From positions 64,001 through 128,000 of the forward strand of contig JBFMCP010000002.1 of the NCBI GenBank assembly GCA_040754455.1: a DNA stretch of 64,000 nucleotides. The letters run 5' to 3'. Position numbers and translations under genes: made by a program. Shown one piece after another: positions 1-64,000 of this stretch. The notes beneath the pieces are model-generated. The model saw only the letters and a list, made by a program, of their open reading frames with translations. It ran no database searches and was not told the origin of the DNA. The stretch's first letter is position 1. Each line of letters starts with the position of its first letter. This DNA is from Nitrospirota bacterium. Its GTDB lineage: Bacteria; Nitrospirota; Thermodesulfovibrionia; Thermodesulfovibrionales; Dissulfurispiraceae.

Positions 1-2
1 AA

Positions 3-620
3 CACCAGGCCAAAGATCCGGCAAGTATTGCCCTTTATCCGGTCTGTGCAGCTTGCGAGGACGGCGCCAGGCGCGCAGCTGAGACGCCGGCGTCATTGCC
101 CCTGAGTCCCCGGAAGACTGCGAAAGCAATGATCGAGAGACCTCGCATTGTCGTTTCAGAGAAGCTCTCAGAGGTTATCAAAAAAACAAAAGATCGAGCA
201 ATCCAAGAAATAGAGGCATCCGTATCGGCGCAGCCTGAGCCAGGCGCGCCGGAGGCAAAGGAGGAAACCCGTATGGCCACAAAGAAAGATAAGAGGTGTC
301 GTATCCCGGGATGTAAAAGCAACAAGGTCAAAGACGACCTTTGCACAAAGCATTTCCGGAAAGAGCATGGAGCGGCTCCCTTCGGCAAAGGGGCAGCGCC
401 GAAAGAAAAAAAGAATAAGAAACGCGATGTGAACGTCACGCCCCCCCCCGAAAATTTCCAGGACATCAATCGACAAGCCGGTCATCGAGAAGCTGCTGCA
501 GGAGCTCCTGACAAGGGCGGAAGAGGTTCGCAGACTCTACACAACGCTGTATGTCATGAAGGAGTACGGCGCGGACATCGAGCTGCCCGACATCAAAACA
601 TTGGTGGGGGCATAGCGTGA
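3..620 (+). CDS. Hypothetical phage protein, 5'-truncated, possible frameshift at C9 tract (441-449)
   Basis: Frame is open from position 3; Cys/His motif CRIPGC..LCTKH; a more protein-like C-terminus lies in another frame after the C9 run. Confidence 0.55.
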   Translation, partial: HQAKDPASIALYPVCAACEDGARRAAETPASLPLSPRKTAKAMIERPRIVVSEKLSEVIKKTKDRAIQEIEASVSAQPEPGAPEAKEETRMATKKDKRCRIPGCKSNKVKDDLCTKHFRKEHGAAPFGKGAAPKEKKNKKRDVNVTPPPENFQDINRQAGHREAAAGAPDKGGRGSQTLHNAVCHEGVRRGHRAARHQNIGGGIA

Positions 621-724
621 AGGAGAAAACTCTGGCGCAGCTATTCAAACCACTGATCGAGAAATACGGTTCCCGGCGGGTGGCCGAGGCAATAGATGAA
701 TTTCTCAAGAAAGGCAGGAAGTAG
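617..724 (+). CDS. Small hypothetical protein (35 aa)
   Basis: GTG start, VKEKTLAQLFKPLIEKYGSRRVAEAIDEFLKKGRK; fills the gap between flanking ORFs. Confidence 0.5.
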   Translation: MKEKTLAQLFKPLIEKYGSRRVAEAIDEFLKKGRK

Positions 725-725
725 G

Positions 726-977
726 ATGTTGTCCACACAGGAATTACCAAAGGAGTTTATAGGGCACACTGCTATCAACAATGCATACGTCATCTGCATA
801 GCGTGCAGCAACCACATCATTATCATCGATGGGAGCTCTCGCACATGCCCATTCTGCAACAAGGGGCATTATGACTACCGGGCCGATGAACGTGCAGTCT
901 TCTTCACTGATTACAGGCAGCTCCCTATAACAAAGTTTTCAGCACAGTCAAATTTTTCACTGGAGGTAACAATATGA
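726..977 (+). CDS. Zinc-ribbon hypothetical protein
   Basis: CIAC...CPFC; stop overlaps next start (ATGA). Confidence 0.6.
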   Translation: MLSTQELPKEFIGHTAINNAYVICIACSNHIIIIDGSSRTCPFCNKGHYDYRADERAVFFTDYRQLPITKFSAQSNFSLEVTI

Positions 978-1597
978 GCAAAAAAGAATTGAAGGATCTG
1001 AATTCAGGCACACTCTGGGGCCGTATCGCCTCAGCTATTAGAAAGAAGTCGGACGGGGGCAAGCCTTATATTTTTATCACTCTTGAATGCGGCAATGAGT
1101 TCCTGGGCAATGTGCAGACATATGTCCGACTCTGGGGCGAGGAGCGCGTGGAGAAGTTCCTGGATTATTACAAGCAGCATCCTCATGACGCTTATCGTTT
1201 CTTCTGTTTCTTCAACCAGTACGAGGACGACGGGAGAATCCTCAGCAATTATACGGCTTACAAATGGGTCCCCTACCAGGGCTCGGAACTGAAAGCTACA
1301 TTTATTTTGAGGGGTAAGATCACCGGCGGGGACCTATCGGCAGATGAACCATATTTGAACCTTTACCTGAAGCGTGAAGGCGGCGAGGGATACGAACCTG
1401 CTGAGGAAAAGTTCTTGGTCTATCTCCATCCCAAGATGGTTTTTGTCAAAGGGGCGTCCCGTGAGGATCTCAAGGAGGATGCTCATGTCGAAATAGCGGG
1501 CTACCTGCGAGCCAAGGAGCCTGAGGACAGCTTTGGCCGGCAATCGAGCGATATCCGGCCGTACGTGATGGAAATGATCGTTTATCCGCCATTTTAA
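974..1597 (+). CDS. Putative tandem OB-fold ssDNA-binding protein
   Basis: Two SSB-like halves (NSGTLWGRI...LWGE; TFILRGKI...VEIAGYLR); GGAGG RBS. Confidence 0.5.
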   Translation: MSKKELKDLNSGTLWGRIASAIRKKSDGGKPYIFITLECGNEFLGNVQTYVRLWGEERVEKFLDYYKQHPHDAYRFFCFFNQYEDDGRILSNYTAYKWVPYQGSELKATFILRGKITGGDLSADEPYLNLYLKREGGEGYEPAEEKFLVYLHPKMVFVKGASREDLKEDAHVEIAGYLRAKEPEDSFGRQSSDIRPYVMEMIVYPPF

Positions 1598-1608
1598 GGA
1601 GGGGAAGG

Positions 1609-2037
1609 ATGGCTTATTCACAGCATCAGGAACTGTTCAGCAATGCCGGTCTCGAGACCGCCACATTTGCCGGCAATGTCTGTCTCGAGACCGGCTACAG
1701 CTGCGTAGAGTGGCTCTCCTGGTTCAGGGCTCACCATTCGCAGCTTGCTGCGAAATACCAGGCGGCTGAGGAGAAGATCAACACGCTCTGGGGCAAAAGC
1801 GACAGCAAGAGCATGGGAGAGTTTCAACGGGCCATAAAGAACTGGACCGATGCTATCAAGCTTGCCGTCGAAAAATACGTTGCCTGGAGGAAGGAGCAGG
1901 GGCATCCGCTGGACTATGTTTCGGAGCTGCCGGCGGAGGAATACAAGGGGCCTAAGACGCTGGCCGAGGCGATTGTGCAGGGGTGTGTGACTATGGAAAT
2001 AACAGTTAAAGAAAAACAATTTGCGGGGTGCGTGTAA
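1609..2037 (+). CDS. Hypothetical phage protein
   Basis: Strong AGGAGG RBS; operon packing. Confidence 0.65.
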   Translation: MAYSQHQELFSNAGLETATFAGNVCLETGYSCVEWLSWFRAHHSQLAAKYQAAEEKINTLWGKSDSKSMGEFQRAIKNWTDAIKLAVEKYVAWRKEQGHPLDYVSELPAEEYKGPKTLAEAIVQGCVTMEITVKEKQFAGCV

Positions 2038-2333
2038 TGGCAATAGTTACGCTCAATTTTAAGGTCAACACCGAGAATTTCCCTCTCACGTTCAGCAAAC
2101 AGCGGAGAGATTTTTTCAAGCGCCTGGCTGAAGAGGCTAAAGGCGATGATGCGAAGAAAGCTGCCCTGGAGAAGGCAGAGTTCTTCGGCGCTATTGTCGA
2201 AGGCCTCGAACGGGCGCAGATGGCTGGTGACAACCTCATGCTGATCATGCGCAACCTGATCCAGCCCTATATCGACAAATACGGCCGAGAGACGGTCCTC
2301 GACATGATCATGTCGAGCCTGGGCGGGAAATGA
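2037..2333 (+). CDS. Hypothetical phage protein
   Basis: TAATG coupling with upstream gene. Confidence 0.65.
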   Translation: MAIVTLNFKVNTENFPLTFSKQRRDFFKRLAEEAKGDDAKKAALEKAEFFGAIVEGLERAQMAGDNLMLIMRNLIQPYIDKYGRETVLDMIMSSLGGK

Positions 2334-2701
2334 AGATCATCCAGGAATATCCCCTTAGGATCGAGGAAGAGCAGCGGTTGATGCTGCCTCCAGATTCGGA
2401 GGTCCTGGCGATCGTCATTAAGTTGTGCAAATCAGTTCAATATTCCCTTGAGGGGATGTCATGGACACCAGAATGGTCCCTGATCCTCTGCGCGAAGATA
2501 TACAAAGACAGCGAGCCGACTGAAGAATGGATCATCAAGATGATCAAGAGCAGGGAAGAGTTGGGGTGCCCTAACGGAGACTATAAGACAACGGTTCAAT
2601 GGGGTGATGATCTGTACCACATTTACTGTGCTCCGAAGCCGGAGCCGTATGCCTGGTATGACAAAAAGCCAAAGGACGATGGAGAGATCGTCTCGCCCTG
2701 A
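2330..2701 (+). CDS. Hypothetical phage protein
   Basis: ATGA overlap; 123 aa. Confidence 0.6.
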   Translation: MKIIQEYPLRIEEEQRLMLPPDSEVLAIVIKLCKSVQYSLEGMSWTPEWSLILCAKIYKDSEPTEEWIIKMIKSREELGCPNGDYKTTVQWGDDLYHIYCAPKPEPYAWYDKKPKDDGEIVSP

Positions 2702-2909
2702 GAAAGTCGATCCTAGGGCCTCTCAGGAGGTCGACCGGAGCAGGTTCGACCCCGATGTGCAGAAATGTCTCATGTTGCTGGATAGAGTTTTTAGAAAGGA
2801 AATTACAGCGGAGCAGATGGAGAGGATGCTGAAAATACATTATTACAAGCCTCATCAAACAAACTGCCGTCACAGGCGGGAGAAAAAGAACCAGCCGAGG
2901 TTAATGTGA
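2679..2909 (+). CDS. Hypothetical phage protein
   Basis: AAGGA RBS before ATG 2679; stop overlaps next GTG. Confidence 0.5.
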   Translation: MERSSRPEKVDPRASQEVDRSRFDPDVQKCLMLLDRVFRKEITAEQMERMLKIHYYKPHQTNCRHRREKKNQPRLM

Positions 2910-3070
2910 ACTGCACTATTTGCAAAGAGACTTATGAGGGTAATCCTCCTTGTGATGAATGTCTAGCTCTGCTCATAGGCCCTAAGGCTGCACCGACTCC
3001 CCTCCTGGATGAGCTTGAGACAGGGCCTTGGCCGTCTTTTGTGACAGAGGACGGGGGACCCGGAGAATGA
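2906..3070 (+). CDS. 54-aa CxxC/CxxC microprotein with DsrA N-terminal-like motif (not in ORF track)
   Basis: MNCTICKETYEGNPPCDECLALLIGPKAAPTPLLDELETGPWPSFVTEDGGPGE; GAGG RBS; 4-nt overlaps with genes on both sides. Confidence 0.7.
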   Translation: MNCTICKETYEGNPPCDECLALLIGPKAAPTPLLDELETGPWPSFVTEDGGPGE

Positions 3071-3306
3071 AAACCTCAAACATTATTGATGTCAGAGGAG
3101 ACTGTATGTACAAGCAACCGACGACGTTTGACTGGCTCGTTAATTCTTCATCCGAGGAAACGAGGAATACTGCTCGGCGGACCGATGATATCGCCGTCCT
3201 CGAGAGCGCCCTCGAGGCGGTGAAGAAAAAGGGAGAAAAGACAAAAGAGAAGATCATCCAGGCGCGCATTAACCGGCTCAGAAAAACAGGGAGCAATAAC
3301 CAGTGA
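3067..3306 (+). CDS. Hypothetical phage protein
   Basis: GGAG RBS, ATGA overlap. Confidence 0.6.
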   Translation: MKTSNIIDVRGDCMYKQPTTFDWLVNSSSEETRNTARRTDDIAVLESALEAVKKKGEKTKEKIIQARINRLRKTGSNNQ

Positions 3307-3629
3307 GTAGCCTAGCCCATTTAAAGCCTGCTACGAAAGCTCTCTTTATCCCTCTCAAGAAAGAGCACTTCGATGCCTTCGAGCGTGGAGATAAGACGTT
3401 CGAGTTCCGGCAGTTCGGCAAAAGGTGGAATGAGAGGACCTGCAAGGTCGGAAGACCTGTAGTGCTGTCCTGTGGATACGGGAAGGCTCGGAGGCTCTCT
3501 GGGACTATTAAGTCTTTTGCGAAGAGTCCTGTCTGGAAGTCAAAGGGCTACGCTGAATATTTACTCTGCTATGGAGGTCTGGCTATCGGGCCAGTTGCTG
3601 AGATAGAAATTGAAGTTAAAAGGAGGTGA
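3303..3629 (+). CDS. ASCH domain protein
   Basis: LFIPLKKEHFDAFERGDKTFEFR matches the ASCH GxKxxExR motif. Confidence 0.8.
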   Translation: MSSLAHLKPATKALFIPLKKEHFDAFERGDKTFEFRQFGKRWNERTCKVGRPVVLSCGYGKARRLSGTIKSFAKSPVWKSKGYAEYLLCYGGLAIGPVAEIEIEVKRR

Positions 3630-3635
3630 TGAACA

Positions 3636-3851
3636 ATGTCCTATTCAGTGAATCAGAAGTGTTACGACTGCAAGAAGCAGCCTAAATGTTCCGACGGAAA
3701 CATTATCCAGGCTGCAGTATCACTCATTCATACACTTGGAACCGACAAGGGGCACTTGGGAGGCGGCAGTATTACCCATGAGTGTACCTATGGGTTCGAG
3801 GATAAGAATGCACCGGAAGCAGCACCGGCCGGCGAACAGCAGCCGACATAA
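3636..3851 (+). CDS. Small Cys-rich hypothetical protein
   Basis: AGGAGG RBS; CYDC..C motif. Confidence 0.6.
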   Translation: MSYSVNQKCYDCKKQPKCSDGNIIQAAVSLIHTLGTDKGHLGGGSITHECTYGFEDKNAPEAAPAGEQQPT

Positions 3852-3861
3852 GGCTGAGACG

Positions 3862-3889
3862 AAAGGGGAGGGGCAACTCTCCCCTTTTT
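3862..3889 (+). terminator. Intrinsic terminator
   Basis: AAAGGGGAGGG-GCAA-CTCTCCCCTTT stem followed by T run. Confidence 0.7.
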
Positions 3890-3921
3890 AATTAACTCTT
3901 AACTTTTATGAAAGGGAAACA

Positions 3922-4164
3922 ATGATCACACTGGGACAGAAGTATAAAGACAAGATCACCGGCTTTGAAGGAGTGGCTACAGGCTACGTGCAATACATCA
4001 GCGGCTGTAATCAGGCGCTTCTTGTTCCAAAGGTTTCAGCAGATGGAACACTGCGCGAATCACTATGGTTTGATGTTCAGCGTTTGGAGGTTGTGGGGAC
4101 AGAAGTAATCAAGCTCGATAACGGCGAGAAGCCCGGATGTGATTGTCCGGCACCTAAACGGTAA
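3922..4164 (+). CDS. Small phage hypothetical protein
   Basis: LGQKYKDKITGFEGVATG...GCNQ...WFD pattern resembles common small phage proteins. Confidence 0.7.
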   Translation: MITLGQKYKDKITGFEGVATGYVQYISGCNQALLVPKVSADGTLRESLWFDVQRLEVVGTEVIKLDNGEKPGCDCPAPKR

Positions 4165-4628
4165 TGATCCTGGCATTTCTTCAAAACCTCTGGGTGAAAG
4201 AGCCTGAAAGAGCTCGAGCGATACTCGAAAGAGAGTCCGAAGAGTTCCGTGTTCAGTTTATTAGGAGACTGTTGTTTCACGGAGGGTTGACCGGCAAGCG
4301 TATTCAGCAATGTTTCGGTGATCTTACCTCGATCATCATTTTTGAGGAGGCCACGCGGGAGATATCCGGGGACTCGAAGACGATCTGTCCTCCGGATCCT
4401 CGGCATATAGCTGGATGCCTGGACCGATATCGGCCGGTGGTAGTACTGACATTCGGGAAGGTGGCATCAGATGCTGTTGCGCCTCTATGGAAAGGGCGTT
4501 TATTGGTTTGCCCTCATCCTGCAGCGAGACAGCGCGACACAGTAACAAAGCTGCAAGCTGCAGCGGAAGAACTCACGGAATGGTGGGTGGAGAACTATGG
4601 CATGCCCGCACAGAGAGCAGATCGGTAA
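4164..4628 (+). CDS. Uracil-DNA glycosylase superfamily-like protein
   Basis: RPVVVLTFGKVA and PHPAAR motifs. Confidence 0.6.
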   Translation: MILAFLQNLWVKEPERARAILERESEEFRVQFIRRLLFHGGLTGKRIQQCFGDLTSIIIFEEATREISGDSKTICPPDPRHIAGCLDRYRPVVVLTFGKVASDAVAPLWKGRLLVCPHPAARQRDTVTKLQAAAEELTEWWVENYGMPAQRADR

Positions 4629-4790
4629 GGGCCTCTACTTCTGCTTACAGCAGGGGGCATGCTGCACTCGCTGCAGAGCGGTGCCGGTGGAGATTCGGCT
4701 CAATGTGAAAAAGGGAGCCAGCAATAAAACTACGAGCGCACTGAAGAAAGCGCTCGTGCACGCCGCGAGGCATTTTATGGAGGGGAAGTA

Positions 4791-4988
4791 ATGTACGGGT
4801 ATCTCTATGATCGAGCTTTGACGTTGGAAATGCGTGAATGGCTGCGGGCGAGTTGGGAGATTTTCCAATTTAACTTTAGACCGGACATCACGGTCATCCC
4901 CCGCATAAGGATGTTTCATCGGAAGATGATGATTTGTTTAAGCGGCTGGCTTGGAAGAGTCGGCAAAAAGAAAAAGAGAGGCAAATAG
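4791..4988 (+). CDS. Hypothetical phage protein
   Basis: GGAGG RBS; coupled to neighbours. Confidence 0.5.
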   Translation: MYGYLYDRALTLEMREWLRASWEIFQFNFRPDITVIPRIRMFHRKMMICLSGWLGRVGKKKKRGK

Positions 4989-5488
4989 TGGATATTTACG
5001 TTCCCGATCGGCAGGAACTTAATTCCATAAAGAAGCCCGCAAAAGTGAAGGGCAACAGATGGGGCTTCTGCGGCATCGCAGCCATGAGCGCGGCGATCGG
5101 GATTGCCCCATTAAAGATATGCGACTCAATTCCGGACTGGCCCGGATATACGCCCTCGAGGATGCTTATCGAAACGCTGGCGAAGTTCGGTTATGACTGC
5201 AGGAGGATCCTGATCCCGAAACTGGAGCAGCAAATGTGGCCGTTATATCAAGCAGGGCATCCCTCCAAGATAGCGATCGGCCGTATTTACTGGAGCGAAG
5301 GGAAATACGCCGATTCTCACTGGATTTGTTTTAACTGGAGCATGGAGAGTCTGGACGATCCTTATCCGGGACTATATGACAACACCTTCTACGATGGCTG
5401 GTGGGATACCAGGCATTTGAAATTCTATATCGAGAACAGGACGGCGAAGCTCAAGAGTTTGTATTTCGTCATAAAGGGGGAGAAATAA
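4988..5488 (+). CDS. Papain-like (C39-like) cysteine peptidase domain protein
   Basis: CGIAAMS, SHW and YDN in Cys-His-Asp order. Confidence 0.5.
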   Translation: MDIYVPDRQELNSIKKPAKVKGNRWGFCGIAAMSAAIGIAPLKICDSIPDWPGYTPSRMLIETLAKFGYDCRRILIPKLEQQMWPLYQAGHPSKIAIGRIYWSEGKYADSHWICFNWSMESLDDPYPGLYDNTFYDGWWDTRHLKFYIENRTAKLKSLYFVIKGEK

Positions 5489-5490
5489 TT

Positions 5491-6450
5491 ATGGGAACCA
5501 AATCGGTTCAGAAAAAAGGTTTGCTGTATCTATCTAAGGATGATCTTCTCACTCATCCGAAGAACCTGCGGCGTTTCTATCCGGAGTACCAGGTGCGCGA
5601 GATGGCTGAATCGATCCGCGCGGTCGGCGGAGTGCTGCAGGCGCTGCTAATCGTCCATAGCGGCCAGGCCGGGAAATACTTTGTCGTAGACGGCAATATG
5701 CGGCTTGCCGGCGCGAGGGCATTAGGGGATGAATGTCCTCCGCTCAAATGCGAAATAGTAGACAAGGGCAAGGCCGAGCAGCTGCTGGCCATGGTGGTGA
5801 CTGCGAAGTTTCGTTACGAACCCGATCCCATAAGCGAGGCGCTCCATTATAAACGCTTGATCGAAGAGGAGGGCTATAGCGCCCCCCGAATTTCCAGAGC
5901 AACGGGCACACATACCGCCACTATCTATACAAGACTTAAATTGCTCGAGCTCGATCCGGAGATACAGGAGCTGATAGGTAATCGCAAACTGCCTTCAGCC
6001 CAAGAGGCGATTAATGCCCTTCTCTCAATCTCTGATCCACGGGTGAGAGTGAAGCTTGCTCAGCGCCTGGCAAAGGATGAGCCGACTATAAAGGCTGTTG
6101 TCGCTGCCTGCGATCGGCTTCTTTCTCAGCTTGGAAAAGTCTCGGCTTCCAAAACGAAAGGATCTCCGGCCCTTGCACATCAAGAAACATCAGGTGCTGG
6201 CATCAACCGGAATTCGACGGTGGACATGGAGCACGTGCGCGATGCGGCCAAGGCAACCTGTAAAGAATGCGACATTCGACTCGGGCAGCTTTCGTCAGCC
6301 CCGGAGCCTGCATGGGCGCTGATCACGCACGCCGCTGAACAGACATGTGATGCCTGTAACATCCGGGAAGTAATCGGTGCCTGCAAAAACTGCCCGGCCG
6401 TCGACATTATGCGCAACCTTATTAATGCAATGACGGTAGGGCGCGCATGA
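5491..6450 (+). CDS. ParB/Srx N-terminal domain protein with C-terminal Cys cluster
   Basis: HPKNLRR...SIRAVGGVLQAL...VVDGNMRL; HTH; three CxxC pairs. Confidence 0.8.
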   Translation: MGTKSVQKKGLLYLSKDDLLTHPKNLRRFYPEYQVREMAESIRAVGGVLQALLIVHSGQAGKYFVVDGNMRLAGARALGDECPPLKCEIVDKGKAEQLLAMVVTAKFRYEPDPISEALHYKRLIEEEGYSAPRISRATGTHTATIYTRLKLLELDPEIQELIGNRKLPSAQEAINALLSISDPRVRVKLAQRLAKDEPTIKAVVAACDRLLSQLGKVSASKTKGSPALAHQETSGAGINRNSTVDMEHVRDAAKATCKECDIRLGQLSSAPEPAWALITHAAEQTCDACNIREVIGACKNCPAVDIMRNLINAMTVGRA

Positions 6451-7613
6451 TGGATAATCTGGATCTGCTCATCGAGACCTCAACGGTCCAGGGACAGCTC
6501 GATGCGGGGATATCGCCATCGGTCGTTGCTGCGCGCTCATCACTCGGTACGCGCGGGGTTGCAGTGCTTTCGGGCAAAAAGGGTGAAACCAGGAAGGCAA
6601 AGATGCCGAGCTGGACCCCGGAAGAAGATAAGTTCCTGGAGACGTATCTCGGCATCCTTTCCGAGGAGGAGATCGCCGAGGCCCTGGGGAGGACATATTA
6701 TGCTGTGCACGTCCGATGGAAACGGGATCTGGCATTAAGAGCGCCCTCAAAGCGGCCTGATGTTTTGACGGGCAACCAGGTGGCTTATGGTTTGGGAATA
6801 GACATTCATTCCGCTATGCATCTTATCGACCGGGGCATTCTACCGGGATGGGAGCTGCCTTCTGTGCGCCGGATGCGAATCGTCAGGAGGATTGTGCTCC
6901 TTCAATTCATAACCAATCCTCTGAACTGGTGTTACTTCAAGCCGGAGAGGGTTGGACGAGCTCAATTTTCACCGAAGACGATGCTTCGAAAAGGGAAGGC
7001 ATACGATGTTGAGTTTTGGGAATATGCTCGCCGCCTGGTGCTGAAGCGGAAAAGCCTCTGGAAAGATGAGTGGTGGCGAATCGGCGAGGTTGCCCGGTAT
7101 CACGGGGTAGATCACTCCCTTGTAAATAAATATATCCACGACGGCGTCCTGAAAGCAACAGACTGGGGCAACTGGTGGATTCTGAAATCGCACGCGATGG
7201 ATCCTTCATTGCATTTCGTTACCGGGAAAGGGCGTAAGGGAGTTGACGTTATCAATGTGAGCCAGCGTGCAGAGGCATTCATCGTGCTTGCTGAAGCGGT
7301 CGGGCTGATGGAATCGGAGATCGCTGCATTGATGACATGGAAAGAGAAACGTATCACATATCTGAAGCGCCGGCTGCGCGAACAGGGACGCATTCCGCAG
7401 ATCATCAAAGAGAACAATCTGAAGGTCTATTACAACAAGAAAACGGAAGAGGTTTATGCGGACTGGAAGAAACACCGTGATCGGTTCCCGCGGCTTTCAA
7501 AGCTGATGGGACGGCGCGGGCGCCCAGGGCGGCGGAGCCGCGTAGAGGCGAAATATATCAACCGTGTGAAACGAAAGGCTGAGGTATATAGAGAGTGGAA
7601 AAGCAGAAGATAA
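6447..7613 (+). CDS. Multi-HTH DNA-binding protein
   Basis: WTPEEDKFL...EIAEALGRT plus MerR/Xis-like HTH segments. Confidence 0.6.
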   Translation: MMDNLDLLIETSTVQGQLDAGISPSVVAARSSLGTRGVAVLSGKKGETRKAKMPSWTPEEDKFLETYLGILSEEEIAEALGRTYYAVHVRWKRDLALRAPSKRPDVLTGNQVAYGLGIDIHSAMHLIDRGILPGWELPSVRRMRIVRRIVLLQFITNPLNWCYFKPERVGRAQFSPKTMLRKGKAYDVEFWEYARRLVLKRKSLWKDEWWRIGEVARYHGVDHSLVNKYIHDGVLKATDWGNWWILKSHAMDPSLHFVTGKGRKGVDVINVSQRAEAFIVLAEAVGLMESEIAALMTWKEKRITYLKRRLREQGRIPQIIKENNLKVYYNKKTEEVYADWKKHRDRFPRLSKLMGRRGRPGRRSRVEAKYINRVKRKAEVYREWKSRR

Positions 7614-8164
7614 GAGAGCATCAATTCATAACTCCTGCCGAATGTGACTGCGGCGGTACCGGGCATTGCAATATCTGCGATGGAGGATTGGCCATATGTA
7701 AGATCTGCGGAGGAGCTGAAGGATCTCTTCCGACCGAGTGCCCTGGCGAAAAGATGATCGCTCATCAGGATGAGGCTGTCTACGCCGGCAAGCTCGATTT
7801 CTTTAATGGTCAATGGACCGTGATTCTATCCTCACACCGAATTGATGCTTACAGCGATAATCACCGGCACGAGGATATCCCCCAAGCTTATCGTGTTTGT
7901 GAAAATGCCGATTCAGTTACCGGGCTTATGATCTACGGGCTCTATAACGGCGAGTGGATAGCGAATCCTAATGGACGTGCCTTGATCAGGCATCTCCTGG
8001 ATGAACTGCAGAAAGCACAGGAAGAAATTAAGATTTCTGATAAGCTCCTCGCCGAACGCAATCGAGTTTTAGAGGCAATCCCGGAATGTCCAATACATGG
8101 CAAGCAGTGTATTCCACACGCGATGGATTGGATCCAGCGGAAGAGGGGGAAGGTGTCAGCATGA
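7595..8164 (+). CDS. Cys-rich hypothetical phage protein
   Basis: CNICDGGLAICKICGGAEGSLPTECPG motif. Confidence 0.6.
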   Translation: MEKQKIREHQFITPAECDCGGTGHCNICDGGLAICKICGGAEGSLPTECPGEKMIAHQDEAVYAGKLDFFNGQWTVILSSHRIDAYSDNHRHEDIPQAYRVCENADSVTGLMIYGLYNGEWIANPNGRALIRHLLDELQKAQEEIKISDKLLAERNRVLEAIPECPIHGKQCIPHAMDWIQRKRGKVSA

Positions 8165-8324
8165 AAGGTACTGAAGAAAATACTCAGAAAGGGAATCATG
8201 ACCCAAAGATGGTTTCCTTTGAATTAAGGGAAGTGGGAGATGTAGAAATAATCCTTCTTCCTGCAAAGGAATGGAAGCTGGTATCTAGTGATCAGGATTT
8301 AATTGTGCTGAGCAGAGGGAGGGG

Positions 8325-8555
8325 ATGATGGCTGAATATCAGGTTTTGAAGAGACCCGAAAACGATCCTATTTGTTACGACGAGGAGACGATCATCGAGG
8401 CCTGCAAGCGATCGGGCTGTGATGAGGGCCAGAGGGAAGACTGTCACCTCAGGATGAGAGAGACGAACGACCTTAGTTGCCTCGACTGCTTTTGTCGTTG
8501 TGTAGATATCGAGAGGGGAAAGGGGAAGAGTGATGGCAAAGATATTCAGAGCTGA
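8325..8555 (+). CDS. Small Cys-rich hypothetical protein
   Basis: RBS and operon packing. Confidence 0.5.
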   Translation: MMAEYQVLKRPENDPICYDEETIIEACKRSGCDEGQREDCHLRMRETNDLSCLDCFCRCVDIERGKGKSDGKDIQS

Positions 8556-8733
8556 ACTTATTATCCAGACTGAAGATGAAGTGACGGAAAGCGAATTGAA
8601 TGATGCTATCTTGGCTCAAATCGATGGAGAAGATACGATCGAGACCGGTAGCCGGATGATTTTGAATGAATCAACCGTAACGTTTTTGGAAGATGTACGG
8701 GATGAAGCAATTGAAATGGGAGGCCCTAAATAG
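8530..8733 (+). CDS. Small acidic hypothetical protein
   Basis: RBS; abuts primase start. Confidence 0.55.
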   Translation: MMAKIFRAELIIQTEDEVTESELNDAILAQIDGEDTIETGSRMILNESTVTFLEDVRDEAIEMGGPK

Positions 8734-8736
8734 CCT

Positions 8737-11700
8737 GTGTCTACTAACGACTTCGAAACAGTAAAATCATACCTCAACCTACTCAACGTCATCACCGGCG
8801 AGACCGGGCTCCAGATGAAGGGCGCTCATCTCGAGGAGTGCCCGTTTTGTCATCATCATGACTGTTTCAAGATTTACGATAACACGCAGACGTTCAAGTG
8901 TTTCTCTTGTGAGGGGCAGGGAGACGTTTTTGTATTCCTGCAGAAGTATCACAACATGGATGAGTTTGAATCGCTGAAGTATGCGGCCGGACTCGCTGGC
9001 GTGGATATAAAATCTCCTGAGCGCAAGGAGAAAAAGGAGAAGCCCGAGAGCGATCAGGAGAAGATGTATCGGCTCGCCTGGGAGCACTACCGGGCATCCA
9101 TCGAGGATCCGGCCAGCCCGGTGCGCAAATGGTTCATAGAGACGCGCGGCCACTCGGTCGACACGCTCAATAAGCTGAAGGTGGGAGCCTCCACCGGCAA
9201 GCTGCTGCCCTTCCTGAAGGAGCAGGGATTTGACGAGGAGGATGTCCTTAAATACGGCCTAGCGAAGAACAAAGACCACGAGGGAAAGGCGACTAAGCCC
9301 AGGGACTACTGGAAGCCGGGACTCGCTATCTTTCCGGTCTTCGATCACTCCGGGCGGATACTCTCTTTTACGGCCAAGGACCCTGAGAAGAAGATCCGGG
9401 CCACGCAGCTGGCCGGCAGCAAGAAGAAATGGCTACTCAACTATGCTGCACTCGGTAAAGGGTTTGAGCAGCTTCTCGTTGAAGGTGAGAATGATGAAGC
9501 AAGTCTGATAGATATTGGGTATGAGAACGTCTGCGGGACGGCCGGCGCGCCCGGGCAAGAGCAGATTACTCTCCTGAAGAACTTCCTCGCCGGCAAGACG
9601 GTATTTCTCTGGTATGACCAGGACAAGCAGGTCTTCCGGAAAGATCAGATCAAAGGCTCCGGAGGAGCCCACCATATTCGCTTCCTCTACGAGGGGCTGG
9701 CCGACACCGATGTGAAGGTGAAGATCATCGTGCATCCGCCGCTGCCGTCGGGCGAGGAGGCGAAGGATCCTGATGCCTACATCCAGGGACTCCTCCGGGC
9801 AGGCAAGTCACCGGCAGAGGTCCGCTCGATCGTCAAGGAGCTCAAGAATGAGGCCCTGGAGCCGCTGGAATGGGAAATACACCAGCTATCTCTCATTAAG
9901 GACGTGAAGGACCGTCTGGAGGCCTTCAAGCTGCGGAAACTGCCGCAGGCGATCAATGCGATTACCTCGGGAGCGGATCAGGAGGTATACATCCAGGAAG
10001 CGGCAAAAGCGATCGGCATCAAGATCGATAACGTAGAGGATCTGGTTAATAATGCCGTTGACCTCTATGAAAGCCTTACGGAGAGGTTCCGCGGTGAGCT
10101 GAAGAAGGCGGACCCTTACGACCTGGCGATGTTCATATTCAAGTGGCTGGGAAACGGTTCGGGAGCGAAGTTCTACAAGACCGACGAGGGGAAGGTGTAT
10201 CTCTTCTATCAGCGCACGAGCTACGAGATCGGGAACAATCTGGAGTTCAACACGCTGATGTTCCAACTGACGCATCTGGCGGCCGTGGAGAAGCCGGGAA
10301 GCACGGTGTGGTACTACCTGCAGGTGCTCGCCAACTCTCACGGAGAGCGCGTTGAGATGATGACGTGGCTGCATACGGACCGGGAGCGCGATGTTGTCTA
10401 CCTGCATCTGAATGCCTCTCATAATAAGATCATCCGATTAGCGCCCGGAGAAGAGCCTCAGCTAATCGATAACGGGACGAATGAGCACGGCATCTTGCTC
10501 ACCAAGAGTCCCCAAATGCGCCATTTCGAATACACACCAAACTCAAGCGAAGCCGAAGGCTTCGCGGCGCTCAGGACGCTTCTCATGGATACCACTCCGG
10601 CGGAAACGCCCATGAGGTTCTTTCTCGTGGCCTGGGTGACGTCTATCTTCATGATGAACTTCCAGAGTGACCGTGGCCTGCTGCAGATCATTGCAAACAG
10701 CGCGTGCGGAAAATCGAAAGTGGCCGAGAGGATCTCGCAGCTCATCTACAATGAAAATTATGTCGGCCGGGGAACGAATGCTGCAGAGACACGAGTGGCC
10801 ACAGTGAACCCGATCGTCTTCCAGGATAACCTTGAAAACCGGAACCTGAATCAGGGGACGGTCGACCTGCTCCTTCTCATGGCGAACAATACGCATAAGC
10901 CCAAGGCGAAAGGAGGCTCAGACACCGAGGTCCTCATGCAGCGGCTGTCTTCCCTGGGAGTGATCACTTCAATTGAAGCATTCCCCGGCAGGTACCCGGA
11001 GCTCGTGAACCGGACGTTCCCGCTGCTGCTGGATCCGGCGCGGAAGCAGAACGGCTACATGCACGATGAGGTGATGCGATCGATCAGCAAGCACCGGAAC
11101 CAGATACTCTCTTGTCTGCTCCGTATGATCAGTAAAGAAGTGTTGCCGAATCTCGAGGAGCGGAAGTACTGGAGCAAGCACCTGCAGACGAAGTATCCGG
11201 GGCACGCGAAAGAGAGAAACAACGAGCACCTCTGCACGATGATGGTTATCCTCGAGGCGATGCTGAAGAGGATCCCATACGCAAAGGGCAACGTCCCGAC
11301 GAAGACCCAGGCGATGGAGCTGCTCGATCACTGGATAAGGACCATGGAGGAACAGGAGCACGCGACGGCCATCACCTCGAACACTCTATTGAATCTGATG
11401 GACGGCCTGGCCAGGGAGGTACTCATTGCTATCAAGCATAAGGGGAATACTCTTCTTTATTCAGACAGCACGGAATTCGATCCTCCGTATCCGGACTTCA
11501 TAGGAGGGAAGGGGCGAGGTACTCGAGTAAAGATCCATGAGGATCCTATTTATCTGGAAACCTTCTATTTGACGGATGTTATGCAAGAGGAGGCGGGACC
11601 TGAGGACGAGGATGTAATGGAATCCTTTCAAAGGCTGGAGTTCATCATTACGGCTGCGGATCTCTATACGCTCTTCAACCGTTACTGCAAGAACCAGGGC

Positions 11701-11877
11701 ATCCGTAACCCCTTCGAGAACCCGACGTCCCTTGGCGCCCGGATCTCGAACGACAGGGCGATCCTTGAGAAAGGCGGCTGGACCTATATCCAGCGAAAGA
11801 AGGACGTGGCCCAGTACAAGAAGATCGCCGGTAACTGGCATTGGCGGTTCTCGAAGAAGGTAAAGGTGATAAACTAA
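8737..11877 (+). CDS. Phage DNA primase (CHC2 zinc finger + Toprim) with C-terminal P-loop/helicase-like domain
   Basis: CPFC..HDC...FKCFSC zinc finger; VEGENDE and YDQD Toprim motifs; KDPD; ANSACGKS Walker A-like. Confidence 0.88.
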   Translation: MSTNDFETVKSYLNLLNVITGETGLQMKGAHLEECPFCHHHDCFKIYDNTQTFKCFSCEGQGDVFVFLQKYHNMDEFESLKYAAGLAGVDIKSPERKEKKEKPESDQEKMYRLAWEHYRASIEDPASPVRKWFIETRGHSVDTLNKLKVGASTGKLLPFLKEQGFDEEDVLKYGLAKNKDHEGKATKPRDYWKPGLAIFPVFDHSGRILSFTAKDPEKKIRATQLAGSKKKWLLNYAALGKGFEQLLVEGENDEASLIDIGYENVCGTAGAPGQEQITLLKNFLAGKTVFLWYDQDKQVFRKDQIKGSGGAHHIRFLYEGLADTDVKVKIIVHPPLPSGEEAKDPDAYIQGLLRAGKSPAEVRSIVKELKNEALEPLEWEIHQLSLIKDVKDRLEAFKLRKLPQAINAITSGADQEVYIQEAAKAIGIKIDNVEDLVNNAVDLYESLTERFRGELKKADPYDLAMFIFKWLGNGSGAKFYKTDEGKVYLFYQRTSYEIGNNLEFNTLMFQLTHLAAVEKPGSTVWYYLQVLANSHGERVEMMTWLHTDRERDVVYLHLNASHNKIIRLAPGEEPQLIDNGTNEHGILLTKSPQMRHFEYTPNSSEAEGFAALRTLLMDTTPAETPMRFFLVAWVTSIFMMNFQSDRGLLQIIANSACGKSKVAERISQLIYNENYVGRGTNAAETRVATVNPIVFQDNLENRNLNQGTVDLLLLMANNTHKPKAKGGSDTEVLMQRLSSLGVITSIEAFPGRYPELVNRTFPLLLDPARKQNGYMHDEVMRSISKHRNQILSCLLRMISKEVLPNLEERKYWSKHLQTKYPGHAKERNNEHLCTMMVILEAMLKRIPYAKGNVPTKTQAMELLDHWIRTMEEQEHATAITSNTLLNLMDGLAREVLIAIKHKGNTLLYSDSTEFDPPYPDFIGGKGRGTRVKIHEDPIYLETFYLTDVMQEEAGPEDEDVMESFQRLEFIITAADLYTLFNRYCKNQGIRNPFENPTSLGARISNDRAILEKGGWTYIQRKKDVAQYKKIAGNWHWRFSKKVKVIN

Positions 11878-11978
11878 TGACCTCTCTGACTATTCCTAAT
11901 ACATTCAAAGAGATATACGCAAAAAGCTCTTTTTTTTGCCTGACGAAAAAAATTAGATCGAGCATATTTTTTAATTTA

Positions 11979-12188
11979 AACTTCCCAACTTCCCCTAAAT
12001 CTAGTAACTATATGAATTTTAATTTTAATTTAATAGTGAAGTTTGGGGAAGTTGTTGGGGAAGGGTTGGGGAAGTTGGGGGAAGTTAGGGGGAAGTTGGA
12101 CGACCCTGCTTGCAAACTTCCCCTAATCGTAAGTCTCTCAATCATAAGGGAAACTTTCAGGCTAGGGGAAGTGGGAAGTTGGGGGAGG
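11979..12188. repeat. Iteron-like GGGAAGTT/AACTTCCC repeats, putative replication origin
   Basis: Multiple direct and inverted copies of GGG(G)AAGTT flanking an AT-rich tract, directly after the primase gene. Confidence 0.65.
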
Positions 12189-12602
12189 CAGGTACATGCT
12201 CAGCTTGGCAGCGAGATCCTCGTTTCTTCTCTCCTTTTTCGGTCCTATTGCTATCAAAAAAATAGATTGTTTTTAGTTATTTTTATAGCTCTTGTTATTA
12301 GTTTTTCTTTTAATGTTCTCAAGGATTTAGATACTCTCTGTGCTGCCTGTCTATTGGTTGGTTTTTCCCGTGGGGGCTGGAACAGTCGGAAATCAACGAA
12401 ATCGTCAGAGATCATGACAGTCTCAATTGGTGGACATATAGGAACAATTGTTTACAATGTTGTTGAGGGTATTAAAAATATTTTATATAGTATAAACAAA
12501 TACTTACTCTGTCAGTTCTTTGTCGGTGGTAGCTGCTTTTCTTCTGTGATATTTTTTCTACTGAGTAACTTATTGAATTGTATAGGTTGGCACGAGAATA
12601 AT

Positions 12603-12630
12603 ATTTTACATAATGGCTCTTCTAGGACAT
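12603..12630 (-). other. dif-like tyrosine recombinase site
   Basis: Minus strand ATGTCCTAGAA-GAGCCA-TTATGTAAAAT: 11-6-11 layout; right arm matches E. coli XerD arm TTATGTTAAAT at 10 of 11. Confidence 0.5.
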
Positions 12631-12873
12631 TTAAGTATTATCATCAGATCGTCAATAGTTTGAATTTTCAGTGGTCAGACCTCCCCCCCTGGCAAAATAT
12701 TTCTAAGTTTAGGTGCCAGCCCTCCCCCATTACTCTTACTAAAATGGGGCATATTCCCAAGCGCTTTATAGCGGTCACTATACATTTGTTTAGTAGTGCT
12801 CTCCTTAGTGTCGAAAGTTTGTTTTTAGCTGATGTCTGTGGTTTTCGAAAAAGGGGGGCGCGGGGGGATAGAT

Positions 12874-13206
12874 ATGACTGCTGAGCAACACAAGCAGGTC
12901 GAGGCCCTGAGCAGCTGCAGGCTCGGATATTGGAACCAGTCGGGACGTTTTATCGGGCAGCTCCTGGAGAAGCCCGAGACGGAGCTCACGGATCAGCAGG
13001 AATGGTATCTCAAGTTCCTCTGCTATAAACATCGCCGGCAGCTCAAGAGGTTCGGTATTCAGGTCCCTCGTGAATTACCGATCCGCCCGGACAAAGAAAA
13101 GCAGCCCATGACGGTAAAAGTTACTCATCCCTCCGAGCTGCCGGGACGTAAGCGGAGGCCGGTGCAATATGATGTACGAGAATTCTGGACGGCAAAGGAG
13201 TTTTAA
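12874..13206 (+). CDS. Hypothetical phage protein
   Basis: Return to phage-like GC content after the AT-rich region. Confidence 0.6.
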   Translation: MTAEQHKQVEALSSCRLGYWNQSGRFIGQLLEKPETELTDQQEWYLKFLCYKHRRQLKRFGIQVPRELPIRPDKEKQPMTVKVTHPSELPGRKRRPVQYDVREFWTAKEF

Positions 13207-13471
13207 GATGAGGTGGACATACATCAGCGATCTGAGAATAAACATTATGAGGAATTTAATAATTGGCGGGTTAATGATGTTTGTTATGCTTCATGTTTTT
13301 ATCTGGCAGTTCCCCAATTACTTTGAAGATTATTCCACACTGAGTCTGGAGGATAGAGCATGGTTATCCATTCTTCAGTTCGGAATAATTTTTGAGGTGG
13401 CCTTCTGGGGATCAGGATTCTTAGAGGGAATGATAAAGAGGCATCGAGAGAAAAACAATGCTGGCAAATAA
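13169..13471 (+). CDS. Small membrane protein
   Basis: Two hydrophobic segments; start uncertain. Confidence 0.5.
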   Translation: MMYENSGRQRSFKMRWTYISDLRINIMRNLIIGGLMMFVMLHVFIWQFPNYFEDYSTLSLEDRAWLSILQFGIIFEVAFWGSGFLEGMIKRHREKNNAGK

Positions 13472-13509
13472 GGAAATAGTGCAAACGCATAATAGAGCCG
13501 AGGGGAATA

Positions 13510-14523
13510 ATGTTTGAGAACTATCTAACAGGCTTCGCCGAGCAGGAGCGTGTTCTTCACGGGCTTGATGAAGCCTCAGTGTCGGCCTATCTTAAAAAAT
13601 TAAAAGAGTTCTTAGAATGGCTCGAAGGCAACGGGCATCCGGAGGAAATAGACATCCTCAAACAACGTGAGCTCATTGAGCAATATCTGCAGTGGTGCTT
13701 CCGTAGGGGGAATAAGAATACCACGCGAAACACCAAGCTCACGGCCATCACCAAATTTTATCGTTATCTCGTCTATATCAAGGCCCTTGATACTGATATC
13801 ACCGCCGACATCCCGCGACCGAAGACTCCACGTCGGTTTATGCAGGCGTACACCCGGGAGGACGTGCTCCGCCTTTTCCGGGCGATTCCGCTCCTTGACC
13901 CTAAGAAGGCAGAGAAAGCCCTCCGTGATGTCGTGATCATCATCCTGGGCGCTTTCTGCGGCTTCCGTATCGATGAGGCGCTTACCACCACGTTGAGCTC
14001 GATTGAGGACGATGGGAAATATATAAATATCCACGTTGAGGCAAAGTTCGGCAAGCATCGCTCCGTATATCTCTGGGCAGCGCCTTCTAACTTTGTGCGT
14101 TCTTATGTTGCGGTCCGCCTCGGGCATGGCGCGAAGAAAGATTCTCCGTTGCTGGTGTCATATAACAAGGGCGGAAAGCCCAAGGGTAATGCTCTCACGC
14201 ACGGAGCCATTGACCAGCTGATCAAGGGCCTGGCTGCGAATGCAGCCCTCCGGAAGCCGGAGAATCATTACCACATGTTCAGGGCAGGTCATATCAATGA
14301 CCTGCAGCGGATTAAAGGTTATACGCTCCCGGCGATCGCCAAGCGCGTCGGGCACGAGAATATAGAGACAACGTTTATTTACATCAAAGACCGGGACCGG
14401 ATTCACCATGAATACCCGAGCCTGGCCGCTTTCTGGAAAGATTTTGGTCCCCAATTGTGGGAGAAAGGAGATACTGATGCTAACGGCAGTAGTCATGTTG
14501 GAGGAGGAGAGATTGTCGAATAA
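13510..14523 (+). CDS. XerC/D-like tyrosine recombinase
   Basis: N-terminal SAM-like domain; GFRIDE (R), HMFR (HxxR), VGHENIETTFIY (H, Y). Confidence 0.9.
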   Translation: MFENYLTGFAEQERVLHGLDEASVSAYLKKLKEFLEWLEGNGHPEEIDILKQRELIEQYLQWCFRRGNKNTTRNTKLTAITKFYRYLVYIKALDTDITADIPRPKTPRRFMQAYTREDVLRLFRAIPLLDPKKAEKALRDVVIIILGAFCGFRIDEALTTTLSSIEDDGKYINIHVEAKFGKHRSVYLWAAPSNFVRSYVAVRLGHGAKKDSPLLVSYNKGGKPKGNALTHGAIDQLIKGLAANAALRKPENHYHMFRAGHINDLQRIKGYTLPAIAKRVGHENIETTFIYIKDRDRIHHEYPSLAAFWKDFGPQLWEKGDTDANGSSHVGGGEIVE

Positions 14524-15007
14524 CAAAAGAACGGCCAACTGGGAACGTCTCATACCGCTTTTTCAGTCCTATGTCGATACGTTCGGGGCCGAGCTGGGGG
14601 GAATGGTCATTGATTACATCGCCCGAATGATCGGCGGGTACCGGATCTCTTTCCCGGAAAAGCTGACGCCGATCACCAGGCATTCGGAGAGCTGGGTTAT
14701 CCTCGCCCAGTTTTATGATGTCCTATGCTCGGACCTCAGCAAGATCGAGATGCCGAAGGCACCTGAAGAATTCCGTAACGGCTCCAGGCTGTCGGGGAAC
14801 CGGATAGGCCAGGTCGTTATGAAGGAGATGTTTCGTAGACTCAAGGGCCATCGGATTTCATTTGTCAGGCTTGAAGAGATGCATCGCATCGAGCGTGACG
14901 AGAAGATCCGCAAAGAGCGGAAGGAGCATGGCACCAGCGTCACCGTCCTCGCCGAGCGCAGCGGCCTGGATGAAGTGACGATATGGAGAATATTGAGGGA
15001 GGAATAA
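14477..15007 (+). CDS. Mor/C-family transcription activator
   Basis: C-terminal ERDEKIRKE...LAERSGLDEVTIWRIL; IGGYRISFP; start may be 14513. Confidence 0.75.
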   Translation: MLTAVVMLEEERLSNNKRTANWERLIPLFQSYVDTFGAELGGMVIDYIARMIGGYRISFPEKLTPITRHSESWVILAQFYDVLCSDLSKIEMPKAPEEFRNGSRLSGNRIGQVVMKEMFRRLKGHRISFVRLEEMHRIERDEKIRKERKEHGTSVTVLAERSGLDEVTIWRILREE

Positions 15008-15010
15008 ATA

Positions 15011-15238
15011 GTGAAGGATTTATCTCATTTGAAATCTATTTTCAAATTTCTGCCAGGCGATAAGGTCGAGACGATTGTGGGGGATCTGGGCTTTGTTGAA
15101 ACCTGCGCTATAGAGGCTGAAGGTCGTGTGAAATATTACGTTGTTTGGAAGGGCGGCAACGGTAGATGGTTTTATGAGGATACCTTAACTGCGGGATGGA
15201 ACACGTCGAAGTCCGTGAGCGGTTTTAAAACAAAATAG
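15011..15238 (+). CDS. Hypothetical phage protein
   Basis: GGAGG RBS; FKFLPGDKV...WFYE. Confidence 0.55.
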   Translation: MKDLSHLKSIFKFLPGDKVETIVGDLGFVETCAIEAEGRVKYYVVWKGGNGRWFYEDTLTAGWNTSKSVSGFKTK

Positions 15239-15592
15239 GAGACCGAATATGAAGAACGCGAACTGCATCTTCAATGATCGGGGTGCCTGGTGCAAGAACG
15301 AGAAGGTAAAGCGGCGCTTGTTTGGCCTGGGGGCGAGAGTTTGTGCTGTGTTTAATGGGATGTCAGCACCAGCAAGAATATCCTCGACCAAAATCCCTTC
15401 CCCCAGTCCCGTCGCCGAGGGTGGAGCACCTGGGGATATAAGAGCGTAGAATGTTGGAGTGTTGGGGTATAATAATTCCATGAATTACGGCCTGGTCTAT
15501 AAGTCTAAGAGGAAGCGAAACAGTGGAGTTCTTTGGGCTCTGGCGTTGGCTGTGATAGTTATAGGGATTATTTCTCTCTGGGGTCTATGGAG

Positions 15593-15808
15593 ATGATGGT
15601 TAAATTGTTGCCATGCCCTTTTTGTGGCAACGAAGCGAAGCTGTACGAAGACTCGGAATATGCTAGCGAAGACCTCAGAAAATATTCTGTCTCCTGTACA
15701 GGATGCTCCTGCTCCTTGGGGGCCCTCGGCGATGACCATGACGACAATCCTGAATATTTGTTCTCTTCTAAGGAAGAGGCAATTAAGGCTTGGAATACTC
15801 GTGTATAA
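15593..15808 (+). CDS. Lar-family restriction alleviation protein
   Basis: LLPCPFCG...CTGC...EEAIKAWNTR. Confidence 0.8.
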   Translation: MMVKLLPCPFCGNEAKLYEDSEYASEDLRKYSVSCTGCSCSLGALGDDHDDNPEYLFSSKEEAIKAWNTRV

Positions 15809-15817
15809 ATTTAACCG

Positions 15818-15850
15818 CTGGCAAATCATGAAATAGAGAATTTGTATAAT
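15818..15850 (+). promoter_or_regulatory. Putative late promoter, copy 1
   Basis: CTGGCAAATCATGAAATA + 9 nt + TATAAT. Confidence 0.65.
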
Positions 15851-15915
15851 TTGTGAAGAGGTATTTGCGGAATGTCTTGACGGCGACCGCCAAAATCATC
15901 GACAAGGCTTCCGTC

Positions 15916-16052
15916 TTCGGTCAGTAGCAATTCACTCTTTTCCGGTGGGAACTGCTTAACCCGAAACCTGAAAGCTTGTTAGGATAGTGGTCAACTCTCT
16001 TTGGAGAGACCCTGGCCAACCCCGACTGGGCACTGGTTTCGGGTATTTTTTT
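15916..16052 (+). ncRNA. Structured cis-regulatory RNA leader, copy 1
   Basis: 10-bp stem ACCCGAAACC (15959-68) / GGTTTCGGGT (16035-44) then T run; inner stems; shares sequence blocks with 48191-48340. Confidence 0.6.
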
Positions 16053-16069
16053 GCCCGGAAAGGAGAACA

Positions 16070-16270
16070 ATGCACACAGACTGGGATATCAAGGACTGGA
16101 AGCGCCGTCTCGCCAAGCTGCTCAAAGAACACCCTGACATTGACGACCAGACCACCGGGCGTATCGAAATCAATCTTAACAGGGGCTCTATAACCAAGGC
16201 TTATAAGGTCGAAACCGAATCCCGTAACGGAGGGGCGAAAAGGATTATCACCATGACGGAATTGAAGTAA
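16070..16270 (+). CDS. Small leader-associated protein, copy 1 (66 aa; possibly DUF2292/YezD-like)
   Basis: AAGGAG RBS; DIKDWKRRLAKLL...PD...TGRIEINLNRGSIT; paralog at 48360. Confidence 0.7.
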   Translation: MHTDWDIKDWKRRLAKLLKEHPDIDDQTTGRIEINLNRGSITKAYKVETESRNGGAKRIITMTELK

Positions 16271-16314
16271 TCGCGGTCAGTTAGTAACTGCCGTCCTGGT
16301 GCGGCAGATCTATT

Positions 16315-16350
16315 AAACCCGGCAATGCGCTATGCGTTGGCCGGGTTTTT
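16315..16350 (+). terminator. Hairpin/terminator directly before the modification gene RBS
   Basis: AAACCCGGC...GCCGGGTTTTT. Confidence 0.6.
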
Positions 16351-16362
16351 CATTTGGAGATC

Positions 16363-17661
16363 ATGTCATTCATCGGATCGATTAACGACAGGCTTCGACA
16401 GTTTTTCTGGACCCACGCCGGCAGGCTCGACGGCCGGCGCTGCTATATCGGCTGCTCGGGCAATTTCACCATTGAGCAGATCATATCGCGCCGCTGCAGC
16501 AACGTAGAGATCTACAGCAATGACGTGTCTCTTTATTCAAGCGCCCTCGGCCATATGCTGGCCGGCAAGTCCTTTGACATGGAAATAACGAACCCCGAGC
16601 TCTCCTGGGCGAATGAATACATCCGGAGGGGCGCTGCAGAGGGAGTCGGCACGCTCCTGCTCTTGCTCGAAATGCTGAAGTACGAGAAGCGCAAGAGCGC
16701 CTTTGCCGAGCGCATGTGGCAGTCGTATCTGATCAATTTCGAGGGGCTGCTCGACAAGACCCTGCAGCGGATCCAGAAGGCGTCTGAGCATATTCGTATC
16801 AAAGAATACACCATGGTCGACGTGTTCGATTACTACCCACGCCCTGACGGCGTGAGCATCGGCTTCCTGCCGACCTATGTGGGCGGGTACGAGAAGCTTT
16901 TCGCCCGCCTCGAGGAGTCGGTGCAGTGGCAGAGCCCACGCTACGAGCTGCTTACCACAGAGCGCCGTGAGGCCAGCGTCCAGAAAATGCTTGACGGTGA
17001 TTACATCCTCTATGATGACCGTGAGCGCGATCTCCCCTGCATCGCCCGCGTGGATCTCTTTGGCCGCAAGACGGTCTACATTTACAGCAACCTCGATGTC
17101 CGCCAGGGCGTGTTCCGGAAAAAGATAAACGAGAAGGTCCCGCGCTACGAAATCCTCATGCCGGATGAAGAGATCGCTCATGATGCCGAGGTCAAGCTCC
17201 TGCAGGTGGACCTTCCGACGATCAACCACTACCGCAATATGTTCCTGAGCAAGAAGATACAGCCCGGCTCCGGGGATCCCTGCTTCCTTGCTTTTGCCGG
17301 CGACAAGGTGTTCGGCTTCCTGATCTTTCAGACCTATTCGAAAAAGGGCGGTCCGTCCGATGAGATCTATCTGCTATCAGATTTCGTAGTGCCGAGTACT
17401 CGGTATCGCCGACTTGCGAAACTGCTGCTTCTGGCCGTCAAGTGCAGAGAGGTCAAGCAGCTCCTCGATGAAAAGCAGATACGGGAATTCGGGAGCATCC
17501 TGACTACCGCTTTTACCGATAAACCGGTGAGCATGAAATACCGCGGCGTCTTCGAGCTCGCAAAGCGCGGCGAGGGCTTTCTGAATTACCGGGCCGAATT
17601 CGACAACACATCCCTGAAGGAGGTCATACAGCTATGGATGAAAAAATACGAGAAACAGTAG
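16363..17661 (+). CDS. Putative DNA-modification (anti-restriction) enzyme: divergent adenine MTase-like N-terminus + GNAT-like C-terminus
   Basis: YIGCSGNFT and YSNDVS SAM-binding-like motifs, FLPTY in the DPPY-like position; C-terminal GFLIF...YLLSDF...RRLAKLLL; GGAG RBS. Confidence 0.6.
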   Translation: MSFIGSINDRLRQFFWTHAGRLDGRRCYIGCSGNFTIEQIISRRCSNVEIYSNDVSLYSSALGHMLAGKSFDMEITNPELSWANEYIRRGAAEGVGTLLLLLEMLKYEKRKSAFAERMWQSYLINFEGLLDKTLQRIQKASEHIRIKEYTMVDVFDYYPRPDGVSIGFLPTYVGGYEKLFARLEESVQWQSPRYELLTTERREASVQKMLDGDYILYDDRERDLPCIARVDLFGRKTVYIYSNLDVRQGVFRKKINEKVPRYEILMPDEEIAHDAEVKLLQVDLPTINHYRNMFLSKKIQPGSGDPCFLAFAGDKVFGFLIFQTYSKKGGPSDEIYLLSDFVVPSTRYRRLAKLLLLAVKCREVKQLLDEKQIREFGSILTTAFTDKPVSMKYRGVFELAKRGEGFLNYRAEFDNTSLKEVIQLWMKKYEKQ

Positions 17662-18428
17662 ACCAGCTTAATTCATTCCTGGGCGATATGCCGTACAAGG
17701 TCGATATTGTGGATCCACGTGAGCTAACACTGCTCGAAAAGAACGCCCGATACATGACGCATGAAATGTTCCAAAACCTCGTGACCAACATCAAGAGAGA
17801 TGGTGGGCTGTCCTCCCTGCCACTGGTCTATTATGAAAAGGACGGCCGGAAGATCGTCCTGAGCGGTAATCACCGTGTCCAGGCGGCCGTCGCTGCAGAG
17901 GTCCCGTGGATCCTTATCCTCAGGATCGACAGGGAGCTCTCCCGGCAAGAGCAGGTTGCCATTCAGCTGTCGCATAACGCTATCGAGGGGAAGGATGATC
18001 CTGTTGTCCTGAAGGGCCTGTGGGGGGAGATCCTCGATATCGACCTGAAGCTTTACGCAGGCCTCGACAGCGAAACACTGAAGGAGCTTGAAAAGATGCA
18101 GTTCGCTACCATCTCAGAGGCAGCGCCCGATTTTAAGCAGATGGTCATGATGTTCCTTCCCGAGGAGCTGGAGGAATTAAAGCAGTTGATCGAGGGTATT
18201 GATCACTTCTTTTCCGGTGATGTGAACTACGTTGCCGCACGGGAGCACTATGAGCATGTGTTTAAAATGCTCGTCGAGATAAAGGAAAAGTTCAATATCG
18301 TGAACAACCCGACTGCCTTTATGAAGATGGTCGAAATGGCAAAGCTGTACATGGAAGGGTTGCCGCCGGCAGAGGTCAAAAAAGATGCCAAAGCCGCAGA
18401 CGCTACTTCAACAAAATCAAAAGCTTAG
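17634..18428 (+). CDS. ParB/Srx-like N-terminal domain protein
   Basis: KNARYM...NIKRDG...VLSGNHRVQAA...QLSHN; overlaps the modification gene. Confidence 0.8.
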   Translation: MDEKIRETVDQLNSFLGDMPYKVDIVDPRELTLLEKNARYMTHEMFQNLVTNIKRDGGLSSLPLVYYEKDGRKIVLSGNHRVQAAVAAEVPWILILRIDRELSRQEQVAIQLSHNAIEGKDDPVVLKGLWGEILDIDLKLYAGLDSETLKELEKMQFATISEAAPDFKQMVMMFLPEELEELKQLIEGIDHFFSGDVNYVAAREHYEHVFKMLVEIKEKFNIVNNPTAFMKMVEMAKLYMEGLPPAEVKKDAKAADATSTKSKA

Positions 18429-18786
18429 TTCCCCGCGTGTAAAGCCGTAAAGCAAGGAAATATTTTTTTGCATACAGATATACCTATGCTTTTCCACGCC
18501 TCACAAAATCAAAAACTTAGGATGATGTTTTCTCTTGCTTCGACACGGTATCGAGCCTCTGAATGCGCTACATTTTGGGTGCAATCACAGGCACAATATT
18601 CCCCGAGATCACGAAGCTTTTTTTTATCGGTGCGTAATTTTACGTAATCAATCGAAATCGTCTTTCTTTATCAGCGTACCTCTGCGTATCGCCCCGCTTC
18701 CCTGTGTATCCACATTGCCCCAGGTAAGGTACAAAGTTAGGATTAAATCAACATAACACATTGCACAGCGAAGGAGGGGAAAGGAT

Positions 18787-19035
18787 ATGCGATATGTGAC
18801 GGTGGGATTGACGGCAGAGCAAGCGCATTTTGTATCAGACATGCAGAGGCATTATGAGCGGATGGCGGGAGAGGCGATTCCGCTGCACCGCGCAATAGAG
18901 CGCATTATTGAATGCGCCATGCTGGAAAGAAAGGAGGTTAATGGAGAGGAAGAAAATTGGAAGGGCACGGCGGCCACCGTGCCCCACGTAAGCACCCCTA
19001 ACCCAAACACGAGAAAGGAGCTAACACTATGGTAG
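18787..19035 (+). CDS. Small protein, possibly ribbon-helix-helix regulator
   Basis: N-terminal strand YVTVGL then two helices; AAGGA RBS; TTGCCC-17 nt-TAGGAT upstream (18715-18743). Confidence 0.45.
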   Translation: MRYVTVGLTAEQAHFVSDMQRHYERMAGEAIPLHRAIERIIECAMLERKEVNGEEENWKGTAATVPHVSTPNPNTRKELTLW

Positions 19036-21383
19036 CAACGGCAGCAGTCGAAGTCAACGCAAAGAGGATCGCATCATTGAGGAAAGTAGCAGACGGAATG
19101 ACAAAGCAGATCGAGGAGAAGTTGAACTCGGCCACCAGCAAGCAGCGCCCCACCCGGCGGCGCGCAAAGATAGCCGACAGTCTGGAGCAGGAAGGCCGGA
19201 CCCTGCAAAAGGTCCAGCACGCGCTCAATGCGATCGCTGACGGCCTTGAGAGCGGCACGCTCCCCGAGAGCCTTGCGAAGCTCTCTAACCGGGTGCAAGT
19301 GGACGACCTCATCAGATTGAGCCGTCCATCTGATCGCCTGGAGGCCCTCGGCATCGATTTCGAGCGGGCCAAGGCCGATATCATGGAGATCATTAAAGAC
19401 GCTGTCCCGGTCGTCAGCCTGCAGGAAGCGAAGATCCGGAAGATGGAGCGCGACCTGATCGGCACCAAGATCCCCGGTTATTTCCCTACTCCCCGTGAGA
19501 TAGTTGAAGAGATGCTCCAGTCGGCGGATATCGCGCCCGGCATGAAGGTCCTGGAGCCGAGCGCCGGCAAGGGCAACATCGCGGATGTCATCAGAGAGCT
19601 TTATCCTGAGGTGGAGCTGTCGGTTGTCGAGCGCAATTGGACACTTTGCGAGATACTGAAAGAAAAAGAGCACAATCTTGTCGGTTATGATTTCTTGCTG
19701 CACGAGGGCAGGTATGACCGCATCATCATGAACCCGCCGTTCGAGAACGGGCAGGATATGGACCACGTGCGCCATGCCTATTCGCACCTGAATCCGGGCG
19801 GCATTGTAGTATCCATCGTATGCGAGGGCGCCTTTTGTCGGACCGATAAGAAGGCCTGCGATTTTAAAGACTGGATGACCGAAATCGGCGGTACATCCTT
19901 CAGTCTGCCGAGCGGATCCTTCAGCATGGGAGAGCGGTCCACGGGAGTCAATACAAGAATCGTCGTCCTCTACAAGGAAGAGTCGGCAGCGGAAGAAGCT
20001 GCGACCGAGACGGAAGAAGACATGGTGGCTTTTGGAGAAGGGTCTGAACAGCCGGCGGCTGAGGTCGTTCAAACTCCCGATGCGGAGCCGGAGCTAGCTA
20101 TCTGCCGGACATGCAAAGGCAGGGGAGAGATCGAGAATATCAAATGCGCGGACTGCAAAGGCACCGGATGGGCTGTCGTAGAAAAGGTCATTCACGAGGA
20201 CTGCAATGGACATGGCTGTGATGCCTGCCATGACGGTTGGATCGCAAGACAGGTGAATGCCGAGCCCAACGGCGTTCTTTCGCCGGACCAGACGCAGAAA
20301 GACCTGAACCTGAAGCATCCAGCAGGAGACCGAAAGCGCGGCACGCTGACCCTTATTCGCAATGAGTTCGAGGAATGTCTAAAGGCCGCTCTCGACATCG
20401 CCGAGCGGAGAAACACCATGCCGATTCTCTCGCATATCCACATCAAGGCTGAGGAGGGCGCCTGCCGCATCGAGGCCACCGATATTGAAAACTCATGGAG
20501 CAAGGTGATTGTCGCCAATCCGGTCTACGGCGCCGTCGATATGTGCGTCCCGCTCCATCTTCTCGCCAAAGAGGTCAGCGCGCTCCACGCAGACATCAAG
20601 ACCGTAGAGCTGTCGTTCAAGGGCAATACGGTAAAAGTCAACGGCAGGTGCGATATCTTCACTCTTCGCGGTGATGAATTCCCGGCCCTCAAAATTATCG
20701 AGGGCACCGAAGTTGCGATGAAGGGACTTCCGGCGAAGATCAAAAGAGTACTCGTAGCAGCAGGCGAGAGTGATACCCGGTATGTGCTCAACGGTGTCTA
20801 TATTGATTTGCAGAAAGGGCGCATCGTGGCGACCGACGGCCACCGGCTGCACATTGATGATATCGAGAAATCAGAGATGCCGAGTGTCATTCTTTCACGC
20901 AAGACAGCCGGGCTGATCGCCAAGCATGGCGCTGATACGCTCGTTTTCGGTGATGGGCATGTATCCTGCGCACTTGCCGGAGGTGTTCTGGTATCGAGGC
21001 TCCACGAAGGCACCTATCCGAACTACGAGAATGTAATCCCCAAAGAGCTCCCGATCAAGGCGACCTTCAGCGGGGCGGAGATGCTCAAGGTCCTTGAGGG
21101 AGCGGTCCCTATAGCGGCATCGAAGAGCAACGCGGTCAAGCTCTCGTTCAACGGGCAGATCGACGTGCATTCCACGAATCCCGATATTGGGCAATATCAC
21201 TGGTACGTGCCCTGCGAAAAAACAGGGGACGATATCTCTATAGCGATCAATGCACAGTATCTTATCGACTCCATCCGGTCATACACGACCAAGGAGAATG
21301 ATACTGTTATAATGGAGATCAACGAGCAGCTGACCCCGGTGCTCATCAACAGCAGGGCTGTCGTAATGCCCATGAGGTTATAG
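19029..21383 (+). CDS. Amino-DNA methyltransferase fused to DnaJ-type Zn finger and DNA polymerase III beta clamp (DnaN-like)
   Basis: VLEPSAGKG and IIMNPPF; CRTCKGRG/CADCKGTG; RNTMPILSH..EATDIE, TRYVLNGVY..VATDGHRL, SRLHEGTYPNYENVIP, terminal VVMPMRL. Confidence 0.9.
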   Translation: MVATAAVEVNAKRIASLRKVADGMTKQIEEKLNSATSKQRPTRRRAKIADSLEQEGRTLQKVQHALNAIADGLESGTLPESLAKLSNRVQVDDLIRLSRPSDRLEALGIDFERAKADIMEIIKDAVPVVSLQEAKIRKMERDLIGTKIPGYFPTPREIVEEMLQSADIAPGMKVLEPSAGKGNIADVIRELYPEVELSVVERNWTLCEILKEKEHNLVGYDFLLHEGRYDRIIMNPPFENGQDMDHVRHAYSHLNPGGIVVSIVCEGAFCRTDKKACDFKDWMTEIGGTSFSLPSGSFSMGERSTGVNTRIVVLYKEESAAEEAATETEEDMVAFGEGSEQPAAEVVQTPDAEPELAICRTCKGRGEIENIKCADCKGTGWAVVEKVIHEDCNGHGCDACHDGWIARQVNAEPNGVLSPDQTQKDLNLKHPAGDRKRGTLTLIRNEFEECLKAALDIAERRNTMPILSHIHIKAEEGACRIEATDIENSWSKVIVANPVYGAVDMCVPLHLLAKEVSALHADIKTVELSFKGNTVKVNGRCDIFTLRGDEFPALKIIEGTEVAMKGLPAKIKRVLVAAGESDTRYVLNGVYIDLQKGRIVATDGHRLHIDDIEKSEMPSVILSRKTAGLIAKHGADTLVFGDGHVSCALAGGVLVSRLHEGTYPNYENVIPKELPIKATFSGAEMLKVLEGAVPIAASKSNAVKLSFNGQIDVHSTNPDIGQYHWYVPCEKTGDDISIAINAQYLIDSIRSYTTKENDTVIMEINEQLTPVLINSRAVVMPMRL

Positions 21384-21384
21384 G

Positions 21385-21816
21385 ATGATCTATTCAATCG
21401 GCTATCAGAAAAGGAAGCTCTCCGAGATAGTCAGTGTGATGGAGGAAAAGGACATCGACCTGCTGGTCGATGTCCGCTCCGTCCCCTACTCGCGGAAGCC
21501 GGAGTTTAACCGCAACCGCCTGCAGGAGGCCCTCGGCTCCCGTTATGAGTGGATGGGCGAGGTCCTGGGCGGCAAAAAGGGGCCTGCAAAGGAGATCGGC
21601 ATCAAAAAACTGCTCTTCCTTCACGGCCAGGGCAGGCGCCTGCTCCTGATGTGCATGGAGCATCACCCCTGCGACTGCCACCGGCTCTATGATATCTCCC
21701 GGCGACTCGCAAAGAGGGGCGTTGAGGTAGTGCACCTTTTCGACGGCCATGAGCAGACGACCGACGAACTATCAGAGGAGGCATGCAATGAACGCAAAAA
21801 AGATAGAAATAGATAG
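21385..21816 (+). CDS. DUF488 family protein
   Basis: IYSIGY...LVDVRSVPYSRKPEFN...LMCME....CHR. Confidence 0.85.
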   Translation: MIYSIGYQKRKLSEIVSVMEEKDIDLLVDVRSVPYSRKPEFNRNRLQEALGSRYEWMGEVLGGKKGPAKEIGIKKLLFLHGQGRRLLLMCMEHHPCDCHRLYDISRRLAKRGVEVVHLFDGHEQTTDELSEEACNERKKDRNR

Positions 21817-22696
21817 TGAGGGCAAAGCAGCGACACATCTGCTCTTCCCCAATCCGGACCAGCCGCGGAAGATCTTCAAGCAAGGTCCTCTCGAGGAGCT
21901 GGCCCTCTCCATCCGGGAGAAGGGGCTTATCGAACCGATTGTCATCACCCCGTACGGCAAGATCATTGCCGGCGAGCGGAGATGGCGGGCGAGCATGATG
22001 GAGGGCACCATCCAGACCGAGCGCGGTCCGATACAGATAACTCCTGTGGAACGGGTGCCGGTGATCACCAAAAACGCTAGCGAACGGGAGATCGCCGAGC
22101 TCGCACTTCTGGAGAACTGGCAGCGCGAAGACCTCACCATTATGGAAGAAGCGATGGAGTTTAAGAAGCGGCTTGCTGAGGGGTGGACCAAAGAGGACCT
22201 TGCAAGGATCCTCGGCCTTAAACAGACCTGGCGCATCGATGAGCGCTTGAGCCTCCTGAACCTCACCCCTGAATACCAGCAGATGGTAGCCGAAGGGAAG
22301 ATCGGCAACTCCGAGGCCTTCGAGATGAGTCGTGTTACCCCTGCCAAGCAGGGTGTGGTGCTGAAAAAGATCGTTTCCGGGGAGCTGAATACCTACAACA
22401 AGCTCAGGGCCTTTGTGGACGGAATGATCGCACTGGAGAGCCAGGGCAACATCTTCGATCTCAATTCCCTTTCGGAGGAAGAGCAGTCGTCGATCAGGAG
22501 CTTCGATGGCATGCTCGCCGGCATTGAGCGGTTCATCGGCAAGTTCAGAGATGAGGAGCGGATCGCGCTTCTCAAAAAAGCAGGCTTCCGCGCGGACATC
22601 AAGTCCGAGCGCCTCGACCTCATCATCAAGGAGCTGCAGGGGATACGGAAAATTATCCTTGCCGGCAAGGGGATCAAAGACGCCATGGCCGCTTAA
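21788..22696 (+). CDS. ParB/Spo0J-family protein
   Basis: PNPDQPRKIF..LEELALSIREKGLIEPI..IIAGERRWRA..ALLENWQREDL. Confidence 0.9.
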   Translation: MNAKKIEIDSEGKAATHLLFPNPDQPRKIFKQGPLEELALSIREKGLIEPIVITPYGKIIAGERRWRASMMEGTIQTERGPIQITPVERVPVITKNASEREIAELALLENWQREDLTIMEEAMEFKKRLAEGWTKEDLARILGLKQTWRIDERLSLLNLTPEYQQMVAEGKIGNSEAFEMSRVTPAKQGVVLKKIVSGELNTYNKLRAFVDGMIALESQGNIFDLNSLSEEEQSSIRSFDGMLAGIERFIGKFRDEERIALLKKAGFRADIKSERLDLIIKELQGIRKIILAGKGIKDAMAA

Positions 22697-22730
22697 CTGT
22701 CAAATCATGAAATAGTTTTCTGCTATTAAT
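22697..22730 (+). promoter_or_regulatory. Putative late promoter, copy 2
   Basis: CTGTCAAATCATGAAATA + 9 nt + TATTAAT, upstream of terminase operon. Confidence 0.65.
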
Positions 22731-22763
22731 AGCCCAAAGGTTAACACCGGAGGGCTATTTAAT

Positions 22764-23669
22764 TTGGCAGACAACAAAGACGAAATTCTGGCGCAACTGA
22801 AGAAGAAACTCACGCTTATCAGGGTGAGCATCAGCAACGCCGTCAGACATCTCAACGAAGGCAGAGTCGTTCCTGCGAGCACGATCGACGATCTATATAC
22901 CCAGGAGACACAAATCCTCAAACAGATCGAAAGGCTCGAAAAGGAAGAGGATACCCCTCCACCTCCATCGGAATCCTCGGGCGAAGCCGGCGCCGAAGAG
23001 GAAGAGTACGGCATCCCGAAAGAGCTCCGCATTATGCGCCGTCCCTACACCATGACCGAAGAGGCGCGCCAGCAGCGGCAGAATGCGGCGAAGAGTCCCG
23101 CGAAAGCCGATGCCATGAAGGGGAACCGCAACGCCTGGAAGCACGGGCAGTATGCCGAGGGATTGGTGCGGAGCGTATTTCCTCCCTGCAAAACTACCTG
23201 TCGTCATTTTAAAAAATGTGAGCACGTTGCGAACGGCGAGACAGAGCCCGGCGAGATATGTCTTGACAATGCGCAGCTCATAAAGAATCTCCAGGCTGTT
23301 GAGAAAGCCATGAGAGACGGACAGCTTGGGGATTTGAAAGACCTTGCGGCTGTACAGATCGCCGGCGGGATAGAGGTTATCCAGCGATTGATTGCCGATA
23401 TCCTGACGGACGGAACGCTGGTAAAGTCGCTGATCTTCGGCAAGGATGGACAGCAGCTCGGTTACAAGGTTATGAATCACCCGTCGCTTTTGCCGCTGTG
23501 GAAAGGCATGGAGGTCCTGGGGATCACGCCCACAAACTTCATGATCACGCCGCAGATCGTGAAGAAGTTTGATACCGAAGAAAAGGTGGCTAATACTCTT
23601 GGCGCGGCAATGGGCCGCGCGGCGGCTGCTGCCCAGCGTGCGCGCGAGAAGAAGCCACAGCAGCAGTGA
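22764..23669 (+). CDS. Terminase small subunit (putative)
   Basis: GNRNAWKHG motif; directly upstream of large terminase. Confidence 0.65.
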   Translation: MADNKDEILAQLKKKLTLIRVSISNAVRHLNEGRVVPASTIDDLYTQETQILKQIERLEKEEDTPPPPSESSGEAGAEEEEYGIPKELRIMRRPYTMTEEARQQRQNAAKSPAKADAMKGNRNAWKHGQYAEGLVRSVFPPCKTTCRHFKKCEHVANGETEPGEICLDNAQLIKNLQAVEKAMRDGQLGDLKDLAAVQIAGGIEVIQRLIADILTDGTLVKSLIFGKDGQQLGYKVMNHPSLLPLWKGMEVLGITPTNFMITPQIVKKFDTEEKVANTLGAAMGRAAAAAQRAREKKPQQQ

Positions 23670-25504
23670 AGCCCTTCATTGATACGGTTGAGCCTGTAAC
23701 GATGGATGACCTCCGCAAGGCGATCCTTGTTCCCCGTGAAGATTTCGAGAAGTGGCTGGAGCTGCATAATTGGACTTACCACCAACTGGCCCGAAAAGAA
23801 TACCCCGAGCCCTACGAAGACCTGCAGCAGTTCCAGCTTGCCTGCTATTGCTCATCACCGCTCCTATGGATACCTGCTTTTTTAAGGGAGCCTGAAGACC
23901 CCGATCACCAGGACTCTTATACGCTTTGGGACTATCAGGAGGACTCTATTGCATATCCCGGCCACACGATACACAAGTGCGGCGCCGAGGTGGGCAAGAC
24001 CCGCGAGATCGTCGCGTACGCGCTTTATAAAGCCTTTACCGTGCAGAACGGCTCCGGGCTGATAGGCGCGCCGCAGCAGACGCACCTGGACGAAATCATC
24101 GAGGCGATGCTCGAACAGCTCGACTTCAACGAGGACCTGAAGCCTTCGCTTGTGGAGCACAAGAAACATCCGCATCACCGGTTCAGGTTCGATACCAGGT
24201 TCAAACTCTATTTCAGGCCGGCCGGACATGACGGCGAGGCATACAGAGGAATACACGTGCGGACATTCGCCATCAAGGATGAAGCGGCGAAACTGGATCA
24301 TAAAAAACAGTGGTCGGAGTTTTTCCGTGCGGTCAAGCCCGGTTGTGTGGTGAAGCTCTACTCGGTGCCCGACGGCCGGCGCGATACGGAATTCTACCGG
24401 TTGAGCAAACTTGCCGAGGGCGAGAAAGACACGGAGATCGAAGCGTTCAAAGAGGCATCGAACCATATTAAGGAGATCAAATTCCAGCTCTTTAAATGGC
24501 CGAAGATGTTGATGCCTTCGCCGTACTGGTCGCCTGAGAGAAAGAAGTTCTATATAGATCTTTACGGCGGAGAGGATTCGCCGGAGTATAAGCACAATGT
24601 CTTGGGTGAGGACGGGGATCCTGCCAACTCTGTTTTCCCATGGCAACAGTTCAGGTACTGCATTAAAGAGATCCCTGAGTACCGCGCGTTGAAGATCATG
24701 GTCGATTCAGCCAATGGAGAAGTGAGCGCCTATGGGTACCGATGCGAGTATGTGGCCGGAGACAGCGGGCCGGTCCCCAAGGCTGTTACCATCCTCGACA
24801 CGACTTACCGCCTGGCCGGCTTTTTCGATTATGTGGAGGGCGAGGAGTCCGAGTTCAGGAAGCTCATCAAGAGCTTTTTCGATGAGACACGCGAGGGCGC
24901 CAAGGAGGGTGGCGGCGACTTCGGCTATACCGGGGATCCCACGGAGCTGATTGTGCATAAGAGGATCGGCAAGAAGGACAGGTGGGTGGCCCGGCTCCAG
25001 CTGCGGCAAGTCACCTACGACCAGCAGTGCCAAGCGCTCGATGCGATCGACGATATCTTCGAACCGAAAGAGTCCCTTGGATGGGGGACCGACTTCGGCA
25101 ACGCCGGCTCCGCGGTTGCTCACGATCTGCAGGGGCTCCCACAGTATCGGGACAAAGACTATGACGACCGGCTTCGGGGATTCATGTTCGAGTCGACAAC
25201 GGACAATGTAGATGAAGAGGGGACCCCTATCATTGACGCCAAGACAGGGAAGCCGGCGAAGATCACGCTCAAAGAACTGGCGACCGATATCCTTGTAAAG
25301 AAGATGCAGCGCATGGAGCTGGAGTATCCGCCCGACCCTGACATCGTTGTCTCTTACACCGGGCATACCTGCACCTACGGCAGCAAGCACAGGATCTACT
25401 CGAAGAGTAACGACCATCTTATTGACGCAGATAGAGCAAGAGTGCTTGCAAAACTTTTTATGAATGAAACCGGCCGCGACGACGTGTTTGCAAGCGGAAA
25501 TTGA
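23666..25504 (+). CDS. Terminase large subunit
   Basis: LWDYQ, GAEVGKT Walker A, IKDEAA Walker B, GGDFG and NDHLIDA nuclease motifs. Confidence 0.88.
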   Translation: MKPFIDTVEPVTMDDLRKAILVPREDFEKWLELHNWTYHQLARKEYPEPYEDLQQFQLACYCSSPLLWIPAFLREPEDPDHQDSYTLWDYQEDSIAYPGHTIHKCGAEVGKTREIVAYALYKAFTVQNGSGLIGAPQQTHLDEIIEAMLEQLDFNEDLKPSLVEHKKHPHHRFRFDTRFKLYFRPAGHDGEAYRGIHVRTFAIKDEAAKLDHKKQWSEFFRAVKPGCVVKLYSVPDGRRDTEFYRLSKLAEGEKDTEIEAFKEASNHIKEIKFQLFKWPKMLMPSPYWSPERKKFYIDLYGGEDSPEYKHNVLGEDGDPANSVFPWQQFRYCIKEIPEYRALKIMVDSANGEVSAYGYRCEYVAGDSGPVPKAVTILDTTYRLAGFFDYVEGEESEFRKLIKSFFDETREGAKEGGGDFGYTGDPTELIVHKRIGKKDRWVARLQLRQVTYDQQCQALDAIDDIFEPKESLGWGTDFGNAGSAVAHDLQGLPQYRDKDYDDRLRGFMFESTTDNVDEEGTPIIDAKTGKPAKITLKELATDILVKKMQRMELEYPPDPDIVVSYTGHTCTYGSKHRIYSKSNDHLIDADRARVLAKLFMNETGRDDVFASGN

Positions 25505-25517
25505 TAAGGAGCGAGCT

Positions 25518-27578
25518 ATGAGATGGAATATTTTTTCACGTCTGTTTTCAAAAGCCCCGTCGGGCTCTTTCGACATGCAGCTCAGGCCCCGGCAGGCGCA
25601 GGGACCCTATACGCAGAAGTTCGAGGAGTTTTTCACCCGCAAGGTTGAGGGCGCGTTTTACGAGTTCCTCCGGAAGACCATGCCGGTCATCGATGGAGCG
25701 ATCAACCGGCTCACTGCACTGGACGGGTATCCGGACATCGAGGGGGACAATGAAGCGTTGGTGGAGGAGATCAAGGACTGGTGGTACAACGTGCCGGTCA
25801 ACCAGTTGCAGAAGGGAGTGCATGCCTATCAGCAGGCACTGACGAGCGAAGCATGGGAGCAGGGGTTTGGCTTCGGCGAGCCGGTCTATGATAAGAAACG
25901 CTCCGACATCATCGGGCTGAACACCGCCGACTCGCTCACCTTCACGTTCAAACAGAAAGATGACGGCACATTCGAGGTCCTGCAAAAGGGCTACGGCGAC
26001 AGCACGCCGAGACCTCTCGACCTTTCACGGCTCGATTTCTTCAGCGTCAACTGCGAGAACGGGGACCCTCGCGGCGTTCCCCTGATGAGATCCTGCGAGA
26101 TAGTGAGCAGGACCCTCGCCACTATATTCAACTCGTTGCAGAATGTATGGGAGCGGTTCGGTGACCCTTCCTTTTCTCTGGTCTACAAATCCCTCACCAA
26201 AGATCAGATCGATCTCGAAGCCAGGCGTCAGAAGCTCTCTACAGACCTGTCCAATGCGGTCAGATCCAAGCGCGAGGGGAAGTCGGTCGATTTCGTCTCC
26301 GCTATTCATAAGGACGCCGAGATCAAACTGGAGATCATCGGCGCCGTCGGCCAGGTGCTCGATGTGGAAATGCCGATGAGGGCTCTCCTGGAGCAGATCG
26401 TCGCAAAAACAGGATTGCCCCCCTGGATGTTCGGGCTCCGCTGGTCCACGACCCAGGGGCTCAGTGATTCTGAAGCGGAGATGATCCTGGCCGATGTCAA
26501 GACACGCCAGGCTGCGAAGACGCCCCTCCTTTACCGGCTGGTGCGCGAGCTGCTCCTCCTGCGCGGCAGGACCTGGAAGCCCGGTGACTGGACGATCACA
26601 TGGAAAACGGTGAACCTCCATGACCTTGTGAAGCAGGCGCAGGCCCGGTTCCTGAACGGCCAGGCAGATATGTACTACATGCAGAATGCCGAGCGCGCCG
26701 GCATCGAGATCAGCCGCGAGGACCTCGCCCTCGGAAAAGAAGTAAGAGCAAAGGGCGTTATCATCCTCACCGGCAAAAAAGAGACAGGCAGCTGCAGCTG
26801 CGGTGCACATCACGGCCTTAAAGAGCTCCAGCGCACGCAGCCGTGGCCCGAGCTGGACAAAGTAGAGAGCGATTACGAAGGCGCCCTCAAGGCGCGGTGG
26901 GCTGAGCTCCGCGACGTTGTATTTACCATCCTGAAGCTGCCGTACGAGGGCAAATCAGTAAAAGGCCCCGAGGACGTTCCCCCGATCGAAGCATTCTCAT
27001 TCTCCGATGAACAGCGTACGGCGGTGATGAGGGCCTATAAGGACTGGTACGGCTCCTTTGATATCGATGATCCGTCTTCCCCTGTCCGCTGGTACTACGG
27101 GCAGAGCTATTCCCTGGGGCTCATACAGGCGGCGAAGATGATCGGCAAAGAGCGCCCTATCCTCGACATCATCAAAAACAGAGAGATTTATGATGAGCTG
27201 TGCAGGAGCGGTTTCTCTTTGTTGAAGGACAATGCGACCAAAGCGATTGTCGAGAGGATCCTGCCTGAGATGGAAGCCCAGATGCTCGCCGGCACCAACC
27301 CACGCCATGTGGCTACGCGCCTCGAGAAACTCTTCGGCAATGCGAACAGCGACTGGGAGCGTCTGGCGCGGTCCGAGATGAGCATGGCGGCCGAGGAAGC
27401 GAAGGTCGATGAATGGAAAGAGTGGGATGTTGATGTGAAGAACGCTGTGATCCCGGTGAAGGATACGCACCCGCGCTGCAGGTGTTCGAATACCATCAAA
27501 GAGAAAGACGGCAAATTCTTCATTGCTTTTACCCCTGCTCCTGATGCATGTGCAATCTGTGTAGCCTTGGCCCAGTAA
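25518..27578 (+). CDS. Portal protein fused to MuF/gp7-like minor head domain
   Basis: Position after TerL; NGDPRGVPLMR..WERFGDP portal-like; RLARSE and HPRCRC at C-terminus. Confidence 0.75.
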   Translation: MRWNIFSRLFSKAPSGSFDMQLRPRQAQGPYTQKFEEFFTRKVEGAFYEFLRKTMPVIDGAINRLTALDGYPDIEGDNEALVEEIKDWWYNVPVNQLQKGVHAYQQALTSEAWEQGFGFGEPVYDKKRSDIIGLNTADSLTFTFKQKDDGTFEVLQKGYGDSTPRPLDLSRLDFFSVNCENGDPRGVPLMRSCEIVSRTLATIFNSLQNVWERFGDPSFSLVYKSLTKDQIDLEARRQKLSTDLSNAVRSKREGKSVDFVSAIHKDAEIKLEIIGAVGQVLDVEMPMRALLEQIVAKTGLPPWMFGLRWSTTQGLSDSEAEMILADVKTRQAAKTPLLYRLVRELLLLRGRTWKPGDWTITWKTVNLHDLVKQAQARFLNGQADMYYMQNAERAGIEISREDLALGKEVRAKGVIILTGKKETGSCSCGAHHGLKELQRTQPWPELDKVESDYEGALKARWAELRDVVFTILKLPYEGKSVKGPEDVPPIEAFSFSDEQRTAVMRAYKDWYGSFDIDDPSSPVRWYYGQSYSLGLIQAAKMIGKERPILDIIKNREIYDELCRSGFSLLKDNATKAIVERILPEMEAQMLAGTNPRHVATRLEKLFGNANSDWERLARSEMSMAAEEAKVDEWKEWDVDVKNAVIPVKDTHPRCRCSNTIKEKDGKFFIAFTPAPDACAICVALAQ

Positions 27579-27598
27579 CATTTATTCTGTTCATCCAG

Positions 27599-27631
27599 AG
27601 GCCGTGAGTAAAAAAACTTACGGCCTTTTTT
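27599..27631 (+). terminator. Intrinsic terminator after portal gene
   Basis: AGGCCGTGAGT-AAAAAA-ACTTACGGCCT followed by T run. Confidence 0.75.
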
Positions 27632-27635
27632 CTTG

Positions 27636-27669
27636 CTGTCAAATCATGAAATAAATTTTTGCTATCAAT
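27636..27669 (+). promoter_or_regulatory. Putative late promoter, copy 3
   Basis: CTGTCAAATCATGAAATA + 9 nt + TATCAAT, upstream of head operon. Confidence 0.65.
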
Positions 27670-27702
27670 AGGAGCAACAAATTTTCCAAAGAGGTGCGCA
27701 CA

Positions 27703-27990
27703 ATGGCTACAGGAAAGTCGAAGGAGATGAAGGGAGAGGAGGCCCTGGCGGAAATCAAAAACATGAAGAACCCCGATTTCATACGGGCATTCATAGAAGG
27801 TGATACGAGGAAGACCGTCACCGACGCTGCAGAGGCCGCTATAAAAAGACTGACGCAGCCCAAAGACGGCGAGGTCGACAAGATCACCGAAGAGACCGCT
27901 GATTTCAAGGACGGGATACAGGCCACCAAGAGCTATGTTACCTGCGAGGACGTGATCAAGAAAATGCGCGAAGAGGGCGTAGCGATATGA
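27703..27990 (+). CDS. Hypothetical head-module protein
   Basis: GAGGTG RBS; ATGA overlap with protease gene. Confidence 0.65.
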   Translation: MATGKSKEMKGEEALAEIKNMKNPDFIRAFIEGDTRKTVTDAAEAAIKRLTQPKDGEVDKITEETADFKDGIQATKSYVTCEDVIKKMREEGVAI

Positions 27991-29210
27991 GACTGACGCG
28001 CAAGCAGCTCCTTGCCAGGATCACCCAGGAGAAGGAGCAGGGCAAGTTCAAGGGCCTGGAGCATTCGAAGATCCTTGCAATCAAGGCGATCGTCGGGGTC
28101 GAGATCACTCCGGAGATCGTGGCTCAGGTCAATGCCTACACTCTTGAGCCGCATACTGCGGATCAGCTCTATGTCCGCAAGTTTTTATTTGCGCATAACT
28201 GTGTCGACAGGGACAGAGAGCGCTTTCCCGAGCCGCTTCTTGATGACTTTGCTCGCACTATGCCGGGCAAGTCATTTCTCATCGGCCACTCCCGGTCCGG
28301 CCCCGGCAAGGGGCTTTTCTTTGCTGCTACATGCGAGCAGCTGACCCCGGAGCGATTCGAGGAGCTTACCGGCGAGAAGCCTAAGCTACCTGCGGGGGTC
28401 ACTATGGTCAAAGTGTTATGGGCATGGATGTACATGCTCAACAACGACTTTAACAAAGAGACCATCCTAAACATCAATGCGGGAATTTACCGGCACGTCA
28501 GTATAGGCTTCGGAGCTGCGGATCTGATTGCGGTCAAAGGTGAGTTCAATCAGGTCCTGTATTGGGAATATGTCCCCCCTGGAGAAGCGACTGAGGGCAG
28601 CTTGGTATGGCTGGGCGCCCAACCGGGCGCTACGGCACAGAAGGGCGCTGAGAGCAATGAAAACGGCTTTGACCGTTCAGACCACGAAGAAGGAGAAGAA
28701 GAGATGAAAGAGTTTCTGAAAATGTTGTCGTTGCTCTTCGGCGGCAAGGCCTTCACCGAAGAGAACTGGCTGGAGCAGGTGAAAGCGGCGATGACCGAAT
28801 CCGTCAAGACCGCGACGTCCGTACTCGAAACCAAGGTCAAGGAGCTGACCGCCAAGGTCGACGAGCTCACCGGCAAGAACGCCGAGCTCGAGCGCGACGC
28901 CAAGGACGGCAAGGCATACCGGACGCACCTGTGCGACGAGTACGCCCGCATGAAGGCAGCGCTCGGCGACATCGAGACCACGCCCGAAGCCGCCGCAGGC
29001 GTAAAAACCGTGGCGACCGGCTGGCCCATCGAATTCCTGCAGGGCGAGATCAAGGTGCTCACCGCCCGGATGGAAAAGGCTTTCCCTGACGGGCAGCTTA
29101 AGCCCGGCGAGAAAAAGCCCACGGGCGAGGCAGGCGACGGTAACACAGGCCCCGAAGGGAAGAAGTCGGGCCAAAACCCCCTCATCCCTGAAGACGAAAA
29201 GGAGGAATAA
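27987..29210 (+). CDS. Prohead protease/scaffold protein
   Basis: VDRDRERF..IGH..VSIGF..EGSLVWLGAQPGA followed by coiled coil; possible internal start MKEFL. Confidence 0.75.
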   Translation: MRLTRKQLLARITQEKEQGKFKGLEHSKILAIKAIVGVEITPEIVAQVNAYTLEPHTADQLYVRKFLFAHNCVDRDRERFPEPLLDDFARTMPGKSFLIGHSRSGPGKGLFFAATCEQLTPERFEELTGEKPKLPAGVTMVKVLWAWMYMLNNDFNKETILNINAGIYRHVSIGFGAADLIAVKGEFNQVLYWEYVPPGEATEGSLVWLGAQPGATAQKGAESNENGFDRSDHEEGEEEMKEFLKMLSLLFGGKAFTEENWLEQVKAAMTESVKTATSVLETKVKELTAKVDELTGKNAELERDAKDGKAYRTHLCDEYARMKAALGDIETTPEAAAGVKTVATGWPIEFLQGEIKVLTARMEKAFPDGQLKPGEKKPTGEAGDGNTGPEGKKSGQNPLIPEDEKEE

Positions 29211-29213
29211 TCG

Positions 29214-29558
29214 ATGGCAACGGCGACGATACTTTCAGGCGTCAACAAGTCAAGGACGCTGCGGTACAAGCACAACGCCGCAGTAGCGGTCAACGATGTG
29301 ATCGTGGGCAACGGGCATGTCCTCGTAGCCCTCGGTGATTATGCTGCGAATGCCGAGGGAGTCTATGCGTTCCGAAGCAGGGCGAGCTTCCCCAAAGAGG
29401 CGGCTCTCGCCGTCACCGCGGGAGACAAGATGTATTGGGTAGCGGCAGCCGGCAATGCGAACAAGACGGCTGCTGGCAACACGCTGATGGGCATAGCCGT
29501 CGAGGATGCGGCCGCAGCGGATACCACCGTGACCGTAGAGCTCATGGAGAACAAATAA
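29214..29558 (+). CDS. Capsid decoration/cement protein (DUF2190-like)
   Basis: Ala/Gly/Val-rich 114 aa; GDKMYW..GNTLMGIAVEDAAAAD. Confidence 0.75.
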   Translation: MATATILSGVNKSRTLRYKHNAAVAVNDVIVGNGHVLVALGDYAANAEGVYAFRSRASFPKEAALAVTAGDKMYWVAAAGNANKTAAGNTLMGIAVEDAAAADTTVTVELMENK

Positions 29559-29572
29559 GGAGGATATGACCA

Positions 29573-30679
29573 GTGAGAAATAAACAGATAGTTATGTTCC
29601 TTGCTTTACTTTTACTCATGGTGAGCCTTGCCGGCTTTGCCTTTGCCTGTAGCGGCCATGCCGCAGAGACAGCGGCATCGTTCACCTTCTTCCCGATCAT
29701 GGGGAGCGTTGCCGGAGGCGGCATGAAGATCATCAACTGGAAGGGAATGAAAGACGTTAAAAAAGGCGATGAGAAGAAGCAGCTTCTGAATGCGTTTTCC
29801 CATTTCGCCCGGAAGCAGGCATCGATGCCCGTCAGGGGGCAGAAGATGAGGGTGTCCGACCCGAACCTGCAGGCAATGATCCCCATTATCGAGGTCGTCT
29901 CGGACCCCGGCGTGGTCACCGATGTAGATCGGGGTTACGAGCTCATCTTCAAGGAAGTGGATATGCGGCAGGCCCGCTCGAACAAATTCCCGGTCCTCGA
30001 CGTTACCGGCGGCGTCACCTTCTACCAGATGACGGCCGGCGAAGAGGCCAAGCTGAGCAGGCTGCCCTCCACTGCGAAGACCGATGTGGGCATGCTCCGT
30101 TTCATCGGAGGTCTCCCCATCCTCGACGACTGGATCAATTACAATGAGTACTATCTCATCGATCAGCTCTTCGAGGATGCCTATCTTGGTTATTACGACA
30201 AAAAGGCGCAGCTCTTCTACGGCCTCTTGATCGCGCTGGACAGCAGCATCAACGTCGCATTCGACACCGATATCTCCACCACGATCAACAAGGCCTGTGC
30301 CGGCATACTCGCCTCTCTGAAGACCAAGAAGGCGAAGAACACCGGGCAGAAGCGGTTCGTCATCACCTGCCGCGAGAGCGACCGCTTCAAGATCGCCAAG
30401 GCGCTCGCCGCCTCGTTCGCCAATGCGAATTCGAACATCAACGAGATCGTCTACAACATCCAGGCGGTGATTCCGACCACCTACATCTCCGAGAGCCACA
30501 ACTATTTTTACGTCTCGCTACCGGGCTTCAAGAATATGCGGGGCGAATGGGAGGACTTCAATGCACGGGATGCCCAGAGGAATGAGCTGATCCTCGGTGC
30601 CGACCAGGTATGGACCGGCGCCTACAACGGCATCATAGGCCTGGCAGAGCAGCACAGGAGATGCGCTCTCAGCGCGTAG
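29573..30679 (+). CDS. Major capsid protein (putative; second in-frame start at 29723)
   Basis: Size and position after protease and cement genes; GC hairpin follows. Confidence 0.65.
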   Translation: MRNKQIVMFLALLLLMVSLAGFAFACSGHAAETAASFTFFPIMGSVAGGGMKIINWKGMKDVKKGDEKKQLLNAFSHFARKQASMPVRGQKMRVSDPNLQAMIPIIEVVSDPGVVTDVDRGYELIFKEVDMRQARSNKFPVLDVTGGVTFYQMTAGEEAKLSRLPSTAKTDVGMLRFIGGLPILDDWINYNEYYLIDQLFEDAYLGYYDKKAQLFYGLLIALDSSINVAFDTDISTTINKACAGILASLKTKKAKNTGQKRFVITCRESDRFKIAKALAASFANANSNINEIVYNIQAVIPTTYISESHNYFYVSLPGFKNMRGEWEDFNARDAQRNELILGADQVWTGAYNGIIGLAEQHRRCALSA

Positions 30680-30744
30680 AGCGGTGATTGATAACTAATG
30701 AACCCCTCCCCCTTGGTAGGGGGAGGGGGGAGGGATGAGGTGTT

Positions 30745-31838
30745 ATGGAAGTAGTCCAGGCTATAAAGCAATCTTTCAGAGATGATTTTAACGGAAGTGA
30801 TATCGATACAAATATCTGGGACTTAACACTTGGTCCGGGTATGTTGTGTACTGTGAGCGGCGGCAAACTGAACATAGACACTGGGGTTACTGGGAACAGT
30901 GAAACTATTCTGCTATCTAAAAATGCTTATCATTTCCCTTCATTACTGTATGCTCTGGTTTCCTTATCGCAGAGGATTGCGAACCAGGAATTTTATATAG
31001 AGTTGATCGATAAAGACAATCAAAACCGATGCGGTTGGCTGCTTGACGGCACGACGGCCACAAATGGGAAATATTTCAACCAGAATTCGGGGCTTACTAC
31101 TACATCGGCTGCATCCACGATTGTGACTACCGCATCAAACACGATTCTTGAGATCGAGGCGTTTCGTGATGATGTTAATTTCCATTCACGCACGCTTAAT
31201 GGCAATAGATCGAATTCTTATGTTTTACAGGAGAATGTTCCGGATCCGGCTGTCCAATATTATATCCGCATCCGGGTGAAAAACACGGGGACACCTGCCT
31301 CATCGACCACTTTCGCTATTGACGCAGTTTCCATTATGGATATAACGGACTTATTTATGGAGATCACGGGGGGAAGGGGGGGACTTCAGCAACTCAATCT
31401 CTCCCAGTTGCTGTGATCTCAGGAGTAGCTACACCAGCCGGGACAAACAGAATAGGAGTGGTGGCTACTATGCAACGGCTGCTGGCAGCGGCATATGTGG
31501 ATACGTCTACACCGCTTGGGGCAAATGGCAGCTTTCAGGGGACATCGAGAGATTGTCAGCAATCTACAAGCGCTCCATATGATCACTATGGCAAGTATCG
31601 CGTGATAAGTATATCAGATCAGCCAGGCTCGTTGATTATACAGGAAAGCTCTGATAATTCCACTTTCTACGGGGTCAGACGCGAAGACGCCGTTGCAGTT
31701 ACTGATTATGACGGCACGGTACGTTATATAGCAAGTATTACACATGAGAGCACATCACGTTATGTGAAATCTGCGTACAAAAATGGAGGGACTGCACAGG
31801 GGCTCTTCAGAATACATTCCAGAGTTATTGGACAATAG
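30745..31838 (+). pseudogene. Virion accessory protein split at a G7 tract (ORFs 30745-31416 and 31413-31838)
   Basis: One extra G at 31376-31382 joins the ORFs as EITGGRGGTSATQSLPVAVISG; AT-richer than neighbours. Confidence 0.55.
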
Positions 31839-31847
31839 GAGGGATAC

Positions 31848-32003
31848 ATGCCAGAAGAAATAAATCCAGCGATCGCGCATATAGTTTGTCCCTGCGGAAG
31901 TAAATTCCAGGTCCTTAATCATGATGGTACAGATTGGGATGAGGACGCAACGGCTGCAGCATATCAAGCTCATTTGGCGCTAAATAATCCTGAATGTCAA
32001 TAG
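31848..32003 (+). CDS. Small hypothetical protein (51 aa)
   Basis: AGGAGG RBS; MPEEINPAIAHIVCPCG...ECQ. Confidence 0.55.
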   Translation: MPEEINPAIAHIVCPCGSKFQVLNHDGTDWDEDATAAAYQAHLALNNPECQ

Positions 32004-32004
32004 A

Positions 32005-32433
32005 ATGGCAAAGGTAACGAATCAGGAAATCATAGATTTCGGCTTCACGAAAGATATGTTTCGTCAGAGCGACGAGAATGCTTTCAAGTCATATGTCGAT
32101 AGTATTATCGCCGAGATAGCGGCAATCCTCTCAGGGAGAATAGGCGAAGCACTCTATTCCTCTGCGATATCGCCCACGGCCGAGTATGTCAAGCGCGCTG
32201 AGAAGTGCCTTGTCGCCGCCGAGATGCTTCAGCGGAGGATCAATTTTTACCTGGGGAGCGTCGACGGCACCGAGGGTCTGGATCTCTTTAAGGTCAGACG
32301 GCAGAGGGAGGAGTATGTCACCGAAGCTGAAACCCTCATCGCGAAGATCGTCGCCGGGGTGACTACCGACAGCAGCAGCTTTTCATTCGGCACGGTTACC
32401 ACGAGCCATTTTGTGGAGGACTCCGATGCTTAG
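32005..32433 (+). CDS. Head-tail adaptor (putative)
   Basis: Position, size, helical pattern. Confidence 0.55.
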   Translation: MAKVTNQEIIDFGFTKDMFRQSDENAFKSYVDSIIAEIAAILSGRIGEALYSSAISPTAEYVKRAEKCLVAAEMLQRRINFYLGSVDGTEGLDLFKVRRQREEYVTEAETLIAKIVAGVTTDSSSFSFGTVTTSHFVEDSDA

Positions 32434-32995
32434 TCTGCAGGCAAACGTACAGGGCGATAAGCTGGTCATCACCGGATTCCGGCAGCTGGCCGCTGAGACG
32501 CCCAAGGCGATCGACAGAGGTCTTGTACGCATTGCGATTGGAGTGCACCGCAATGCTTTTGAATGGCTATCAGGTCCTGGCCGCACAGCGGTCAGGTTGA
32601 ACAATAAACGGACTGTCAAGATGCAGGACGGCAATTTCGATGTTAAGGTGCAGCACAAGACGCAAAAGAGAGGCCAGTTCGATATGCTCGGCGGTCGTCC
32701 GGGCAGCTACCCGGTGCCTGTTTTAATGGGCAATCTGCGGAACAAGCTCAACTGGCTCAGGCCCGGCGCGTCAAAGACCGCTGACGGAGTCACCTTCCGT
32801 GCGGGCCAGCACGAGGTTATCAATTACAACTCAGCCGAGTACGCGGATACCATCCATGAGGGTAAGGGATCATCAGAGAAATACGGCAAACGTCAGTACC
32901 TGACCGATGCCCTGGCAAAGTTCAACAGCAGCGATGGCGTCGAAAAGACCATGGACAATGAGGTGCAGAATGAGATCAAAAAATCTGGGCTCTAG
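32426..32995 (+). CDS. Neck/tail completion protein (HK97 gp10-like)
   Basis: PVLMGNLR..NSAEYADTIHEG..RQYLTDA. Confidence 0.6.
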   Translation: MLSLQANVQGDKLVITGFRQLAAETPKAIDRGLVRIAIGVHRNAFEWLSGPGRTAVRLNNKRTVKMQDGNFDVKVQHKTQKRGQFDMLGGRPGSYPVPVLMGNLRNKLNWLRPGASKTADGVTFRAGQHEVINYNSAEYADTIHEGKGSSEKYGKRQYLTDALAKFNSSDGVEKTMDNEVQNEIKKSGL

Positions 32996-33024
32996 GCACT
33001 GGGCAATAGGAAAGGCAGAGGATA

Positions 33025-33261
33025 ATGTCTCCTGAATGTGAATTCTATCCGAAGTGTCAAGAGGAACGCACTGAGAATAGCGAATTCAAGGGGTATGTGA
33101 AAGCTACCCTTGAGGATATTGATACAGGAGTAAAAAACATTTGGACGGCTATTGATGTGAGCCGGAACGATATTAAGAGCCTCTATTTTAAAGTGGGGTT
33201 GATCAGCGGAGGGACATCCTTGATCGTAAGTCTAGTTGTTTCTTTCATTTTTAAAAAGTGA
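33025..33261 (+). CDS. Small coiled-coil membrane protein (holin/antiholin-like)
   Basis: C-terminal TM segment; upstream of lysin. Confidence 0.45.
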   Translation: MSPECEFYPKCQEERTENSEFKGYVKATLEDIDTGVKNIWTAIDVSRNDIKSLYFKVGLISGGTSLIVSLVVSFIFKK

Positions 33262-33272
33262 GGGAGGAATAG

Positions 33273-33692
33273 ATGAAAACAGTCATCTTAAAACGTATCT
33301 CTATGTTGCGCAATGCAACCTTCGGCGTATTGCTCGACTGCGGAGTTACGCCGCATATGGGCGGCATTCCTTTTGCCGTCACCGTCGAGCGGCCCTGGCT
33401 GAATAATCAAAAGAGCGTATCCTGCATCCCCGCAGGCAAGTACATCTGCAAGCGCGTGAACTCGCCGAAGTTCGGCAACACTTTCGAAGTAACGGCAGTG
33501 CCGGGGCGTGATCATATCCTGTTTCATAAGGGCAACCTCTCTGACGACTCACACGGCTGTATCATTGTCGCTGAGATGTTCGACGCTGTAGGCGGTCAGG
33601 ATGGCATAGCACAGAGTGCGAAAGGTTTCGGGGAATTTCTCTTCAGGCTCAACGGTGAAAATGCTTTTGAGTTAGAGATCATTGAGGTATAG
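33273..33692 (+). CDS. DUF5675-family putative endolysin
   Basis: TVERPW..SCIPAGKY..VPGRDHILFHKGN..DSHGCI. Confidence 0.75.
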   Translation: MKTVILKRISMLRNATFGVLLDCGVTPHMGGIPFAVTVERPWLNNQKSVSCIPAGKYICKRVNSPKFGNTFEVTAVPGRDHILFHKGNLSDDSHGCIIVAEMFDAVGGQDGIAQSAKGFGEFLFRLNGENAFELEIIEV

Positions 33693-33868
33693 GTGACGAC
33701 AGATCCCGTGAGAATTCTGACCTTCAAAGAGTGGCTCCAGCAGGCCCCTGAGAAGGGAAAGAAATGTCATCACGATGGACAGCACTGTATCAGGCGCAAC
33801 GAACCGGCCTGTTTTCAGTGCTATGAGCACTATCGTATCGGCTGTATGCCGGGAAGGAAAGGAAAACA

Positions 33869-34270
33869 GTGTTAAGCAAGAAATGGAATCCCTGCTGGTG
33901 GTTTGGGAACGAAAACGACCCTGTGGATGGAAGGGATGAGAGTGGGGCTTTAAGACACCCTGAGTTCCCTGTTCTTGTTCTTAAGGTGCGGGGATGGACG
34001 TTGCTGAATCTCTACGTCAAGGAAAGCTCACCGAACTGGTGGCGCCGACTCGGCTGGGCAATACGCAACCCTCTGCACAACTTCACCTTCTTTGTTGTGG
34101 GCATGGCCGACCGACTCGACAATAGACACCCTGACAGGGTGTTCAATCCGCAATCGGGATGGAATATCATTCTGCCCTTTGTCTCCTATAAGGGCAAAAG
34201 ATGGGAGTGGTATTTCGGATGGAGAAACAGGGGCAACTTTGGCATCACGCTAAGGAGAGTGAAATCATGA
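33869..34270 (+). CDS. Trp-rich hypothetical protein
   Basis: WWFGN..WAIRNPLHNF..YFGWR. Confidence 0.6.
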   Translation: MLSKKWNPCWWFGNENDPVDGRDESGALRHPEFPVLVLKVRGWTLLNLYVKESSPNWWRRLGWAIRNPLHNFTFFVVGMADRLDNRHPDRVFNPQSGWNIILPFVSYKGKRWEWYFGWRNRGNFGITLRRVKS

Positions 34271-34491
34271 AGCGATGTCTTGAGCTCATTACTGATGATT
34301 CAGGGAAGCTGTCATTCAGCAGGGTGATGATTATTGTTGTCGTCGTAGTCTATCTCGTCTACGCCGGCGTGGTCGTCATCAAAAAAGGGGAATTGCCTGA
34401 TATCCCTATGGGTGTTGTAGGACTCTTGACGGCCTTGTACGGCTTCAATAAGTTCAGCCCTACCATTCCGTTTACAGGGGGAGGGCAGTAA
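34267..34491 (+). CDS. Holin (putative, 2 TM)
   Basis: DDSGKLSFSR then two TM helices; in lysis module. Confidence 0.6.
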   Translation: MKRCLELITDDSGKLSFSRVMIIVVVVVYLVYAGVVVIKKGELPDIPMGVVGLLTALYGFNKFSPTIPFTGGGQ

Positions 34492-35069
34492 TGCCATACC
34501 TTCAGATATTTCGCTTTCTCCTGCCCTACCTTATCGGGGCGATGATTGCAGGCGCAGCGGTGTGGAAAATCCAGGGAGCGCGGATCGACACTCGGGATGC
34601 CGATATCAAGGTTCTCAAGGTGAACAATGAGGCTCTGACGAAAGCAAACCAGAAAAGTCAGGAGAGCATCACAGCGCTCCGGGATGACATTAAAAAGGCA
34701 AAAAGCACCTGTGTCCGGCAGATTGCCATAGAGCAAGAGAAGTGTGACCGCATTGCACACATTGACGCTTTGAAAGGTGGAGGATATGAGAACGATAGCA
34801 TTGTTTTTGGTATTGATGCTGTTCATGCTGAGCTCTTCGGGCTGTTCTACGGTACAGCCGCAGGCAGTGGAAACGCAGTACATAAAGCAGGAGATTCCGC
34901 CGACTCCTTCGGAGCCGCAGCACTATCCTGTGAAGTGGAAGGTGATCGATATAAAGCCGAAAGACTCTACTGTCTCGACGAAGTGAATGCAAAGAACCTG
35001 CTCAAGAACCAGACGCTCGATGCAGCATATCGGGCGCAGCTAATAACCGTCATTGAGGGCATGAGATAA
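34491..35069 (+). CDS. i-spanin (Rz-like)
   Basis: N-terminal TM + coiled coil; contains nested lipoprotein ORF. Confidence 0.65.
   Translation: MPYLQIFRFLLPYLIGAMIAGAAVWKIQGARIDTRDADIKVLKVNNEALTKANQKSQESITALRDDIKKAKSTCVRQIAIEQEKCDRIAHIDALKGGGYENDSIVFGIDAVHAELFGLFYGTAAGSGNAVHKAGDSADSFGAAALSCEVEGDRYKAERLYCLDEVNAKNLLKNQTLDAAYRAQLITVIEGMR
34786..34986 (+). CDS. o-spanin lipoprotein (Rz1-like), nested
   Basis: GGAGG RBS; signal peptide with SSGC lipobox; Pro-rich. Confidence 0.7.
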   Translation: MRTIALFLVLMLFMLSSSGCSTVQPQAVETQYIKQEIPPTPSEPQHYPVKWKVIDIKPKDSTVSTK

Positions 35070-35525
35070 ATGGGCTTTCTTCCCGTATTCGACGGCTTCA
35101 AAACGCTCCTCGAAACTGATGCGGATATTATCGCCTTTGTATCCGGCAAGTGGAACGCGACGCTGACGGTCAAGCAGGTGTTTAAAAAGAAGCCGGAAAT
35201 CGGAAATGAGGAAATGCCGATTGTCCTGATAACTGCGCCGAGGACAAAGAAGGAGCAGGAAACCGGGATATCCCACGAGCGGAAGCGGATAGTACGGCTC
35301 TATTGCGGATTTAAACAACACAATAAAGAGCTGGGGGCTCGCGAGATCATAGAGTTTGAGGAGGTGCTCGATAAGGCCATCCTTAAGTCGGACAGTCTGT
35401 TAAGAAGTATTCCTGGCGTCGATAGCATTGAGGCTGGTGACGAGGAGAATGACGAAGGCGCTAACCATCCGGATTACTTTTTGGTCATGGAATATTCGGT
35501 TTTGATGGAAGAAGTTTACGGATAA
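35070..35525 (+). CDS. Tail terminator (putative)
   Basis: Size and position before tail tube. Confidence 0.5.
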   Translation: MGFLPVFDGFKTLLETDADIIAFVSGKWNATLTVKQVFKKKPEIGNEEMPIVLITAPRTKKEQETGISHERKRIVRLYCGFKQHNKELGAREIIEFEEVLDKAILKSDSLLRSIPGVDSIEAGDEENDEGANHPDYFLVMEYSVLMEEVYG

Positions 35526-35546
35526 CTTTAAAGGAGGATCACAGCA

Positions 35547-35810
35547 ATGGCAACAACTCTTAAGGTAACGGCTAAGATCGGGGACACCACGCACCCGAAA
35601 TACGGGTCTCTCAAAAAAGGAGAGTCTTATGAGATCGAACCCGCAGATTTCGGCAGCGAAATATTCGAACCCGTGGAGCTCAAGGTGGGGAACGAACGGT
35701 TCAAAGTCAGCAAGTCAGAGCCGGTCGGCATCATGCTTGCCGGGGCTTTTTTCCGGCTCGATAAGGTTGTGGATCCTCCGGCCTCAAAGAAAACGGAAAA
35801 GGAGGGCTAA
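35547..35810 (+). CDS. Hypothetical tail-module protein
   Basis: AGGAGG RBS. Confidence 0.6.
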   Translation: MATTLKVTAKIGDTTHPKYGSLKKGESYEIEPADFGSEIFEPVELKVGNERFKVSKSEPVGIMLAGAFFRLDKVVDPPASKKTEKEG

Positions 35811-35813
35811 GCC

Positions 35814-36851
35814 ATGGGAGGCGTAGCGGGCATAGAAGTCAAAGCGGCAATCAAGAAGGCGGCAACATGGGGAACGGCCGTGGCCTGCGGGGCGAACAAC
35901 GGCATTTTGATCCTACCTGATTCGATACGCAAAGACAGGCCGAACAATATAGACGATTCACTGGGACTGTATTTCCCTCAGGACTCTGATCCCGGCGAGA
36001 TTGCGGTAGCGGGCGATCTGCCGGCGTATCTCAGGTATGACGGGCATGACTTGCTCATAGCCCTAGGTGCAGGCAGCACCGGCGGCGCTCCGGTGCAGCA
36101 GGGAGCTACTACAGCGTATCAGCAGACCTTTCCCTTGGCCGACAACAACGACGGCAAGTTTGCGACGCTTGTCCTTAACAAGAAGATCAACATCGAGGAA
36201 TGCACTTCTTCGAAGATCATCGGGTTCACTATAAAAGGTGAAGTAGGTAAGCCGGTCCAGATCATCTATCACACGATCATCGACAACAAGATCACCGATT
36301 CTGTGGTGAACACCCTGGTCACGTTCGCAAACGTCACCTACTTCGAGACGAAGAACCGTGTAATGTTCAACCATGGCATCTTCCGGATGAACGCCCAGGA
36401 CGGCGGCGCGCTCGGTGCCGGAGACAAGATATGGCCGAACAGCTTCGAGCTGAAGTTCATGCGCAAGATGTCCGGCGTGTACGGTGCGGGCGGTACCTTC
36501 AACACGATCGACGAGCCGATGAACGACGGACTGCCGGAAGTGTCGCTCAAGCTCCAGTTCCCGCGGTACACCTCGGCAGCCTACTTCACCGATTGGGAAG
36601 CGGGCAACGCCAAGAAACTGGACATAACGTTTACGGGGGCGATGATTGCCAATCCCTACTACCGCACAGTCAAGATCGAGTTGCCGAACCTGAAGTTCGC
36701 CAATGTCGATGCCCCTACAGAGACAGGGACGATCAAGCACCCGGTGGAGTTCAACTGCCTGGGCTGCGCTGCAGCGCCCACGGGCATGACCACCACAAAG
36801 CCGTTCTTGATAACGGCTATCAACAGACAGTCGGCCGACGTGCTGGCATAA
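35814..36851 (+). CDS. Major tail tube protein
   Basis: Position before chaperones and tape measure; beta-rich 345 aa. Confidence 0.7.
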   Translation: MGGVAGIEVKAAIKKAATWGTAVACGANNGILILPDSIRKDRPNNIDDSLGLYFPQDSDPGEIAVAGDLPAYLRYDGHDLLIALGAGSTGGAPVQQGATTAYQQTFPLADNNDGKFATLVLNKKINIEECTSSKIIGFTIKGEVGKPVQIIYHTIIDNKITDSVVNTLVTFANVTYFETKNRVMFNHGIFRMNAQDGGALGAGDKIWPNSFELKFMRKMSGVYGAGGTFNTIDEPMNDGLPEVSLKLQFPRYTSAAYFTDWEAGNAKKLDITFTGAMIANPYYRTVKIELPNLKFANVDAPTETGTIKHPVEFNCLGCAAAPTGMTTTKPFLITAINRQSADVLA

Positions 36852-36864
36852 AACGGAGGAATAG

Positions 36865-37694
36865 ATGGGAGAGATAGCAGTCTTTGAAAAGGACAAGAAG
36901 CCGAACAAATGGATTCAGTACGATGTGGATACAGAGGTCCTCATCTTTTACCAGGACAGGGAAGACCTGAATGCGATCAGGATAAAGGCTGAGAAAAATG
37001 CACGGCTCACCGGCGCGAACTCAAGCAAGCTTATGGATATCTATCTCGGCAGAAAGGCCGTGGGCGGATGGAGGAAGATCGAGGACCATAAACATCCGGG
37101 CTTGACTATCGGTGGCAAACCGATCGAGTTTAACGAGAGGAACCTCGATATGTTCATGACCAAGAGTAACGAGTTCGCCCGTTTCGTCAATGAAAAGTGT
37201 GTTGACTCCCTGGAGTTTCTGGAGGAGGGCGTGCTCCCAAACGGACAATAGCTTATCCCTTTGATGGGGTAAGCTGCGAGGTCTGTAAGGAGAGGTTGCA
37301 GGAGGAAGGCTCTGAGCCGGCTTGTTTCGAAGGGCAGTGCGCCCAGGAGACCAGGAACCTTATCAGGGCCTTTATCCTTGCGAAGGAGGATTTCCCTGGC
37401 GTCTCTTGTGACGCCTGCCGGGATGCTCTGGAAAAGGACGGCTACGATCCGGAGTGCATCGAGGGAGAGTGCAAGCTTCCTCCTCTCGATCCCCTCGGCG
37501 CAAGGATTCTGGAAATCAGGCAGAGATTGCTCTCGCTTAATGAGCTTGTCGATGCGGGAACAATTTTAAGGCTTTACGATGTTGATCTCGTAGATCTGGA
37601 GTTGCTGGCTGCAGTAGAGGAAGAGTTAAAGGAGCTTCGAGATGAGGAGAACAAGGACAAGAATAATGATCCCGGAAGCAGGCGCGGCAAGTAA
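36865..37694 (+). CDS. Tail assembly chaperone G (36865-37251) / GT via programmed -1 frameshift
   Basis: Slippery C CCA AAC at 37236-37242; -1 frame open to 37694, just before tape measure. Confidence 0.8.
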
Positions 37695-37786
37695 CGCAAA
37701 GAACCCGACGATTCCGCCATATACGACGGCAGCGGATCCGCAGAGCCAGAGTAATGTTTTAAGAAGTCCCATAAAGGAATTATATC

Positions 37787-40423
37787 ATGGCTGAAATTGC
37801 AATTCATATCCGTGCCAATGACGATGCAACACGAATTTTCAAGAACGTTGCCGACAGTGTGGGTGCTTTCGGTGAAGCCTGCAAGCGTGCCGAGAGCAAG
37901 GTCTGGGATTTCGTCAAGGGACTCGGGGCTTTCGAAATCATCAAGAGTGCCGCCGGCAGGCTGCGGGAGCTCGCTGCCGGCACCCTGGGCGTCGCCTCGT
38001 CGAACGAGCTGTATATAACCACCCTTACTACGCTGCTCGGCTCTCAGGAAGCGGCCAATCAGAAATTTAAGGAGCTTAATGATTTCGCCCGTGCTACGCC
38101 TTTCCAGATTGACGGCTTGATCAAGTCGTTTATCAATATGAAATCCATGGGCCTCGACCCTACCATTGAGACTATGCGCATTCTCGGAGATACCACCGCG
38201 GCCCTCGGAGGGGGCGAGGAAAAGTTTATGGGTATCTCCCGCGCCCTGGGACAGATCCAGACGAAAGGGAAGGTTAGCGCCGAGGAGCTGATGCAGCTTG
38301 CCGAGCAGGGCGTGCCTGCCTACGAGATCCTGAAGCAAAAGCTGGGACTCACGGCGCAAGAGGTGGCCAACATCGGCAACGCGGGGCTTTCCTCTGAAAA
38401 GGCGATACAAGCTCTCCTGTCGGGTATGGGCGATCGATTCGGCGGGCAGATGAGCAGTATGCAAACGACGTGGAAAGGTTTGATAGAGGAAATAAAGAGC
38501 TTCTGGCGTGACTTTGTTTCTTTAGTGGCTGATGCAGGGGCCTTCGACAAACTGAAAGGCTATATCTCAGATCTCCGCGATGCGGTGAACGAGGCCTTTG
38601 ACAGCGGCAAAGCACAGGAGTGGGCGCGGTCAATCTCGTCGGCGGTTGAAACGGCCGTAGGGACCGTGAGAGCCGTAGGCAGTGCAATAGATACGCTTAC
38701 GAGCCAGTTCGATGAGCTCTTTATCATGCTTTCAGCTGGCACGTTGACAGCCATTGCAGTCAATTTCGATGCGATAGTAGCAGCACTCGGACGTTTAACA
38801 GCCGCGTCGTCGATAGCCGGCGCAACCATAGCGCAAGTGATGCTGCCGGCATTGGCCGCGCTCATAGGCTACAAGATCGGGGAGATCGTTGATTATGTTA
38901 CTGACCTGTCCGGAGCCGGCACGCAGCAGATTGATCAAATAATGAGCGATGTTGCTGAAGAACAGAAGTTCCTTGATGAGCGGGCATCGAAGTATAACGA
39001 TACGATCAAAGAGCTGGGGATGAAGTCATATAAGGAGCTGAACGCCGCCATTAAATCGGGTTCTGTTGTAATGGATGAGGCGAGTGGAAAGTGGAAGCGT
39101 TATGTCGAAGAAACGAAAAGCTCAGCGACGGAAAGCGAGGCAGTGAAAAAAGTTATTTCCGGTGCGTCTGAGTCCGTCGAGAGCTTTAAGGTGAAGATCG
39201 ATAACCTCAACCCCTCGGTTGATAAGCTTGCAAAAGAGGAGGCTGAGCTCTACAGGACCGCGGAAAAGCTGTTTAAGGAAATGGATAAACAAAAAGGGTT
39301 GCCGTTCGAAGAGCGCCTGAGAATGCAGCAGCAGATCAATGAGGAGCTGAGGCGCGGCCTTGAATATCTGCGCGAATCGGATGCACGGGAGAAATATATT
39401 CAGCTCGCTGAAAAGGCGAGGGGAGTTATTGAAGAGGAGATCAAGGGGTATGATCGGCTGCGCGACAGCATGGTGAAAGCCTATGACGATGCCATGCAGA
39501 AAGCCCAGGGGTATTACGAGCTGGCGGACAAGCTCAAACAGGCGGCTGATGATTCCCGGTCGAGACGGGCGGCGAGAGAGGCGAGGCCGCTAACACCGGA
39601 TGAGGAATTCGATGCGAACTACAAAAAAATTAAAGACATCTTCAGCAAGGAGAGTCTCAATTTTATTGATCCTGAACGCACGCAGGAGGCTCTGGGCGTC
39701 CTGAATGATTTTGCGGATAAGTATCAGAACTTCCACAACAGCTTCGGTTCCAGCATGGCCTTTGAAATGGGCAGGGCGAATAACATGATCAAAGAGCTGG
39801 AGTCAAAGCTTGATAACATGGCAGTGGACGCAGAGACTTCAGGCCAGGCATGGGAGCGGTTTGCCAATAAACAGATACAGGCGATCCAGTCGGTGGACCA
39901 GTGGGTTGTTTATCTGCACGAGGGAGTGAGCAACCTTAATGCCGATATCACCGCAGTGAAGGAATTCAAGCTCGATGTTTCCTCTGCTCAGGCGAAGCTT
40001 GAGGCGCTTGCTATGCAGATATCTTCGGTGTATCAGATGATGAACAGCGTTTCGCAGCCGCGCGGCTCTGGCGCTGTGGTGACTTCTACCACCTACAGCC
40101 TTGCCGATACCTACAGCCAGCTCCAGGTAAATTCCAACTCGCAGGCATGGGCCGATTACGCCAGTTCGCTGGATTGGAATACTCCTTACCACGGCGGCAC
40201 GCGGTATGTCTCCGAAACAGGGCCTCGCTGGCTGCTTCGCGGTGAAGAGGTCCGCAATCCTCGGGAGGCCAGCAGAGGCAACCAGAACACGACGCAGGTC
40301 GTGTTTTCAGAAGGGAGCATCCAGATCATCTCCCAGGGCAATGGCATATCGGAGCAGGATCTGGATAAAGCGGCCAGGCAGCTGGTGGCAAAAGTCGAAG
40401 AGTATTCCAATAGGAGGTTATAG
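37787..40423 (+). CDS. Tape measure protein
   Basis: FARATPF..ALGQIQTKGKVSAEELMQLAEQGVP; long helical protein. Confidence 0.92.
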   Translation: MAEIAIHIRANDDATRIFKNVADSVGAFGEACKRAESKVWDFVKGLGAFEIIKSAAGRLRELAAGTLGVASSNELYITTLTTLLGSQEAANQKFKELNDFARATPFQIDGLIKSFINMKSMGLDPTIETMRILGDTTAALGGGEEKFMGISRALGQIQTKGKVSAEELMQLAEQGVPAYEILKQKLGLTAQEVANIGNAGLSSEKAIQALLSGMGDRFGGQMSSMQTTWKGLIEEIKSFWRDFVSLVADAGAFDKLKGYISDLRDAVNEAFDSGKAQEWARSISSAVETAVGTVRAVGSAIDTLTSQFDELFIMLSAGTLTAIAVNFDAIVAALGRLTAASSIAGATIAQVMLPALAALIGYKIGEIVDYVTDLSGAGTQQIDQIMSDVAEEQKFLDERASKYNDTIKELGMKSYKELNAAIKSGSVVMDEASGKWKRYVEETKSSATESEAVKKVISGASESVESFKVKIDNLNPSVDKLAKEEAELYRTAEKLFKEMDKQKGLPFEERLRMQQQINEELRRGLEYLRESDAREKYIQLAEKARGVIEEEIKGYDRLRDSMVKAYDDAMQKAQGYYELADKLKQAADDSRSRRAAREARPLTPDEEFDANYKKIKDIFSKESLNFIDPERTQEALGVLNDFADKYQNFHNSFGSSMAFEMGRANNMIKELESKLDNMAVDAETSGQAWERFANKQIQAIQSVDQWVVYLHEGVSNLNADITAVKEFKLDVSSAQAKLEALAMQISSVYQMMNSVSQPRGSGAVVTSTTYSLADTYSQLQVNSNSQAWADYASSLDWNTPYHGGTRYVSETGPRWLLRGEEVRNPREASRGNQNTTQVVFSEGSIQIISQGNGISEQDLDKAARQLVAKVEEYSNRRL

Positions 40424-40425
40424 AT

Positions 40426-40608
40426 ATGGCAAAGAAATCGATGTGGACCATCAGCATGACCCGGTGTACTACCTGTCCGCTCAAAGATGATTGTCCGGAC
40501 AGAGCAGAGATACTCAGAACGCTCTCAGTGCTTACCAATAAGATGCATCTGGACCGTACCACCGAGGGCGGCGCTGCGGGTACGATCATTGTCAACTGCG
40601 GGGCGTAA
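40426..40608 (+). CDS. Small Cys-containing protein
   Basis: AGGAGG RBS; CTTCP...C. Confidence 0.55.
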   Translation: MAKKSMWTISMTRCTTCPLKDDCPDRAEILRTLSVLTNKMHLDRTTEGGAAGTIIVNCGA

Positions 40609-40971
40609 GTGAACGTCCGGTTCGATCATGCAAACGGCTCCCTGGTGTTTACCAGGAACCCGGAGCTGCCCCATCCTCAGAGCCTCGAGCTGCTGCAGGC
40701 CGACGAGCGGAGCACCGGAGGAGAGCCGCTTCCGTGTGACTACCTTGCCGAGGAGGGCATTATCGAACGCTACTGGCCGGGCATGCCGAAGATCGATTTC
40801 GACGGCCTGCTTAACTTTTTCAGCAACGTCGTCGACGGCATCAGCAAGATCTTTATTTTTACCGATGCCGACAGCAGCGCGAAGAGCGTAAGATTTGCTT
40901 TTCCTAGGATTGAATGGCAAGAGGTGGCATTTGAAATGTACGCAGTAAAAATACAGCTCAGGGAGGCTTAG
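40609..40971 (+). CDS. Distal tail protein (putative)
   Basis: Position after tape measure; C-terminal KIQLRE; resembles C-terminus of 42294 ORF. Confidence 0.5.
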   Translation: MNVRFDHANGSLVFTRNPELPHPQSLELLQADERSTGGEPLPCDYLAEEGIIERYWPGMPKIDFDGLLNFFSNVVDGISKIFIFTDADSSAKSVRFAFPRIEWQEVAFEMYAVKIQLREA

Positions 40972-40974
40972 ACA

Positions 40975-41727
40975 ATGGCGATACAGGCGAGTGATATCAA
41001 GGTATACGGTTCGGCGAGCATGCCGGATGACGATGCGGCAACGAATATAGGCGGGGCGATCAACACAGGCATCAAGGTGGAGTTCACCGATATCGCCCCT
41101 GCGGGCCAGGTCGAGATGTTCTCGAGCAGCGCTGCGGATACTACGCAGCAGGTGACGATCACCGGGCGCAATGCCGCCGGTGAGATTGTGACCGAGACCA
41201 AGAATCTGAACGGCACCACAGTGGTGGCTTTTACCACTACCTTCGAACGAATACTGAAGATCGTCATGTCAGCCGTGGCCGTAGGGACCATCACCGTGCG
41301 CGAGAGCGTGGGCGCCGAGGTGCTCATTACCATTGAGCCCGGTATCACCCAGGTGCGAAAAGTGTTCTACAACGCCGTTGCCCCTTCAGAAGGATCGATC
41401 GACTTCTATGAGAAGATCTTCTTCAAAAACACCCATGCCTCACTGACGCTCACCGAGGCAAAGATATCGGAATACGCGGACCCCTCCGGCAAGATCACCT
41501 TTGCCCTGGAGAACGCACTCGACGGCACTGATACGAACGGTGTCGGCAATAACCGTTACGTCGCTCCTGCGGGATACACGTTCAACAATACAGAGAAGAA
41601 CGTTGCCAACAGCGGCAATCATACCGCTGAGAAGGCCCAGGGTGTCTGGCTCAAGCTCACGCTTACGAGCACGGATGAGCCGACGAAGACCACGTACACC
41701 CTCAGAGAGTCGGGAGTGACCATTTAA
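40975..41727 (+). CDS. Tail structural protein
   Basis: Thr/Gly-rich; AQGVWLK. Confidence 0.6.
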   Translation: MAIQASDIKVYGSASMPDDDAATNIGGAINTGIKVEFTDIAPAGQVEMFSSSAADTTQQVTITGRNAAGEIVTETKNLNGTTVVAFTTTFERILKIVMSAVAVGTITVRESVGAEVLITIEPGITQVRKVFYNAVAPSEGSIDFYEKIFFKNTHASLTLTEAKISEYADPSGKITFALENALDGTDTNGVGNNRYVAPAGYTFNNTEKNVANSGNHTAEKAQGVWLKLTLTSTDEPTKTTYTLRESGVTI

Positions 41728-41728
41728 T

Positions 41729-42292
41729 ATGCCGAATGCAAAGAAGATCACCCTGGACTATAACGAGACCGGCAAGACCGTCTATGCGATCGTACGGCGT
41801 GAGACTGACAGCTATCGCCTGAATGATGCTGACGGTTCTTTCGCTGAAGCGCCTGCGGACCCTTACCTTGCGCTGGCAGAAGACTCGGTGATCAAAGGCC
41901 GCTACGAGGTGAGCGAGTCGCGGGCGGCATGGAACGACGGCAAGTACACCGTGGCGATCTATAAGCAGACGGGAGGAAGCCCTGCCCCTGCAAGCGATAC
42001 CCTGATCGGCTCCGGAGAGATATATATCATCTCTGACACCGAGATCGATCTCCAATATCTGCATGACAAGGTCCTGGAGCTGAGGACCGGCAACATGCGC
42101 ATCCTCTTCACTGTTGCAACCGTCCCTGTCCCTGCGCGTAACGTCGAGGTCGGCAGGATCAACTATCAGACCATCCAGATCAAGCGCGATGCCGATGTCG
42201 ATTGGGCCAGCCCGGTAAGCTCGAAGACGCTCTATTTCTGGTACGACGCGATGGGCGATATCAACCCCTCCAAGGTGGGAGAATCGGGGTAA
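41729..42292 (+). CDS. Tail-module hypothetical protein
   Basis: Operon packing. Confidence 0.6.
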   Translation: MPNAKKITLDYNETGKTVYAIVRRETDSYRLNDADGSFAEAPADPYLALAEDSVIKGRYEVSESRAAWNDGKYTVAIYKQTGGSPAPASDTLIGSGEIYIISDTEIDLQYLHDKVLELRTGNMRILFTVATVPVPARNVEVGRINYQTIQIKRDADVDWASPVSSKTLYFWYDAMGDINPSKVGESG

Positions 42293-42293
42293 G

Positions 42294-43271
42294 ATGCTTG
42301 CGCTGTCAATTGCGACAAAGGGATACTGGGCTGACAACAATACGCTCAGTATCGCTACGGGTGGCTATCGTCGACGGCTGAGCCAGGTCTCCAGTGACCG
42401 CACCGTTTCCACTGCCTGGACACGGTGCGTATGCATTGATCGGACATTCTCCGGAGACCGGCGCAAGGCTGTAGTCGGATACGGATCGCTCCATGTCGAT
42501 TTCCTGCAGAACAACAATCTGATACTGAGAAATGTGGTGCTCTCCTATGATTTCGTCAAGGCTTTTTACGATGCTGCCGTGATGCCTGTCGAATACCGTC
42601 TCGGGGTGCAGCGTGATGCATCACTCCAGCTCGATCGCTACGCTCCGCTGCATGCCGATGCGATGATGCGGACGGACTTCCTGAAAGCCGTCCGGCCCGA
42701 GAGGACATTTCCTGCGGCGTATGAAAAAGCGCGCCTGATGAGCGTCGTAATCCCCTGCGATGCCCGTGCGTCTCGTTCTGCAACAGTGATTTTACCTTTT
42801 GATGGACTCAAGCGTCCGGTTATAGACCATCTATTACTCTTTGACATAATTACAAAGCTGGACAAGGATGTGCAACTGCCGATCGGTATTACCGGCAGTT
42901 GGGGAAAGGTTGTCTTCCTGCATCCTGCCGGCGCCGTGCATTTTTATAGACGGCCGTTGAAGCAGCAGCCGCAGGGATTTCAGATGTTCCAGCCCTCGGG
43001 CAGAGACAGCAATGGAGATTTCTACAGCACTACAAAAAGCACGCTCAGGATCAGGGATGAACAGCTTGCATTCCGCAATATCAGCGACTATACCATAGAA
43101 TCTCTGCGCTATTTTATTCTGAATGCGGCCCGGGGGACCAAGAATAAGTTCACCTATTTTGATGTCTACAATGTACCGCATACGGCGAAGTTTACTGAAC
43201 GTAAATTCTCCTGGCGGCGGACCGGCTACAACAAAAACGACCTGGTGATCTATCTGGAGGTCTATTTATGA
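42294..43271 (+). CDS. Tail-module protein with Dit-like C-terminus
   Basis: Operon packing. Confidence 0.55.
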   Translation: MLALSIATKGYWADNNTLSIATGGYRRRLSQVSSDRTVSTAWTRCVCIDRTFSGDRRKAVVGYGSLHVDFLQNNNLILRNVVLSYDFVKAFYDAAVMPVEYRLGVQRDASLQLDRYAPLHADAMMRTDFLKAVRPERTFPAAYEKARLMSVVIPCDARASRSATVILPFDGLKRPVIDHLLLFDIITKLDKDVQLPIGITGSWGKVVFLHPAGAVHFYRRPLKQQPQGFQMFQPSGRDSNGDFYSTTKSTLRIRDEQLAFRNISDYTIESLRYFILNAARGTKNKFTYFDVYNVPHTAKFTERKFSWRRTGYNKNDLVIYLEVYL

Positions 43272-45760
43272 GTAGGACCCTCACCCCGGGATTTGCCGCC
43301 GAGCTCGCCAAGAAAACCGGTACAAAGCCGGTATGGTTTTTAGGTGCACAACTCGGCACCACAACGCTCTATATCGGCGACAATGAGCTTACTATTCCCT
43401 CCTGGCAAGGCGGCATCACCGTAAAACCGTGGGTCAAGGACTGGGGAGAGGTCCGTGAAGGAATCGATAACAGCCTTGGAGAATTCAAGGTTTCGGAGTA
43501 CTCCATCTCGTGCCTGAACGATACGAGTATCACGGAGAATCTTGTCTATTACCTGACCAATTTCCGTCCGGAAAAGAACACGGTCAGCCTGTATCTATGG
43601 TTCCTCGACCTTGACCCGGTTACAGACCCGCCGCTGGAGATCTCCAGGGGCTATATCAAGAACTATCCCTGTCCTGATGACTACAACGTTACCCTGCAGA
43701 TCCAGGATGAGACGCTGAAGCTCGAGCGCCACTATGTGGGTGCCAAAGTGAGCCTGGCCGATTACCCCGGCGCGGACCCCGACGACGTGGGGCGCGTGAT
43801 CCCGATCCCCTTCGGCACGGTGAAGAAGCTCAGAGCCCTCGCGCTCGATGCCGGGTACAAGACGAGTCTGCCTGCGATCCTGCAGCCGGGCGTGACGAAT
43901 TTCAACGTGAGCGACGGAGAACGTTTGAGCGCGGGCAAGGTTATCACCATTGATGAAGAGGACATCTATATCATCAATATCTCGGAAGACAACATCACCA
44001 ACTGCACCAGGGGCTACAACGGCACCCTCGAGGCCAAGCACCTGCGAGGCGCCGTCGTATGGGAAAAGAAGGACATCTTTGTCTATGTCGTTTCCGATAA
44101 GCCCCTCGACAGCATGGGCAAGGTGTATGGCAGGGTCGGCGATGCCGAGGTAGATATCACCAGCATTGTCACCAGGTACACCGGCCAGCCGGGCAGTGTG
44201 CTCACCGGTTATGAAGGGAAAGCGGTTGTTACCGTTCCCGGGTATATCACCGTGCAGCAGGCGGTGGACCTGCTCGTTAGCGACGGCATAGGCGTGAATG
44301 ATGCGATCGCCATAGTGGACGGCATTGCGGTCAATGACACCATCTCGGTCTACGACACGATAGCGGTGAGCGATACGATCGGCGTCTCGCAGGGATACCA
44401 TGGCCATGCAGTGAGTTCGCCTTCGGCAGCTTATTACGGTAATGGGGCAAGCCATAGTGGCTCTAATGCTTCGTTTTCCGGATCGGATGCAAATTTGCGC
44501 GATCAGAATACAGGAACAGGGTTGACTGCAAATTTCAATGGTTCGCAGACAATCCAAAGCTTCTCTGCCACTATGACAGTTACCTTTCCTGCTTATAGCG
44601 GGCCGACGCCGCAGTCGGTCTATCTCTGTGTCAATTATCGAGGCGGCTTTAACTCAGGCGGGTATATTAGGCTGAATGGAGTCGATATCGGTGCCGAAGG
44701 AAGTAATGTAACCAAAAAAATCAATGTCGGCACGTCAGTGCCGAGCTCAATCGCTTTGTCATGTTATTCGCCGGGAGCCCAGTATGTGCAAGGCGGTTAT
44801 TTAGTGGGCACTGAAATCTGGTATGAGGTGCAATCGAATGCCACATCCTCAGATCCCGCTGCGGGCGTGGCGAAGACCGGCTCGGCGAGCAAGAGCGGCT
44901 CGGCAAGCAAGAGCGGCTCGGCATCGAAATCAGGCACCACATCCCGCTCCGGAGCTGCGACCAAGACCGGCACTGTAGCGCTCTACGGCAACTCCGTGGC
45001 CAATACGCTGGTAGGCGACGCTATCCTGGTCGACGTGACGCGCAGCTTTGCGGACTGTGATGCGGCCATGCAGAGCATTGCGAGCGACGCCGGTGTTGCG
45101 AGCTTCCAGGGTATCGGCAGCCTGCCGGGATACTACGCATTCAACGGCGCGATCACCGAATACAAGCCCGCGCTCTATTGGCTGAATTATCTCGCCTTCC
45201 AGTGCCGGAGCCGCTTCCGTATGCACCTGGGTACCGCGCAGCGCATCTACCGCCCTGACACGATCACGCCGGTGGAGACGTTACCTACGGTCGTCTTGAG
45301 GCAAGACGGCAAGAGGGCGCTCTACAGAGACCAGACGCCCTACAGCGATATTATTAACAAAATGAATCTCCTCTATGACAGGGATTACTCTCAGCAGACA
45401 CGGGACGAGGGCTCGTATAGGGGCAACTCCAAGGACAGTTCAGTGAACGGAACACTGAGGCAGCTGCTGGATGCCTCGATCGCCGACTACGGCCTTTGCG
45501 AGCGCCCTGAACTTTTCAGGTTCGACTTCGTGAGCGATCCGACAATGGCGGACCATTTGCGGGACTTTTACCTTTCGTATTATCACTACCGGCATTGGAC
45601 AGATGTCTTCGAGGAGTACTGGATATATGCCGATCTCGAGTTCGCCGATGGGGTGACGCTCGGATTTTTGGGCAACCGGGCTGCCGAGATCCTTGAGACG
45701 AGGTACCGCCCCGGTAATAGGGACAACCTGGATATAATCGGCTTCGTGGCCGTGGAATAA
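43268..45760 (+). CDS. Tail tip/hub protein with inserted repeat-flanked domain
   Basis: GRVIPIPFG; RGYNGT..H..GA; internal 6-aa repeats. Confidence 0.7.
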   Translation: MSRTLTPGFAAELAKKTGTKPVWFLGAQLGTTTLYIGDNELTIPSWQGGITVKPWVKDWGEVREGIDNSLGEFKVSEYSISCLNDTSITENLVYYLTNFRPEKNTVSLYLWFLDLDPVTDPPLEISRGYIKNYPCPDDYNVTLQIQDETLKLERHYVGAKVSLADYPGADPDDVGRVIPIPFGTVKKLRALALDAGYKTSLPAILQPGVTNFNVSDGERLSAGKVITIDEEDIYIINISEDNITNCTRGYNGTLEAKHLRGAVVWEKKDIFVYVVSDKPLDSMGKVYGRVGDAEVDITSIVTRYTGQPGSVLTGYEGKAVVTVPGYITVQQAVDLLVSDGIGVNDAIAIVDGIAVNDTISVYDTIAVSDTIGVSQGYHGHAVSSPSAAYYGNGASHSGSNASFSGSDANLRDQNTGTGLTANFNGSQTIQSFSATMTVTFPAYSGPTPQSVYLCVNYRGGFNSGGYIRLNGVDIGAEGSNVTKKINVGTSVPSSIALSCYSPGAQYVQGGYLVGTEIWYEVQSNATSSDPAAGVAKTGSASKSGSASKSGSASKSGTTSRSGAATKTGTVALYGNSVANTLVGDAILVDVTRSFADCDAAMQSIASDAGVASFQGIGSLPGYYAFNGAITEYKPALYWLNYLAFQCRSRFRMHLGTAQRIYRPDTITPVETLPTVVLRQDGKRALYRDQTPYSDIINKMNLLYDRDYSQQTRDEGSYRGNSKDSSVNGTLRQLLDASIADYGLCERPELFRFDFVSDPTMADHLRDFYLSYYHYRHWTDVFEEYWIYADLEFADGVTLGFLGNRAAEILETRYRPGNRDNLDIIGFVAVE

Positions 45761-45771
45761 AGGAGGTTACC

Positions 45772-46074
45772 ATGTTAGCCAGGACAGTAGCAGCAGGAGG
45801 ATCGGTCTCGTATGGGCACACCCAGGCCGTAGCCGCGCAGGTCTGGACGATTGCCCACAATCTCAACAAAGATTTGATTGCTTCTGTTTGGGCGTATAGT
45901 GAGTACCCCAAGTTTTGTGGGGACGGGGCCTATTGCGGAGACGGCTCTTACTGCGGTCAACCGGGAAACACTTATGCGGATATCCCGTACTCATGGATTA
46001 CGAAAGTGGATGCAAACACGATCAGGATCGGCTTTGCCTCACCCGTCTCTGGCAAGGCGACCATTCTATTTTAA
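45772..46074 (+). CDS. Tail fibre-associated protein
   Basis: WTIAHNLN..DANTIRIGF..SGKA. Confidence 0.6.
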   Translation: MLARTVAAGGSVSYGHTQAVAAQVWTIAHNLNKDLIASVWAYSEYPKFCGDGAYCGDGSYCGQPGNTYADIPYSWITKVDANTIRIGFASPVSGKATILF

Positions 46075-46086
46075 AAGGAGGACACA

Positions 46087-46401
46087 ATGAGAGGAATACC
46101 GGCACACCTCAATACCCGGCATGATGTAGAGCAATGCGTTGAGCTTGCATTGGCCGGGGAGCTGGACAGGGCAGAGCTAAAGAAGAGGATTGAAAGGCTG
46201 CTCAGCGACGACATGGTATGGAACTTCAAGACCGAAGTCGACGACACCTATCAGCCCGCGCAGAATGAAAAGGTTATCACCGAAGATGTAGGTGGTATTA
46301 CAAAGCACTTTTGCTTTGAATTGGTAAGCAACCCGGCTGCCGTCTATCTGCGCATGGGATTCGCGAAGGCAGAGCTGCAGGCATTCATCAATCAGCTATA
46401 G
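46087..46401 (+). CDS. Hypothetical protein upstream of DGR target
   Basis: AGGAGG RBS; MRGIPAHLNTRHD. Confidence 0.65.
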   Translation: MRGIPAHLNTRHDVEQCVELALAGELDRAELKKRIERLLSDDMVWNFKTEVDDTYQPAQNEKVITEDVGGITKHFCFELVSNPAAVYLRMGFAKAELQAFINQL

Positions 46402-46410
46402 GAGGACTAC

Positions 46411-47496
46411 ATGGGACAGAGCATTATATGGAAAGATGATCCGGCATATTCGACGAATGCCGCTAACTTTCACAAGAGCATGGACATCAGGCCGGGCCTG
46501 TTCAACAATTACCTGCAGGTTAATGCTACAAAGACCGGCATCATCGTCAAGGCCGATACCATCATCCCCCTGAAAAGCGGGTCCACGTGGAAGGCGTACC
46601 TGTTCACCTCTGACAGCGAGGTGACGACGCTCGACACCGGCGCGCTTACCCTGGGGACGCATTACTACGTCTATCTCTGCGATAACGGTACGGACAACGG
46701 GCTGCTGCTCCTCTCTGCGAACTCCACCGCGCCGCAGGGCTACACCGCATCGGACTCCAGGAAGATCGGCGGCTTCCACTACGGCAGAGTGCGCAATAGC
46801 ATCACCGTGGCCGACGTCACCAGCGGCGCCGTGGTCCCCAACTCGGTGTGGGACCTCTACAACCGTCCCAAGTGCTCTCCGGAGGGCATGGTGAAGATCC
46901 ACGAGAACCTCTGGTGCGATATCTACCTCGCCTCGGTCAACGAGGCGATCACCTTTGCTGCGGGCAATGGCTCCCCCACTAAGGCAGGCTCCTGCAAGAG
47001 CGCCTACAATGCAGCGCCTCTGACGGGCACAGAGGGCCTCAGCGGCTACAACTTCCTCGAGCTGGCCAGAAGGTCCGGCAAGAGACTTTTGACCCTTGCA
47101 GAATGGCTGCAGGCAGCGCACGGGAGTCCACAAGGAAATAACGGGGATAATAACAACGCCTGGTCAGCTACCACCAATTCAGCAAGGACAAATACGGGCT
47201 CTGTGGCCAATGCAATCAGCCTTTTAAATGTGGTAGACTGTGTGGGAAATGTCTTGGAATGGCTTGATGAATTTTCGAATCGACAGGATACCACGAGCTG
47301 GAACTGGTACGACGTTATGACAGGCATGAGTGTGGGTCAGCTTTATCTGGCGAACAACACGGGATTGATACAGTATTTAGCCGGTGGCCATTGGAGCCCT
47401 GGCGTCTACGCTGGCTCGCGGTGCGTTAATGCCAATAGCTCTCCGTGGAGTGTCTCTCCGGATATCGGCTCCCGGCTGGCCTGTGACGCTCTGTAA
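46411..47496 (+). CDS. DGR target: Mtd-like receptor-binding protein with C-terminal CLec (FGE-type) fold
   Basis: IGGFHYG, SVWDL, WCDIYL, GKRLLTLAEW, DCVGNVLEW, GSRLACD; VR at the 3' end. Confidence 0.92.
   Translation: MGQSIIWKDDPAYSTNAANFHKSMDIRPGLFNNYLQVNATKTGIIVKADTIIPLKSGSTWKAYLFTSDSEVTTLDTGALTLGTHYYVYLCDNGTDNGLLLLSANSTAPQGYTASDSRKIGGFHYGRVRNSITVADVTSGAVVPNSVWDLYNRPKCSPEGMVKIHENLWCDIYLASVNEAITFAAGNGSPTKAGSCKSAYNAAPLTGTEGLSGYNFLELARRSGKRLLTLAEWLQAAHGSPQGNNGDNNNAWSATTNSARTNTGSVANAISLLNVVDCVGNVLEWLDEFSNRQDTTSWNWYDVMTGMSVGQLYLANNTGLIQYLAGGHWSPGVYAGSRCVNANSSPWSVSPDIGSRLACDAL
47380..47486 (+). repeat. DGR variable repeat (VR)
   Basis: 107 nt aligned ungapped with TR; 13 differences, all at TR adenines. 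Confidence 0.97.
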
Positions 47497-47537
47497 TCTG
47501 AAATCTGATAATCTGTTTTGTTTTTTGTCGTTGTATC

Positions 47538-47557
47538 AGGCGGGCGAAAGCCCGCCT
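47538..47557 (+). promoter_or_regulatory. DGR target-recognition hairpin
   Basis: AGGCGGGC-GAAA-GCCCGCCT: perfect 8-bp GC-rich stem with GAAA loop downstream of VR. Confidence 0.85.
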
Positions 47558-47590
47558 CTGTCGAAAAAATTTTTTAGGGGTTAGGTACAG

Positions 47591-47923
47591 ATGAACGATC
47601 TCGTGATTTACCAGAAGGTGTACGATTTCACGCTGTACCTTTTCCCGATTGTAGAGAAGTTTCCGAAGCATGAGAAGTTTGTCCTCTGTACGCACGTCAA
47701 ATCATGCGTGCTCGATATTGCCCGGCTGATCATCAGGGCCAATAAGAGCCGGACGAAAAAGGCGATCCTCTACGACATCGATGTGAGGATCGAGGAGCTG
47801 AAGTTTCTGCTCCGGCTTGCTCATGACAGGAAATACCTCTCCAACAAAAGCTACGAGCACAGCAGCAAACTGCTGCTCGAAATAGGAAGGCTGTTAGGAG
47901 GATGGATCAAAAGTGTGGGTTAA
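47591..47923 (+). CDS. avd: DGR accessory variability determinant (four-helix bundle)
   Basis: LVIYQKVYD..FPKHEKF..LRLAHD..EIGRLLGGWIK; between VR and TR. Confidence 0.93.
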   Translation: MNDLVIYQKVYDFTLYLFPIVEKFPKHEKFVLCTHVKSCVLDIARLIIRANKSRTKKAILYDIDVRIEELKFLLRLAHDRKYLSNKSYEHSSKLLLEIGRLLGGWIKSVG

Positions 47924-47930
47924 GGGCGAT

Positions 47931-48037
47931 ACCGGTGGCAATTGGAGCAATGGCGTAAACGCTGGCTCGCGGTGCGTTAATGCCAATAACTATCCGTGGA
48001 ATGTCAATACGAATATCGGCTCCCGGCTGGCCTGTGA
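47931..48037 (+). repeat. DGR template repeat (TR)
   Basis: Adenine-retaining copy of VR with nine AAY codons in the VR frame. Confidence 0.97.
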
Positions 48038-48190
48038 GTGTATAGGGCTTACAGAGATGATGTCTCTCTACGGAGCATCACCAGTGACATATACAGTCAG
48101 GCCCTTGATCCCTGCCGCAAGGCAAAAATTGGAGAGGCTCTGTGCAGTGAGTACGGACAGCAGTCCTTAAAATTGTGCAGGCCGCATAAT

Positions 48191-48340
48191 TTCGGTCGGT
48201 TAATAGCTCCGCTTCAGCCGGAGAACTGTTAAACCCGAAATCTCAGAATCGTAAAAACGGTCGGTTAGTTGGCAACTCCTCCGGGAGAGCTGCCAAGCCC
48301 ATCAAAAACCGTTTTACGGTTTTCAGATTTCGGGTTTTTT
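48191..48340 (+). ncRNA. Structured cis-regulatory RNA leader, copy 2 (inside DGR spacer)
   Basis: 13-bp stem AAACCCGAAATCT (48231-43) / AGATTTCGGGTTT (48325-37) + T run; inner stems; shares blocks with 15916-16052. Confidence 0.65.
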
Positions 48341-48359
48341 GGTTTCAGGAGGCTGACCG

Positions 48360-48545
48360 ATGGGCGGGAAGAAAGACGACAAGGAATGGAAGCGAGTATT
48401 GGTGAAGTGCCTGGAGGATCTGGGCAAGGAGGGGATTGTCCCTCCGGATGTGAAGAATCTGACCGGCAGGCTTGTCCTCGATCTTAATATGAGCCAGGGC
48501 GGGGTAACGGATCTGGATGTCTCGGTGAAGAGGAAATTTAAATAA
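48360..48545 (+). CDS. Small leader-associated protein, copy 2 (61 aa)
   Basis: AGGAGG RBS; DDKEWKRVLVKCL..PPD..TGRLVLDLN..GGVT; stop 1 nt before RT start. Confidence 0.75.
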   Translation: MGGKKDDKEWKRVLVKCLEDLGKEGIVPPDVKNLTGRLVLDLNMSQGGVTDLDVSVKRKFK

Positions 48546-48546
48546 G

Positions 48547-49581
48547 ATGCCTAAGACCTATAACGGCCTGTTTGAGAAGATCTGCGATTTCGAGAACATC
48601 TATGGCGCATACCTCAAGGCGAGAAAATGCAGGCGGTACCGGGAGGAAATACTCAGGTTCAGCCGCAATGTGGAAGAGGAACTGTTGACGCTCCAGGATG
48701 AGCTGGTGCTGGGCACCTACAGGACCGGCCAGTACAAGCGGTTCTTTGTGTTCGAGCCAAAGAAACGAGAGATATTCGCGCTTCCCTTCAGGGACAGAGT
48801 GGTGCACCATGCAATCTGTACGATTATCGAGCCGCTCTTTGAGCGGAAGTTTATCTTCGACTCCTACGGGTGCAGGACCGGCAAAGGGCAGCATGCCGGG
48901 TCGTCCCGGCTGGTCTCCTTCCTGAGACGGGCGCAGAGAGTATGGGATGAGGTCTATTGCCTGAAGGCCGACGTGTCGAAATTCTTCCCCTCGGTGGACC
49001 ATGAGGCATTGAAGGGCATCATACGGCGGACCATACGCTGCAAAAGGACCCTGCAGCTTATCGATTGCATCATCGACAGCGCGCCTGAAGAGAAGGGGAT
49101 ACCGATCGGGAATCTTACCAGCCAGCTCTTTGCGAATATCTACCTGAATGAGCTTGATTACTTCGTAAAGAACGAGCTGCAGGCGAAGTTCTATCTGCGC
49201 TATATGGATGATTTTGTGATCCTCCATAACGATAAGAAAGTGCTGCATCAGTGGATGGCGCAGGTCGGCGAATTCCTGAGAGAAAGGCTTAAGCTTGAGC
49301 TCCATGCAAAGACCTCTGTCTTCCCCATCTCCAGGGGCGTCGACTTCCTCGGCTATCGCACCTGGCCGACGCACAAGCTCCTCAGGAAGCGCAATATCAT
49401 CGGCATGAAACGGAAGCTCAAAAAGCTTTCTGCATTATACAGGGACGGCAGGATTACCCTTCAGGTCGTGAGGCCGGTCATAGCCTCATGGCTCGGCCAC
49501 GCGAAGCACGCGAGCAGCTATAACGTCGTGAGGAGGATGCTCGGGAACGCTGTGTTTAGTAGGAGTTCATTATCGGGATGA
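48547..49581 (+). CDS. DGR reverse transcriptase
   Basis: PFRDRVVHHA, GIPIGNLTSQLFANIYL, YLRYMDDF, VDFLGY; 344 aa, no maturase/endonuclease tail. Confidence 0.96.
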   Translation: MPKTYNGLFEKICDFENIYGAYLKARKCRRYREEILRFSRNVEEELLTLQDELVLGTYRTGQYKRFFVFEPKKREIFALPFRDRVVHHAICTIIEPLFERKFIFDSYGCRTGKGQHAGSSRLVSFLRRAQRVWDEVYCLKADVSKFFPSVDHEALKGIIRRTIRCKRTLQLIDCIIDSAPEEKGIPIGNLTSQLFANIYLNELDYFVKNELQAKFYLRYMDDFVILHNDKKVLHQWMAQVGEFLRERLKLELHAKTSVFPISRGVDFLGYRTWPTHKLLRKRNIIGMKRKLKKLSALYRDGRITLQVVRPVIASWLGHAKHASSYNVVRRMLGNAVFSRSSLSG

Positions 49582-49635
49582 TGTTATAATCATTATTGAT
49601 AAATTTCAAAACTATAAGCCTAAGCAGTGCAGTAA

Positions 49636-50142
49636 ATGAAAAAGCCGCCGATAATAAGAAAAGGGACAATCAATAACTCCGCCTGTCGGAGAGCTATTAG
49701 AGACCCTATGAGAAGAAAGAGAAAAATACTTATCGTTGATGATGAAGAGTTTGTACGTGCCGCTGTTCGCAGAATCCTTGAATTTAATAATTATTCGATT
49801 ATCGAGGCGCTCTCCGGGCCTGAGGCTTTAAAAAAATTGTCTGAAAAACCCGACTTGATCATTGCTGATTACCATTTAGGCGGCATGTCTGGGTTATGCC
49901 TCTTGATTGAGATCCGAAAGGCCAGTGATATCCCTATTATCATGTTGACCGCGGACTCCTCACAGAAAATAGCGGTGCAGTGGTTTCGTGAGGGAGGAAA
50001 TGATTTTATCCATAAACCTTTTGACAGCGATTTTCTTTTAGTCGTCGTTGAGCGCACACTGCGTTATGCTGCTGCCATGAGGGCAATGATGTCACAGCCC
50101 ACGAAAACCCGTAAGCCTCGCTCGAAGAGATCCTCGAAATAG
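49636..50142 (+). CDS. Stand-alone response regulator receiver protein (start may be 49708)
   Basis: ILIVDDE, DLIIADY, IPIIMLTA, FIHKPF. Confidence 0.85.
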   Translation: MKKPPIIRKGTINNSACRRAIRDPMRRKRKILIVDDEEFVRAAVRRILEFNNYSIIEALSGPEALKKLSEKPDLIIADYHLGGMSGLCLLIEIRKASDIPIIMLTADSSQKIAVQWFREGGNDFIHKPFDSDFLLVVVERTLRYAAAMRAMMSQPTKTRKPRSKRSSK

Positions 50143-50592
50143 GGGCATGATCGCTTTAAGTACGTCCGCTTTTGACGATGACGGGGCTATGGATGAGGTG
50201 CAAGTTTCTTTTATTGGTTCAGTTGTTTGCAAATAGGGATCGACCTGTGAATAAACATTCAGGGCAATGATGATATGAGCAAGCAAGGGGATGCCTACCA
50301 ACTCACCCACCTCGATCAGCCTCTTTGTTATCTCTATATCTTTCTTGCTTGGCGAGGGGTCTCCGCTTGGATGGTTATGAACTAAGATGACAGCATAGGC
50401 GCTATTTCTGATTGCCTTCCGGAAGACCTCTCGGGGATGGATCAATGAATTGGTGAGCGTCCCCCTCGATATGAGTTCTTTCTCAATAAGATCCTTTTTT
50501 GCATTCAGATGCAGCAGATACACATTCTCCCGATCCTCCAGTTCGAGAAATTGCATTGTTTGATAGACATCGGCAGCGTTCCTGATCTTCAT
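50092..50592 (-). CDS. RadC-like JAB domain protein
   Basis: HPREVF..ILVHNHPSGDPSPSKKD. Confidence 0.88.
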   Translation of the reverse strand: MKIRNAADVYQTMQFLELEDRENVYLLHLNAKKDLIEKELISRGTLTNSLIHPREVFRKAIRNSAYAVILVHNHPSGDPSPSKKDIEITKRLIEVGELVGIPLLAHIIIALNVYSQVDPYLQTTEPIKETCTSSIAPSSSKADVLKAIMPLFRGSLRARLTGFRGL

Positions 50593-50806
50593 GACATACT
50601 CCTTATTTTTTTTGTAAAGATTCTACCGAGCAATGATTGTGCCAAAACAAAATAAGAGTTATGAAACTGTTTTTCAATGATTTGGGGGAAGCTTCGGCGT
50701 GATGGTTATACAGAAAATGGATAACACTATTCATTTTTTGTATAACTACAGGGAAGCGGAGGTCGAGAGATATCCCCCCTCTCCTTTTGCACAATCTGGG
50801 TTTGCA

Positions 50807-50828
50807 AAAAGTACCCTAAAAGTACCCT
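50807..50828. repeat. Tandem 11-bp repeat, candidate integrase arm-binding sites
   Basis: AAAAGTACCCT twice, about 110 bp from the tRNA 3' end. Confidence 0.5.
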
Positions 50829-50937
50829 TTGAAGAGCAGAAAAGATACCGAAAATAGCGGGTAGTTACCGATTGAAGCTGTTATGTCTGGACGGTGAAAA
50901 AGGTTATAAATCAGAGGATCTTGCTGATAAAAAAGAG

Positions 50938-51013
50938 TGGTGGTCCCAACGGGAGTCGAACCCGTGTTTTAGCCTTGAGAGGGCCACGTCCTAGGCCACT
51001 AGACGATGGGACC
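50938..51013 (-). tRNA. tRNA-Glu (CTC), probable prophage attachment site
   Basis: GGTCCCA...TGGCC-CT-CTC-AA-GGCTA...GGTTCGACTCC...TGGGACCACCA. Confidence 0.95.
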
Positions 51014-51108
51014 AATTAAGATAGTGTTTAGCTATCAGCATTCAGCAATCAACAACAAACTTAAAACAATCCGGATAAAGCGGATTGCTAAAAGCTCACA
51101 GCCGAAAA

Positions 51109-51182
51109 TGGCTGGGGAGAGAGGATTCGAACCCCTATAAGCAGATCCAGAGTCTGCCGTCCTGCCATTGGACGACTCCCCA
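51109..51182 (-). tRNA. tRNA-Gln (CTG)
   Basis: TGGGGAG...GCAGA-CT-CTG-GA-TCTGC...GGTTCGAATCC...CTCCCCAGCCA. Confidence 0.95.
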
Positions 51183-51305
51183 AAAGTCTCGGTAAAGTGT
51201 AACTTATTACAATATATAAAATTCAGCAATTAAGTCAATACACACCCGGCACTTCCGCCCCGTTCACGGGGTCCGTACGAGCGCTCCTCTGTGCTATAAT
51301 CACCT

Positions 51306-53441
51306 ATGCCTACACCGCGCGGGGATACAAAGAACATCATCCTTCTTGCCGTTCTGTCCTTCGGCATCTCTCTTCTCGTCTTTTTATCCGATGTGCTCGG
51401 CACTCTTGAACTCAAGGCATACGATCTCTACTCACAGCTCCTGAACCCTTCCCGTACTTCCGAAGACATCGTCGTCGTGCAGGTCGACCAGCGCAGCATC
51501 GATGCCCTGGCCTGGGGGGGCGTTAATTGGCCCTGGCCCCGGCAGATCTATGCACAGGTCATTGAGTATCTTTCTGAAGCGGAAGCGGTCTTCATTGATA
51601 TTCCCTTTACCGAGCCTTCCCCCTATGGTGCTGAGGACGACAGGATGCTGGCGGAAGCATGCAAAAAATCGCTCAATGTCTTTCTCCCGGTGGTCCTTTT
51701 GAAGCAGCAGAGGGCGCTGTCTGCAGCAGATGAGGAGTTCCTAAGAAATATTGCATTCCGGGAAAAGGTTGCCACAGGCGCAGCTTTCAGCGCCGCCATT
51801 ACTCCTATCGATGTATTGAAGGATGCTGTCGTCGGTGCGGGAAATATCACGATTACCGCTGATAGGGATGGCGTGTACCGCAGGATTCCCCTCGTCGCCA
51901 GAATAAAGCAGCAGACTGTCCCTCACTTTGCGCTCGGCAGTTTCCTCCGCAAGGGGACACTGGCGGTGCGGCAGAATGCACTGTATGCACGGAATACGAG
52001 GATACCGCTTACGGAAGGGAAGTTCATGCTGCAGTACCCTGGAAAAGGTAGTGCCTTCACCACGCTTTCGGCGATTGATATATTGAAATCGGCGATTTCG
52101 GGCACCGCCTCGGGCGAATCCGTCGTTACAAGAGACTTCTTCAAAGGGAAGACGGTGCTGATCGGCGTGACGGCAGCAGGTTTGTACGATGCCAAACCGA
52201 CCCCGGTTGTCCCGGCAGCAAGCGATGTGTTTATCCATGCCGCGCTTCTCGATAATATTGCTGGTGGGAACTTCATGCGGCAGGCCGACAGCGTGTTTGT
52301 AGTCGCCTTCATACTGCTCATTGTCGCCGCCGTCTGTCTTCTGGCACTGCAGCGTTACTCCTGTGGGGTAACCTTGGCGTTTTTTCCGGCGTGTCTGCTC
52401 ATCGTCCTCGGCGTCACTGTCCTCTCTTTTATGAATGCATGGTATCTGAATATCGTCGCTCCGGTGGCGGCGCTGCTGCTGAGCTTTTCCATTACTGCCG
52501 CCTACCGCTCTGCTGCGGAAGGGAGAGAGCGGCTTTTCATGAGGAAGACGCTTTCCCCGTATATGGATAAGCAGCTGGTGGAGTATGTGCTGCAGCATCC
52601 CTCACTCCTCAACCCTGGAGGCAGGCGGAAGAGGATCACTGTTCTTTTTACCGATGTCACCGGATTTGCCTCGTACACCGAAAACGTCTCTGCCGAACGG
52701 GCCGCAATGGTGCTCCATACACTCCTGAACGCCTTTACCGAGGTGATCATACGGAACAGCGGCGTTATCGGTAAATACATCAGCGACAGCATCATGGCCT
52801 TTTGGGGTGCCCCGCTCCGGGCAGAGAGCGATGAAAGCAACGCCTGCCGCGCTGCCCTCGAATGTATGGATGCGCTGAAGGAGGTAAATGTAAAGCTTAA
52901 ACAGCAGGGACTTCCCGAGATCGCTGTCAGGATCGGTGTCCACACAGGAGATGCGATCGTCGGAAACATCGGGAGAGACGGCCTCTTCGAGTATACGGCG
53001 ATCGGCGATGCGGTGAACCTCGCCTCACGGCTCGAATCGATCAACAAGGTGTTCAAGACAGGGATCATCGTCAGCGAGGAGACGCTGCAGAGGACGGGAG
53101 ATGACTTCTTCGTCAGGGAGCTTGGTATGATCGAAGTGAAGGGCAAGACCCTTCCGGTCAAGCTTTTCGAGCTGGTCGGGGAATCGGGCGCGGTGCGTTT
53201 CGAAAAGAGGGAGCTGGTCAGGGAGTATCTCTATGGATTGACACTCTACAAGGAGCAGAAGTGGTATGCGGCGATCCAGACGTTTCAGAAACTACTCGAT
53301 GCCACTCCACAGGACGGGCCTTCCGAGTTTTATAAACGGCGATGCGAGTATCTGATCGAGCATCCCAAGCTCGCCGGCGACTGGGACATCGTCAATATCG
53401 TCGAGAAGGAACGCAAGAATTTCTTCACCGGCCCTGCCTAG
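51306..53441 (+). CDS. CHASE2-domain class III adenylate/guanylate cyclase
   Basis: WPWPR CHASE2, three TMs, LFTDVTGF, RIGVHTG, GDAVNLASRLE. Confidence 0.92.
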   Translation: MPTPRGDTKNIILLAVLSFGISLLVFLSDVLGTLELKAYDLYSQLLNPSRTSEDIVVVQVDQRSIDALAWGGVNWPWPRQIYAQVIEYLSEAEAVFIDIPFTEPSPYGAEDDRMLAEACKKSLNVFLPVVLLKQQRALSAADEEFLRNIAFREKVATGAAFSAAITPIDVLKDAVVGAGNITITADRDGVYRRIPLVARIKQQTVPHFALGSFLRKGTLAVRQNALYARNTRIPLTEGKFMLQYPGKGSAFTTLSAIDILKSAISGTASGESVVTRDFFKGKTVLIGVTAAGLYDAKPTPVVPAASDVFIHAALLDNIAGGNFMRQADSVFVVAFILLIVAAVCLLALQRYSCGVTLAFFPACLLIVLGVTVLSFMNAWYLNIVAPVAALLLSFSITAAYRSAAEGRERLFMRKTLSPYMDKQLVEYVLQHPSLLNPGGRRKRITVLFTDVTGFASYTENVSAERAAMVLHTLLNAFTEVIIRNSGVIGKYISDSIMAFWGAPLRAESDESNACRAALECMDALKEVNVKLKQQGLPEIAVRIGVHTGDAIVGNIGRDGLFEYTAIGDAVNLASRLESINKVFKTGIIVSEETLQRTGDDFFVRELGMIEVKGKTLPVKLFELVGESGAVRFEKRELVREYLYGLTLYKEQKWYAAIQTFQKLLDATPQDGPSEFYKRRCEYLIEHPKLAGDWDIVNIVEKERKNFFTGPA

Positions 53442-54211
53442 AACAGCAGATTGTAATCGTTCAGAATTTCTTTGGCCAAAGCAATATAGCCCTGGGCACC
53501 CGTCGAGTTCGGCGAATAGAGCACGGCGGGCTTGCCGTGGCTGGGAGATTCCGCGAGGATGATATTCCGCGGGATGACGGTATCGTAGACCTTTGATTTG
53601 AACACCCTCCGCACCTCATCGGCCACCTGCCGTGAGAGCGCGATATGACGATTGTACATGGTGAGCAATATTCCTTCGAGATCGAGCGTTTCATTGAAGC
53701 TACCGCGCACTCTCCAGAGGAGCTTTATGAGGAGGCTGAGCCCCTCCACTGCAAAGTACTCGCACTGCACCGGGACAATCACCGACTCTGCTGCCACGAG
53801 GGCATTCAGGGTCAGGAGGCCAAAGGAGGGGGGGCAGTCGATGAAGATAAAGCGGTATTTCGGTTTCAGCGGTTTTAGGAGGTCACACAAGGTCGTCTCG
53901 CGGCGGGGTTTTTCGAGGAGCTCTATCTCGGCGGCAAAGAGGTCCATTGATGTGGGCAGCACGTGGAGATTGGGAATGAGCGTCTGCATGATGGCATCAT
54001 CTACCGTGGCCTTGCCGCAGTAGATATCGTAGAGGTCCGCTTTTATCTGCTCTTTCTTGATACCGAATCCGCTGGTCAGATTGCCCTGGGGATCAGAGTC
54101 GATGATGAGGATATTTTCGTTTGCGAGGGCGAGGGATGCGGAGAGATTGAGGGCGGTGGTGGTCTTGCCGACCCCGCCTTTCTGGTTCGTTATTGCAATG
54201 ATCCTGCTCAA
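53438..54211 (-). CDS. parA: ParA/Soj family ATPase
   Basis: NQKGGVGKTT, DPQGN, IDCPPS, ESPSHG. Confidence 0.93.
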   Translation of the reverse strand: MSRIIAITNQKGGVGKTTTALNLSASLALANENILIIDSDPQGNLTSGFGIKKEQIKADLYDIYCGKATVDDAIMQTLIPNLHVLPTSMDLFAAEIELLEKPRRETTLCDLLKPLKPKYRFIFIDCPPSFGLLTLNALVAAESVIVPVQCEYFAVEGLSLLIKLLWRVRGSFNETLDLEGILLTMYNRHIALSRQVADEVRRVFKSKVYDTVIPRNIILAESPSHGKPAVLYSPNSTGAQGYIALAKEILNDYNLLF

Positions 54212-54254
54212 ATCGACTCTTTAAGCACAAAAAGTATTCTGCAGGGAACAACGA

Positions 54255-55811
54255 TCAGTCCCACCTATGCACTCCCGATGCGGGGCTCATCTCCTGGATG
54301 TTGTACTTCTTCATCTTATAACCGATCTGCCGTGGGGTAAGGCCGAGCAGACGGGCTGCCCTTGCCTGAACCCAGCCGGACCGTTTCAGAGCTTCGATGA
54401 TTTTTGTTTTCTCGATGTCCTCTATGGTGGAGGGCAGCGCATCTTTGAGCTGTGTCGCATACCGAGCCTTGATCAGCTGATCCTTGATATTGAGCGGCAG
54501 GTCGGATTGGGTAATCGTATTTCCCCCGGCCATGACGACCAGCCGTTCGATGGTGTTTTCGAGCTCCCGCACATTGCCGGGCCAGTCATAATTGAGAAAA
54601 GTATTCATAACGTCGGGGGTGATGGTAACGGATTTATGATTGTCATGGTTGAACCTCTTGAGGAAATGTTCGACGAGAGGAGGAATGTCCTCCTTCCTCT
54701 CCCGCAGCGCAGGCAGAAAGAGAGGGACGACATTGAGGCGATAATAGAGATCTTCCCTGAATCTGCCGCCAGCAACGAGCTCTTCGAGATTCCTGCTCGT
54801 TGCGGCAATGAGCCGAACATCGACCTTGATGGTCTTTTCGCCGCCGACCCGCTCGAATTCTTTCTCTTGCAGCACCCGCAGTATCTTGGGCTGGAGGGCA
54901 ATCGGCAGGTCGCCGATCTCATCGAGAAAGATAGTGCCGCCGTTCGCCAGCTCGAAGCGGCCCTTTCGCATGGTCATCGCTCCGGTAAAGGCGCCCTTCT
55001 CGTGACCGAAGAGCTCCGACTCGAGCAGTCCTTCGGGAATGGAGGCGCAATTGAATTTGACAAAGGGTCCCTTTGCCCTTGGGCTCATATAGTGAATCGC
55101 TTTTGCGACCAGTTCCTTGCCGGTTCCGCTCTCGCCGCGAAGCAGCACATTGGCCTTTGACGGCGCCACCCTATGGATCGATTCGAAGACCTCCTGCATC
55201 CTCTCGGAGTAGCCGATGATGTTTTCGACTTTGTACTTTCCCCTCAACTGCTGCTTGAGCTGCTCCCTCTCCGCGAGAAAGGCCTCGCGCTCCTTTTCGA
55301 GCTCTCGGTGCAGCTTTACCGACTGTGCGATCAGGGATGCCATGATCTTCAGTAGCCGCAGGTCCTCCTCGAAAGACACCCTCTTGGAGCCGAAAAGCCG
55401 GTCGACGCTCAGGACGCCCACTATCTCGTTTTTGAACTTTATGGGGACGCAGAGAAAGGCGATGTTCTCTTTTTTGATCATCTGCCGGGCGCCGGTCTTG
55501 TTGAGGAAGAGCGGCTCTTCACCGATATTCGGAATGACGATGGGAGAGCCGTGTTTCGCCACCTGGCCGATAATGCCCTCTCCCAGCTTGTATCTGCCCC
55601 TTTTGATCTCTTCTTCGGACATGCCGTGTGCGGCGATGATGGAGACTTCATTGTTGTTCCTGAGCGCGACGGTCCCCCGCTTCATGTCGAGGTATTCGGA
55701 GAGCACTCGCATGACGCCCCGGAGGTTTGCCCTGAGGTTCAGCGATGAGCCGAGGAGCTTGCTGATCTCGTAGAGCGCGGTGATTTCGAAGGTCTTATCG
55801 TTATTACGCAT
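54255..55811 (-). CDS. nifA: NifA-like sigma-54 activator (GAF-AAA+-HTH)
   Basis: GAF domain, [43 protein letters not shown]. Confidence 0.8.
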
Positions 55812-55964
55812 AGGTATACAGTTTAATAAAATGCTACAAAAATGTAAAGTTTTAATACTTTATTGTATGACCTCGGATCAACCGTCGATTGCGGGGAGGG
55901 ACGGGAAATCGAGTATAATAAGCCCATCAAACGGTCTGTTCCGTCTGACAAGGAGGAGTTCGGA

Positions 55965-56495
55965 ATGAAACGACAGAAAGCCCTTCCCTCAATGATTGTG
56001 GTGTTCGCCGTAGTGGGGACCCTCTGCATTGCCCCTGCTGCCGAAGGCACTGGCTGGAAGCCCTATGCCGAAACAGCCTTCTTTACATTCCATTACGATG
56101 CCGATGATATCAGCTATCCCTCGAAGCGTCTTGATCTCAACCGCGTGAAAGTGGTCAAAGGCTACATTCTCGGCGTCTGGACAAAGCGGGTTCCCAGAGG
56201 GGAGGAAGGAAGGGAGCGGCAGATCGAGGAATACAAGAAATCAGGGCTCTCCACGAAAGGGTATGAGCGCTATGCGCATACTGTTGCCATGGAGGAGATA
56301 AACTGCAGGGAAAAGACCTTCCGCGTCATCTCTGAGACCGATTTCGATAAAGAGGGCAACAAGCTGGGCGCTTTCGTCCAGGAGCCGTCCCGTGTGCGCT
56401 GGAAGCCCATCCTGCCGGAATCGGACCACGATGCGCTCTTCACGGTGCTTTGTAAGGAGCTGCCGTCGAAGATGGTTGAGGTGCAGGAGAAGTAG
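55965..56495 (+). CDS. Exported protein (surface-adhesin E-like)
   Basis: AGGAGG RBS; signal peptide; VWTK..EINCREK..WKPILPES. Confidence 0.65.
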   Translation: MKRQKALPSMIVVFAVVGTLCIAPAAEGTGWKPYAETAFFTFHYDADDISYPSKRLDLNRVKVVKGYILGVWTKRVPRGEEGRERQIEEYKKSGLSTKGYERYAHTVAMEEINCREKTFRVISETDFDKEGNKLGAFVQEPSRVRWKPILPESDHDALFTVLCKELPSKMVEVQEK

Positions 56496-56503
56496 AGAGT
56501 AGC

Positions 56504-56764
56504 ATGGATAACGGTTATATCACTCTTATCGGCTTGCTCGCCGCCACTCTTACGACAGCATCCTTCATCCCCCAGGTCGTGAAGACCTGGAAGCTCAAGG
56601 AGACAAAAGATCTCTCCTTCTGGATGCTGCTGCTCTTCAGTGTCGGTATTTTCCTGTGGCTGCTCTATGGCGTGTTCATTAAGGACTTGCCGGTCATCCT
56701 TGCCAACCTCGTCACCTTTGTCCTCGTCATGATTATTCTATTTTTCAAGCTCAAATATAGATAG
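56504..56764 (+). CDS. SemiSWEET/PQ-loop transporter
   Basis: TTASFIPQVVKTW..TKDLS..LWLLYG..PVILAN. Confidence 0.92.
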   Translation: MDNGYITLIGLLAATLTTASFIPQVVKTWKLKETKDLSFWMLLLFSVGIFLWLLYGVFIKDLPVILANLVTFVLVMIILFFKLKYR

Positions 56765-56843
56765 TGACAAAGGCAGGGATAAACACTTCAAGGAGCCATA
56801 AAGCTCTTCACCGGCGGCGTAGCGGTTTGTCGTTGCGATGCTG

Positions 56844-57179
56844 CTATGAAGGCAGGATATACTTATTCAAAAACACGAACGAGATCAGGATGAAGAGCGA
56901 TACGCCGATCAGAAGCGAGAGGAAGAGGTTCAGCCTGGGGGTGAGGAGGATAACCGTAAGGATATAGGCGACCCAGGGCAAGAGCATGACGATGAGACCT
57001 CTGGCGTACGAGAGAACGGCATCCTGGCCTGTATTGAAATAGATAATCAGGAACGTGCACAGCGTTGAAATGGGCAAGGTGCCGACAAAGGCAGCCAGAG
57101 AGCCCCGGGAATTGCTGGCAAGATACGTAACGGTGCTGGTGACAGTGCCACCAAGGAGAAAATACATCAGATACTTCAT
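56844..57179 (-). CDS. Small membrane protein (DUF3147-like)
   Basis: Four hydrophobic segments; YFLLGG..LP. Confidence 0.65.
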   Translation of the reverse strand: MKYLMYFLLGGTVTSTVTYLASNSRGSLAAFVGTLPISTLCTFLIIYFNTGQDAVLSYARGLIVMLLPWVAYILTVILLTPRLNLFLSLLIGVSLFILISFVFLNKYILPS

Positions 57180-57345
57180 AGTCAACAACCTCAGAACTTA
57201 TAGTATACTACATTTGGCAACAACGCCGCAAAGAGCTCTCCTTAGTTATCGGTGCTTTGAGGGGGAAACTTGATCATCATGCCTTTTGAGAGCAGGGGAT
57301 AAGGCGCGCTCCTGCTTGCGTGATATGCGATACTGAAAGGGGCTG

Positions 57346-58089
57346 CTATATGAATTGAACGCCGAGACGGTAGGTGCCGCTGCTGTCGAGTCGTATACTC
57401 CACCGTACAATCCCCGCCTGATGCGCTATGCCGTTGAACCTGAGGACACGGCCGGGCTCGAGCGGGTAGCGGGCCTGGATCCCGACCCCTCCCTCGCTGA
57501 TATCGATGATATCGGCGGGCAAGGTGATCCTGCTCGGGTTCTCAAGATCAAGGATGGTTATCGAGCAATCCTTCAACTTTGTACAGGTGGTGCGTTCGAA
57601 CTGCCGCTTTTCACCGGCGTGCGGCTCTTTGTGAAAGCCCTCGGCGGTGGTCCTGTGGATGCCGTCCTCAAATGCCTGCTTTGCAATTGCCTTGATCTGC
57701 GAGAGATCGAAAGGTTTGGCGATAAAGCAATAGGCGTTTTTTTCGATCTCTCTTTTTGCAGTATCATCGAGCTGTCTTCCGGTCATTATGGCGATTTTGG
57801 TGCGAGGAGAGATCTCTTTGATCTGTCTCATGAGGTCGACACCGTTTGCGTCGGGGAGGTGGATGTCGAGAAAGCAGAGGTCATAAGGGTGGGAGCTGAC
57901 CTCGTGCAGGGCAGCCTCGCCGGAAGCTGCAGTGGCAACAGTAGTGAGGCCGTCGTGCAGCGATTTCGCCAGCCCGTATAAGATCAAAGACTCATCATCG
58001 ACGATCAAGATTGATTTCATTGCAGCCTGCTTGTGATTAATTTCCCTCTCAAGTGGAGTGCGAAACCGTTCACCGTGTAACAATGGCAA
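57346..58089 (-). CDS. Response regulator with C-terminal PilZ domain (start probably MKSIL)
   Basis: ILIVDDE..FLDIHLPD..AKPF; EKRQFER and DISEGG. Confidence 0.85.
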   Translation of the reverse strand: MPLLHGERFRTPLEREINHKQAAMKSILIVDDESLILYGLAKSLHDGLTTVATAASGEAALHEVSSHPYDLCFLDIHLPDANGVDLMRQIKEISPRTKIAIMTGRQLDDTAKREIEKNAYCFIAKPFDLSQIKAIAKQAFEDGIHRTTAEGFHKEPHAGEKRQFERTTCTKLKDCSITILDLENPSRITLPADIIDISEGGVGIQARYPLEPGRVLRFNGIAHQAGIVRWSIRLDSSGTYRLGVQFI

Positions 58090-58318
58090 AATAGTAGCAT
58101 TCCTGCAAAATTATAGCAACTCTTATACCACTATAGATGGTGGTTGTAATGTTATAACCGTAATGTCCGAGTTGCGGGTGCTCACGGTACTGCTAAGATG
58201 CCCCTCCAATAATGTGTCGATAGAATACCGGCAATGTTTACGTGTTGATTTTGTTGGCATATCGGTGGTAATCTCTTGCCGGCAGGAATACAGGCTGCCT
58301 TACATGGATGGTGGACGA

Positions 58319-58394
58319 TGGTGGACGGTAGGGGATTCGAACCCCCGGCCCCCACGTTGCGAACGTGATGCTCTCCCAGCTGAGCTAACCGCCC
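58319..58394 (-). tRNA. tRNA-Ala (CGC)
   Basis: GGGCGGTTAGCTCAG..TCACG-TT-CGC-AA-CGTGG..ACCGTCCACCA; G3:U70 pair. Confidence 0.93.
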
Positions 58395-58470
58395 AAAACC
58401 ATGTAGTGCGCCAAAAGTGCCAATAAGGTGGGTGTTATGACTATTCTTTTGCGTCATAACACGCTGTGCT

Positions 58471-59013
58471 CTACTGCTTCATGCCCTTTTTCATTTTAAC
58501 AAATCTGGTGAATAAATGGTGCCGTGCGGACTTTCTCTCAAACCCCGCAGCCTCGAAAAGACGCACGGTCTTTTCCATAGCCGCCTTCCCCACCTCTATG
58601 GTCGGTTCGTAAATGACAAGAATGCCCCCCGGTCTGACAGCGTTCCCTATAATTTTTGCGGCGTCTGCCTGGTTGCTTATTTCATGGAAGCTATAGTAGA
58701 GCAGCGCCACATCGGCGATCGCCATGCCGGGATCATACTGTGCAATATCGGCCTGGATGATCTCTATTTTGGGCCCGAAGTGTTGCACCCGACGCTTCAG
58801 CTTTCGCACCATGCCTTCCTGCAGCTCGACAGCGTAGACCTTTTTCGCCCTCCGGGCAAGCGCTTCGGTAAAGAACCCGTTGCCTGCGCCGATTTCGAGG
58901 ACAGCGGACTGTTCATTGATCCCTGACTCATCCATGACCTGTTCCCTGTCGGTCAGGATCTTGCGTATCGGGTTGTAGAGGATAAAAGAGAGAGAGGAGG
59001 GGCAGACATGCAT
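58471..59013 (-). CDS. Class I SAM-dependent methyltransferase
   Basis: VLEIGAGNG, YAVE, RPGG. Confidence 0.88.
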   Translation of the reverse strand: MHVCPSSLSFILYNPIRKILTDREQVMDESGINEQSAVLEIGAGNGFFTEALARRAKKVYAVELQEGMVRKLKRRVQHFGPKIEIIQADIAQYDPGMAIADVALLYYSFHEISNQADAAKIIGNAVRPGGILVIYEPTIEVGKAAMEKTVRLFEAAGFERKSARHHLFTRFVKMKKGMKQ

Positions 59014-59178
59014 GGTCGTACGTTCTCCTTGGGAACACAGGATTATGATGCTATTAAAGTATAACGTTTTCGGATTTCTCCCCGCAAATGACCGAAAGGG
59101 CGAGAGCAGATGGTGATTGTCAACAGGGAGAAAGAAAACATATAATATCTGGCAACTCTACTGAAAGGTCCCTCTGCT

Positions 59179-59880
59179 ATGGAACGATGCATCGGCACTC
59201 TCCCGCTCGGTACCATGCCCCTTATTGCGGGGGCATTGACGGACAGCGATGTGGTTAATCTGGATCGTGAGGCGGTGGATGCTGCGGATATCCTCGAACT
59301 CCGCGTCGATATGTTCGATACCCTCTCGCCTGACCATATCGAGGCCGTGTTCAAAGAAGCGAGAGATAAATTCCGGAAGCCTCTCCTCGCAACCATCAGA
59401 GCGGTGAGGGAAGGAGGGCAGAAGGATATCGAGGACAGGACAGCTCTCTACCAGGTGGCTCTTCCACTTTCAGATGCCGCAGATGTGGAGATATACTCGG
59501 ATGAGCCCTTTGCTGCAGTAAAGGCCCTTTGTGTTGCCTACAAGAAACCGCTCATCGGGTCATACCATAATTTCGAGCATACCCCTGACGACTGTTTTCT
59601 GGATGAGGTGGTGGCAAAAGGAAAAGAGGCGGATATCGTAAAAATTGCGGCAATGGCGAATGAACAGGAGGACATGGTGCGGCTTGCGCTTTTTACCTTC
59701 CGCCATCGCGAGAGGGGAATGATTACCATGTCCATGGGAGACAGGGGGCTGCCGTCGCGGGTATTCAATCCCCTCTTCGGGTCGCTCATGACCTACGGCT
59801 ATGTTACGCGGCCATCAGCACCGGGGCAACTTTCGATTGCAGAATTAGCGGATATTCTGAGGCGACTTAAGCTGCGGTAG
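59179..59880 (+). CDS. aroD: Type I 3-dehydroquinate dehydratase
   Basis: ELRVD, TIR..EGG, SYHNFEHTP, DIVKIA, SMG, APGQ. Confidence 0.93.
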   Translation: MERCIGTLPLGTMPLIAGALTDSDVVNLDREAVDAADILELRVDMFDTLSPDHIEAVFKEARDKFRKPLLATIRAVREGGQKDIEDRTALYQVALPLSDAADVEIYSDEPFAAVKALCVAYKKPLIGSYHNFEHTPDDCFLDEVVAKGKEADIVKIAAMANEQEDMVRLALFTFRHRERGMITMSMGDRGLPSRVFNPLFGSLMTYGYVTRPSAPGQLSIAELADILRRLKLR

Positions 59881-61230
59881 GTCGATTATCTTCTGGTTGC
59901 CCACCAGAACGAGCACATAGGCATCGGGACGGAGATACTTCTTGGCGACCCTCAGCACATCCTCTTTTGTAACACTATTGATATAATCAGGATACTTTTG
60001 GATATAGTCGTCCCCCAGGTTGTAGAACTGCGCGACAGGCATAAAATCGGCGATCTTTCTACTCGTTTCAAACCGTCTCGGGAAGCTTCCGGTAAGATAG
60101 GCCTTTGCATCACTGAGTTCCTGATCTGAAACCGGCTCGGTCCTCATCTTCTCCATCTGTTTCACGATTTCATCGATCACGGTCCGTGCCGATTCGTTTT
60201 TTGTCTGGACCTCCACCTCGAACTGCCCCCCCTCCTTATTGCCGATAAAGGCGCTGCTGATGCCGTAGGTGAGCCCCCTTTCATCCCTGATGACCTGCAT
60301 CAGCCGTGAGGCAAAACCGCCGCCGCCCAGTATGTAGTTCATGACCTGGACTGCATAATAGTCGGGGTTGCTCCGGGCAATGCCGATATGGCCGAGAATA
60401 ATATTCGCCTGGGTAATATCCCTGTCGATGGGAACCAGCTTTATCACTGAGGGAGTAAGGAGCGCGGGTGCCGGCCTTTCCCCTCTGCTGCCGGCAGGAG
60501 CTCTCTCGGACCGTTCGGCACCTTTCTCCCAGCCGGCGAGGTATTTTTTGACGAGCGCATCCAGTTCTCCGGGGGTAAGGTCGCCGACAACGGAGAGCAC
60601 AGCATTGTTCGGTGCATAGTAGGTGCGGTAAAAGTCCAGGACGTCATTTCGCTGTATACGCTCGACGCTCTCAATACTGCCCTCCACCAGCCTCCCGTAT
60701 GCGTGGTCGCCGAAAACCTCCCTTATGAAAGCCCTGTTGGCGATGAAGGCGGGATCCTCTTCGCGCTGGCGCAGGGCGCCTTTGATCAATTCCTTTTTTC
60801 TCTTGAGCTCATCTTCCTGGAACACGGGATGCAGAAGTACATCGGAGAATATCTCGAACCCTTTCTCTACATCCTTTTTCATTACCGAAAGGGAGACAGT
60901 GGTAAAATCGCTGGTAGTGGTCGCATCGATCGAGGCGCCCAGGAATTCGATATCCTCACTGATTTTTGACGCACTCCTCGTGGTGGTCCCCTCAGTCAGC
61001 ATCTTTGAGGTCAGATAGGCGACCCCGGCCCTATCAGGAGACTCATCAAGAGGAGATGCCTTTACCAGGAGCGTGACCATGACGATGGGGAGATTATGTC
61101 GTTCCACCTGCATGACGGGGAGACCGTTCGGCATTACACGCTTTTTGATATCAAGGGCGTAAGCGCCAAAATTAAGGAGTAAGAGTAGAAGATTGAAAAG
61201 AAGGAAGGGTAATACTATTTTTCTTCTCAT
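59845..61230 (-). CDS. M16 family peptidase, non-catalytic subunit
   Basis: Lacks HxxEH; ILGGGGFASRL..IRDERGLTY. Confidence 0.88.
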   Translation of the reverse strand: MRRKIVLPFLLFNLLLLLLNFGAYALDIKKRVMPNGLPVMQVERHNLPIVMVTLLVKASPLDESPDRAGVAYLTSKMLTEGTTTRSASKISEDIEFLGASIDATTTSDFTTVSLSVMKKDVEKGFEIFSDVLLHPVFQEDELKRKKELIKGALRQREEDPAFIANRAFIREVFGDHAYGRLVEGSIESVERIQRNDVLDFYRTYYAPNNAVLSVVGDLTPGELDALVKKYLAGWEKGAERSERAPAGSRGERPAPALLTPSVIKLVPIDRDITQANIILGHIGIARSNPDYYAVQVMNYILGGGGFASRLMQVIRDERGLTYGISSAFIGNKEGGQFEVEVQTKNESARTVIDEIVKQMEKMRTEPVSDQELSDAKAYLTGSFPRRFETSRKIADFMPVAQFYNLGDDYIQKYPDYINSVTKEDVLRVAKKYLRPDAYVLVLVGNQKIIDLPQLKSPQNIR

Positions 61231-62558
61231 TGCGCACCCTTTTTCGGGAGCAGGACGCCCACGGTCTTATTGGTGTTACTGAAATATTTCTTTGCCACTG
61301 CCTGCACATCTTCAGCCTTTACCTTTCTGATTCCTTCGAGATACGTGTCCATGAGCTTCCAGCCGCCGATCATTTCGAACATGCCAGTATGCATGGCTTT
61401 TGAATAGTTTGAGTCCTGGGCGAAGATGAAGGCTGCCTCAACCTGGTTCTTTGCCTTTTGCACCTCTTCTGGTGAAGGCGGTTCTTTGATGACCCTTTCC
61501 ATTTCCTCATAGAGCGCCTGCTCTATGTCCTCAATGCTCTTGCCTGGAGCGGCGTTGGCGCCGAGGACGAAGAGGAAGGGATCCCGGTAGAGATTGTTGT
61601 AGTCTGCAAAGGCGCTGATGGCAATCCTCTTTTCGTACACCAGGCTCCGGTAGAGACGCGAGCTCCTGCCGCCGGAAAGTATAGTGGATAATACATCAAG
61701 GGCATAGTTGTCCTCATGAGGAAACGTGGGGACATGATAGGCAATCAAAATATAGGGGAGCTCAGCGGTTTCCTTTCTGATGGTGATCCGTTTCTCGCCC
61801 TGCTGGGGCGGCTCGATGGTCGCAACTTCCTGCCTGCCGTTCTCAACAGGAGGGATGCTGCCGAACTCTTTTTCTATGTGGGGCACTATCTTGTCGGGAT
61901 AGACATCTCCCGCGATCACAATAAAGGCATTATTGGGAGCATAATATTTCCGGTAATAGTGATAAAGATCATCCCGCTCAATCGATGCGATATCGGACAT
62001 CCATCCGATGACCGGCCACCGATAGGGGTGCGCATTAAAGGCGGTGACGACCATCTCTTCGTAGAGGAGATTCTGTGGGTCGTCAACATAACGCATGCGC
62101 CGCTCCTCCATTACTACGTTTCTTTCGGCAATCACCTCTTGAGGGTCGAGCAGGAGATTGCGCATCCGGTCTGCCTCAAGTTCTATCGAAATGCCGATCC
62201 GGTCCGACGCGAGGGACTGGAAATAGGTGGTGTATTCCTTTGTGGTAAAAGCGTTGTCGGTGCCGCCGTTGCGCTGGATGATATTGGAGAACTGCTTTGA
62301 ACCGTACTTCGGCGTCCCCTTGAACATCATATGCTCAAGGAGATGGCTCATCCCTGTCTTGCCGAGCGGCTCATTCCGAGAGCCAACCCGGTACCACACC
62401 TCAAAGACCGCCAGCGGCGCCTTGTGATCCTCGACAATGATGACCTTCATACCGTTTTTGAGGGTATACGCCGTTGTCGATGCGGTGATTGAGGCGGCGT
62501 GAGCAAAGACAGGAACAAGGAGGAAAATAACAAATAAAATCGGGAATAAACGTCGCAT
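61227..62558 (-). CDS. M16 family zinc peptidase, catalytic subunit
   Basis: HLLEHMMFKGT, NAFT, VMEERR. Confidence 0.92.
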   Translation of the reverse strand: MRRLFPILFVIFLLVPVFAHAASITASTTAYTLKNGMKVIIVEDHKAPLAVFEVWYRVGSRNEPLGKTGMSHLLEHMMFKGTPKYGSKQFSNIIQRNGGTDNAFTTKEYTTYFQSLASDRIGISIELEADRMRNLLLDPQEVIAERNVVMEERRMRYVDDPQNLLYEEMVVTAFNAHPYRWPVIGWMSDIASIERDDLYHYYRKYYAPNNAFIVIAGDVYPDKIVPHIEKEFGSIPPVENGRQEVATIEPPQQGEKRITIRKETAELPYILIAYHVPTFPHEDNYALDVLSTILSGGRSSRLYRSLVYEKRIAISAFADYNNLYRDPFLFVLGANAAPGKSIEDIEQALYEEMERVIKEPPSPEEVQKAKNQVEAAFIFAQDSNYSKAMHTGMFEMIGGWKLMDTYLEGIRKVKAEDVQAVAKKYFSNTNKTVGVLLPKKGAQ

Positions 62559-62669
62559 ACCTCCTACTATATCAGAATCATCGGCGCTGGGGCAAATTGT
62601 ACGGAGGAGCGGGTGAGGACAGCTTCTGTTCCCGATGAAGGATTTCTCATTCCGGCCACCTGCCGGAGA

Positions 62670-62882
62670 TCAAACTCTTCAGGAACCTCCATAGCCGATG
62701 GTCACCTTGCCCTCTTCGACAATGACCGGCACCTGCCTGACACCGTTCGAATGCCTCAGCATTTCCTCCATGCTTGTGTTATCCGCCTTCACATCAACGT
62801 ACTGTGCCTTATCACCGTAAGCCGACAGGGCTTTTGCGGTGAAGGGTCAACCGGCCTTTCCATAGATGATGATCTTCACCAT
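62670..62882 (-). CDS. Glutaredoxin-like selenoprotein with two UGA codons (UXX-star type; not in ORF track)
   Basis: GGAGG RBS; MVKIIIYGKAG-U-PFT...RQVPVIVEEGKVTIGYGGS-U-RV-stop; hairpin after each UGA. Confidence 0.88.
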
Positions 62883-62969
62883 AACTACCCCCTCCTTCGA
62901 AATTCTAATTTTCAAAACACGTTTTGAGTTTTGATCATTTGGATTTGTTTGGGATGTATATATTCGAAT

Positions 62970-63248
62970 TTAGGATTTGTCTTCTCTCCAGACTTCTATC
63001 GCAACTTCAGGACACATCGTAGCGCACATGGCGCAGCCGGTGCATCGTTCGGGGTGCGCAAAATGAGCGGGAAAGCAGCCGATGCTATTGAATTCCCGTT
63101 CGATAGTGATGGAACCCTTAGGGCATGTACTGATGCAGTAGCCGCAGCCCTTGCAGAGTTCACGGTCGATTACAATAGTGCCTTTGATTTTTCTTGGTGC
63201 GCCTTTTTTCGCCTTTATCATCGTCTTCATTAAGGTGTAAGTAGTCAT
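62970..63248 (-). CDS. 2x[4Fe-4S] ferredoxin (2-oxoacid oxidoreductase delta-like)
   Basis: CKGCGYCISTCP and CTGCAMCATMCP. Confidence 0.9.
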   Translation of the reverse strand: MTTYTLMKTMIKAKKGAPRKIKGTIVIDRELCKGCGYCISTCPKGSITIEREFNSIGCFPAHFAHPERCTGCAMCATMCPEVAIEVWREDKS

Positions 63249-63298
63249 GAGTAGAGAAAACGCACTCAGAAACGTGATGATTTTAATTCCCGTTCTCC

Positions 63299-64000
63299 TT
63301 ACTTGTCAATACCGAGCAGCTCTCCGGCATGTTTCAGGGAGCCTTCGGTAATGCGGCCGCTGAGCATGCGGGCGATCTCGTTGCGCCGCTCCATACCGGT
63401 GATCGGGGTGACGCTGACCGTCGCCTTGTTACCCGTAAGGGCCTTCTCGATCTTCAGGTGGTAGTCGGCAAGTGCGGCGATCTGCGGGAGGTGGGTGATA
63501 CAGAGGACCTGGTACCGCTCTGCAATATCTTTCAGCCTCTTTCCCACATGCCGGGCAGTGACCCCGCCGATCCCCGCATCCACCTCATCAAAGATCAAAG
63601 TGATGGGCGATGGATGAGGGGTGACGCGTGGGGACTTTTTATTTCTTTTTTTCGACTCATCACTCATTACTCCTGACTCATTACTGATTTCAATGCACTT
63701 CAATGCAAGCATAATCCGCGACAGCTCTCCTCCCGACGCTACTTTTATCAGGGGTTTGGGGGGCTCTCCCGGATTGGCCGACAAGAGGAACTCGACATCA
63801 TCACTACCGGTCGACGTAACGGCATCCCTCTTTTTCATATCTACCCTGAATTCGGCCTTTTGGAACCCAAGCTCTTTAAGTTCGTTCATCACCAGTTTTT
63901 CGAGCTTTCCGGCAGCTATTCGTCTCTTTCCGGACAACTCTTCCGCCATTGCCCGGAGCTGTTCTTCCTTGATGTTCAGCTCATGTTCGGAAGTTTCGAG
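63299..64000 (-). CDS. recN: DNA repair protein RecN, C-terminal part (runs off window)
   Basis: SANPGE..ASGGELSRIMLALK..LIFDEVDAGIGG..CITHLPQIAA..EIARML. Confidence 0.93.
   Translation of the reverse strand, partial: LETSEHELNIKEEQLRAMAEELSGKRRIAAGKLEKLVMNELKELGFQKAEFRVDMKKRDAVTSTGSDDVEFLLSANPGEPPKPLIKVASGGELSRIMLALKCIEISNESGVMSDESKKRNKKSPRVTPHPSPITLIFDEVDAGIGGVTARHVGKRLKDIAERYQVLCITHLPQIAALADYHLKIEKALTGNKATVSVTPITGMERRNEIARMLSGRITEGSLKHAGELLGIDK

Follow-up and report, generated by a model that had tools for sequence, protein, structure and literature searches.

In the BPP-1-type DGR cassette, the order is target, avd, template repeat (TR), spacer and reverse transcriptase (RT), with nothing in between, and to our knowledge the control of DGR activity is largely unknown. 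Small proteins that act on RNA leaders are known from other systems. In BglG, SacY and LicT, a small dimeric module binds the RAT hairpin, which overlaps a terminator, with termination as the default, and the ANTAR antiterminators (AmiR, NasR and EutV) work with two tandem hairpins before a terminator, the distal one of which overlaps it. In phage Mu, the gene of the ~60-aa protein Com lies directly 5' of a DNA-modification gene, and Com acts on the leader of that mRNA. In the lambda N–nut system, a small protein of the phage works with a hairpin site in the leader RNA; its own gene follows this site, and terminators lie downstream.

We analyzed 64,000 nucleotides of a Nitrospirota contig (the window), in which sequence comparison supports an inserted module, a conserved structured leader with a small protein, within a cassette that is in other respects of the BPP-1 type. 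The assignment to the DGRs follows from Pfam matches to RVT_1, bAvd, the Mtd second domain and an FGE-sulfatase domain, together with the TR/VR repeat, whose VR copy lies inside the Mtd-like target gene.

46411–47496: Mtd-like target gene (Pfam/PHROGs)
47591–47923: Avd (Pfam/PHROGs)
47932–48037, + strand: DGR TR (context), a 106-nt direct repeat 89% identical to VR 47381–47486
48038–48183, + strand: DGR spacer proper, outside the module, with a sub-threshold Rfam RT-14 match (22.8 bits)
48547–49581, + strand: DGR reverse transcriptase, the gene 3' of module A (RVT_1, E 5.7e-21; phrog_1423, E 2.8e-147)

Since the TR ends at 48037 and the RT ATG starts at 48547, the TR–RT interval measures 509 nt. 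Judged by the RT-14 comparison, its first ~150 nt are an ordinary RT-14-like DGR spacer (in the related locus L138 the homologous stretch reaches 39.8 bits, the gathering score being 48.1), and the extra ~360 nt are the module. The first-pass annotation had placed in this interval a structured leader and a 61-aa ORF whose stop lies 1 nt before the RT. The coordinates bear this out, with the TAA at 48543–48545, one base (G 48546) and the RT ATG at 48547; the leader indeed folds far better than its shuffles (z −6.6), and that of the second module described below does so less markedly (z −2.9). In module A, two tandem ~47-nt hairpin units are combined with a long stem that resembles a terminator and carries a U-run, and with the 61-aa ORF and its ribosome-binding site.

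48191–48240, + strand: hairpin unit A1 (covariance model R1, 55.8 bits; covariation; fold)
48260–48304, + strand: hairpin unit A2, within the loop of the long terminator stem (R1, 54.8 bits; fold)
48231–48340, + strand: long terminator-like stem A (MFE −50.5 kcal/mol, z −6.7; pairs covary in relatives)
48347–48352, + strand: Shine–Dalgarno AGGAGG of the small ORF (read from the sequence)
48360–48545, + strand: ORF A, a 61-aa small protein and predicted homodimer (dN/dS; relatives; dimer score)
49663–49707, + strand: possible further unit 3' of the RT, weak (R1 local match 49672–49698, 20.1 bits, E 0.012; alignment row)

The 3' flank of A1, ACCCGAAA, is at the same time the 5' arm of the terminator, in which 48231–48243 pair with 48325–48337, followed by the T-run 48335–48340. 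The GGAGG is kept in six of the seven distinct leaders, and L139 has AAAGG at the aligned position. The possible unit at 49663–49707 has a unit-like fold with a z of only −1.5, carries no terminator and ends 1 nt before the ATG of a response-regulator gene (49708).

The diverged copy reported at 15916–16270 was also recovered, ORF B being 37% identical to ORF A over 46 residues (BLASTP E 9e-6 in a single comparison). This module B contains the same two units and, in addition, a third unit with its own terminator (16272–16350) directly 5' of a Mom-like gene; this unit C and its terminator, between ORF B and the Mom-like gene, are absent from the first-pass annotation.

15843–15850, + strand: extended −10-like promoter candidate of module B, TGTATAAT (read from the sequence)
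15916–15966, + strand: hairpin unit B1 (R1, 39.7 bits)
15979–16026, + strand: hairpin unit B2 (R1, 36.9 bits)
15957–16052, + strand: long terminator-like stem B, T-run 16046–16052 (MFE −37.1 kcal/mol, z −3.5)
16070–16270, + strand: ORF B, 66 aa, paralog of ORF A (BLASTP E 9e-6; orthologues L136, 70%, and L157)
16272–16324, + strand: hairpin unit C, the third of module B (R1, 45.2 bits; kept in L136 and L157)
16314–16350, + strand: short terminator after unit C, T-run 16346–16350 (MFE −20.9 kcal/mol, z −4.0)
16354–17661, + strand: Mom-like gene, DAM-like-phage1 plus GNAT-phage-like (Pfam E 2.8e-56 and 3.5e-41)

A promoter scan that requires a −35 element listed none for module B, and a similar TGnTATAAT precedes the D-type modules. 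No PDB relative of the Mom-like protein was found.

We then examined the hairpin unit itself. The composite pattern GGTCRGT-N15-45-TWAACCCG occurs three times in the window against 0.01 expected, and none of 100 shuffles reached three; the shared sequence blocks noted at first are therefore real and not due to chance, and are refined here to two tandem copies of one hairpin unit. The covariance model R1 of this unit found five full units in the window, starting at 48191, 48260, 15916, 15979 and 16272 (37–56 bits), and nothing else above 20.1 bits. Across the 3.27-Mb genome, all units of at least 19.8 bits fall in three modules, the only other listed match being the 20.1-bit partial one 3' of the RT. 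The unit comprises a CGG on its 5' side, a bulge of 3 nt, a stem of 6 bp, an internal loop (A/ANC), an apical stem (CUCC/GGAG) and, as its 3' flank, RCCCGAA, with loops of 4–10 nt on bulged hairpins of 47 nt. Among 20 units, 93% of cells were paired and 10 of the 14 pairs were changed on both sides, a level that none of 500 shuffles attained, and slid controls were 27–53% paired. We added 12 matches, namely 11 full units (L138, L139, L152, L156 and L157) and one partial one (window 49672–49698). In the resulting set of 32 units from 11 sources, whose alignment was fitted to the model, 92% were paired and compensatory changes occurred in 11 of the 14 pairs, in agreement with the original remark that the stems differ in sequence and keep their pairing. 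The closing helix is only 2–5 bp long, with the third pair unpaired in nine of 31 units, and its invariant GG/CC pairs cannot covary. An alternative closing helix, UCGG/CCGA (83% paired), was set aside as less well kept than GGN/N'CC (95%). Many G–U pairs and the occurrence of the units on one strand only argue for a unit that acts as RNA, and for this reason we rejected a DNA-level operator. Matches to CGGTCRGT-N15-45-TWAACCCG in viral contigs (119 stretches) were regarded as chance, none of the 119 having CGGGT and a T-run within 160 nt; this exact pattern was judged too strict, because even the close relatives L130 and L131 fail it.

As had been noted for the closing stem and T run, the leader is closed by a stem that resembles a terminator and is followed by a U-run. 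The stems are putative intrinsic terminators: stable and G+C-rich, they end 0–2 nt before runs of 5–7 T, and their folds (−50.5, −37.1 and −20.9 kcal/mol) compare with −12.6 to −17.4 kcal/mol for isolated units. A simple terminator scan (loop of at most 8 nt, no bulges) listed none of the three, the long stem 48231–48340 being omitted because of the loop limit. The unit's closing helix and the base of the terminator use the same CCC, and the pair beside CCCG covaries with the 3' arm of the terminator, as A–U in two and G–C in three of seven leaders. The earlier suggestion that a 5' TTCGG competes for CCGAA in the closing stem thus holds in the predicted fold, where a single CCC(GA) is contested by the 5' CGG of the unit and the 3' arm of the terminator. 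The unit that precedes the RT in L138 and L139 is not followed by a terminator; with the possible unit at 49663–49707, these cases mean that terminator blocking cannot be the sole role of the unit.

The small ORFs are coding and under purifying selection, as indicated by dN/dS values of 0.02–0.10 (computable for five of six A-type orthologue pairs, and for the D pair). The leader, judged by its conservation, is also under selection, being 84–94% identical against 54–66% at third positions of the ORF. Among 1.84 billion representatives, eight are related to ORF A. A homodimer is predicted for the protein, with a score of 0.53 against 0.08 for the best of three controls. Of proteins with solved structures, 20 of 30 that form pairs of one chain reached the mark, as did one of 23 solved as single chains; at least 92% of contacts recur between runs, and the partner pLDDT is at least 73. 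The AlphaFold2 monomer is poor (mean pLDDT 56.6, pTM 0.37; residues 37–61 below 50). Pfam searches up to E 10 with 11 family members gave no family and no recognizable RNA-binding domain, a PDB sequence profile search returned nothing below E 0.26, and no tblastn match of either small protein to cultured phages was better than E 0.6. Matches restricted to the C-terminal motif (L133–L135 and L144–L146) were set aside, and R1 detected no unit in L133, L134, L135 or L146. The partial match in L133 sits 3' of a phage head gene.

The homologous leader–ORF pairs and covariation that the first-pass annotation had proposed to seek in other genomes were found in A-, B- and D-type loci. The units are accompanied by the ORF in all 10 A-type contigs (seven distinct leaders), in 3/3 B-type loci and in 2/2 D-type loci, and each of the 12 leaders examined (A-, B- and D-type) carries two tandem units. 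In all 10 A-type contigs, Avd–TR lies 5' and the RT 3'; Avd itself is seen in nine, as L142 starts inside the TR. The module is confined to one DGR lineage, whose RTs are 62–86% identical to that of the window, and none was present in 13 more distant DGR relatives. A Mom-like gene follows the module in 3/3 B-type loci, a third module stands 5' of a Dam methylase on another contig of the same genome, and a Dam gene lies 3' of the RT in four of five distinct relatives with downstream sequence. The gene after the window RT encodes a response regulator and not a methylase. The proposed co-regulation of hypermutation with DNA modification was supported only in part: cassettes of the same family precede Mom-like and Dam genes, but the two small proteins of this phage are only 37% identical, their units differ, and its own RT is not next to a methylase.

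No Rfam, Pfam or PHROG family matches the module. At the gathering threshold, Rfam returned only three tRNAs for the whole window; up to E 10, no C4 or c4-a1b1 was found in 47900–48600 and 15800–16400, and the RT-14 (22.8 bits) and RT-17 (14.7 bits) matches fall in the spacer, 5' of the units. In seven related loci, the only Rfam match up to E 0.1 was RT-14 in the L138 spacer, so the suggested comparison with C4, c4-a1b1 and RT-associated motifs left the units unmatched. The cassette resembles the DGR spacer RNAs RT-10/RT-14 and the DGR accessory genes in lying between TR and RT and being kept with the DGR, but the spacer proper (48038–48183) is separate from the units. According to the portions of Wu et al. 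2018 covered here (PMC5758913), MSL proteins measure 112–283 aa, CH1 160–169 aa and PAGs about 115–210 aa, and the PAG1–4 proteins aligned in Supplementary Data 5 are longer than ORF A and visibly unrelated. Within the same portions, all eight accessory classes are unmatched (avd and HRDC by Pfam, PAG1–4 by reading, MSL and CH1 by published size), as expected from the initial view that this is not a described DGR component; Pfam places bAvd in the neighboring gene and gives ORF A no match. Among the literature covered on DGR accessory genes, spacers and terminators, small ORFs and antitermination, and DUF2292/YezD, mostly as listings together with passages of PMC5758913 and PMC5737381, no description of the cassette was found; within that coverage of DGR accessory genes and spacers, an RT-preceding cassette of repeated hairpins, a stop signal and a tiny protein is undescribed.

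ORF A resembles DUF2292 (PF10055, YezD) in size and in a pattern of a helix followed by a G-x-hydrophobic strand-turn-strand, and an Atlas cluster at score 0.77 has PF10055 in 30% of its members. A link to this family was not supported, given no hmmscan match and an hhalign probability of 2.3% (E 0.021) against 17 members. A six-frame search for PF10055 gave no matches in the genome itself and matches in 17 of 201 genomes of the phylum. We know of no function for DUF2292.

Among the leader systems introduced above, BglG/SacY/LicT with RAT offers a functional resemblance only: here, too, a hairpin with internal loops overlaps on its 3' side the 5' arm of a terminator in the predicted fold, but there is no CAT or PRD domain (Pfam) and no sugar-sensing domain, the unit sequence is unrelated, and the gene of the protein lies within the leader that is regulated. 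The tandem units recall the ANTAR systems, from which the locus differs in having no ANTAR domain (Pfam) and 47-nt bulged hairpins instead of short hexaloop hairpins. The position of all three B-type modules before a Mom-like gene parallels Mu Com–mom, but Com has a four-Cys zinc finger, where a single Cys is present in ORF A and none in ORF B, and terminators follow the units here, not a translation-inhibiting stem alone. As in lambda N–nut, a small protein gene lies 3' of a hairpin site and terminator-like stems are present; unlike N, the protein has no arginine-rich motif and is a predicted folded dimer, and most units lie directly on the terminator.

We propose that the cassette is a protein-dependent read-through (antitermination) switch, a reading to which we give a little less than an even chance. 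It would be self-contained, running from the unit or units through an intrinsic terminator to the gene of a ~60-aa dimeric protein, with a further unit before the cargo gene in fuller versions. The small protein would bind the units, whose CCC(GA) flank can pair either with their own 5' CGG, forming the closing helix, or with the 3' arm of the terminator. A protein clamped on the unit would block the terminator base and let RNA polymerase read through, and without it the much more stable terminator would win. In the DGR, most avd–TR–spacer transcripts would then stop at 48340; rare read-through would yield RT together with protein A, which would in turn increase read-through and make a threshold switch for the RT. 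The cassette itself is well supported; the protein–RNA binding, the termination and the direction in which control runs are our inferences. Why an RT gene should be under positive feedback is not obvious, which counts against a read-through switch.

Control could also run in the opposite direction, the protein favoring termination at the units or blocking translation, so that negative autoregulation keeps RT, Mom-like and Dam low and steady. Such enzymes plausibly need low levels, as is established for Mu mom. In A-type leaders a 5' UCGG can pair with CCGA just 5' of the ORF AUG, hiding the start region (fully in five of seven sequences, with one compensatory case, L132), and the terminator-less units of L138 and L139 sit 20–30 nt before the RT start, as the possible unit at 49663–49707 abuts an ATG. 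We nevertheless consider this direction unlikely, since the unit flank overlaps the 5' arm of the terminator and binding would more naturally hinder it; moreover, B-type leaders lack the start-region pairing, and it is disrupted in L131, L138 and L139. Units with no following terminator would likewise be explained if they recruited the protein to RNA polymerase in an N/nut-like processive manner, so that terminators anywhere downstream were ignored, and the order of promoter, site, small gene and terminator is analogous to lambda pL–nutL–N. With most units directly on a terminator, a base beside the CCC flank that covaries with the terminator arm, a predicted folded dimer in place of an arginine-rich disordered peptide and no boxA-like element noted on reading the leaders by eye, we regard processive antitermination as improbable.

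The strict retention of the module in one DGR lineage (10/10 contigs) would equally fit a DGR-specific accessory factor, acting with RT, Avd and TR-RNA in retrohoming, the leader being only a protein-independent terminator at which the TR RNA stops and which sets how much template RNA is made relative to RT mRNA; a terminator after the spacer would indeed define a TR–spacer RNA. No RT lies near the paralogous cassettes that carry the same units before Mom-like and Dam genes, 13 more distant DGRs work without the module, and unit conservation goes far beyond the needs of a terminator, leaving this account little likelihood. Slimmer still is the chance that the two-unit leader, once terminated, is itself a stable sRNA, for instance a decoy titrating the protein from a single unit before the cargo gene. 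Two units with a strong terminator do look like a stand-alone sRNA gene, and the D-type TATAAT box lies 8 nt before unit 1, but no separate promoter is visible for the ORF, which therefore depends on terminator read-through, and A-type modules in the window's branch lack a third unit before the RT.

Returning to the read-through switch, the location of cassettes before RT and DNA-modifying genes indicates that it probably serves DNA-altering enzymes. A broader proposal, which we offer tentatively and hold to be doubtful, is that the unit and its ~60-aa dimer form an unrecognized riboregulatory system, a self-encoded antiterminator threshold switch before enzymes that rewrite or mark DNA (DGR RT, Mom-like and Dam), which one DGR lineage would have captured from a methylase operon, with hypermutation occurring only when the switch fires. 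If so, short versions with a small protein, a mini-hairpin AACUWWAGCCCG and a terminator before bacterial secreted-protein genes would point to a wider family. The finding also suggests how DGR parts can come together around a regulatory unit that a phage methylase operon already had. A whole DGR lineage with a dedicated leader and small gene directly 5' of the RT provides a testable handle on the regulation of retrohoming, the new covarying RNA motif and small-protein family would join the short list of protein-controlled terminator leaders, and the compact cassette (about 360 nt) is a candidate portable switch. No RNA sequencing run in the run listing contains the stretch; seven DNA sequencing runs from four studies contain all or part of it, four of them possibly its source.

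The DGR in the window is of the BPP-1 type, as judged from Pfam and PHROGs matches and the TR/VR repeat, and its TR-to-RT interval measures 509 nt. The first ~150 nt of this interval (48038-48183) are the ordinary DGR spacer, which gives a sub-threshold match of 22.8 bits to Rfam RT-14; the homologous stretch of L138, a related DGR locus, reaches 39.8 bits (gathering score 48.1). RT motifs are described as RNAs near RT genes, RT-10 being the BPP-1 spacer (Weinberg et al. 2017, PMC5737381). In the extra part, 48191-48546, a structured leader precedes an ORF of 61 aa, and a single base separates the TAA of this ORF from the RT ATG (module A). A related module B precedes a Mom-like gene.

Features of the DGR and of modules A and B (window coordinates; units on the coding strand)
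46411-47496, Mtd-like target gene, with VR at 47381-47486
47591-47923, Avd
47932-48037, TR, 89% identity to VR
48191-48240 and 48260-48304, units A1 and A2 of leader A
48231-48343, leader A stem enclosing unit A2, -50.5 kcal/mol, z -6.7
48360-48545, ORF A, 61 aa, AGGAGG upstream
48547-49581, RT
15916-15966 and 15979-16026, units B1 and B2 of leader B
15957-16052, leader B stem, -37.1 kcal/mol
16272-16324, unit C, between ORF B and the Mom-like gene
16314-16350, unit C terminator, plain 14-bp stem, -20.9 kcal/mol

The RNA blocks that the first-pass annotation had described as shared by the two leaders are real, and amount to one hairpin unit of ~47 nt, present in two copies per leader. Read 5' to 3', the unit opens with CGG and a bulge of 3 nt (YAG or CGG), continues with a 6-bp stem, an internal loop in which A faces ANC, and a CUCC/GGAG stem whose loop varies, and closes with the flank RCCCGAA; the composite pattern occurs three times in the window, against 0.01 expected. 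That the stems differ while pairing is kept, as the annotation had also stated, held in an alignment of 20 units (window and seven related loci, 53 columns), in which 93% of the cells are paired and 10 of the 14 pairs changed on both sides; the H1-versus-H2 differences go back to old events that many rows have inherited, so that such cell counts overstate the number of independent events. None of 500 shuffles matched the alignment on any of five measures. Pairing fell to 27-53% when the partners were slid by 1-3 columns. A covariance model, the check proposed earlier, was built from these 20 units (R1), and recovered the five window units at 37-56 bits, with nothing else above 20.1 bits. R1 also found units outside its training set: L138 and L139 each have a third unit ahead of the RT (47.2 and 27.6 bits, respectively), and L152, L156 and L157 have three units apiece. 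An enlarged alignment of 32 rows, which includes a single partial match, gave 92% pairing and changes in 11 of 14 pairs, values biased towards the model since the rows were fitted to R1. The frequency of G-U pairs and the placement of every unit on the coding strand put the signal in RNA rather than DNA.

In each leader, the unit flank (A/G)CCCGAAA serves as the 5' arm of a stem whose 3' arm, UUUCGGG(U/C), is followed by 5-7 U, except in L139 and L157, whose terminator is built with the flank of the second unit instead. The base of this stem covaries in seven distinct A-type leaders, those preceding a DGR RT (A-U in two, G-C in three), with more compensatory pairs at two positions. A simple consensus terminator scan accepts no loop above 8 nt and for that reason listed none of the three window stems, so it is the folds and U-runs that carry the label 'terminator'. 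The folds of isolated units have -12.6 to -17.4 kcal/mol, and are closed by GGN/N'CC, or by UUCGG/CCGAA in A1 and B1; in the folds the same CCC is used by the closing helix and the terminator base. GGN/N'CC is the better kept (95% paired versus 83% for UUCGG/CCGAA); it is short, with invariant GG/CC pairs and a third pair that is unpaired in 9 of 31 units.

The proteins of ORFs A and B are 37% identical (E 9e-6). The small proteins match no Pfam or PHROG family, and a profile of these two found only eight proteins at E <=0.001 among 1.84 billion cluster representatives, all but one of 50-73 aa. dN/dS is 0.02-0.10 in the five computable pairs of six A-type ORF pairs and 0.09 in the D-type pair, dS being saturated in the sixth A-type pair and in the B pair; by their sequence, the small ORFs are coding genes. 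The A-type leader is conserved beyond the ORF third positions (84-94% versus 54-66% identity). As a monomer, ORF A was modelled poorly (pLDDT 57), whereas the two-copy prediction passed, with a score of 0.53 against 0.08 for the best of three controls, a mark reached by 20 of 30 proteins whose solved structures are pairs of one chain and by 1 of 23 proteins solved as single chains. Contacts agreed by at least 92% between runs, with a partner pLDDT of at least 73. The prediction supports a dimer in which the strand of residues 35-45 would run antiparallel to its twin, with the helices (residues 13-21) packed together. A kinship to DUF2292/YezD, raised by an Atlas lead (score 0.77, PF10055 on 30% of the cluster's members), was not confirmed, as PF10055 had no match in the own genome and hhalign gave a probability of 2.3%.

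The A-type set comprises ten contigs from virus and metagenome collections, with seven distinct leaders including the window's, and small proteins 57-87% identical to ORF A. An RT lies downstream in all ten and Avd upstream in nine, the remaining contig, L142, starting within the TR. Their RTs are 62-86% identical to the window RT, while among 13 more distant RT relatives (28-56%) neither the unit nor the small protein was found, the sole R1 match being 11.8 bits on the opposite strand. The module is therefore, as far as these comparisons reach, a lineage-specific insertion of ~300-360 nt. The Avd-to-RT distance is ~320 nt in L183, one of these more distant relatives, versus 624 nt in the window. 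A Dam (D12) methylase gene follows the RT in four of the five distinct relatives with enough downstream sequence (found in L131, the L132 group, L137 and L139); none follows it in the window or L138, and L130 stops inside the RT. The L132 group also has a terminator-like hairpin, GACCCGCUGAUC...GAUCAGCGGGUUGAUUUU, between small ORF and RT (L132:4166-4205), with a 5' arm like a unit flank, yet no unit was detected there.

The B-type order, two units and terminator, ORF, third unit and terminator, Mom-like gene (DAM-like-phage1 plus GNAT-phage-like), was the same in all three loci, namely that of the window, L136 (a contig of a Nitrospirales MAG) and L157 from genome G276. A third module of the window's own genome (L152; contig C1:115207-116400, L152:1424-2612) starts with a TGnTATAAT box, which stands 8 nt ahead of the first of two units; these and their terminator are followed by a 52-aa ORF, a unit and terminator, and a D12-class Dam methylase gene. 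In a same-genus genome (L156, G202), the same D-type module stands before a response-regulator gene. The D-type Dam and the L132 Dam have 72% identity, and the tail-fibre-like gene upstream of the module has a 46% relative in L132, which suggests that the cassette may derive from a tail-fibre-proximal methylase operon and that DGR parts came to surround it. Across the 3.27-Mb genome, all units of at least 19.8 bits lie inside the three modules, bar a weak match after the RT, so there is no sign of a wider regulon. The L152 Dam frame contains an in-frame TAG after ...LIPSH, where the L132 relative has Gln; a pseudogene, an assembly variant or read-through may lie behind this. Module B is immediately preceded by a Lar-like restriction-alleviation/Ogr-Delta zinc-finger protein (15533-15808, Pfam E 4.3e-13), which makes the neighbourhood one of anti-restriction and DNA modification (Lar, Mom-like, ParB-like, methyltransferase). 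From translation only, a 784-aa ORF (19029-21383) reads like an N6-adenine methyltransferase (NPPF motif) with a fused C-terminal part, which ends in ...VVMPMRL and is reminiscent of a sliding clamp.

We rate the cassette as a putative protein-controlled terminator leader, with new RNA and protein families, and consider it new as a DGR component. The earlier remark that it is not a described DGR component stands, in that neither a matching accessory gene nor, in openly accessible text, any account of the cassette was found. The DGR accessory genes named by Wu et al. 2018 (PMC5758913) are avd, HRDC, MSL, CH1 and PAG1-4 (alignments of the last in its Supplementary Data 5), and ORF A is unlike all of these, MSL and CH1 being set apart by their given sizes alone. 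In function the cassette would resemble RAT/BglG, ANTAR, Com-mom and N-nut, but it lacks the defining sequence features of each.

Four features suggest a protein that would act both on the leader of its own gene and on the unit preceding the cargo gene: the covarying stems carry conserved loop and bulge nucleotides, the linkage to a small, predicted dimeric protein is strict, unit flank and terminator base overlap, and the parts are arranged as units-terminator-ORF-(unit-terminator)-enzyme. We tentatively favour an antitermination switch. The free leader RNA would fall into the far more stable terminator; intrinsic termination needs the bottom base pairs adjoining the U-run, and a protein clamping unit and flank would remove these. 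Two serial terminators, combined with positive feedback, would keep the off state tight and make the on state sharp, as would suit DNA-altering enzymes. Units without terminators in L138 and L139 count against antitermination, as does the short closing helix. Autorepression by the small protein is unlikely, though the nearest competitor; processive antitermination of the N-like kind is improbable, as is, to the same degree, a DGR-specific accessory protein beside a passive terminator, and a decoy sRNA is slightly more improbable still.

Elsewhere in the phylum, other genomes encode six weaker protein relatives (E 6e-7 to 4e-4), with no R1 unit at E <=1 at their loci. Downstream of four of the six, proteins of 56-71 aa (L159-L162; genomes G251, G194, G350 and G260; E 6e-7 to 1e-4), come a shorter hairpin, which in one case scores 10.4 bits, AACUWWAGCCCG and a terminator, and then genes reading like secreted proteins or lipoproteins; these loci may be a wider branch of the cassette family. 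L158 and L162 have an upstream ...CCCTTAAAATACCC... element in common. A 54-aa protein (L133:3944-4108), directly 3' of a phage head-morphogenesis-like gene with no units nearby, shares only the C-terminal TG-x-strand-LNMSQGGIT motif.

The weak match after the RT is a unit-like hairpin at 49663-49707 (R1 local match 20.1 bits, E 0.012; fold z just -1.5), which ends 1 nt before ATG 49708, the start of the REC domain of a single-domain response-regulator ORF (49636-50142); with the longer start at 49636, the hairpin falls within the coding region. In combination with L156, the hairpin hints at the response regulator as a possible cargo of the cassette; the two regulators share 32% identity, ordinary for REC domains. 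Past the DGR region (50092-50592 (-) and 50941-51182 (-)) lie two tRNA genes and an ORF whose HNHPSG motif looks RadC/JAB-like by eye, which probably mark the prophage end or attachment region.
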